DNA of 32,000 nt from Candidatus Saccharimonadota bacterium (GTDB lineage Bacteria > Patescibacteriota > Gracilibacteria > UBA1369 > 2-02-FULL-48-14). The position numbers and the translations under genes are program-made. Shown one piece after another: positions 1 to 32,000 of this stretch (its first letter is position 1; each line of letters starts with the position of its first letter). Below the pieces are notes generated by a model. That model did no database searches. It worked only from the letters and a program-made list of their open reading frames with translations, and was not told the origin of the DNA. The stretch is from assembly GCA_041661045.1 (NCBI GenBank), contig JBAZVE010000001.1, positions 1,110,001 through 1,142,000 on the forward strand. The letters are read 5' to 3'.

Positions 1-1136
1 TCTTCGGTGTACTGCTTGTTGAAGATGCAGAACTTGGCTTTTTTCAGGCCCACGCAGCCAAAGCAGTCTTCACAGGCCCAACAACTTTCACAATATTCCA
101 AGTTGCTGCTGTACATGCAGTAGGTGCAGAATTTGAGGTCATAACAGCCCGCGATGGTGATGGCTTCATACATGAGTGCTGTTTTCATCCCATAAGCAAA
201 GAAGTCGTAGGAATCTTTTGTATCCACGCTGTTGAGCACGAAGCGGCAATCCTCACAGTTGGAAACGGTATAGCAGTCGGTGCAGTTTTTGCTGTTGTAA
301 ATGGACTCGCCACTGCAGTTCTCGGAGTTCAAAATGATGTGACGCATCTTGGGCCATTGCGCCGAAAAATCTTCCCACACTTTTTTTGCCGCTTGCAGCC
401 CCGCGTAGGAATCCAAACGGTACTCTTTGATTTTTTCCTGATACTCTTCTTTGCTGTATTTTTGATTGAAGAGGCAGAATTCCTGATGATCCAGTCCGTA
501 ACAAAACATGGAATTTTTGGTGCTTCGACAGTTGCGGAGGAAAGCACCATCACTGCAACTTTCGCAGTCATCGGAAAATTTGAGGTTGTAGCAGTTTTTT
601 ACATTTACGCATTCGTAGCAAAGCTGGGAAAGGATGATATTGTGGCAGTCCACGCAATCCTGGCATTTGTCCCCAAATTTCAGGTACATGCAATCTTGGT
701 CTTCTTCGGAGTTGAAAATAAAGTAGCAATTGCGACAGTTTCCGCAGTGGTTGCTGTACTCAGAATTTTCTTCGTTCCCCGCCGTGGCCTTGTGCATGCG
801 CGGGGCTTTGAGCCACAGCTCCTTAAACTGTTCAAGGAACGAGCGATTGAAATCAAATGCCTCCAATTTTGGCACTTCGTGCGCCTGTTTTTGCCATTCG
901 TCCGTGTGAAAAACAGGGAAGGGCGCATCGGGCCGAATATTGGATACAATTTGCTTCCCGCTGGCGTCACATGTGCGCGCGTAGAGCTTGCGTTCATTTC
1001 GAAAGGAAAGCCGTCGCTTCAACCGATCTTTTGGACACAACTTTGGCGCCGGCACGCCTCGCTTGGTGTAGTACGCTTGATCTCTCTCATCGATTTCAAA
1101 AGTTTGTGAGCAACGAGGACAGGTGAGGGTGGGCAT
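1..1136 (-). CDS. Cysteine-rich repeat protein with N-terminal zinc-ribbon-like region; partial, 3' end runs off the window
   Basis: Absent from the supplied ORF track because its stop lies outside the window. I checked every in-frame reverse-strand triplet from the ATG (cat at 1134-1136) down to position 3. There is no stop in 378 codons, and an in-frame stop lies just upstream at 1149-1151. The translation starts MPTLTCPRCSQTFEIDERDQAYYTKRGVPAPKLCPKDRLKRRLSFRNERKLYARTCDASGKQIV. It continues with dense Cys repeats: HCGNCRNCYFIFNSEEDQDCMYLKFGDKCQDCVDCHN..LCYECVNVKNCYNLKFSDDCESCSD. Two modules close with FCLFNQKYSKEEY and with FCIFNKQYTE at the window edge. Confidence 0.8.
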   Translation of the reverse strand, partial: MPTLTCPRCSQTFEIDERDQAYYTKRGVPAPKLCPKDRLKRRLSFRNERKLYARTCDASGKQIVSNIRPDAPFPVFHTDEWQKQAHEVPKLEAFDFNRSFLEQFKELWLKAPRMHKATAGNEENSEYSNHCGNCRNCYFIFNSEEDQDCMYLKFGDKCQDCVDCHNIILSQLCYECVNVKNCYNLKFSDDCESCSDGAFLRNCRSTKNSMFCYGLDHQEFCLFNQKYSKEEYQEKIKEYRLDSYAGLQAAKKVWEDFSAQWPKMRHIILNSENCSGESIYNSKNCTDCYTVSNCEDCRFVLNSVDTKDSYDFFAYGMKTALMYEAITIAGCYDLKFCTYCMYSSNLEYCESCWACEDCFGCVGLKKAKFCIFNKQYTE

Positions 1137-1167
1137 AAGAATTTTAAATTATTAAAGTTAATATTAT

Positions 1168-1503
1168 TCACCAGGAGGTGAGAGTGAGGCCGGGTAGCAT
1201 CGCCATTACCCACCCCGATATGCTCTCCCCATTTTCCATGTTGATTGTGAATGCGACGCAATCTCCCTGTTGCATGAAGATTAAGTCCTTCACCCGGTCT
1301 CTTATTTTTGATATGTTGTAAACTCTTCCCTCCAAGATCTTATTGCCGTCTACTACTCTATAGACTTGCCCATCTTCAACAGAGAAGTCTGCTTGATTTA
1401 TACTATCAACGCCTCGATAGATCCCACGGTGCCTCTGTGCAGTCTCAACTTCTTTTATTATTTCTTCTCTCTTTGGCCCATCGATGGGCGTAAAATAGGG
1501 CAT
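1168..1503 (-). CDS. Hypothetical protein, 111 aa
   Basis: Track ORF with an ATG start. It lies on the same strand as, and tightly spaced between, the lipoprotein gene (15-nt gap) and the Cys-rich gene (31-nt gap). No family recognised. Confidence 0.55.
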   Translation of the reverse strand: MPYFTPIDGPKREEIIKEVETAQRHRGIYRGVDSINQADFSVEDGQVYRVVDGNKILEGRVYNISKIRDRVKDLIFMQQGDCVAFTINMENGESISGWVMAMLPGLTLTSW

Positions 1504-1518
1504 AAGATGGTATTAATT

Positions 1519-1812
1519 TTATTCCCAGCAAGTGACAGCGAATTTGGGTTTGGGGTCTTCTAGCATTAGCTCTACAGTACAGGCTGTAGTCCGCTCGGTT
1601 TCTTCTGAGAATCCGTTTAAGGATTGCCTGGTTTCTTCTCTGACATTTGTAAGCCTCGCTACCACTTCAGTACCTACCGGTTCAAGCCGATGGGGAATCA
1701 CTTCTTTGCTCGCTACTTCCACTCCCGGTAACTGGTCTGCCTCCTCCACCAAGTCTAGGACTTGAGGTTGGCAGGCAGTGAATGTGAGAAGTAGTGGTAG
1801 GGTTTTTAACAT
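1519..1812 (-). CDS. Small putative lipoprotein, 97 aa
   Basis: Track ORF 1519..1947 would overlap the upstream gene by about 100 nt. The internal ATG at 1812 (cat at 1810-1812) gives MLKTLPLLLTFTAC-QPQ, a signal peptide with a lipobox-like FTAC. The rest is acidic and soluble. Confidence 0.55.
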   Translation of the reverse strand: MLKTLPLLLTFTACQPQVLDLVEEADQLPGVEVASKEVIPHRLEPVGTEVVARLTNVREETRQSLNGFSEETERTTACTVELMLEDPKPKFAVTCWE

Positions 1813-1849
1813 GAGTAGTATTGCGATTATAATCAAGTTCGACTTCGGA

Positions 1850-2440
1850 TTATTCCTCTTCACCAATAAAGGAGGGAAGTTTTCTAGCTCTCCTTCGGTT
1901 AGTTCTTTGTTGGTCAAATGGTACAACTTGCCCTTTAAGTGCAGCAAGGTCTGTATGTATTTCCTCCATAGTTGGAAGGAAGGCTACTGTCCATCCGCTT
2001 TCTTCCGGAAATTGCTCCATAATTGCATGATAAAGTCTGAATGTAGAAATTGGGTCGTCAAGAATAATTGTGTAGCTTATATCGAAGCACTTATCCATAC
2101 GATCTAAATCGGTAGAAATCTCCAAATTTCGACCCAAAACTCCATTGATCAAAGCTAGGAGTTCGTCATGAAGTTTATCAATTGCTTCTTCAATCCTAGA
2201 TTCCATTTCGTCAAAAACCTCCTGATGCCTCGTATATTTTCTTGCCATTGCCTGTTCATCGTTAGCGCCCTTGAAGTCGGGGTTCTCATGTTTATCGTTC
2301 TGACCATCCTGTTCATCGTAGTGAAATGTCTCATCCGTACTGTAATGGTGCCTTTCCGCGTCATAAATCTCTTTGGTTTCTTTTTCGGTCAGACCGGTTC
2401 GTGCTCTCCTGTTCCAAAATGAAATCATTACATCATTCAT
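1850..2440 (-). CDS. Hypothetical protein, 196 aa, acidic/His-rich N-terminal half, C-terminus ...FIGEEE
   Basis: Track ORF with an ATG start. It is the first gene of a four-gene minus-strand string (2440 down to 1) and has a good promoter match upstream. No family recognised. Confidence 0.6.
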   Translation of the reverse strand: MNDVMISFWNRRARTGLTEKETKEIYDAERHHYSTDETFHYDEQDGQNDKHENPDFKGANDEQAMARKYTRHQEVFDEMESRIEEAIDKLHDELLALINGVLGRNLEISTDLDRMDKCFDISYTIILDDPISTFRLYHAIMEQFPEESGWTVAFLPTMEEIHTDLAALKGQVVPFDQQRTNRRRARKLPSFIGEEE

Positions 2441-2466
2441 GAGTACAAAAATTAAAAACTGCCTGT

Positions 2467-2494
2467 ATCATACAAGACCTCAAGGGCCTGTCAA
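2467..2494 (-). promoter_or_regulatory. Sigma70-like promoter candidate for the 2440..1 gene string
   Basis: On the minus strand: TTGACA (2494-2489), a 16-nt spacer, then TATGAT (2472-2467). This is about 27 nt upstream of the ATG at 2440. Confidence 0.4.
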
Positions 2495-2548
2495 CTAATC
2501 GTGCTAAATCTTCCACACTATACTTGACCTTTTAAATCTGTGAATATA

Positions 2549-2557
2549 TGCTATACT
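2549..2557 (+). promoter_or_regulatory. Extended -10 candidate (TGCTATACT) for the TrmB gene at 2592
   Basis: TGnTATACT lies 34 nt upstream of the ATG. The same motif class recurs upstream of five other genes in the window. Confidence 0.35.
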
Positions 2558-2591
2558 TGATTCTGACGGAATTTTCCCACACAATTCAAAC

Positions 2592-3380
2592 ATGATTGAA
2601 CAGCTGCAAAAACTCGGGCTCACGGTGAAGGAAGCGACCCTTTATATGGCCACGCTGGAGCTGGGGGAGGCCTCGCCGGTTTCCACCATCGCCAAGAGGG
2701 CCAATGTCAACCGGACCACGGCTTACGATCTTTTGGAATCTTTGGTGAAACGGGGGCTGATCATTGGCTCGAATCATAAAAAATATCGTTATTACCGGGC
2801 GCAGGCACCGGAAAAGTTGGTGGCACATTTAAAAGAAGAAAGCGAGCGCTACGCCAGGCTGGCCGAAGAAGCAAAGGAGGTTTTGCCGGAGCTCAATACG
2901 CACTATCATGCGCTTTCAAACCGTCCTCGGGTGTATTTTTATGAAGGAGATGAGGGGCTGATTCGCGTGTATGAAGAAACGCTTACCTCCAGTGAAGAGA
3001 TTTTGGCCTACGCCAGCGATCAAGCCAATCAGGAAGCCATTCCGTGGTACTTTCCAAAATACTACAAACGCCGTGCTGCAAAAAAGATTCCGATCCGAGG
3101 TATTTTTCCGGACGAACCCAAGAACTGGGAACGCCATGCGCTGGATAAAGAGGAGCTTCGCCGCAGTTTGGTGGTGCCTAAAAGTAAGCTCGATTTCACT
3201 CCTGAAATCAACTTTTTTGATGACAAAATCATGATCGCCGACTGGAAGGGAAAAATCGGCATCATTATTGAAAGCAAAGAAATCGCCACGGCCTTCAAGC
3301 AAACCTTCGAGCTCGCCTGGGAGGCCGCGGAAGGCTACCACAAGGAGCTGAAGAAGGGGCGGAAGAAAAAACTCGACTGA
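2592..3380 (+). CDS. TrmB-family transcriptional regulator, full length, 262 aa
   Basis: The N-terminal winged HTH is typical of TrmB: LGLTVKEATLYMATLELGEASPVSTIAKRANVNRTTAYDLLESLVKRGLI. The C-terminal domain is collinear with the two paralogs at 7125 and 8834 (..EGDEGLIRVYEETLTS.., ..INFFDDKIMIAD..). Confidence 0.9.
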   Translation: MIEQLQKLGLTVKEATLYMATLELGEASPVSTIAKRANVNRTTAYDLLESLVKRGLIIGSNHKKYRYYRAQAPEKLVAHLKEESERYARLAEEAKEVLPELNTHYHALSNRPRVYFYEGDEGLIRVYEETLTSSEEILAYASDQANQEAIPWYFPKYYKRRAAKKIPIRGIFPDEPKNWERHALDKEELRRSLVVPKSKLDFTPEINFFDDKIMIADWKGKIGIIIESKEIATAFKQTFELAWEAAEGYHKELKKGRKKKLD

Positions 3381-3393
3381 GTCGAGTGAAGCA

Positions 3394-3423
3394 TTGACAA
3401 AATACTAAAAGTCATGTTAATAT
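3394..3423 (+). promoter_or_regulatory. Sigma70-like promoter candidate
   Basis: TTGACA (3394-3399), an 18-nt spacer, then TAATAT (3418-3423). The predicted start near 3430 favours the ATG at 3450 over the track start at 3414. Confidence 0.4.
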
Positions 3424-3449
3424 GCCTTTTGTCTCATAATTCACAAATC

Positions 3450-3782
3450 ATGGCTACTAATAGATTGAGTACCCCCGATGCCTTAGCAGTGCTAGCTGGT
3501 CATACGAGAATACCAGGTGTATCAACATCTCCTGTTTGGGAGGTAGGAATGGAACTGGGCTTCCGTGTACAAATGGATGCAGCTTTACTACAGCGTCGAT
3601 TGCGAAAACAAATCCCTGGCCTTGATCTAGATCTCAAAACGATTCAAGCTCTAAAAAGTCCAGCCACTGTAAGTGAAACTGTCGCCCGCTTAGTTGAAGA
3701 ACTTGGTGAAGAGATTGAGGTTCCTGAAGATGTCATCGCTGAAAATCGAAAGCACTACGATCAAGTACTTGGGATTCAATAG
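3450..3782 (+). CDS. Hypothetical protein, 110 aa
   Basis: Track ORF 3414..3782, trimmed to the ATG at 3450 (MATNRLSTPDALAV..) because the promoter candidate overlaps 3414. No family recognised. Confidence 0.5.
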   Translation: MATNRLSTPDALAVLAGHTRIPGVSTSPVWEVGMELGFRVQMDAALLQRRLRKQIPGLDLDLKTIQALKSPATVSETVARLVEELGEEIEVPEDVIAENRKHYDQVLGIQ

Positions 3783-3821
3783 AACAAACTGTAGATTCAG
3801 GAGTTTGATAGAAGACTTGAA

Positions 3822-3898
3822 TGGTGGGCGCTGAGGGATTCGAACCCCCGACCCTCTCGGTGTAAACGAGATGCTCTAACCAACTGAGCTAAGCGCCC
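3822..3898 (-). tRNA. tRNA-Val (anticodon TAC), CCA encoded
   Basis: The reverse complement folds as a cloverleaf: GGGCGCT TA GCTC AGTTGGTTA GAGC A TCTCG TTTACAC CGAGA GGGTC GGGGG TTCGAAT CCCTC AGCGCCC A CCA. Confidence 0.95.
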
Positions 3899-3954
3899 GA
3901 CGATAGTGGTGTCGCTTACGCGACGGTTTTTGGTAGGCTCGCCTGCGGCGAGTC

Positions 3955-4044
3955 TGGTGCACAAGAGAGGACTTGAACCTCCACCCCGATTAAACTCAGG
4001 ACCAGCACCTCAAGCTGGCGCGTCTACCATTCCGCCACTTGTGC
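3955..4044 (-). tRNA. tRNA-Leu (anticodon GAG), type II long variable arm, CCA encoded
   Basis: Reverse complement: GCACAAG TG GCG GAATGGTAGA CGC G CCAGC TTGAGGT GCTGG, a long variable arm, then GGAGG TTCAAGT CCTCT CTTGTGC A CCA. Confidence 0.92.
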
Positions 4045-4126
4045 AAACTTGCCAACGCATTTTAGCGGATCTTGCGCAGAGTACAAGTTTTTTTGTATGA
4101 TGGGTTTATTCCGCACCTTAAAAATC

Positions 4127-5419
4127 ATGTCTGAAAAGATTCTATTCCTGCAGAACCTGGGCCTCGCGCTTCTTTTGGGCAGTCTTATTGGAATTGAGCG
4201 GGAGCGCAATCACAATGAAGTGGATGGGCATCAGTTTGGAGGGATTCGAACCCTTTCCCTCATCAGTGTCTTTGGGTATTTGGTGTTTATGTTTTTTTCC
4301 GATTCCATTATTTTTCCGGTGGTCACGGCCGGATTTTTGCTTTTGCTCGTGGCTTCCTATGTGATGTCTTCTTATATTGCTAGAGATACCGGGGCCACCA
4401 CGGAAATTGCGGGGCTTTTCACTTATTTTATTGGAGTTTTGATGGCAATGGGGGAGACCTTGATTGCCACTGTTATTTGTTTGGTGGTGGTTACTCTTTT
4501 GTACTTTAAGCAGACCCTCCATGCATTTGCTCATAAGATTGCAAAAGAGGAGCTTTATGATGCACTTAAGTTCGTGGCCATTGCTTTTGTGGTGCTGCCC
4601 TTGCTCCCCAATATGGCGTATGGACCTTTGGAAGTGCTGAATCCTTATCAAATTTGGCTCATGGTGGTTCTGATCTCCACCATTTCCTTTGTCAGCTATA
4701 TCGCCATTAAGATTGTGGGGCCAAAGCGGGGGATTGGGATCAGTGGCTTTTTGGGAGGACTCATCTCTTCCACGGCGGTTTCTATGAGCCTTTCGGTTTT
4801 GAGTAAAAAGAGCAGCAAAATCGTGAATCCTTTTGTCTTCGCCATTGTTTTGGCGTCTTCCGCCATGTTTTTCCGTGTGCTCATTACCGTTGGGGTGCTG
4901 CACAGGGCTCTTTTGGAGGGTTTGGCGGTCCCATTGGGGCTCATGGGAATTTTGGGACTCCTGTTTGCCGCTTATTTTTGGAGCAAAAAGGACTCCGGAG
5001 CGGTCAAGGAGGTCTCTATTGAGGCACTCCATTTAGAAAGTCCTTTTCGACTCTGGCCTGCGGTTCAATTTGGACTGCTTTTTGCCGGACTTCTTTTTAT
5101 CTCTAAATTCGCGGCGGGCGTTTTGGGCACACAAGGGGTTTACCTCACCGCTTTTCTATCTGGAATTTTTGATGTGGATGCCATTACGGTTTCCATGGTG
5201 AATTTGCATAAAACCGGAGCGCTTACGGATCTCACGGCCACTACGGCCATTCTTTTGGCGGTGGTCACCAACACGCTTTCCAAGGCTGGTATTGTCTTGT
5301 TTTTTGGATCCAAACAAGTGGGATGGCGGGTGCTCACTTCTTTAGTGTTGGTTTCCATTTTTGGCTTCGCCACTTTACTTTTTTTCGTTCCTGAATTCTA
5401 TGGTCTTATTGCATTCTAA
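4127..5419 (+). CDS. MgtC/SapB-family membrane protein with DUF4010-type C-terminal extension
   Basis: The N-terminus LGLALLLGSLIGIERE carries the MgtC-family signature, and the protein is polytopic and hydrophobic throughout. The start is moved from track 4049 to the ATG at 4127 because 4049-4126 overlaps the tRNA-Leu promoter region. A promoter candidate is TTGCGC (4072-4077), an 18-nt spacer, then TATGAT (4096-4101). Confidence 0.85.
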   Translation: MSEKILFLQNLGLALLLGSLIGIERERNHNEVDGHQFGGIRTLSLISVFGYLVFMFFSDSIIFPVVTAGFLLLLVASYVMSSYIARDTGATTEIAGLFTYFIGVLMAMGETLIATVICLVVVTLLYFKQTLHAFAHKIAKEELYDALKFVAIAFVVLPLLPNMAYGPLEVLNPYQIWLMVVLISTISFVSYIAIKIVGPKRGIGISGFLGGLISSTAVSMSLSVLSKKSSKIVNPFVFAIVLASSAMFFRVLITVGVLHRALLEGLAVPLGLMGILGLLFAAYFWSKKDSGAVKEVSIEALHLESPFRLWPAVQFGLLFAGLLFISKFAAGVLGTQGVYLTAFLSGIFDVDAITVSMVNLHKTGALTDLTATTAILLAVVTNTLSKAGIVLFFGSKQVGWRVLTSLVLVSIFGFATLLFFVPEFYGLIAF

Positions 5420-5909
5420 TGCCATTCCTTTGGGCTCCGCTGCTCCATCTTTTCATTTAATGGGGATTGATGGTGCCGAGCACTCCTTGGAAGGCTATCG
5501 AGATAAAAAAGTTTTGGTCATTATTTTTATGTGCAACCATTGCCCTTTCGTCCAGGAGATTTGGGAGGACTTGGTGGCGCTTGAGAAACGGATGCCGGAG
5601 GAGGTGCAGTTTTTGGGAATCAACTCCAATGCAAATCCCAATTATCCCGAAGATTCTTTCGAAAAAATGAAAGAATATGCCCGGGCCAAGGCTCAAGAGT
5701 TTCCTTACCTTTATGATGAGAATCAGGGGGTGGCCAAACTTTATGATGCGCAATGCACCCCTGATATTTTTGTGTACAATGCTGCTCAACAATTGGCGTA
5801 TCACGGGGCTTTTTCTGGTTTGGAGGCGGCTGTTCAGGATCTTCTTAAAGGAAAAGAGCCTGCAGCGGCGCAGACTCATTCCATGGGGTGTTCTATTAAG
5901 TGGGCTTAG
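5400..5909 (+). CDS. Thioredoxin-fold (peroxiredoxin-like) protein with CxxC
   Basis: KKVLVIIFMCNHCPFVQEIWEDL contains a CNHC redox motif in the context typical of thioredoxin-family PRX-like proteins. The likely start is the ATG at 5400 (MVLLHSNAIPLGS), which overlaps the upstream gene by 20 nt. Confidence 0.85.
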   Translation: MVLLHSNAIPLGSAAPSFHLMGIDGAEHSLEGYRDKKVLVIIFMCNHCPFVQEIWEDLVALEKRMPEEVQFLGINSNANPNYPEDSFEKMKEYARAKAQEFPYLYDENQGVAKLYDAQCTPDIFVYNAAQQLAYHGAFSGLEAAVQDLLKGKEPAAAQTHSMGCSIKWA

Positions 5910-6988
5910 GCTTGTGTGAACTTGGCGAGGGTGTATTTGTCGCGACCCACACGGGAGAATTGGTTCTTGTTCTTGAGGTTCAAGTAGATGGTGATGGTCT
6001 TCACATGTCGTTGGTCGAGTACCGCTTTGGTGATTTCTTCTCGGCTTCGTGGCACGCCATCCAATAAAATTTCACTCACTACATCGGCAACCGTTCCTGT
6101 TTTATATCCCCAATCTTTGAGAGCATAAATTCCACGGCCGATGAGGATGAAGTTGTCGTTTCGAATGAGTTCATTGTGCACGGCCTGAACATTCACGCGT
6201 TTGCTATCGAACTTTCCGGTTTGAATGAGCTCGGCAATTTTCTCGAAATGTAGCGGCTTCTTTTCGTGATGCAAAATGAAGAAAATTTTGTCCTTCAAGG
6301 TTCGAGGGTGGATGTGTCTCCATGTGAACAGTCCAATCCCGTTTTCCGTAAACTTGCAGTCTTTGGAGGCGCGAAGGATGTTTGCAATGGTGTTTTCCGG
6401 TAAGTTGAGCTTTAGGGATTCGTTTATTTTCTCCGCAAGTTTGTCGATGGAGAGCACATGCTTGGTTTTTTGCAGAGTCTTGACCGCGGAGCTTGTTACT
6501 TTTCTTACTTTTTCATCGCTGAAGGTGCTTAAACGCCAGTAGGGATGGAATTTGAGCGTGTTGGGTTCAAAAGAGATGTCCGAGTCGAGATTGAGGGCCA
6601 AATGCAGATCTTGAATTTCTTGTTCGCCCACATTGGGGAGGATGCGCATGAGCAGTTCTTTAAAGTAACTGTCTCTCGCGATGCCCCCTTCTTTGTCCAG
6701 AAGAGCTTTGCTGAACTCGGTTAGAATTTTGATGTTGGTGTTTTGCGCGTTTCTCTCCAGCTTTCGGAGTGCCGTTTTCTCGATTTGTCGCACCCGTTCT
6801 CTTGTTACTCCAAAGTGATCCCCAATCTCTTCCAGCGTCTGTTTCTTCTTGGTGTCCAGCGCAAAACGACTTTTAATGATGTACTTTTCCTTATCGGAAA
6901 GTACAATCAGCAGACTTCTCACCAACTCTCGCAGCTTAATCTGTTGCGGACTCAGCTTGCTATCGAAGGTAAAGTTGGTGTTAACCAT
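5906..6988 (-). CDS. Sigma-70 region-4 HTH protein with three HARE-HTH-like C-terminal modules; no sigma region 2
   Basis: Residues 30-80 read LSDKEKYIIKSRFALDTKKKQTLEEIGDHFGVTRERVRQIEKTALRKLERN, which is sigma region 4.2. The remaining ~280 aa contain three repeats of the HARE-HTH pattern, for example KPLHFEKIAELIQ..VHNELIRNDNFILIGRGIYALKDWGY and ..REEITKAVL..NKNQFSRVGRDKYTL. Confidence 0.8.
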   Translation of the reverse strand: MVNTNFTFDSKLSPQQIKLRELVRSLLIVLSDKEKYIIKSRFALDTKKKQTLEEIGDHFGVTRERVRQIEKTALRKLERNAQNTNIKILTEFSKALLDKEGGIARDSYFKELLMRILPNVGEQEIQDLHLALNLDSDISFEPNTLKFHPYWRLSTFSDEKVRKVTSSAVKTLQKTKHVLSIDKLAEKINESLKLNLPENTIANILRASKDCKFTENGIGLFTWRHIHPRTLKDKIFFILHHEKKPLHFEKIAELIQTGKFDSKRVNVQAVHNELIRNDNFILIGRGIYALKDWGYKTGTVADVVSEILLDGVPRSREEITKAVLDQRHVKTITIYLNLKNKNQFSRVGRDKYTLAKFTQA

Positions 6989-7124
6989 TTTGACAGTTGT
7001 TAGGGGGTTGACCTCTGAATCCGTGTTTTACTCAAATCGGCCAACCAGGAGTATCAAACAAATCCCCATGAATGTAAATAGCTCACACCAAATTTGCTGT
7101 TGTCAAAAATGTTGACAAAACCCT

Positions 7125-7907
7125 CTATAAGCCTAGATATCTCTTGTCCTCAGGTGAAAGCAAGTCTCTCTCTAGAAGCCTTGCATATTCGAATCCTAAA
7201 TTAAAAATTGCTCTTTGAGTGTCCGCAATGTTCTTATTTTGGATAATAACTCCTACACCGTCTTGGTGGGAAATTATTGCTACTTTATCATCGTAAATAT
7301 TGATTTCATTTTTGAATGGGAACTTTTCTTTTGGTATTAAGTAGACTTCCCTCAATTCCTCTTCCCCTTTCCCCTTAAATTTCATCCCGATTTCATCGTA
7401 GCAAAATATGCCTTTAAGGAAAATTTGCTTTTCAACCTTCTTTTTAATATATGATGGGTAATAGTCTTCCAGTAATCCCATTACAATTTGAGGGTTCGCC
7501 CAACAAAGTAATTCGGTTGAGGTTGTAAGGGTGTCTTCCATGATTTGAATCAAACCATCCCTTCCCTCGAATAGAGATAATTGTGGAGTAACCGTGTACT
7601 TTTCGTGTAGATTTGTGAGCTCTGGTAAAGCGGATTCAAGTCTACTCAATTTCCGTTTTTGCTCTTCGAGAATTTGTTTAGGATTAACTGCTCTAAAATA
7701 GGTGATGTTTTTTCTTTTAAAGTGACTGACTAGGCCTTTCTTTTGTAATTGTTCTAGAATGACATAGGTGGTTGGGCGTTTTACCCCAGCCTTCTTAGAA
7801 ACGACTCCAGGTAGGGCTTCATGAAGCTCAAGTAATGCGAGGTAAATTTTTACCTCCTTTTCATTTAATCCGATGTCGTTGAGAATAAGATTGAGCTGGG
7901 TTGACAT
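7125..7907 (-). CDS. TrmB-family transcriptional regulator, 260 aa
   Basis: N-terminal HTH: IGLNEKEVKIYLALLELHEALPGVVSKKAGVKRPTTYVILEQLQKKGLV. It is about half identical by eye to the 8834..9610 paralog (GLIQIMEDTLT, NEINIYDDK, GVIIQN..IA.TQR.IF). Confidence 0.9.
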   Translation of the reverse strand: MSTQLNLILNDIGLNEKEVKIYLALLELHEALPGVVSKKAGVKRPTTYVILEQLQKKGLVSHFKRKNITYFRAVNPKQILEEQKRKLSRLESALPELTNLHEKYTVTPQLSLFEGRDGLIQIMEDTLTTSTELLCWANPQIVMGLLEDYYPSYIKKKVEKQIFLKGIFCYDEIGMKFKGKGEEELREVYLIPKEKFPFKNEINIYDDKVAIISHQDGVGVIIQNKNIADTQRAIFNLGFEYARLLERDLLSPEDKRYLGL

Positions 7908-7927
7908 GATTGAATAATTCCTAGATA

Positions 7928-7956
7928 ATACTACTATATTTTTTATGATTGTTCAA
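7928..7956 (-). promoter_or_regulatory. Promoter candidate for the TrmB gene at 7907
   Basis: On the minus strand: TTGAAC (7956-7951), a 17-nt spacer, then TAGTAT (7933-7928). The -35 lies inside the palindrome at 7945-7960. Confidence 0.35.
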
Positions 7957-7960
7957 TCAT
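7945..7960. promoter_or_regulatory. Perfect 7-2-7 palindrome ATGATTG-TT-CAATCAT, operator candidate
   Basis: Read directly from the sequence. It lies between the divergent genes at 7907 (-) and 8013 (+). Additional half-sites are ATGATTG at 7906-7912 and CAATCTT at 7976-7982. Confidence 0.4.
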
Positions 7961-7963
7961 ATC

Positions 7964-7992
7964 TTGACTGATGCTCAATCTTAGAGTTTAAT
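7964..7992 (+). promoter_or_regulatory. Sigma70-like promoter candidate for the gene at 8013
   Basis: TTGACT (7964-7969), a 17-nt spacer, then TTTAAT (7987-7992). This is 20 nt upstream of the ATG. Confidence 0.45.
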
Positions 7993-8012
7993 CTGTTGCC
8001 TTTAAGTTCCAT

Positions 8013-8810
8013 ATGTCTAAGCCAAAAACTTCAGCTGCACGATCCAGTATAGCTATCGAATCGGTTATTGCGGGAGATATGCTTTTTAGTGACGATCGAC
8101 GGCCTGGGGTTGTGGATCTTCAGCAGCAGGCTTTTGAACAGGCTATGAGAGCTGTTCGTAAAAATATGGCTGATCCTAGCCGTACACTCGGACGAGTCTT
8201 GATGATGTTTGATCACAATGGTGAGGGCTGGGGTCGGTATTTGTCTCCTGAGGTTACTGGTAAGCCAGCAAAATTTCCAAAACTTCCTCATTTAGATAGA
8301 TCTTACGCTTTAACTTTAATGTCTACAGCGCATCAACTTGGAGTAGATCCTTACATTGTTGAAGCCATTCCAGAAGCTAGGTTGAGAGAAGAAATTAGAA
8401 GGGCACTTGAGTCCGAACCAGCTAAAACTACTCTTTTTAAAGAGAAGTTAATAGTTGCTGATCCAGATTCGGGAGCGGAGGATGTTCATGATGAGAAGAA
8501 ACAAACTGATGAGGATTCATGTCCATTTTTAGTCAAATGCAGGGGTGTTTCAGCTGCTCTTTTTAAGCTTGCAAGTACGGCTAAAGGGAAACAGGTTGGT
8601 GTTATCAAAGGGTTTTTTCAGAAAGATGGTCAAAATGATCGGAGAGTAAATCTACAGGTTATTTTAGATGGAGCTCAGTTCGCACAAACTCATTTAGATG
8701 TTGGTTCTGAGATTCGAGTTTATTTTTACACGCCGATTCCTGCCTTGGGAGCTGTTGCACCCGAGCGAATATATATTTTGAGGGATGGCCGTATTGATGA
8801 CATCAAGTAG
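8013..8810 (+). CDS. Hypothetical protein, 265 aa (orphan)
   Basis: Long ORF with an ATG start and its own good promoter match, divergent from a TrmB gene. I recognise no domain. Confidence 0.65.
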   Translation: MSKPKTSAARSSIAIESVIAGDMLFSDDRRPGVVDLQQQAFEQAMRAVRKNMADPSRTLGRVLMMFDHNGEGWGRYLSPEVTGKPAKFPKLPHLDRSYALTLMSTAHQLGVDPYIVEAIPEARLREEIRRALESEPAKTTLFKEKLIVADPDSGAEDVHDEKKQTDEDSCPFLVKCRGVSAALFKLASTAKGKQVGVIKGFFQKDGQNDRRVNLQVILDGAQFAQTHLDVGSEIRVYFYTPIPALGAVAPERIYILRDGRIDDIK

Positions 8811-8833
8811 CTTGAGAGAGTCTCAAGTTTGAT

Positions 8834-9610
8834 TTAGCCTTTTCCTAGACTTTTTGCGTACTCAAATGCAAATCTGAAAATAGTGCGTTGTGTATTCGCA
8901 ATGGCTTCGTTTTGAATAATCACTCCCAGCATATCTTTGTGCGAGATGATGCTCATTTTATCGTCATAAATGTTGATTTCATTCTCAAAATAATAGAGGT
9001 CTTTCGGGATGAAACGGACTTCGCGTAATTCTTTTTGACTTCTATTTTGGAGTTTTATCCCGGTCTCGTCGTTTAAAAACAAACATTTGCTCCAGATTTT
9101 TCTTTTTATCTTTTTCTTGAGATAACTTGGGTGGTAGTCACTCAACAGTGTGTTTACGGCAAGATCTGTATTCGCCCAACACAGTAGCATTTTGTCTTTT
9201 ACGGTGAGGGTGTCTTCCATGATTTGGATGAGGCCTTCTTTGCCGCGGAAGACGGACATTTGGGGGGTGGCGGTGAGGTCTTGGTGGAGGTGGCTGAGGG
9301 CGGGGAGGATGGTTTTGAGGGATTCGAGTTCGGTTTTGGCTTTGGCGTATTTTTTGGTTTGGGCTTCGATGAGGAGTTCGGGTTTGCAGGCTTGGAAATA
9401 CAAATGGCCCATTTTTTTGATGTGGCTGGCCAAGCCTTTTCGTTCCAGCTGCTCCAAAATCAAGTAAGTGGTGGAGCGTTTGACGCCGGTTTTTCGGGAA
9501 AGGGTGCCGGGGAGAGCTTCATTCAACTCTAAAAGCGCCAAATACACACGGGCTTCTTTCTCTTTAAAGCCCATTGTTTGCAGGGTTCTGAGGAGGTCCT
9601 CTTTATCCAT
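8834..9610 (-). CDS. TrmB-family transcriptional regulator, 258 aa
   Basis: N-terminal HTH: MGFKEKEARVYLALLELNEALPGTLSRKTGVKRSTTYLILEQLERKGLA. It lies 15 nt downstream of the response-regulator-like gene on the same strand. Confidence 0.9.
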   Translation of the reverse strand: MDKEDLLRTLQTMGFKEKEARVYLALLELNEALPGTLSRKTGVKRSTTYLILEQLERKGLASHIKKMGHLYFQACKPELLIEAQTKKYAKAKTELESLKTILPALSHLHQDLTATPQMSVFRGKEGLIQIMEDTLTVKDKMLLCWANTDLAVNTLLSDYHPSYLKKKIKRKIWSKCLFLNDETGIKLQNRSQKELREVRFIPKDLYYFENEINIYDDKMSIISHKDMLGVIIQNEAIANTQRTIFRFAFEYAKSLGKG

Positions 9611-9625
9611 GGGTTTACTTAGAGA

Positions 9626-10315
9626 TCATTGTAGATCCATTTGATAGCCCAGACAAGGAATAGTACGGATGATGGGAGTTTGGCTGACCGGAGCAAATTT
9701 TTTGCGGAGACGGCTGATGTAAACATCGATGGTGTTTTGGGCCACAAAATCCCGCTTGTCCCAGACATAATCAATAATATATTCCCGACTGATGGTGCGG
9801 CCGGAGTTGAGGAGGAAGAGCTCGAGGAGAAAAAATTCTTTACGAGAAAGTTCAATGGTTTTTTCTTTAAATGAAACACTTCTGGAAATCCGGTCCAGAC
9901 TGATTTGCCCCACCTGCATTGCTTTTTGTGGAGAGGATTTTTGGACGATTTCGTGTATAAAAAATGGCAATTGTGATAGGGCGATGGATTCGTTCATAAA
10001 AATACATTGTTTGAGCAAGGAGCTGGAAGTTTTCCCCTGAAAATGCTTTCGTTCACTTGAATCGAAAAAAATAATGGGGGTGCGGCTGGAAATGGATTTT
10101 AAGAATACTTCGATGAAGGCCCATTGTTCTTTGATGAGCGTGTGGGGGAATACGATGCCATCGGTTTCAAAGTGAGAATGATGCGAGAGGCTGAGTGGCG
10201 AAACCACGAGACTCGAAAAATTGTTTCGTTTGAGGGCCGCGCTGAGCGTGGAGCCTTGGAGCAAATGTGGAGTGACAATGAGGATGTGCATGGGGAAGGG
10301 GCTAGGAAAATTCAT
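9626..10315 (-). CDS. OmpR/PhoB-type winged-helix DNA-binding protein with degenerate receiver domain
   Basis: The C-terminus LSRKEFFLLELFLLNSGRTISREYIIDYVWDKRDFVAQNTIDVYISRLRKKF...IRTIPCLGYQM is the Trans_reg_C pattern. The N-terminal ~115 aa has receiver-like spacing, but it reads MHILIVTPHLL where the acidic DD pair is expected, and no conserved Lys context is seen. Confidence 0.8.
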   Translation of the reverse strand: MNFPSPFPMHILIVTPHLLQGSTLSAALKRNNFSSLVVSPLSLSHHSHFETDGIVFPHTLIKEQWAFIEVFLKSISSRTPIIFFDSSERKHFQGKTSSSLLKQCIFMNESIALSQLPFFIHEIVQKSSPQKAMQVGQISLDRISRSVSFKEKTIELSRKEFFLLELFLLNSGRTISREYIIDYVWDKRDFVAQNTIDVYISRLRKKFAPVSQTPIIRTIPCLGYQMDLQ

Positions 10316-10495
10316 GGTACTGCTCTGTGCTGTGTTTTGTGAAATAGCGACTGAGGGTTTCCAGATCTAAATCGCGTTGTTGTAGCGTTGACAACACTGG
10401 TTTTTGCTGAACTGTCATCCAATGCTGACGACAGTACTTTCTTTACAAAACTTAAGGGGGGCGCTTATGCTTGTGCCACATTGCCGCACTGCCAT

Positions 10496-10828
10496 ATGTT
10501 CAATGAAAATCTTACTTGTCTGGGTCTTTCGGAGAAGGAAGCGATGCTCTATTTGCTGCTTCTTAGAAATGGGCCTGCGCCCGCCACACTCTTGGCCAAA
10601 CGGCTTGGAATCAAACGGGTTTCCTTGTATCCGGTTTTGTCGGCCCTTCTTGAGCGGGGTTTGATCTCTTTTGAACAAACAAAGTTTGGCCGAAAATATC
10701 TTCCCCATGATCCGGAGTGTTTGCTGGATTTTTTGGAAGAAGAAAGGGCGGAGCTGATCCATCGGATGGATTTGGCAAAAAGCTGCATCCTCCAACTTCA
10801 TGAGTTTTCTGTTTGGCAAAAAGTTTAG
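10496..10828 (+). CDS. Short TrmB-like HTH-only protein, 110 aa
   Basis: From the ATG at 10496: MFNENLTCLGLSEKEAMLYLLLLRNGPAPATLLAKRLGIKRVSLYPVLSALLERGLISF. This is the TrmB N-terminal HTH followed by a short helix, with no C-terminal domain. The track start at 10388 is a TTG that adds an implausible N-terminus. Confidence 0.65.
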   Translation: MFNENLTCLGLSEKEAMLYLLLLRNGPAPATLLAKRLGIKRVSLYPVLSALLERGLISFEQTKFGRKYLPHDPECLLDFLEEERAELIHRMDLAKSCILQLHEFSVWQKV

Positions 10829-11511
10829 GAAAGAACGGGTGCCGGAGCCTCAATTTCCACTTCGATGTTGAGGCGGGGGTGGTGGAAGCGGGTTTTCCAG
10901 GAGTGGAGATAGAATTTTCCTTTGCCTTTTTTTTGGCGTTGGATCAAGTTGTTGAAGGTTTTGTCGCCGTATTCACGGTCCAGAATCAAGGGATGGCCGA
11001 TCATGGCCAAGTGTTTGCGGATTTGGTGTTTGCGACCGGTTTCAATGCGGACTTCTAAAAGCGAAGAGTTTGCGATTTTTTTAAGAATTTTATAATGCGT
11101 CACGGCGGGCACCTTCTTTTTGATGCTGCGGGCTTCGAGGGGGAAGCTGATGGTTCCTTCGGCTTGTTTGGGCACCCATTTGACCCACGCAAGGTAGGTT
11201 TTTTGAGTTCTTGAATCCTCAAAAATGGACTCCAAAGCTTCACGGTCTCGGGGGTGTTTGCCCAAAAGCAGCACGCCGGAAGTGTCTTGATCCAAGCGGT
11301 TGAGGAGGTAGGGCTTGTAGTCTTTTCCCTCTCGAATCGCCTGTTCTCGCAGCTGACCTTGGAGTGTTCTGTATTCCGGAATGTGGGGGGCCGGCACCGA
11401 AACGAGTCCCGCGGGCTTATTCACCGCCAGCAGGAACTCGTCTTCGTAGATAACGGGAATTTCTATTTTATTCACCCTTTCCACTGAGGTAAATACTGAG
11501 ATCCTGGCCAT
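10825..11511 (-). CDS. RluA-family pseudouridine synthase
   Basis: YEDEFLLAVNKPAGLVSV and LNRLDQDTSGVLLLGK (the catalytic Asp motif), plus the HQIRKHL motif. The ATG at 11511 overlaps the upstream gene by 44 nt. A GTG at 11475 is an alternative start. Confidence 0.9.
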   Translation of the reverse strand: MARISVFTSVERVNKIEIPVIYEDEFLLAVNKPAGLVSVPAPHIPEYRTLQGQLREQAIREGKDYKPYLLNRLDQDTSGVLLLGKHPRDREALESIFEDSRTQKTYLAWVKWVPKQAEGTISFPLEARSIKKKVPAVTHYKILKKIANSSLLEVRIETGRKHQIRKHLAMIGHPLILDREYGDKTFNNLIQRQKKGKGKFYLHSWKTRFHHPRLNIEVEIEAPAPVLS

Positions 11512-12004
11512 TGAGCGTCACCAAGAGTGTGCTGTAATCCAGGTCTCCACTATTGGCTTCAATCGTTTTTGTGATTTGAGCATGGGCTCTTGGGTCGTCA
11601 CAGGTACCGCCAAGCAGCAACTCTCCGGAGAGCGCAACCGTGAGGATGTCTCCTTCGATGCTGACGCTATCTACGGTGAGGGCGGATTCATCCAAGGCAT
11701 TGTATAAACCGGTTTCTTCCCAATCTTCGTTGCTGAACAATTCCTCCAAAACCCACTCCACTTTTTCTTCACCTTCCAAGGTCAGGATGGGTTGGGGGTC
11801 CATTTCCACAGCAATGGAAGAATCTCCGCAGCCTACGGGCATGCCGGTGGCGCCATCGTCTTCCAACTTAATATAAGTAAGCACGATGGGTTCCTCCACA
11901 GCGGGTTCTTCTGTAATGGGGTCTTCAATAGGGGTTTCATCAATCTCTTCGCTTTGACAAGCGCTCAAGAGAAGGAGTCCGGCAATAAGGAGATATTTTT
12001 TCAT
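11468..12004 (-). CDS. Lipoprotein, possibly GerMN-like
   Basis: MKKYLLIAGLLLLSAC-QSE is a signal peptide with an LSAC lipobox. It is followed by an acidic linker and then a globular domain. The GerMN assignment is a weak memory-based guess. Confidence 0.7.
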   Translation of the reverse strand: MKKYLLIAGLLLLSACQSEEIDETPIEDPITEEPAVEEPIVLTYIKLEDDGATGMPVGCGDSSIAVEMDPQPILTLEGEEKVEWVLEELFSNEDWEETGLYNALDESALTVDSVSIEGDILTVALSGELLLGGTCDDPRAHAQITKTIEANSGDLDYSTLLVTLNGQDLSIYLSGKGE

Positions 12005-12035
12005 AGGAGAGGGGTATTTTCGGCACCGCCGAATG

Positions 12036-12356
12036 TTATTTTTTAGATTTCTTCTTTCCGTTCTTTTTTGCAGCTTTTGGCATTTCCGGCATCATCATGG
12101 GCATTTCGCAAGAACCACAACCGCCACAAGCATCATCTCCACACGCGCCGCAGGCATCAGAGCCATCGCAACATGAAGCCTCTCTATTGCTACGAATCAT
12201 CCATTTGAGTCCACTCACCACCAAAATGCTGGGCAAGAGGTAATCCCAAGTTTCGGGTGGGACCAAGTCGAAGCGTTGCAAAAGGAGAACAGCACCGACG
12301 ACAAAGGCAACGAGGCCGAGCCATACTTGGCTGTCACGAGAGTGGGAGAAACACAT
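12036..12356 (-). CDS. Small two-TM membrane protein with Cys/Met-rich, Lys-terminated tail
   Basis: Two hydrophobic helices (VWLGLVAFVVGAVLLLQRF and WDYLLPSILVVSGLKWMI) are followed by ASCCDGSDACGACGDDACGGCGSCEMPMMMPEMPKAAKKNGKKKSKK. Confidence 0.7.
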   Translation of the reverse strand: MCFSHSRDSQVWLGLVAFVVGAVLLLQRFDLVPPETWDYLLPSILVVSGLKWMIRSNREASCCDGSDACGACGDDACGGCGSCEMPMMMPEMPKAAKKNGKKKSKK

Positions 12357-12438
12357 AGAGGCGTGGTTAGAATTATAAGTAATCTCATTCTCCGCTTAAA
12401 AAAAGTTTTTGCAAGTGCGTGACCTTGCCAAGATTTTG

Positions 12439-12447
12439 TGATATACT
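12439..12447 (+). promoter_or_regulatory. Extended -10 candidate (TGATATACT)
   Basis: TGnTATACT lies 38 nt upstream of the ATG at 12486. Confidence 0.35.
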
Positions 12448-12485
12448 ATTACTAAGTTTAATATTTTTTTAACCCCATTCAGCCC

Positions 12486-12917
12486 ATGTCCGACGCAAAC
12501 CAAAACCAAAATGCCGGCGCTCAAGGCGCTCAAGGCCAGCAACAACTTCAGGTCAAAGTGCCTGATGAAGTCCAAAAAGGAACTTACTCCAATGCCGTTT
12601 CCGTTAATGTGAACTCCAATGAAGTGGTTCTGGATTTTGGATATTTACTGCCCAATACTCCTGCTCCTATTATTGAAGTGGTGAGTCGGGTCAACATGAA
12701 CCAACGCACGGCGGAATCTTTCCTCAATGTGCTTGCGGGTGCCATGGAGGACTTTAAAAAGAAGCAAGCTCAACAAGCTGCTGCCGCTCCTGCGCCGATG
12801 GCTCCTGCTGCTCCTGTTATGGAAGCTCCTGCTCCAATGGGTCCAGCACCGATGGGACCTGCTCCAATGGGACCGATGCCGGAAGCACCTATGCCTCCAT
12901 ATCCCACTAACGCCTAG
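12486..12917 (+). CDS. DUF3467-like protein with Ala/Pro/Met-rich repeat tail
   Basis: The core GTYSNAVSVNVNSNEVVLDFGYLLP matches my memory of the DUF3467 pattern. The tail reads AAAPAPMAPAAPVMEAPAPMGPAPMGPAPMGPMPEAPMPPYP. Confidence 0.7.
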   Translation: MSDANQNQNAGAQGAQGQQQLQVKVPDEVQKGTYSNAVSVNVNSNEVVLDFGYLLPNTPAPIIEVVSRVNMNQRTAESFLNVLAGAMEDFKKKQAQQAAAAPAPMAPAAPVMEAPAPMGPAPMGPAPMGPMPEAPMPPYPTNA

Positions 12918-12987
12918 TTTTACAGTGGCCTGACTTGATTCTATGGGGAAGTTCCCCTAAGATTGCGGGGTTCCTTAACCCTGTTCT

Positions 12988-14349
12988 ATGTCGACCATGG
13001 ATGAAGTCATCTCTTTGTGCAAGCGACGGGGCTTTGTGTACCCGGGCAGTGAAATTTATGGGGGTCTTGCGAATACTTGGGATTATGGACCGTACGGGGC
13101 CGTGCTCAAGCGCAACATCGTGAATTTGTGGTGGAAGTCGTTTATTGAAGATCGGGACGATATGCTCGCGCTCGACAGTGCGATTTTGATGAATCCCCGT
13201 GTGTGGGAAGCCAGCGGGCATATTGCCAACTTTGCGGACCCTTTGATGGATTGTAAAAACTGTAAAGAACGAGTGCGAGGAGATAAAATCCTGGAAGAGC
13301 ATTTAAAAGAGACGATTGCGGGGCTCAGCAACCAAGAGATCTATGCACGGATTATGGATGCTAAAATTCCGTGCCCCAAATGTGGCAAGGTGAATTGGAC
13401 GGAGCCGCGTGCTTTTAACCTGATGTTCAAGACTTACCAAGGGGTGGTGGAGGATACGGCGGAGCAAATTTATTTGAGACCGGAGACCGCGCAGGGGATT
13501 TTTGTGAATTTCAAAAACATTTTGGATTCGATGCGGGTTCGGTTGCCGTTTGGAGTGGGACAGGTTGGGAAGTCTTTCCGTAATGAAATCACTCCCGGGA
13601 ATTTTATTTTCCGCACGCGTGAATTTGAGCAAATGGAGATTGAATATTTTGTGAGACCGGAGGATTCGGAACGAGCTTTTGACCAATGGGTGGAGGATTT
13701 TAAACAGTTTTTTGTGGCTTTGGGGATTCCCGAAAACAAATTGAGACTTCGTTATCATGAAAAGGATGAACTTTCGCATTATTCCTCCAAAACCGTGGAT
13801 TTTGAGTACGAGTACCCCTTTGGATGGGGTGAATTGATGGGTATTGCGCATCGTGGCTCGTTTGACCTGGATCAACACAGCAAATTCTCCGGTGAAAAAT
13901 TGCAGTATCGAGACCCCGTCAGTAATGAGGTTTTTGTACCTCATACCGTGGAACCCGCCCTTGGTCTGACTCGAAGCGTCTTGATTGTGCTTTTGAGTGC
14001 TTACGAAGAACAGGAATTGGAGGGTGGTGAAAAACGAACCGTGATGCATTTTGCCCCGGCTTTGGCTCCGGTGCAGGTGGCCGTTTTCCCCCTGCAAAAA
14101 CAACAGAGTGAAGCCGCAAGCAAGCTCTACAAATCGCTCAAAAAATCTTTCCGCTCCGAATACGATGAAAGCGGTGCCATTGGTAAACGCTATCGCCGTC
14201 AGGATGAAATTGGGACCCCTTTCTGTGTGACTTACGACTTTCAGTCCGATGACGATGCTGCGGTGACCGTTCGCGAACGGGACAGTATGAAACAGGAGCG
14301 CGTGAAGATGGAGGATTTGGAAGCTTATTTGAGCAAGCGGCTGTTGTAA
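12988..14349 (+). CDS. glyQS: Glycine--tRNA ligase, dimeric class II type
   Basis: MDEVISLCKRRGFVYPGSEIYGGLANTWDYGPYGAVLKRNI.., RPETAQGIFVNF, FRNEITPGNFIFRTREFEQMEIEYF and the C-terminal anticodon-binding region. The length of 453 aa fits. Confidence 0.95.
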   Translation: MSTMDEVISLCKRRGFVYPGSEIYGGLANTWDYGPYGAVLKRNIVNLWWKSFIEDRDDMLALDSAILMNPRVWEASGHIANFADPLMDCKNCKERVRGDKILEEHLKETIAGLSNQEIYARIMDAKIPCPKCGKVNWTEPRAFNLMFKTYQGVVEDTAEQIYLRPETAQGIFVNFKNILDSMRVRLPFGVGQVGKSFRNEITPGNFIFRTREFEQMEIEYFVRPEDSERAFDQWVEDFKQFFVALGIPENKLRLRYHEKDELSHYSSKTVDFEYEYPFGWGELMGIAHRGSFDLDQHSKFSGEKLQYRDPVSNEVFVPHTVEPALGLTRSVLIVLLSAYEEQELEGGEKRTVMHFAPALAPVQVAVFPLQKQQSEAASKLYKSLKKSFRSEYDESGAIGKRYRRQDEIGTPFCVTYDFQSDDDAAVTVRERDSMKQERVKMEDLEAYLSKRLL

Positions 14350-14363
14350 AAAACCCTCTTTTC

Positions 14364-14372
14364 TGTTATACT
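14364..14372 (+). promoter_or_regulatory. Extended -10 candidate (TGTTATACT)
   Basis: TGnTATACT lies 28 nt upstream of the ATG at 14401. It is embedded in the inverted repeat TTTTCTGTT-N17-AACAGAAAA (14359-14393). Confidence 0.35.
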
Positions 14373-14400
14373 TATAAGATAAAAAACAGAAAAAAGGCGT

Positions 14401-17067
14401 ATGGCAAAATTAAAAGAAATTCTGGAAATGGTGTTGGGGTCGCTTAAAGTGGCTCTGGAAGCCGTTTCCGCGCATTGGGATTGGATTATCTTTTGGCTTG
14501 TTTTGGCCTTGCTCTTCAACCGGCTTTTGCCTTGGGCCCTTCGACAATTTTACGAGCATTGGACCGCTCGCAAACGGGTTTTCATTCAAGTGACCATGCC
14601 GCGCGAGGAGTCTCAAAAAGATAAAGAAAATGCCACGGAGAAGGATTTTAAGGAAAGGATTGGAATTATGGAGCAGCTTTACCGTGCCGTACATGAGATT
14701 CGTGAACTGGATTTGGGGAATCGGTTTATGGTTTGGATGTTTAAACGGGATACCGTTTCTTTTGAAATCCATGCCAGGCATAAGGACATCACTTTTTATA
14801 TTTCGATGCATCCTTATTATGCCGGGATTTTGGAGAAGCAGATTACGGCGTTTTACCCCAGCGCTTCCATTGATTTCATTCGACCTGAGGGTTTAAAGGC
14901 TAAGGATTTTAAGGGAAAAATCACGATGAAGGGCTATTATTTGTATCTTAAGAAGCTCAACTGGTATCCGCTTAAAACTTATAAAACGATTGAAAACGAC
15001 TCTTTGAATGATTTTACGAATGTGCTTTCCAAGCTGGACGAGAACGATCGAGCGGTGATTCAAATTATGATTCAGCCCCGTCACGAAAAATGGCAGAAGG
15101 AAGCCAGAGCCTTTGCTACGATGTTGTTTAAAAATAAAAAACCCGGGAATAGTGGTTTCTTTGGGAAAATAGTGGGAGCCTTGGGATGGATTTTTAGAGC
15201 CACTGTTTTTGGCTACGATTCTGCGGAAAAAAACAGCCATCCTCCCGGAAGCAGCTCCGGGGACTCCTATGTGCGTATGCTGCAAACGGATGAAGAGGTG
15301 GCCAAACGGATTGGAGAAAAATCCAATCAAGTGGGTTTTGATTCCATCGTTCGTATTATGGCGTCCTCCGATAAAGGAGAGGCGCAATGTGACGGTATTT
15401 TGAACGGGCTCTTTGTGGCCTTTAATGTGACCAAAGATGCGGCTTCAAACTGGTTCCAAGCTCGACGATTCTTGCCTTTTGACTCCATCAACAGTCCTAT
15501 TCTTAATGATTCTTTGGAGACTCGATCCTTTCAGTTTGGAGAAAAAATGTCCATTTTGACTCCCGAGGAACTGGCTTCCATTTTCCACTTTCCCAGCAGT
15601 CGTTACAATTACACGCCGGTTATTAAATGGCTTTCTTACAAGGTTCTCCCTGCACCCACGGATCTCCCAACCGAAGGTATTTTACTCGGTCACAATGTGT
15701 ACCGTGGGGTGAAACGAGAAGTCCATTTTAAAAGAAAAGACCGCACACGGCATCACTACATTATTGGGCAAACCGGTACAGGTAAATCTGCCTTCATCAG
15801 CTACATGGCCAGGCAAGATATTGCCAATGGAGATGGGGTTTGTGTGGTGGATCCTCATGGAGATTTGATTGAAGAAATCCTTCAATTTATTCCTAAAGAA
15901 CGGGCCAAGGATGTGATTATTTTTGATCCTTCGGATACGGAACGGCCGATGGGACTCAATATGCTTGAGGCCAAAACACCCGAGCAGCAAGACATGGCTT
16001 CCAGCCAGGCCACGGAAATCTTTATTAAAATATTTGGAGATGAAATTTTTGGACCCCGTATTCAGCACTATTTCCGAAACGCCTGTCTCACTTTGATGGA
16101 AGATCCGGATGAGGGCGCCACTTTGATTGATGTGCCGCGAATCTTTGTGGATGACGCGTTTATGCGCTACAAGGTTTCTAAGGTTAAAAACCCGGTGGTG
16201 AAATCGTTTTGGGAGCATGAATATGCCAGCACCGGAGACCGCGAACGACAGGAAATGATTCCTTACTTTTCTGCGAAGTTTGGTCCTTTTATTACGAACT
16301 CCATTATGCGTAATACGATTGGGCAGGCCAAGAGCGGATTCAATATTCGTGAGGTGATGGACAATCAAAAAATTCTTTTGGTGAACCTTTCTAAGGGTAA
16401 GCTTGGAGGGCTCAATACTCAGCTTTTGGGTCTGGTGCTTGTGGCACAAATTCAGCAGGCGGCCATGAGCCGCGTGGATTTGCCGGAGGAGCAACGAAAA
16501 GATTTTTACCTTTATGTGGATGAATTCCAAAACTTTGCCACCGATACTTTTTGTTCGATTCTTTCCGAAGCCCGAAAGTACCGTTTGTGTTTGATCATGG
16601 CGCATCAATACATTGGGCAGCTCACGGTTTCTAAATTTGGACAAACCAGCACGCAGATTCGTGACGCCGTATTCGGGAATGTGGGTACGCTCCAATCCTT
16701 TAAAATTGGTGCCGAGGATGCGGAATATTTGGCGAAAGAATATGCGCCGGTGCTCACCGAACAAGATGTGATTGGAATCGCCAATTACAAGGCGTACATG
16801 AAGCTCAACATCAACAGTGCCGCTTCACGACCTTTCTCGCTCGAAACCATTTGGGATCAGAGCAAGGCCAATCCAAAAGTGCGGGATATTGTGAAGCAAT
16901 ATTCTCGTATGAAGTACGGCCGCAAGAAGAGTTTTGTGGAGCAAGAAATTGGAGCGCGCATCGGAATTGATATCAATACTCTTGGCGATGAAGTTAAACC
17001 CGATTACACTGCGGAAGTGAATCCACCCGTTACGCCACCCACCACGCCATCCAATGGACCCGTTTAA
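14401..17067 (+). CDS. VirD4/TraG/TraD-like (FtsK-HerA superfamily) P-loop ATPase with N-terminal membrane anchor, 888 aa
   Basis: N-terminal TM segment WDWIIFWLVLALLF. Walker A is HHYIIGQTGTGKSAF. Walker B is FYLYVDEFQNFAT. ARKYRLCLIMAHQYIGQL resembles the TraD/TraG C-terminal motif. Confidence 0.85.
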   Translation: MAKLKEILEMVLGSLKVALEAVSAHWDWIIFWLVLALLFNRLLPWALRQFYEHWTARKRVFIQVTMPREESQKDKENATEKDFKERIGIMEQLYRAVHEIRELDLGNRFMVWMFKRDTVSFEIHARHKDITFYISMHPYYAGILEKQITAFYPSASIDFIRPEGLKAKDFKGKITMKGYYLYLKKLNWYPLKTYKTIENDSLNDFTNVLSKLDENDRAVIQIMIQPRHEKWQKEARAFATMLFKNKKPGNSGFFGKIVGALGWIFRATVFGYDSAEKNSHPPGSSSGDSYVRMLQTDEEVAKRIGEKSNQVGFDSIVRIMASSDKGEAQCDGILNGLFVAFNVTKDAASNWFQARRFLPFDSINSPILNDSLETRSFQFGEKMSILTPEELASIFHFPSSRYNYTPVIKWLSYKVLPAPTDLPTEGILLGHNVYRGVKREVHFKRKDRTRHHYIIGQTGTGKSAFISYMARQDIANGDGVCVVDPHGDLIEEILQFIPKERAKDVIIFDPSDTERPMGLNMLEAKTPEQQDMASSQATEIFIKIFGDEIFGPRIQHYFRNACLTLMEDPDEGATLIDVPRIFVDDAFMRYKVSKVKNPVVKSFWEHEYASTGDRERQEMIPYFSAKFGPFITNSIMRNTIGQAKSGFNIREVMDNQKILLVNLSKGKLGGLNTQLLGLVLVAQIQQAAMSRVDLPEEQRKDFYLYVDEFQNFATDTFCSILSEARKYRLCLIMAHQYIGQLTVSKFGQTSTQIRDAVFGNVGTLQSFKIGAEDAEYLAKEYAPVLTEQDVIGIANYKAYMKLNINSAASRPFSLETIWDQSKANPKVRDIVKQYSRMKYGRKKSFVEQEIGARIGIDINTLGDEVKPDYTAEVNPPVTPPTTPSNGPV

Positions 17068-18208
17068 AGATTATAATGTTTTGCACTTGGACCCCGAAGT
17101 TCCTCCTGTGGCACCACGGCCTCGTTTTCAAAGTCTTCCTATTTTTTTATCGATGGGAGTCGTCTTCATCAGCTTTATTGCGGTGACGGCGATTTTTAAA
17201 TCTTCTTTGCACGACCAGGAATCTCAAATGACTTCGATGATCGATGAGATCGGGGAGCTCAAGCAGGCTAATTTTTTGCTTTCACAGCAGGTGAGTTCTC
17301 AGGAGCAAATCTTGCAATCCATTGTGGTGGATTTTTCCAGTTTGGGGTCTGCTGCGGCATCCGGAGATGCAGGAAAGATGCAGGAGCTTTTCTCAAACAT
17401 TTTGTCGCGGGTTCCCACGCGCAATCAGAGTGTAGACTTGGCTGGGGCGGCTGCAAGCACGGTGGAAGATACTACTTTTGATGTTTTGGTTTTGGGTACC
17501 AATGGAGCTCACACGGACACAATTATTGTGGCCAGCATCAATGAAGACGATCGAAAAATTTCTCTCTTTTCCATCCCGCGGGATTTGTACATCAACGGGC
17601 GCCGCATCAACGAATACTACACTTACTATGGAGTGGAACAATTGGGCCGCATGGTCTCGGAAGTGACGGGCTTGGAGATGGATCATTTCGTTCAAGTGGA
17701 TTTGGAGGGCTTTGTGGATATTGTGGATATTTTGGGTGGCTTGGATGTCTTTGTTGCTGAGGCCATTTATGATGGTTTGTATCCCAACGGAAACGGAGGC
17801 TACAGCGCTTATTCTATTGAAGAAGGTCAGCATCACATGACGGGAGAGGAGGCGCTTCGGTATGCACGAAGTCGTAAATCTTCTTCCGATTTTGACCGTG
17901 CCGCCCGTCAGCAAGAAATTTTGGCGGCGCTGCGAACCAAGGTGGTTCAACTCGACAGTGTTATGGAAATGAAGGAGCTCACTTCCATTTTCCAGACGGC
18001 GATCGAATCCACCACCACGGATATGAATGTCTTGGATCTTGTGGGTTATTATTATGATTATCAGGACTTTGAACTCAACACCGGTTTGGTCTTGAGCAGC
18101 GGGAATTATTTGTACTCCCTGATTAATGAAAGTGGAGCTTATATTTTGCTCCCGGATGTCGCAGATTTTTCGGAAATTCATCAAGTGATTTCTGAACTCG
18201 TGCATTAG
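17054..18208 (+). CDS. LCP (LytR-CpsA-Psr) family cell-envelope phosphotransferase
   Basis: TM anchor LPIFLSMGVVFISFIAVTAIF. The LCP core reads FDVLVLGTNGAHTDTIIVASINEDDRKISLFSIPRDLYI..ALRYARSRKSSSDFDRAARQQEIL. The ATG at 17054 overlaps the upstream ATPase gene by 14 nt. Confidence 0.9.
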   Translation: MDPFKDYNVLHLDPEVPPVAPRPRFQSLPIFLSMGVVFISFIAVTAIFKSSLHDQESQMTSMIDEIGELKQANFLLSQQVSSQEQILQSIVVDFSSLGSAAASGDAGKMQELFSNILSRVPTRNQSVDLAGAAASTVEDTTFDVLVLGTNGAHTDTIIVASINEDDRKISLFSIPRDLYINGRRINEYYTYYGVEQLGRMVSEVTGLEMDHFVQVDLEGFVDIVDILGGLDVFVAEAIYDGLYPNGNGGYSAYSIEEGQHHMTGEEALRYARSRKSSSDFDRAARQQEILAALRTKVVQLDSVMEMKELTSIFQTAIESTTTDMNVLDLVGYYYDYQDFELNTGLVLSSGNYLYSLINESGAYILLPDVADFSEIHQVISELVH

Positions 18209-18230
18209 GAAAAGACCCTTTCATATCTTC

Positions 18231-18408
18231 GCTCAGCACGGGAGCCTTTATGTGCCTCACAAAGACATGAAAGGGTCTTTCTTTACGGTGCTCAGCACGG
18301 GGGCCTTTATGTGCCTCACAAAGACATGAAAGGGTCTTTCTTTACGGTGCTCGGCACGGGGGCCTTTATGTGCCTCACAAAGACATGAAAAGGTCTTTTT
18401 TATACGGT
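18231..18408. repeat. Tandem repeat, three copies of 59/59/60 nt, plus a degenerate fourth copy and an upstream inverted partial copy
   Basis: Copies start at 18231, 18290 and 18349. The unit is GCTCAGCACGGGRGCCTTTATGTGCCTCACAAAGACATGAAAGGGTCTTTCTTTACGGT. Copy 1 and copy 2 differ at 1 position, and copy 3 has several changes. A degenerate fourth copy at 18409-18438 runs into the next gene's start. AAAGACCCTTTCAT at 18211-18224 is the reverse complement of ATGAAAGGGTCTTT inside the unit. Confidence 0.9.
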
Positions 18409-18434
18409 GCTCACATGTTACAGTGCCTTTTGTC

Positions 18435-19046
18435 ATGATTTCCAAAACCTCATTTGTCGTTGTCGATTTAGAAACGACCGGCCTGCACGCCGGCTTGGAT
18501 AGTATTGTGGAAATTGCGGCGGTGCGCGTGGTGAATGGGGAAGTGGTGGATGAATGGGACACCACTGTGAATCCCGGAGTTTTCCTCCCGCAGGAATGCA
18601 CTCAAATCACGGGGATCACCACCGAAATGGTGGCGGACGCTCCTTTGTTTGCCGATATTGTGGATGACTATTTGCGCTTTATGGGTGAGGAGTCTGTTTT
18701 TGTGGCGCACAATGTGGACTTTGATTGGACCTTTTTAAACAAGCAGCTTTTGAGTATGCAGCGAGCTCCGTTGAACAATCCTTACCTTTGTACTTTTAAA
18801 TTGGCGAAGCTGGTGCATCCCAACCTTTCCAAGTACGGGCTTGGCAGTTTATGCATGGCGTTTGGCGTGGACTTGCCTCAGGCTCACCGCGCTTTGCACG
18901 ATGCACGAGCCACTGCACACCTTTTGATCAAATTCCTCAGGGTTTTACAAAATGGTGGCTTAAAAGAACTCAAAGACATTCCGCACATTCAAAATCTCCC
19001 CAAGGAAGTGGCAAAGTCCGTTCAAGGGCAGGTGAGTTTGTTTTAA
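18435..19046 (+). CDS. DnaQ-like (DEDDh) 3'-5' exonuclease, DNA pol III epsilon-type domain
   Basis: FVVVDLETTGLHAGLDSIVEIAAVRV is Exo I. VAHNVDFDWTFL is Exo II. AHRALHDARATAHL is Exo III with His. The ATG at 18435 is preferred, and the track start at 18423 is a GTG. Confidence 0.88.
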   Translation: MISKTSFVVVDLETTGLHAGLDSIVEIAAVRVVNGEVVDEWDTTVNPGVFLPQECTQITGITTEMVADAPLFADIVDDYLRFMGEESVFVAHNVDFDWTFLNKQLLSMQRAPLNNPYLCTFKLAKLVHPNLSKYGLGSLCMAFGVDLPQAHRALHDARATAHLLIKFLRVLQNGGLKELKDIPHIQNLPKEVAKSVQGQVSLF

Positions 19047-19050
19047 TGAA

Positions 19051-19368
19051 CTAGTAGGGAAGGCCCGCAAGCCCGCCTTCAATGTGCATCACTTCGGGGT
19101 AGCCGTGGTTTGCCAAATACGCCGCCGCCAGTTTGCTGCGGCTTCCGTGTTCACAATACACCACCACCGTTTTATCTTGAGGAATTTCTTGGAGCCGTCC
19201 GGGAATGGTCTCCACTGAAATATTTAGTGCTCCCTCCAGGTGTCTGTCTTCAAATTCTCCCGGGGTTCGCACATCCATCAAGAACACTTTTTCTTGATTA
19301 TTTTTCAGGAATTCGAGTGCTTCACCGGCGGGGAGGGTTTTGAATGGGAGCATAGTGGTTGACCTCAA
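19051..19368 (-). CDS. Single-domain rhodanese-like sulfurtransferase
   Basis: FLMDVRTPGEFEDRHLEGALNI and the active-site loop VVVYCEHGSRSKLAAAYLANHGY. Confidence 0.88.
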   Translation of the reverse strand: MRSTTMLPFKTLPAGEALEFLKNNQEKVFLMDVRTPGEFEDRHLEGALNISVETIPGRLQEIPQDKTVVVYCEHGSRSKLAAAYLANHGYPEVMHIEGGLAGLPY

Positions 19369-19406
19369 TTGGACGATCTTTGAACTTTTTATATCTCGTA
19401 GCGTTA

Positions 19407-19664
19407 TTAACCCTGCTCTTCTTCGGTTTCTGATGAAGTCATGCCAACTAAATGCTGGATAGCTCGCATAAGTTCAGCAGGATCTTGCATCAATTGAGCA
19501 GCTCTTGCCTCGATTGCAGGGTCGTTAATTTCGCCGGTTGTAGTAGTGCGTACTCCACCTCGTTCCACTATAGCTACATCGGTTGCAAGAGTAGCGGTGA
19601 AGCGATCATCACTTACTAACATGTCGTCGCTATATTTGGGTTCATCCAATCTATCTTCTGCCAT
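19407..19664 (-). CDS. Hypothetical acidic protein, 85 aa
   Basis: Track ORF with an ATG start and a good promoter match just upstream. No family recognised. Confidence 0.5.
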   Translation of the reverse strand: MAEDRLDEPKYSDDMLVSDDRFTATLATDVAIVERGGVRTTTTGEINDPAIEARAAQLMQDPAELMRAIQHLVGMTSSETEEEQG

Positions 19665-19689
19665 AGGTGTTTGGGTTATCTTCTGCTAT

Positions 19690-19718
19690 ATCATTGCATA
19701 TTTACTATGGCATGTCAA
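19690..19718 (-). promoter_or_regulatory. Sigma70-like promoter candidate for the 85-aa ORF
   Basis: On the minus strand: TTGACA (19718-19713), a 17-nt spacer, then AATGAT (19695-19690). Confidence 0.4.
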
Positions 19719-19720
19719 AT

Positions 19721-19795
19721 TGGTTGCGGGGGTTGGATTCGAACCAACGACCTCCGGGTTATGAGCCCGACGAGCTGCCACTGCTCTACCCCGCA
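19721..19795 (-). tRNA. Initiator tRNA-Met (anticodon CAT), CCA encoded
   Basis: Reverse complement: TGCGGGG TA GAGC AGTGGCA GCTC G TCGGG CTCATAA CCCGG AGGTC GTTGG TTCGAAT CCAAC CCCCGCA A CCA. It has three G:C pairs next to the anticodon loop and A11:U24. It is nearly collinear with the E. coli tRNA-fMet sequence as I remember it. Position 1:72 is U:A rather than C-A. Confidence 0.9.
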
Positions 19796-19800
19796 GAGGG

Positions 19801-19829
19801 ACTATACGGAAAAAGGGGGGAGGTGGCAA
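19801..19829 (-). promoter_or_regulatory. Near-consensus promoter for the initiator tRNA
   Basis: On the minus strand: TTGCCA (19829-19824), a 17-nt spacer, then TATAGT (19806-19801). Only 5 nt (CCCTC) separate the -10 from tRNA position 1. Confidence 0.6.
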
Positions 19830-19892
19830 GGGCTACTCTTGCCTGAAGGATGAGGGTAAGGTAGGCTTAAATTACATCTTAACCCACACCCT

Positions 19893-20252
19893 ATGATGTA
19901 CGGTTCCTCTTCTTCACTTGGCCTTGGGCTTATGCTCCACGGGCTGTTCATGTTTCTTGCCCTTTTAGGTCTTGTTGCCGGCATCGTTTGGATGGCACGG
20001 TTTGCCACAAAAAAACAACTTAAAGTTTGGTTTTGGGTTGGAATTATTCTTGGTCTCATCGGTTCTTGGGCGACTTGCGCCGCTGCCACCAACAACATGC
20101 GTGAAATGATGGGAGATTGGGGAAATTGGGGAGAGTTTGGAGATGACGAGGGCGGAAGCGAACTGAATGATCGAGTGGAATCCATGGAAGAATGGCGCGA
20201 TGAAATGATGGATCTTGAGGATGATGAAGCGGTGGAGACTCCTGTTGAATAG
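19893..20252 (+). CDS. Small membrane protein with acidic C-terminal tail, 119 aa
   Basis: Hydrophobic segments LGLGLMLHGLFMFLALLGLVAGIVWM and VWFWVGIILGLIGSWATCAAA. The tail reads ..EEWRDEMMDLEDDEAVETPVE. A strong terminator follows. Confidence 0.6.
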   Translation: MMYGSSSSLGLGLMLHGLFMFLALLGLVAGIVWMARFATKKQLKVWFWVGIILGLIGSWATCAAATNNMREMMGDWGNWGEFGDDEGGSELNDRVESMEEWRDEMMDLEDDEAVETPVE

Positions 20253-20270
20253 ATTCAATGGAATTCAAAG

Positions 20271-20303
20271 AAAAGCGCTTCTTCGGAGGCGCTTTTTGTT
20301 TTT
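20271..20303. terminator. Bidirectional rho-independent terminator
   Basis: An 8-bp stem, AGCGCTTC (20274-20281) paired with GAGGCGCT (20286-20293), carries a TTCG tetraloop. It is followed by TTTTTGTTTTT on the + strand and preceded by an A-run, which gives a U-run for minus-strand transcripts leaving the tRNA at 20308-20384. Confidence 0.8.
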
Positions 20304-20307
20304 AAAA

Positions 20308-20384
20308 TGGTGGCTGGAAGTGGATTTGAACCACCGACCCCGGGCTTATGAGTCCCGTGCTCTAACCAACTGAGCTATCCAGCC
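20308..20384 (-). tRNA. Elongator-type tRNA with CAT anticodon (Met, or Ile2 if lysidinylated), CCA encoded
   Basis: Reverse complement: GGCTGGA TA GCTC AGTTGGTTA GAGC A CGGGA CTCATAA GCCCG GGGTC GGTGG TTCAAAT CCACT TCCAGCC A CCA. Met versus Ile2 identity cannot be decided by eye. Confidence 0.9.
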
Positions 20385-20400
20385 GTTGAATGCGGGGTGA

Positions 20401-20429
20401 ATTCTAGGGAAAAAGCTCTGCTTTGGCAA
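20401..20429 (-). promoter_or_regulatory. Promoter candidate for the CAT tRNA
   Basis: On the minus strand: TTGCCA (20429-20424), a 17-nt spacer, then TAGAAT (20406-20401), with 16 nt to the tRNA 5' end. It shares CTTGCCA...CTTTTTCC with the initiator tRNA promoter. Confidence 0.55.
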
Positions 20430-20430
20430 G

Positions 20431-20847
20431 TTAGGCTTTGAACGGGTTGCTACTGAAGAAAAACTTCCACCATTTCTTGGGACTGCTCCAGGAGGCGCGG
20501 ATTTCTTCTGCGACGCGTTGTTCTTCTTCGTTTTGGGAAAGGACGATGAGGTCTTCATCGGGGATGACCAAAACTTGCTCTCCGGGGTTGATGAGCCCAA
20601 GGTTTTGTTTGGCGACTTTTTCTACATATTCTTCGGAGGTGTAGTACTGAAAATCGGCCAGTTTTGCCTCATTTTCGGCTTGGAGCTCGGCATTTTTTGC
20701 CTCAAATTCTTGAATATGCTTCTCGATTTGGTAGTTTTCGTAGATGGAGACCGTGAGCTTGTAGAGCATGTAGGCCACCACCAAAAATCCTACAATTAAG
20801 AGTAGTCGCATGGTGTTGAATTGCTTCTCGTAGCTTTCTTGGATCAT
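20431..20847 (-). CDS. Septum-formation initiator (FtsB/DivIC-family) protein
   Basis: N-terminal TM MRLLLIVGFLVVAYMLY, a coiled coil (IQEFEAKNAELQAENEAKLADF), then EEYVEKVAKQNLGLINPGEQVLVIP, which is typical of the family. Confidence 0.8.
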   Translation of the reverse strand: MIQESYEKQFNTMRLLLIVGFLVVAYMLYKLTVSIYENYQIEKHIQEFEAKNAELQAENEAKLADFQYYTSEEYVEKVAKQNLGLINPGEQVLVIPDEDLIVLSQNEEEQRVAEEIRASWSSPKKWWKFFFSSNPFKA

Positions 20848-20884
20848 TTTTGTTAGACTTAGGCCGACCTATCTTACTCCCCTT

Positions 20885-22117
20885 ATGTCTTTTTTTGAAG
20901 ACCAGAACGAAGTGTATTGCATTGGAATTGGTGGAATTGGAATGAGTGGCTTGGCACGGCTCTTAAAAGCTTTTGGGAAGACGGTTTTGGGAAGCGATAT
21001 TTCGGCTTCTTCCACCACGGCGGAGCTGGAGGCGGATGGAATTCCGGTGCTTTTGGGGCACTTGCCCGAAAACTTGCCTGAAAGCACGGAACTTGTGGTT
21101 TACAGCGAGGCGATCCCGGAGGGGAATCCGGAGCTTGTGCACGCGCGAGCACTGGGGATTCCCACGATGACTTATTTTGAGGCTTTGGGGGAAGTGACTA
21201 AGAATTATCGTTTGATTGCCATTGCCGGTACGCACGGAAAAACCACCACCACGGCCATGTTGGGACTCATTTTGGAAACGGCCGGTTTGGATCCCACGGT
21301 GCTTTTGGGCAGTAAGTTGAAAGAGTTTGGAAATCGTAATGTGAAGGTGGGGGAGAGTGACCTTTTTGTTCTAGAGGCCTGTGAATATAGGCGGAATTTT
21401 ATGAGTTTGCATCCGGAACTTTTGGGGATTACGAATATTGAATTGGATCATTTGGATTATTTTAAAAATCAGGCGGATTATGAAGCGGCGTTTAAGGACT
21501 TGGCGGCTCAAAGCGGGGAGGTGATTTGGCCGGAAGACAGTGCGGAATATGAAGGAGAGCTGGGCCTTCCGGGCGCGCATAATGCTTTGGACGCCGGTCT
21601 TGCGGCGCAGATGGCGCGAAGATTGGGCGTTTCGGAGGGAGCTATTGCCGAAGCCTTGAAAGAGTACAAAGGGGCTTGGAGACGCTTTGAGTACAAGGGT
21701 ATTACCGTGGAAGGGGCCACTCTTTATGATGATTACGCGCACCATCCCAGTGAGGTGCAGGCCACTTTGGCCGGAGCACGCGAAAAGTATCCCGAAGCCC
21801 GGATTGTGGCGGTTTTTCAGCCCCATCAATACAGCCGTACCGCTGCTTTACTGGAGGCTTTTGCGGAAAGTTTTGAGGATGCGGATGAGGTGATTATTCC
21901 GAATATCTATGAGGCCCGGGATACCGATGCGGACAAACACGCGGTTTCCGTCGAACGATTGGTGGAAGAAATTTCTCACCATCATGATAATGTAAAAGAT
22001 GGTGAGGGCATTGTGGCCACCGCTGAATACTTGAACGACACTGTTGGTGACGGGGACTTGGTGATTCTGATGGGAGCGGGCGACATCGGAAAGATTGCGG
22101 AGGACTTGCTTTTATAA
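20885..22117 (+). CDS. murC: UDP-N-acetylmuramate--L-alanine ligase
   Basis: YCIGIGGIGMSGLARLLKAFGKTVLGSDI, IAIAGTHGKTTTTAML, DDYAHHPSEV and LVILMGAGDI. It is short at 410 aa but collinear. The candidate extended -10 TGTTAGACT lies at 20851-20859. Confidence 0.93.
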   Translation: MSFFEDQNEVYCIGIGGIGMSGLARLLKAFGKTVLGSDISASSTTAELEADGIPVLLGHLPENLPESTELVVYSEAIPEGNPELVHARALGIPTMTYFEALGEVTKNYRLIAIAGTHGKTTTTAMLGLILETAGLDPTVLLGSKLKEFGNRNVKVGESDLFVLEACEYRRNFMSLHPELLGITNIELDHLDYFKNQADYEAAFKDLAAQSGEVIWPEDSAEYEGELGLPGAHNALDAGLAAQMARRLGVSEGAIAEALKEYKGAWRRFEYKGITVEGATLYDDYAHHPSEVQATLAGAREKYPEARIVAVFQPHQYSRTAALLEAFAESFEDADEVIIPNIYEARDTDADKHAVSVERLVEEISHHHDNVKDGEGIVATAEYLNDTVGDGDLVILMGAGDIGKIAEDLLL

Positions 22118-23440
22118 AAGCGGTTTGGCAAAAGGGCCGGTGGGGGTGTCTTCCACTTCAATGTTTTGGGCAGCAAGTTCTTCACGGAGGGAGTCGGAGC
22201 GGGGCCAGTCTTTGGATTGGCGGGCTTCTTCGCGGCTCTGGATGAGAGCGTTTTGCTCAGCGGTGAGCGTGAAATCGAGGGGGAAAATGTTGAGGACTTG
22301 GTTGATCCGTTCGAGGGTGCCTTGGATGTTTTTGGTGGCGGTGGGCATCCACTCAAAAAGCATCGCGAGGGCGCCGGCGCTGTCGAAATCGTTTTCCAAT
22401 TTTTCTGTGAAGGCGGTGAGGAGTTCGGTATCCACTTCATTGTCTTTTTCGTGCGTCCCATCTAGGTGGCGGAGGGTGAATTCATCCAACCGTTTGAGTG
22501 TGTTTTTGGCTTGCTCCAGGCTTTCGAGGCTGTATTCGATGGGGGAGCGGTAGTGCGTTCCAAGCAAGAAGAAACGAACCACACGAGGGTGCACTTCTTT
22601 AAAGATTTCTTTGAGGGTGAAAAAATTTCCAAGGGATTTGCTCATTTTCTCTTCGTTCACGGTGATGTAGCCGTTGTGCATCCAAATATCGGCCAAGGGT
22701 TTTCCGGAGGCCGCTTCACTTTGAGCAATTTCACATTCATGGTGAGGAAATTTGAGGTCCAGGCCGCCCCCATGGATATCAAAAGATTCCCCGAGGAGCT
22801 CTGAACTCATGGCGCTGCACTCGATGTGCCATCCGGGGCGGCCGTCTCCCCAAGGGCTCGCCCAAAAGGGCTCGCCCTCTTTTTTGAATTTCCACAGCAC
22901 AAAGTCTTGATGATTTCTTTTATCGGTTCGTTCTTCCACTCGCGCGCCGGCATTCAATTCATCGAGGTTTTGGTGGGAGAGCTTTCCATATTCCGGAAAA
23001 GTTTTGATGTCGAAATAAATGCCATCCGAAAGCTCGTACGAGTGGCCTTTTTCTTCGAGTTTTTTAATCAAGTTGATCATGGGCTCCACAAATTCGGTGG
23101 CTCTGGGATTGTGGGTGGGGGCTTTGACCCCAAGCGCGGCGTAATCGGCCTTGTACTCGGGGATGATTTTTTCGGCGAGCTGGTCCACCGTGATTCCCTC
23201 TTTGGCGGCCCTGGTGATCATTTTGTCCTCAATATCGGTGGTGTTGAAGGTGAAAACCACTTCAAATCCTGAGAATTCCAAGAAACGGCGCACCAGATCA
23301 AAGGCCACGGCGCTGCGACCATGCCCCAAATGTGCAAAATCGTAAACGGTTGGGCCACAGACATACATTTTAATTTCTTCCCCCGGCTTTTTATTGAAAG
23401 GGACTTTTTGCCCTTTGAGGCTGTCGTAAATTTGAATCAT
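22112..23440 (-). CDS. cysS: Cysteine--tRNA ligase
   Basis: [19 protein letters not shown] is the HIGH region. [23 protein letters not shown] is also present, and KMSKSLGN is the KMSKS motif. Its ATG overlaps the yggT stop (ATGA at 23440-23437). Confidence 0.95.
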
Positions 23441-23694
23441 AGTGTGGAGTTGAGAAGATTGCGCAAGAGTTCAAGTAAAATGAGGGCCACCAATGGGGAG
23501 AGGTCCAAGACCCCCAAGCTTGGCAGGATTCTGCGGATGGGTCCCAAAATAGGCTCAGTGGTTTTAAAGAGGAGTTCGGTGAGGCCGTAGGCTTCGTGGT
23601 GGAACCAACTCAAAATCACCCTCAAGACGATGAGCACGGTGAGCAAATCTGCAAGGATATTGATGGTTTGTTGAAGGAAAGCCAAAGGATCCAC
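23437..23694 (-). CDS. yggT: YggT-family small membrane protein
   Basis: An 85-aa, two-TM protein with ..LIVLRVILSWF....PILGPIRRILPSLGVLDLSPLVALILLELL, the YggT pattern. Confidence 0.85.
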   Translation of the reverse strand: MDPLAFLQQTINILADLLTVLIVLRVILSWFHHEAYGLTELLFKTTEPILGPIRRILPSLGVLDLSPLVALILLELLRNLLNSTL

Positions 23695-23723
23695 GAGTAG
23701 AAGTTATTCTGCGGTGGATTGTA

Positions 23724-25919
23724 TCAGAAAGCTTTTTGAACTGCACGCTTTCGTATCACAACGGCGATGCTTGCACCCAAAAGGCTGATGAGGATGAGGC
23801 CGCTTTGTACGGGTCCTGTTTCCGGATTCTCTTTAATATTGCCTTCTTGTCCTGTTAGAAGAGGTTGAGTGTTTGTGTCATCGACGAGATCTTTATCATC
23901 CACCACTTTGGATAGAGAAGGAATGGCTTTCACCACCTCACTTCGTGGACCTTCAAGCCCCTCGGAATCCACGGCACTTACGGCAAAATAGTATTCTTCC
24001 CCTCCAGCCAGGTTCAAAATGGACCAATTGGTGGAGGCATCGTAGGTCTCGGAAATCGCATAAAGAGAGTTGCTATCCGGGCCGTAGTAGACTCGGTAAA
24101 AAGCGATGGGATTGCCACTTTCGGCGGCTTCCCAGCTGAGTAGAGCGGTTTCTATTGCACCGGTGACGCTGAGGCCGGTTACGGCTGCGATGCCGCTTTG
24201 ACCGGAGGGGGTTCCGCTTGTGCTTAGTGTTGAAAGGGTGAGTTCGTCGCGGTATTCCACCTCATTCCCAAGAACATCCATAAGAATGAGATCCACACTG
24301 AACTCGCCTTCGGTGCTTGGCAAAACCAAGTCGGCTTCATATTTACCGGCGGTGCTGCTTTCTTTGAGCTCAAAAATTTCCTCCTCAAGAATGATGGAAG
24401 CTTCTTCTAAGTTTTTTTCACTGAGCACCGTGACTTTAACAGTGTCTCCCGGCTTCAAATCTTCTTCGGGGTCGGTGCTGATGCTCACAATTTTGGGTGC
24501 CGTGGTGTCGATGGTGATTTTTTCACTGTCGGAAGTTTCAATCACTTCCAAAATTTCTTCTTCACCTTCTTCTCCTTCTCCCAATTCCACGATGTCCACA
24601 AACAAATCGTAGGTGCCATCTTCAATGTCTTCGACGGTAACGGTAAAGCTGTTGTCGAATTCAACCGGACTGCGAACCATTTCTTCTCCACTCAAGTACA
24701 CCACTGCGGTGAGCCCATATTCCGCCTCTCCTTGTACTTCTATGGAATCACTGGAGTAGGATCCGGCAGCGGGGCTAATGAGGGTAAAAGATCCTTCTCG
24801 CTCAAAATCGGTGCTTTCAAAATCTCCTTCATAGTCGGTTCCGCTGGCTTCGGTGGTCACCACCGTGGTTTGAGTCTCTCCTCTCAGACTGAATTCATCC
24901 AAATCCGTGACACTGAGGGCTTGATCCCCCGGAGTCACAAATTTTACAGCAAGGCTGAAGGAATGTGCGCCCTGATCTTCCGCCAGGAAGGTGTAATCCC
25001 CCGGAAGCGTTGCGCTGTCATCGGTGGAGGAAAATCGAATGGTTCCGGTGTAGTCTTGCACGGTGTCCCCATTTCCGTCTATGGCGGAAACCGTTACCGT
25101 CTCCGCATCACCCACGGTGGTGCTTGCGCCCAATCCTTCGATTAAAAATGCATCCACTTCACCGCTTTCAGCCGCAAGAAAGACACTGTCTTCGTGTCCT
25201 CCGACGGCCGTATAGTCACTTATTTCGCTTCCTGAGAAGGCCACTTTCTCGTCTACAAAAATAGTCTTGTTGATGCTGGAGTCGAAGAGAGTGAACTCAT
25301 AAATTCCCTGTGCGGTGCTTGAGACAAAGAATTTCATTTCTCCTCTTTCATCACTCACAAAGTTTGGGCTGTAAGCCGTAACGCCGGCTTGTTTTGGAAT
25401 CACTTTGAGCACATGCCCATCAATAGCGTTTCCATAGTCATCTTTTAGGCTTACGGTCATCTCCAAAGATTCTCCCAAGGAAGCGGACTGCTTGTTCCAC
25501 GCCACGCTTGTTTTTGTATCTGAAACGGTGGAGGGGAAGACTTCAAAATCCACGGCGGTTCCATAAGTTTCTCCGGAGAGTGCTTCTCGTGCGGCAACTT
25601 GATAGATTCCTGCTCTTCGAAGGTGGTACTCTGAAATCATCAGGGTGGCGGCTCCGCTTGCATCTGCGGTTTCTTCCAAAAGGAGTACGGTTCCATCCGG
25701 TTTCTTGAGGGCGAGTTCCATGGTTTCATAGCCGGTTCCTTTCAAATGGATCTCTTGAGAAAAACCCGCCAGGGTGTCTGTTATTGATGAAATAGTGATG
25801 TCGCTGTTCCCTTTTGAACCCGCGTTGGTCAAAAATGGACTCGAAAGAAGCGTCAGCACCAGTGCCGCGACCAAAAGAAAGCGTGTTTTCTGTAATCCTT
25901 TTAAGAACAGGGTAGCCAT
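23724..25919 (-). CDS. Large secreted surface protein (Ig-like repeats, FN3 domain) with C-terminal sortase-type sorting signal
   Basis: The ATG at 25919 gives MATLFLKGLQKTRFLLVAALVLTLLSSPFLTNAGS, a signal peptide; the track start at 26015 adds 32 implausible residues. It is beta-rich and repetitive, with an acidic EGEEGEEE linker. An FN3-like segment reads VTGLSVTGAIETALLSWEAAESGNPIAFYRVYYG..YYFAVSAVDSEGLEG. The C-terminus is NPETG (23814-23828), a hydrophobic helix, then RKRAVQKAF. Confidence 0.85.
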   Translation of the reverse strand: MATLFLKGLQKTRFLLVAALVLTLLSSPFLTNAGSKGNSDITISSITDTLAGFSQEIHLKGTGYETMELALKKPDGTVLLLEETADASGAATLMISEYHLRRAGIYQVAAREALSGETYGTAVDFEVFPSTVSDTKTSVAWNKQSASLGESLEMTVSLKDDYGNAIDGHVLKVIPKQAGVTAYSPNFVSDERGEMKFFVSSTAQGIYEFTLFDSSINKTIFVDEKVAFSGSEISDYTAVGGHEDSVFLAAESGEVDAFLIEGLGASTTVGDAETVTVSAIDGNGDTVQDYTGTIRFSSTDDSATLPGDYTFLAEDQGAHSFSLAVKFVTPGDQALSVTDLDEFSLRGETQTTVVTTEASGTDYEGDFESTDFEREGSFTLISPAAGSYSSDSIEVQGEAEYGLTAVVYLSGEEMVRSPVEFDNSFTVTVEDIEDGTYDLFVDIVELGEGEEGEEEILEVIETSDSEKITIDTTAPKIVSISTDPEEDLKPGDTVKVTVLSEKNLEEASIILEEEIFELKESSTAGKYEADLVLPSTEGEFSVDLILMDVLGNEVEYRDELTLSTLSTSGTPSGQSGIAAVTGLSVTGAIETALLSWEAAESGNPIAFYRVYYGPDSNSLYAISETYDASTNWSILNLAGGEEYYFAVSAVDSEGLEGPRSEVVKAIPSLSKVVDDKDLVDDTNTQPLLTGQEGNIKENPETGPVQSGLILISLLGASIAVVIRKRAVQKAF

Positions 25920-25949
25920 ACCGTGGTTTGTTTTTATTTTTATCTTGTC

Positions 25950-25958
25950 ATTATAGCA
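25950..25958 (-). promoter_or_regulatory. Extended -10 candidate (TGCTATAAT) for the surface-protein gene
   Basis: The minus strand reads TGCTATAAT 30 nt upstream of the ATG at 25919. Confidence 0.45.
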
Positions 25959-25988
25959 GATTTTGGGGTGGAGAACAAGATGCCCGTC

Positions 25989-25997
25989 TGCTAGACT
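25989..25997 (+). promoter_or_regulatory. Extended -10 candidate (TGCTAGACT) for the PKD-7TM / ligase-peptidase operon
   Basis: TGnTAGACT lies 22 nt upstream of the ATG at 26020. Confidence 0.35.
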
Positions 25998-26019
25998 GAC
26001 AGCATCCCAATCCACCTTT

Positions 26020-27519
26020 ATGTTTAAAGTTTTTTTTCTTGCCCTTTTCTCCGCTTTTTTGTGGGGGAATTCTGTGCTCGCCGTGGAGCTTCCGGAGGAG
26101 GCTGCCGCTCAAGTTGAATCTGAAATTTATGCCGAAATTGATTCGGTGGACAGTATTGGGGTGGATCGCAACATTATTTTTAGCGGGGCTTCTTCCGAGT
26201 CTATCTCGGATGGGGCTTTGCGTTTTGAATGGCACTTTGGGGATGGAAATCGGCAAGAGGGAAGTGAAGTGGTGCATTCTTATGCTCAAGCCGGTGAGTA
26301 CGCGGTAACGCTTACGGTTCGAGATCCTGAGGGGCGAGAAGCTTCGGTTTCTAAAACGATTTTTGCTTTTAGTAAGTCTTTTGTTTTGGTGAGCACGGTG
26401 ACCGATGAAGACGAAAAACTATTGGGCTTGGTGACCACTGCTCGAGAACAAGGTATTTATATCGATCTGCTCAGTGCCAGTACGCACTCCGGATTTTTGG
26501 AAGAAGAGGAACTTCGTCGCCAACTTTTAGAGAAAATCTCTTCTTTGGAAAATACGGAAGACTTATTGATTTACACCTCCGGGACTTCAGGACTCACGGT
26601 ACTCTCCCAGCTCCAGGAAAGTTTGGGGGATGAGGCACCTTTTAAGGGCAAGAATGTTATTTTTATCTCGGAGCACAGTCTTGGTGCCATGGAAAACATT
26701 GCGAGGGGGGTCTACAGCACCATTCAATCTCAACAAATTGTGCTCACACGGCCAGAGGCCTTGTGGGTTCTTTTGGAAGCGGAAAATGTGCTTGAGTTGA
26801 CGCAAATTTTGGAGGAACGGGGCATTGAATACACAGTGGTGGATAAACACCTGGAAATTCGCCCGTGGAATTTCCTATCGGTTTTGGTGAACAATATGTT
26901 GAGCCACGGAGTTCCCACGAACACCATCCTTTTGGTTTTGATGCTGCCCATTATTGCCACGGTGATTGCTTTTATGAAGCAAGTGGTGGGGCTCAATACT
27001 CTTGGAATTTATACGCCGTCTATTCTTTCTCTTTCCTTCATTGCCCTCAATTTATGGTACGGCCTTTTGGTTTTTGTGATTTTGTTTTTGGTGGCCAGTT
27101 TGGCTCGTTCTCTTTTGCATCGGTATCGCCTTTTGTATATTCCCAGAATGGCGATTATTCTCTCCATCTCCAGTTTTGCCATTCTTTTGGTGCTTTTCCT
27201 TGGATCTTTGTTCGATCAAAAAATAGATCAACTGGCCATTTTCCCCATTCTTATTATGGCGACCATGGTGGAAAAATTTGTCACTATTCAAAGTGATAAG
27301 GGTATGAAAAATGCCATGCGCATCGGGGGTGAAGTTCTGCTTGTGGCCATGCTTTGTTCTTTGGTGGCGCAGTGGAATATCTTGGAAATCTGGGTTTTGG
27401 GTCATCCCGAATTGGTGCTGCTTTGTCTGCCTTTCAACCTTTTCTTGGCGCGATGGGCGGGTCTTCGTTTGGTTGAGTACATTCGTTTTAGGGAAATTAT
27501 TCATCACATTGAAGAATAA
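26020..27519 (+). CDS. Signal peptide + PKD domain + 7TM module of the type usually fused to an inactive transglutaminase
   Basis: The ATG at 26020 gives MFKVFFLALFSAFLWGNSVLA. The PKD signature is FEWHFGDGNRQEGSEVVHSYAQAGEYAVTLTVRD. About 190 aa are unassigned. Seven hydrophobic helices run from about residue 320, with VVGLNTLGIYTPSILSLSF, FPILIMATMVEKF and the terminal ARWAGLRLVEYIRFREIIHHIEE. These match my memory of the 7TM_transglut family. Confidence 0.85.
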   Translation: MFKVFFLALFSAFLWGNSVLAVELPEEAAAQVESEIYAEIDSVDSIGVDRNIIFSGASSESISDGALRFEWHFGDGNRQEGSEVVHSYAQAGEYAVTLTVRDPEGREASVSKTIFAFSKSFVLVSTVTDEDEKLLGLVTTAREQGIYIDLLSASTHSGFLEEEELRRQLLEKISSLENTEDLLIYTSGTSGLTVLSQLQESLGDEAPFKGKNVIFISEHSLGAMENIARGVYSTIQSQQIVLTRPEALWVLLEAENVLELTQILEERGIEYTVVDKHLEIRPWNFLSVLVNNMLSHGVPTNTILLVLMLPIIATVIAFMKQVVGLNTLGIYTPSILSLSFIALNLWYGLLVFVILFLVASLARSLLHRYRLLYIPRMAIILSISSFAILLVLFLGSLFDQKIDQLAIFPILIMATMVEKFVTIQSDKGMKNAMRIGGEVLLVAMLCSLVAQWNILEIWVLGHPELVLLCLPFNLFLARWAGLRLVEYIRFREIIHHIEE

Positions 27520-29864
27520 TGCTTTTCAAAAATCATGGGATCTTGGGCATGAATGCCCGGAACCTCCTCTATGTCCGTCCATTCAACAAAAAAAAGGCCA
27601 TTCGTTTGGCGGATGATAAGTTGAAGACCAAGCATTTTCTTTCTGCCAGAGGCATCCCCGTTCCAAGACTTTACGGAGTGATTCGATCGGTATCGGAGCT
27701 TGAGGAATTTAATTTCTCCACGCTCCCCAAAAGTTTTGTGCTCAAGCCCAATCTTGGGTTTGGTGGGGAAGGGATTATTCCTATTGTGGACAACAAGGGC
27801 TCTTCCTTTGTGAAGAGCAGTGGAAGCTTGATAGAGGAAGATGAACTGCGGGAGCACATTAGTGATATTTTAGAGGGACGGTTCAGTATTTCTGAGCTTC
27901 AGGATACTGCTTTTTTTGAGCAACTTATTATTTGTGATCCTCGGCTCGCGCAATTTTGTTATAAAGGAATTCCGGATATTCGGATTTTGGTTCACAATTT
28001 GGTCCCCGTGATGGCGATGCTTCGCTTGCCCACGCGGGAGTCTGACGGGAAGGCTAATTTGCACCAAGGTGCGGTTGGGGTGGGCGTTGATATTGCCAAG
28101 GGAACCGCTACGCACACGGTATATAAAGGAAAAATTGTGGATGAAATTCCGGGTGCGGGGTCTATTCGTGGCTTTGTTATTCCGTATTGGGATGAGCTTT
28201 TGCTTATTGCCTCCCGCATTCAGTTGGCCACCAATTTGGGGTACTGTGCCGTGGATCTTTCTTTGGACCGGAATGCCGGACCGATGCTGCTTGAAATCAA
28301 TGCTCACGCCGGCTTGGGTCTTCAAATTGCCAACTTGGCTCCTTTGCGTAAACGCCTGGAAAAAGTGCATGGCATTCAAGTGAGCAGTCCTGAAAAAGGA
28401 GTGCGTATCGCTCAAGAAATTTTTGGACACAAGGTGACAAAGGAGGTGAAAGAGAGCCGAGAAGTGATTGGGAATGAAGAGGAGATTAAAATCATTGCTC
28501 CGCAGGAAGTGCGCCATGTTTGGGCTTCCATCAATCCTCTTTTGGAAAGCAGTGTAGTGGATGAGGAGCTTGCAAAAGACTTGGGGCTTGTGGAAAAAAC
28601 TGAACTGGGGCAGTTGAAAATGAAGATCTCTTTGGGTAAAAAACGCATCCAAACGCTGGCGTATACGGACGATTTTTCCAAGAAAAATTATGGAATGCTC
28701 ATTGGACGGCGAGATCTCAGCGGGTTTTTGATTGACCCCATGAAAGGAAAAACCAAACTGCTTCAACGGCCCCTCTTGCCTGAGCTGAGTTCCACTCCTT
28801 TTGCTCAAGTGGACCTTGAATTGGCCGAGATGGATTCTAAACTTAAGCTTTTGTCTCAACTCAAGCCCACCAATCTCAAAGAAGAGAAAGAAAAATTCTT
28901 AAAGGATACTTCTTATGAGCCGCAGTTTGAGTACCGTGACCTCTCTTTTGATGCGCTTGCATTCAAGCTGCAGCTCAAGAAAATTGAGCTCACTTGTGCC
29001 GGCGGGGAACTTGGAGAACTCTTTTTGAGAAAGGCTGAAGAGCTGCACAAGAAAATATTGCTTTTGGAGGCTCGTGGGGGAGATTTGCTCACGGAACGGA
29101 GTATCGATTTGTATGGCAAGCCCACGCCAGATCTTTTGGATAGAGCCAGGGAGAAACTGAAGTTCAAGCCTGAGCAATTTGAGGAGCCCAAAAAATGGTT
29201 TTCAGTTGCGGAGGCCAGTATTGAATTTGAAAGGGTATTCCGTGAATACGGGCTTTCACATTGGCGGATCAAGGTGAATCGGCACATGGTGAGCGCGTGT
29301 TCTGCAGGGAAGGAATCCACACTTTTCATACGGGAGGGTGCACTTTTTTCTGAGGAAAATTTGAGGATGCTTTTGGCTCATGAAATTGAGACCCATGTGC
29401 TCACGGCGGAGAATGGAAAGGCGCAGAATTACCGTTTGTTCAACAGGGGTTTTGGCAACTTTTTGGAGACTCAGGAAGGTTTGGCCATTTGGAATCAAGA
29501 GCAGGTGTGTTTGCATGAAACTGAAAAGAAATATCGCAGCGCTACACTCATTTTTATTGTGGACTATGCCCTTAAACATTCTTTTGCAGAAACTTATGAT
29601 TATTGTCTCAAGCTTGGTATGAGTGAAGACCGCGCCTTGCAAACTTCTCTTAAAGTGAAACGGGGGCTCGGGGATAGTTCCCAGCCGGGAGCTTTTACAA
29701 AAGATTTATTGTATTTTTCCGGTTACCTGCAAGTTGAAGATTTTGTTAAAAATGGAGGAGATCTTAAGGATCTTTATTATGGAAAATACAATCTCAGAGA
29801 TCTGGCGCTTATTAAAAAAATTCCCGGTCTCAAGGCGCCTCGAATCTTGCCCCACTTTCTTTAG
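27519..29864 (+). CDS. Fusion protein: RimK-related ATP-grasp (alpha-L-glutamate ligase-like) + DUF1704/MATCAP-type HExxxH metallopeptidase (QEGLA motif)
   Basis: The ATG overlaps the upstream TAA (TAATG at 27517-27521). The N-terminal ~300 aa reads GILGMNARNLLYV..LADDKLKTKHFL..GIPVP..GIPDIRILVHNLVPVMAMLRLPTRESDGKANLHQGAVGVGVDI..MLLEINAHAGLGLQIAN. The C-terminal ~350 aa reads LKPTNLKEEKEKFL..YEPQFEYR.., with HEIETH at 29379-29396 and QEGLA at 29472-29486. It is a single uninterrupted 781-codon ORF. Confidence 0.9.
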   Translation: MLFKNHGILGMNARNLLYVRPFNKKKAIRLADDKLKTKHFLSARGIPVPRLYGVIRSVSELEEFNFSTLPKSFVLKPNLGFGGEGIIPIVDNKGSSFVKSSGSLIEEDELREHISDILEGRFSISELQDTAFFEQLIICDPRLAQFCYKGIPDIRILVHNLVPVMAMLRLPTRESDGKANLHQGAVGVGVDIAKGTATHTVYKGKIVDEIPGAGSIRGFVIPYWDELLLIASRIQLATNLGYCAVDLSLDRNAGPMLLEINAHAGLGLQIANLAPLRKRLEKVHGIQVSSPEKGVRIAQEIFGHKVTKEVKESREVIGNEEEIKIIAPQEVRHVWASINPLLESSVVDEELAKDLGLVEKTELGQLKMKISLGKKRIQTLAYTDDFSKKNYGMLIGRRDLSGFLIDPMKGKTKLLQRPLLPELSSTPFAQVDLELAEMDSKLKLLSQLKPTNLKEEKEKFLKDTSYEPQFEYRDLSFDALAFKLQLKKIELTCAGGELGELFLRKAEELHKKILLLEARGGDLLTERSIDLYGKPTPDLLDRAREKLKFKPEQFEEPKKWFSVAEASIEFERVFREYGLSHWRIKVNRHMVSACSAGKESTLFIREGALFSEENLRMLLAHEIETHVLTAENGKAQNYRLFNRGFGNFLETQEGLAIWNQEQVCLHETEKKYRSATLIFIVDYALKHSFAETYDYCLKLGMSEDRALQTSLKVKRGLGDSSQPGAFTKDLLYFSGYLQVEDFVKNGGDLKDLYYGKYNLRDLALIKKIPGLKAPRILPHFL

Positions 29865-29870
29865 GAGCTC

Positions 29871-31016
29871 TTAAGCGCCGGCCGCCCATTCGGTGCTCAG
29901 GTCTCCCGCTTCGCTCTTTTGGCTGTACTTCATTACAATGAGCGTCATGTCATCGAGTTGCGCTTGGCCTTCCATAAATCGTCCCACATCAATAGCAATT
30001 TTTTCAAAAAGATCTTCGGTGCTGATTTCTTTATTCACCTGTTCTTTGAGGAATTTCTGTAAACGGCTCAAAGTGTACTGCTCTCCATTTATGTTTTGAG
30101 CCTCGATGATTCCATCTGAATAGAGCACCACAAAGTCATCGCTTTCCAGTATGATTTTCTTTTCTTGAATAAATGGACTGATGTCCGGGAGCATGCCCAC
30201 GGCAAGTCCTCCGGCACGAATAGCGTCCACCTCTCCGGTGCTTGTTTTAATGTGGATCAAATGCTCGTGCCCGGCTCCAACCCAGTGCAAGGCATGTTCT
30301 TGAGGCACCCATTCCAGGAGCACCATGGTCATGAACATGCTGGGCTTTAGATGGGGCTTTAAATATTGATTGAGGCGAATCAGTGTAGACTTGAGTGTGC
30401 TCTCCAGCTCAATGAAAGTTTCTAAAAGCACATCCACCATCACCATCACAATTCCCGCTGGGATTCCGTGGCCGGTGGAATCTCCAATATAAAGAAGGTT
30501 TCGATCTTCTTTGAGGAAAAAATCGAAAGTGTCGCCGCCAATTTCAGAGGCGGGCCTGGTCTTTGCGGTGATTTTAAGTCCGGGAAACTGTGGGGCGGTT
30601 TTTGGAATCAACATTCGTTGTATGTCTTGTGCCGAACTGAGTTCTTTTTGAATACGCACATGCGTTTTGATGTCTTGGGAAATGTTCTCAAGGTTGCGCG
30701 TCACCTCATTAAAGAAATGAGCTAAAACACCAAGTTCGTTCGTTTTTGAGGTGTATATTTTTCGGTAAGGCTTCCCTGTGAGCAGCGCCTTCATCTCATG
30801 AATGATTTTTGTGAGAGGTCTTTGGATTTTGATGACAAAAATTGCTAAAAAACTCAATACTAAGAAGAGGAGCGCCGCGGGGGCCGCGAACTGCGTGGCG
30901 AGATGGATTGTTCTTTCCAGGAGGAAGAAGAGGCCGAATGCTAAAATTCCGCTTATCAAGCTCGGCAGGAGTATAGACATGAAAATGGAGCGGCGGAGTT
31001 GAGACATCTCTGGCAT
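29871..31016 (-). CDS. Membrane-bound HAMP + PP2C/SpoIIE-family serine phosphatase (RsbU-like)
   Basis: Two N-terminal TM helices. A HAMP-like linker reads IQRPLTKIIHEMKALLTGKPY..ELGVLAHFFNEVTRNL. The PP2C core reads SAQDIQRMLIP..ASEIGGDTFDFF..LYIGDSTGHGIPAGIVM..VVLYSDGIIEA..DDMTLIVM. Confidence 0.9.
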   Translation of the reverse strand: MPEMSQLRRSIFMSILLPSLISGILAFGLFFLLERTIHLATQFAAPAALLFLVLSFLAIFVIKIQRPLTKIIHEMKALLTGKPYRKIYTSKTNELGVLAHFFNEVTRNLENISQDIKTHVRIQKELSSAQDIQRMLIPKTAPQFPGLKITAKTRPASEIGGDTFDFFLKEDRNLLYIGDSTGHGIPAGIVMVMVDVLLETFIELESTLKSTLIRLNQYLKPHLKPSMFMTMVLLEWVPQEHALHWVGAGHEHLIHIKTSTGEVDAIRAGGLAVGMLPDISPFIQEKKIILESDDFVVLYSDGIIEAQNINGEQYTLSRLQKFLKEQVNKEISTEDLFEKIAIDVGRFMEGQAQLDDMTLIVMKYSQKSEAGDLSTEWAAGA

Positions 31017-31040
31017 TATAGCTAAAGTTTTTTAAATCTT

Positions 31041-32000
31041 CTACTGCTTCATTTGTCTGCTGGTCAGCACCTCTTTGATCTTATGTACCTCGTGGTGGGC
31101 GTTTATTTTTTGGTAGAGCTCGTGGAGTAAATGTAAAGACTCCTCCGGTAGGGAAGTCCAGTTGAGGTCCTTTTCTTTTGAAAGTATTTGGTTGATTTTT
31201 TCACTGATCCTCAAGTCCAATGCGTTTTGGAGTAGGGCTCTGAACTGTTTTGGAAATTTAGCCAAAAGACTGAAGGATTTATGAAACCATTCGTGGCTCG
31301 GGTCACTCAAGGCTTCCACGAGATGGGGGATGGTGCTTTCTTCTTCCATTTGTCCAAGCGCCAAAAGCACAGCTTTTTTAATTTCCGGAGAACCATGATT
31401 GAGATGTTTTTTAAGCTCTTCTTTAAAACTCTTTTCTTTTACAAAGCCACAGGCTTCGATGCCTTTTTTTAAGACCTCTTCTTTTGGACTTTCCAACATT
31501 TGCTTGAGGTGATGTCGGAGTTCGTTCCCGAGTGTTTTGAATTGCCATAAGGCGATGATGGAAGCGGCTTTTACCCCTGGATCTCTGCTGCTGAGCTGTC
31601 CTTCCAGGTAAAACTTAAGGTTGGGGTCGTGGAAAAGACTGAGCATTCTTATGAAACTTGCCTTTTGTCTTCCCTCTTTTTTAACGCGTTCCACAAGGAA
31701 TTCCGTTAAGGCGTCTGGGGCCAAGTCATGAAAAACCAGTACCAATTCTTCTCGAATGGCCTCCACTTCTTCCTCATTGAGTCGATTTTTAAGAGCTTCG
31801 ATGACGCGGTATCTTGTAAAAGATTGGTCAATGAGGTGTTCTTTGAGTTTGTGGAAATGGCTTAGGGCCTCAGCGGCGGCGAGTCGCAATCGTTCGTTCT
31901 TGTGATCCAGCATCTCCAAAATACTGGCGATGGAATCAGGGTCTTCTTGAAGCCCGAGTGTGTTCAAAATATCTTCTTTAATGATTTCCGGTTCGCTGCT
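31041..32000 (-). CDS. HEAT/ARM-like helical repeat protein; partial, 5' end off the window
   Basis: The track start at 31967 is a TTG. The frame stays open to position 32000 (checked, no stop), so the gene probably begins outside the window. It contains repeated amphipathic helix pairs such as ERLRLAAAEALSHF, DPGVKAASIIALWQF and SPEIKKAVLLALGQM. Confidence 0.7.
   Translation of the reverse strand, partial: SSEPEIIKEDILNTLGLQEDPDSIASILEMLDHKNERLRLAAAEALSHFHKLKEHLIDQSFTRYRVIEALKNRLNEEEVEAIREELVLVFHDLAPDALTEFLVERVKKEGRQKASFIRMLSLFHDPNLKFYLEGQLSSRDPGVKAASIIALWQFKTLGNELRHHLKQMLESPKEEVLKKGIEACGFVKEKSFKEELKKHLNHGSPEIKKAVLLALGQMEEESTIPHLVEALSDPSHEWFHKSFSLLAKFPKQFRALLQNALDLRISEKINQILSKEKDLNWTSLPEESLHLLHELYQKINAHHEVHKIKEVLTSRQMKQ

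Follow-up and report, generated by a model that had tools for sequence, protein, structure and literature searches.

The two adjacent genes analyzed here, which lie in a window of 32,000 nucleotides (the whole stretch of DNA under analysis), are a candidate-phyla variant of the Rlo/Rim-type membrane-associated module that combines a ligase with a peptidase. The operon is new as a variant, whereas the kind of system to which it belongs is already known from RloABC and RimK-RimB. Gene 1 encodes a protein composed, from N to C terminus, of a signal peptide (whose cleavage site we infer rather than take from a prediction tool), a PKD domain, an alpha/beta domain, a 7TM_transglut module and a cytoplasmic Glu-Glu tail, and gene 2 encodes a cytoplasmic enzyme (Table 1). 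The coordinates and the TAATG overlap given in an earlier, sequence-only reading of this DNA match the sequence, and the motifs that it quoted were all found where it had placed them.

Table 1. Positions of the two genes and their parts in the window.
Feature	Position	Strand	Basis or remark
Intergenic region between divergent fn3 surface-protein gene and gene 1	25920..26019	.	Presumed promoter region
Gene 1	26020..27519	+	499 aa; ATG ORF; C-terminus ...RFREIIHHIEE
Signal peptide, gene 1 residues 1-22, MFKVFFLALFSAFLWGNSVLAV	26020..26085	+	Hydrophobic N-terminal segment
PKD domain, gene 1 residues 39-117, extracytoplasmic	26134..26370	+	Pfam PKD_4 and Foldseek
Alpha/beta domain, gene 1 residues 119-275, extracytoplasmic	26374..26844	+	AF2 model
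Seven transmembrane helices, gene 1 residues 300-478, 7TM_transglut module	26917..27453	+	Pfam, hydropathy, AF2
Juxtamembrane helix GLRLVEYIRFRE and tail IIHHIEE, cytoplasmic	27454..27516	+	Glu-Glu codons 27511-27516
TAATG stop/start overlap of gene 1 and gene 2	27517..27521	+	Sequence reading
Gene 2	27519..29864	+	781 aa, single uninterrupted ORF; cytoplasmic three-domain enzyme
ATP-grasp ligase domain, gene 2 residues 1-304, ATPgrasp_ST / alpha-L-glutamate ligase-like	27519..28430	+	Pfam, NCBIfam, fold
Degenerate RimB-like retropepsin domain, gene 2 residues 313-410	28455..28748	+	BLASTP and model
MATCAP/DUF1704 metallocarboxypeptidase domain, gene 2 residues 428-781	28800..29861	+	HEIETH 29379-29396; QEGLA 29472-29486

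The membrane protein, the operon and the enzyme

In the gene 1 protein (AF2 model pLDDT 91.1, pTM 0.81), PKD_4 is matched at residues 39-112 (Pfam, E 2.7e-16), and the domain resembles the ColG PKD domain 4tn9 with a target TM-score of 0.89 at 40% identity (Foldseek). The stretch that follows had been described as about 190 unassigned residues; residues 119-275 indeed belong to no Pfam family and have no convincing PDB match in Foldseek, yet the AF2 model gives them a confident beta-alpha-beta pattern (pLDDT >90), and an HMM made from this domain (MID) finds it again in PKD-bearing relatives. A transglutaminase identity for this domain was rejected. Its position is that of the inactive transglutaminase in RloB-type proteins, and of the two options raised earlier, that the PKD ectodomain stands in place of the usual inactive transglutaminase or in addition to it, the first holds (Pfam). 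The 7TM_transglut match covers residues 304-493 (E 1.7e-29; 103.5 bits against a Pfam cut-off of 25), and its seven helices are backed by hydropathy, positive-inside loops and the AF2 helices, giving an N-out, C-in topology; by the positive-inside rule the tail lies in the cytoplasm, the side on which the gene 2 enzyme is found. Similarity to a Legionella RloB-type protein (30% identity) is restricted to residues 302-490, and the NCBIfam RloB model reaches 72.5 bits on the gene 1 protein against a cut-off of 900.

The stop codon of gene 1 (TAA, 27517-27519) and the start codon of gene 2 (ATG, 27519-27521) have one base in common, and the two genes are probably translationally coupled. The NCBI record opens gene 2 ten codons downstream (771 aa), but homologues conserve the ten residues that this start leaves out (G7, L9 and G10 at 90% or above), which makes the overlapping ATG preferable. 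Relatives without exception have the two genes side by side in the same orientation, separated by a small gap or slightly overlapping, and at least 36 pairs of fused enzyme and EE-tailed partner lie on contigs of identical size. Upstream, the minus-strand fn3 surface-protein gene is likely to begin with the ATG at 25919-25917; in a consensus promoter scan of the region between it and gene 1, shuffled sequence scored as well.

The AF2 model of gene 2 (pLDDT 86.8, pTM 0.50) has a continuous and confident three-domain architecture with uncertain inter-domain geometry. Its N-terminal part is matched by ATPgrasp_ST at residues 14-284 (Pfam, E 8.4e-67) and by TIGR02291 rimK_rel_E_lig at 288.8 bits, under the equivalog cut-off of 314.2 (NCBIfam), while the Pfam match to RimK itself is marginal (22.2 bits) and the TTL family has no Pfam match in gene 2. 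The top ligase folds in Foldseek are RimK (5zct, 5zk6, 7qys) and, next, ArgX/LysX, with the LysX/ArgX entries 3vpb, 5k2m and 3vpd high among the matches. As judged from these profiles and the predicted fold, the ligase is RimK-like and not TTL-like; K76, D246, E259 and N261 are invariant among 73 homologues, and the domain is apparently active. In the C-terminal part, MATCAP/PF08014 is matched at residues 461-767 (Pfam, E 1.3e-50) and TIGR02421 QEGLA at 185.2 bits, under its equivalog cut-off of 338.65 (NCBIfam). Human MATCAP 7z5g is found by Foldseek (E 1.4e-12, target TM-score 0.67), the sequence alignment with it pairs HEIETH with HEIGTH and TQEGLA with TEEGLA, and H621, E622, H626, E653 and G654 are invariant in the same number of homologues (73); the domain is apparently an active metallocarboxypeptidase. 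HMM, fold and aligned catalytic motifs agree in placing the two halves in the ATP-grasp and DUF1704 families, as had been proposed.

Although this account of gene 2 as ligase plus peptidase stands, it overlooked a third domain, at residues 313-410. Over residues 8-409, gene 2 is 39% identical to an ATPgrasp_ST-RimB-like protein (BLASTP) whose KIDTGADDS is aligned to SINPLLESS, and N-P-L stands for the catalytic D-T/S-G of a retropepsin ('SINPLL' at 28527-28544). This region has a beta-rich fold in the AF2 model and, taken on its own, neither a Pfam match nor a PDB sequence match; the homologous active domain matches 9g59 and 9g58, solved entries for putative ATP-dependent zinc protease domains. 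The degenerate domain shows that MATCAP was joined to an older protease, which it has since largely displaced.

Conservation of the tail and of the fusion

The sequence-only reading had tied its candidate substrate to conservation of the terminal EE, and an -EE or -EEE terminus is present in 118 of the 120 gene 1 homologues among the matches listed, at identities down to 34%. These tails end in two to five glutamates, their length past RFR is constant at 8-10 residues, and they follow a cytoplasmic helix with the motif GLRxxEYxRFRE, of which G481, L482, R483, E486, R489 and F490 are invariant in a 67-sequence alignment with a mean column identity of 46%. Nothing came of the further acidic C-termini that had been pointed out in the window, the 196-aa protein being an orphan with no homologue to compare.

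Both domains are found in all 120 best gene 2 homologues. Of these, 119 are full length (>700 aa, about 757-813 aa), share 49-100% identity and derive from independent assemblies (NCBI, JGI, ENA and Logan) of Peregrinibacteria/Gracilibacteria type. The fusion is thus genuine and widespread in one lineage. That it is a product of assembly, frameshift or gene calling, the halves being in fact separate genes, might be suggested by the origin of the window in a metagenome-assembled genome and by the unfused ligase and separate MATCAP genes of related lineages, but against such homologues, an unbroken reading frame and a continuous three-domain model this is extremely improbable.

Among loci whose ligase gene is complete, the enzyme is fused wherever the tail is EE (8/8) and is an unfused ligase-retropepsin wherever the tail is of another kind (52/52), an association for which the Fisher p of 3.9e-10 overstates independence because only one or two evolutionary transitions underlie it (rough neighbour-joining tree). 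Two fused enzymes that retain D-T/S-G (L100 and L101) also have an EE-tailed partner, so that the EE end goes with the MATCAP fusion rather than with the decay of the retropepsin. Systems with a separate MATCAP gene (L009, L050, L002-L005) are without EE tails, the RloB-type proteins of Legionella and Aeromonas have non-acidic tails, and many unfused candidate-phyla tails have basic or hydrophobic ends, most being without an acidic end. In a haloarchaeal homologue the C-terminus of the 7TM module is fused directly to the ligase N-terminus, which leaves no free tail and supports physical contact at that face. Given these non-acidic tails and the haloarchaeal fusion, the tail was rejected as a general acceptor for the whole family.

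Tail extension, trimming and the alternatives

The best mechanism for the operon, which we favor tentatively and would place a little short of an even chance, is ATP-dependent lengthening of the cytoplasmic Glu-Glu tail and its trimming back by MATCAP, in what may be a writer/eraser cycle on the gene 1 protein. The enzyme would dock at the cytoplasmic face of the 7TM protein, where its ATP-grasp domain would turn the terminal Glu alpha-carboxylate into an acyl phosphate and then add at least one amino acid, most likely L-glutamate, the residue that RimK adds to ribosomal protein S6; these additions would then be taken off singly by the MATCAP domain, down to the encoded -EE. Two opposed activities on the same chain would together determine tail length, and the balance between them could shift through the PKD/alpha-beta ectodomain or through the supply of ATP and glutamate, while the dead retropepsin domain may have been retained for dimerisation or acidic-peptide binding. 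By analogy, the nearest solved ligases argue for tail extension, as all act on a protein C-terminal glutamate (RimK/RpsF, ArgX/LysX/LysW); so, from the sequences, would the domain identities, the invariant catalytic-type residues, the conserved EE, the constant tail length, the EE/fusion pairing and the TAATG overlap. On the other side, the tail may have been conserved for docking or as a pseudo-substrate and not as an acceptor, and by analogy the secreted proteases of Pseudomonas aeruginosa imply a product that leaves the cytoplasm (PMC12239564).

The main rival, with the tail as a docking element, is that the ligase makes a free product. It would synthesize a free oligo- or poly-amino-acid such as poly-alpha-glutamate, or extend a small molecule, which the 7TM protein would bind or export and the peptidase domains would limit or recycle, the Glu-Glu tail being a primer mimic, a tether or an autoinhibitory pseudo-substrate that keeps the enzyme at the membrane. 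We consider this possibility a serious one, if on balance doubtful. In P. aeruginosa, loss of the secreted RloA proteases is lethal unless rloB or rloC is deleted as well, which means that the product of RloB and RloC is harmful and is normally broken down outside the cytoplasm; poly-alpha-glutamate is also made free by RimK (PMC12239564). A free product would likewise suit the cases in which 7TM protein and ligase are paired although no acidic tail is present (proteobacteria, the haloarchaeal fusion and most of the unfused systems of candidate phyla), as well as several unfused loci that hold three additional ATP-grasp genes, suggestive of multi-step peptide synthesis. However, it gives no account of why conservation falls on the two terminal residues of a fixed-length tail (118/120) and not on a surface patch, or of why EE arises exactly where an exopeptidase is fused to a ligase.

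That link is also left without explanation if the ATP-grasp domain instead works on a sugar- or lipid-linked precursor of the envelope, to which it attaches an amino acid, with the 7TM protein as platform or flippase, the peptidase as editor of the product and the tail incidental to catalysis, a reading we regard as unlikely. The Pfam name, 'sugar-transfer associated ATP-grasp', and its description would fit, as would the osmotic sensitivity, morphology and ampicillin sensitivity phenotypes in P. aeruginosa (PMC12239564) and the vesicle overproduction of a Shewanella mutant in an inactive transglutaminase-7TM gene (PMC12096838). Envelope genes lie close to some loci (FemAB in L016, glycosyltransferases in L009), and LytR and a Mur ligase are encoded elsewhere in the window. 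The operon itself, however, has no glycosyltransferase partner, the closest folds are C-terminal ligases of proteins or peptides and not sugar-modifying enzymes, and both linked peptidase types act on acidic peptide tails (PMC10499314, PMC12239564).

Relation to known systems

The earlier statement that no biochemical function is known for such genes is out of date, as the RloABC operon of P. aeruginosa (mBio 2025) is a system of the same kind for which genetics exist, and the retropepsin proteases RimB and RloA cleave polyglutamate (PMC12239564). The canonical arrangement, as in Legionella locus L018, is Zn_protease, Transglut_i_TM plus 7TM_transglut, and ATPgrasp_ST. Here too an ATPgrasp_ST ligase (RloC in P. 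aeruginosa) stands beside a 7TM_transglut protein (there RloB) and a peptidase that handles acidic peptides, but a PKD and an alpha/beta domain are found and no inactive transglutaminase; there is no separate secreted retropepsin, only the decayed domain inside the cytoplasmic enzyme; a MATCAP carboxypeptidase is fused on; and the membrane protein ends in Glu-Glu, unlike its Legionella and Aeromonas homologues.

RimK and RimB are the established writer and eraser of C-terminal glutamates on RpsF. They work in opposition in the cytoplasm (PMC12239564). With them the operon has in common a RimK-like ATP-grasp enzyme (RimK being the top structural match of the ligase domain), a retropepsin-type protease and, in the gene 1 protein, a candidate acceptor with a genome-encoded C-terminal Glu-Glu. 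In contrast, its ligase falls in the ATPgrasp_ST/TIGR02291 clade and not in RimK proper, the candidate acceptor is a membrane protein and not S6, and the working peptidase is predicted to be a metallocarboxypeptidase, with all catalytic parts on one chain.

MATCAP-family enzymes take C-terminal Tyr and Glu off acidic tails, shorten polyglutamate chains and leave -EE ends (PMC10499314); because retropepsins cleave polyglutamate and MATCAP enzymes shorten it, the class of substrate is the same for the old and the new peptidase of this lineage. The gene 2 peptidase is a true homologue of human MATCAP, with its HExxxH and (E/Q)EG metal motifs and its fold, and, as in eukaryotic MATCAP/TMCP1-2 and TTL/TTLL, an ATP-grasp ligase would oppose it. 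The analogy with the tubulin tyrosine cycle that had been drawn is therefore apt for the peptidase and limited to it, because the ligase has RimK as its best fold and no TTL match. Moreover, the substrate here is not tubulin, -EE is already encoded whereas alpha-tubulin is encoded with a terminal Tyr, and the proposed writer and eraser are fused, their eukaryotic counterparts being separate.

LysX and ArgX, too, have a dedicated partner protein that is encoded nearby, and they join an amino acid to its C-terminal glutamate, but LysW is a small soluble carrier in biosynthesis, ligation is to the gamma-carboxyl, and these ligases have neither a fused peptidase nor a membrane partner. Opposed activities on one chain are familiar from GlnE, AceK, SpoT/Rel and HprK/P, where they usually form a reciprocally regulated switch and not a futile cycle; the folds and chemistries are unrelated, and the likeness to gene 2 would be functional only. 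What the operon offers is a RimK-like ligase and a MATCAP-type carboxypeptidase in one enzyme, paired with a Glu-Glu-tailed seven-helix protein in an uncultured candidate-phyla bacterium, and in that tail a testable substrate candidate for this bacterial family of ligase-peptidase enzymes.

Layout of the operon and its surroundings

That the operon is a candidate-phyla variant of the Rlo/Rim module, in which a ligase and a peptidase are tied to a 7TM protein, we regard as secure. It was reportedly the 2009 amidoligase paper of Iyer and colleagues, a computational study, that first linked such proteins by gene neighbourhood. The two genes lie as the sequence-only reading had placed them: an ATG-initiated ORF of 499 residues, ending in ...GLRLVEYIRFREIIHHIEE, is followed by a single 781-codon ORF, and the stop codon of the first overlaps the start codon of the second. 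The NCBI record of an identical protein is 771 aa long, beginning at Met11, ten codons downstream (window 27519..27548). We prefer the overlapping ATG as the start of gene 2 because its first ten residues are conserved in homologues, residues 7-10 supporting the upstream ATG. A scan for promoters and terminators did no better than on shuffled sequence.

The flanking genes are unrelated to the operon, comprising a divergent fn3 surface protein, a convergent SpoIIE phosphatase, a HEAT protein and housekeeping genes. Around the operon, synteny persists at about 50% identity in two relatives' loci, L100 and L101, both of which also have a STAS protein downstream. A functional tie of the operon to a partner-switching module is possible. 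The coupling-protein homologue and the LytR_cpsA_psr gene are unexpected neighbours for a small genome.

Features of the operon and its surroundings (window positions)
Feature	Position	Strand	Remarks
196-aa acidic protein	1850..2440	-	ends ...FIGEEE
VirD4/TraG-like coupling-protein homologue	14401..17067	+	888 aa; TrwB_AAD_bind, TraG-D_C; overlaps start of next gene
LytR_cpsA_psr gene	17054..18208	+	
119-aa protein	19893..20252		ends VETPVE
Big/fn3 surface protein	23724..26015	-	divergent, upstream of operon; synteny kept in L100, L101
Gene 1	26020..27519	+	PKD / alpha-beta / 7TM_transglut protein
Stop/start overlap	27517-27519	+	TAA; one base common with gene 2 ATG at 27519; seen in sequence
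Gene 2	27519..29864	+	fused enzyme
SpoIIE-type PP2C phosphatase	29871..31016	-	convergent, downstream; synteny kept in L100, L101
HEAT-repeat protein	31041..31967	-	convergent, downstream; synteny kept in L100, L101

Domains of the membrane protein and the fused enzyme

The domains proposed for gene 1 hold at scores far above the Pfam gathering thresholds (PKD_4, residues 39-112; 7TM_transglut, PF14402, residues 304-493, the latter with 103.5 bits against a cut-off of 25). Seven helices are seen both by hydropathy and in the AF2 model (pLDDT 91.1, pTM 0.81), which consists of the PKD, an alpha/beta domain (119-275), the seven helices and a terminal helix. The alpha/beta domain matches no family, and among the gene 1 domains a solved relative was found for the PKD only. 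Over residues 302-490 gene 1 is 30% identical to a Legionella RloB-type protein, but where RloB-type proteins carry an inactive transglutaminase, gene 1 has the PKD and alpha/beta domains in its place. It gives no match to Transglut_i_TM (PF14400), to which the Legionella protein scores 152.6 bits, and with the NCBIfam RloB model (NF052267) it reaches 72.5 bits against a cut-off of 900, over profile positions 312-506 only, which is the transmembrane region. Loop charges place its C-terminal tail in the cytoplasm.

The assignment of the two halves of gene 2 to the ATP-grasp and DUF1704 families also stands, with Pfam matches far above gathering scores to ATPgrasp_ST (PF14397, residues 14-284; 225.7 bits against 31.4, profile positions 2-277 of 278) and MATCAP/DUF1704 (PF08014, residues 461-767; 172.9 bits against 27). 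Since the Pfam cut-off is passed and that of TIGR02291 (alpha-L-glutamate ligase-like) is missed, at 288.8 against a hypothetical-equivalog cut-off of 314.2, the ligase is a member of the family and not a called equivalog; the QEGLA model TIGR02421 likewise gives 185.2 against an equivalog cut-off of 338.65. Such sub-equivalog scores are as expected for domains sitting in a new architecture. The model of gene 2 (pLDDT 86.8) has three domains (17-304, 313-410 and 428-781) with disordered linkers between them, and its best PDB match by Foldseek is human MATCAP (7z5g; E 1.4e-12, target TM-score 0.67, 346 columns), after which come RimK, including the RimK-RpsF complex, then ArgX/LysX, cyanophycin synthetase and PsnB. 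Domain 17-304 has the ATP-grasp fold, matching RimK, ArgX/LysX and cyanophycin synthetase, and is placed by fold only, no PDB relative being found by sequence at E up to 0.001. The likeness to tubulin tyrosine ligase that had been drawn for this domain did not survive, there being no TTL/TTLL (PF03133) match in gene 2 at E up to 0.01; a related unfused ligase (a ligase-retropepsin not joined to MATCAP) reaches only E 0.025, which fails the cut-off.

Both putative activities of gene 2 look active, because residues of catalytic type are invariant in 73 homologues: K76, D246, E259 and N261 in the ligase, with nucleotide- and Mg-binding roles given by analogy, and H621, E622, H626, E653 and G654 in MATCAP. 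In the sequence alignment with 7z5g, HEIETH of gene 2 pairs with human HEIGTH and TQEGLA with TEEGLA, HExxxH and EEG, or more broadly (E/Q)EG with the third metal ligand, being the metal motifs defined for TMCP/MATCAP enzymes (PMC10499314).

Between ligase and MATCAP lies a third domain (313-410), overlooked in the sequence-only reading, which appears to be a degenerate RimB-like retropepsin. The isolated domain gave no PF05618 or other Pfam match and no PDB sequence match, and the putative homology is transitive only, through an unfused relative. Residues 8-409 of gene 2 align end to end, at 39% identity, with a 486-aa ATPgrasp_ST plus RimB-like retropepsin protein from a related locus, the active domain of which matches the solved entries 9g59 and 9g58 ('putative ATP-dependent zinc protease domain-containing protein'). 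KIDTGADDS of this relative aligns with SINPLLESS in gene 2, where about 48 residues are missing and the catalytic Asp-Thr/Ser-Gly site reads N-P-L. Whereas the RloABC system of Pseudomonas aeruginosa has a separate secreted retropepsin, RloA, no such separate secreted protein with D-T-G was found in the operon or its flanks, and the decayed element inside gene 2 is the sole retropepsin-like one there.

Among the loci read here, D-T/S-G is kept in 58/58 unfused ligases and absent in 7/7 fused ones, and it is still at the aligned site in about 19 of 119 fused database homologues. Since the unfused ligases keep the motif while only some fused ones do, ligase and retropepsin came together first, MATCAP was joined on next, and in most lines the retropepsin afterwards decayed. 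The protease swap documented here, in which the retropepsin decays once a MATCAP domain has been added, argues that the two peptidase types serve the same job.

The Glu-Glu tail and its association with the fusion

The ligase-MATCAP fusion is genuine and belongs to a single lineage. Both domains are present in all of the best 120 homologues of gene 2, and 119 of these span the full length (about 757-813 aa), with 49-100% identity. Their source assemblies are independent of one another and bear the labels Gracilibacteria, Peregrinibacteria, Peribacteria or Patescibacteria; an identical protein is encoded on a 1.3-Mb contig from 'Candidatus Gracilibacteria'. We give practically no credence to the notion that so widely recovered a chain is an artefact. 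For gene 1, the best 120 homologues have a length of about 500 aa and nearly all combine PKD with 7TM; at least 36 of them lie on a contig identical in size to that of a fused enzyme. We know of no substrate for bacterial MATCAP/DUF1704 proteins, and a literature search on DUF1704/MATCAP with ATP-grasp in bacteria, also by TIGRFAM/Pfam accessions, returned nothing relevant.

Conservation of the terminal Glu-Glu among 7TM orthologues, one of several points on which the sequence-only reading could have failed, holds: -EE or -EEE ends 118 of the 120 best homologues of gene 1, down to 34% identity, on a tail of 8-10 residues past an invariant RFR (mean column identity in a 67-sequence alignment, 46%). 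When the wider 7TM family is sampled with a single sequence from each 50% cluster, -EE ends just 58 of 146. Genomic context was read at 99 loci, gathered by look-ups and by scanning metagenomes, with the help of local HMMs made from our own alignments, and the count took in each unique 7TM protein whose downstream ligase ORF is complete; a contig scan with gene 2 alone gave only 7 loci, and of the alignments of the TM region one of 22 sequences was too diverse for a pattern search and one of 6 was usable. An EE tail is followed by a fused enzyme in 8/8 cases and any other tail by an unfused ligase-retropepsin in 52/52 (Fisher p 3.9e-10).

This association reflects one or two events and long retention rather than many independent origins, because in a rough tree of the ligase domain the unfused candidate-phyla lines all share one clade and the fused lines make up two basal groups. 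The EE tail follows the MATCAP fusion and does not track retropepsin decay, as the partners of fused enzymes with an intact D-T/S-G are EE-tailed as well. Nor does the presence of MATCAP alone predict EE: a separate MATCAP gene lies nearby in 6 of the 52 unfused, non-EE loci (L009, L050 and L002-L005 included). That of L050 (downstream of the ligase, about 9.2-10.5 kb) is broken into two ORFs of 269 and 183 aa, for which a frameshift or gene decay may account.

Conserved, predicted to be cytoplasmic and linked through its EE end to the fused enzyme, the gene 1 tail is a candidate acceptor for RimK-type glutamylation. The 196-aa protein, once put forward as a second substrate, has been dropped, having no homologue except itself among 5.8 billion proteins; it may be an orphan, or may be no gene at all. 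The 119-aa protein matches no family.

Proposed tail modification and its alternatives

RimK extends the -EE end of ribosomal protein S6 with glutamates and also makes free poly-alpha-glutamate, and RimB takes glutamates off; P. aeruginosa secretes relatives of RimB, the RloA proteases, which cleave polyglutamate (PMC12239564). A strain that has lost all three RloA proteases dies in low osmolarity unless rloB (transglutaminase-7TM) or rloC (ATP-grasp) is deleted too (PMC12239564). MATCAP/TMCP enzymes take C-terminal Tyr and Glu off tubulin tails and shorten polyglutamate, the human and Tetrahymena enzymes being the only ones for which carboxypeptidase action on acidic C-terminal tails is known (PMC10499314). 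Our working proposal, held with a little less than even confidence, is that the ligase domain would add to the cytoplasmic -EE end of its 7TM partner, most likely glutamate, that the fused MATCAP would shorten the extended tail again, and that tail length would be a regulated state.

The main rival, which we consider a substantial though doubtful possibility, is that the product is free or exported and that the tail merely tethers or inhibits the enzyme. The Rlo authors regard either a post-translationally polyglutamylated protein or free polyglutamate as the probable physiological substrate (PMC12239564). Three extra ATP-grasp genes directly follow the unfused ligase at loci L002, L003 (4943..8566) and L008; they are RimK-, GSH-S- and cyanophycin-synthetase-like, occur in Saccharibacteria, Dojkabacteria and some PKD-bearing lineages, and suggest a possible stepwise peptide synthesis. 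The retention of the EE end in partners of the fused enzyme is one observation that speaks for the tail itself as acceptor.

Related systems set limits on the tail proposal. In the canonical loci of Legionella and Aeromonas the retropepsin, the transglutaminase-7TM protein and the ligase are separate genes, and the 7TM tails are non-acidic. (One such RloABC-type locus, L017, is unannotated in its record, NZ_AP026896.1, Aeromonas caviae 'plasmid pKAM479_3'; this PLSDB 'plasmid' of 4.94 Mb, with only 18 annotated features, is evidently a chromosome.) In Halobacterium sp. DL1 (locus L019, plasmid CP007061.1, 4164..5918) an unannotated 584-aa ORF fuses 7TM_transglut to ATPgrasp_ST, a Rosetta-stone fusion in an archaeon that adjoins transposases; it favours contact of the 7TM protein and the ligase at the cytoplasmic face, yet leaves no free tail. 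Many tails of unfused systems end in basic or hydrophobic residues. PKD matches are absent in 49 of 77 non-EE 7TM proteins, mostly short ones (about 220 aa, 7TM only; loci L040, L045, L058, L088 and many of L020-L099), and several of these loci have a PKD in a separate same-strand ORF, about 1-3 kb upstream. The tails of these proteins have conserved motifs of their own, ...NVELxxKK and ...NIEIPKKRRPGKI. In the unfused ...NVE-LxxKK subclass the Glu of the motif is conserved and falls at the position of the first terminal Glu in EE-class tails, and it is tempting to imagine a 'propeptide' from which an endopeptidase cut by the retropepsin would expose that Glu; this stays speculation because many unfused tails are without any acidic residue.

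A role in envelope modification seems improbable to us. The relatives' phenotypes do bear on it: a Shewanella mutant of a transglutaminase-7TM gene overproduces vesicles (PMC12096838), and in P. aeruginosa the 7TM/ATP-grasp/protease systems matter in osmotic tolerance, antibiotic resistance and biofilm (PMC12239564). Such a role would not account for the pairing of the -EE end with the fused enzyme.

Of the earlier proposal of a writer/eraser system for C-terminal tails, the genes, domains and fusion are thus confirmed and the interpretation is supported in part only. What the sample examined does hold is a ligase and an exopeptidase on one chain, paired without exception with a Glu-Glu-ended partner, and its value lies in a concrete substrate candidate for two enzyme families without one. 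The substrate question thereby becomes a simple experiment with a short synthetic peptide (e.g. ...LVEYIRFREIIHHIEE), ATP and mass spectrometry. In its boldest form, which we think rather unlikely, the proposal would make the operon a bacterial counterpart of the tubulin tail code, in which a RimK-like ligase would lengthen the genome-encoded -EE end of a receptor-like membrane protein, and a true MATCAP homologue fused to that ligase would reverse this by shortening it, tail length being a signalling state set from outside via the PKD/alpha-beta ectodomain. If that were true, bacterial DUF1704/MATCAP proteins and 7TM-linked ATPgrasp_ST ligases would gain their first substrate in the tail, and MATCAP's recognition of acidic -EE tails would seem to be older than tubulin.
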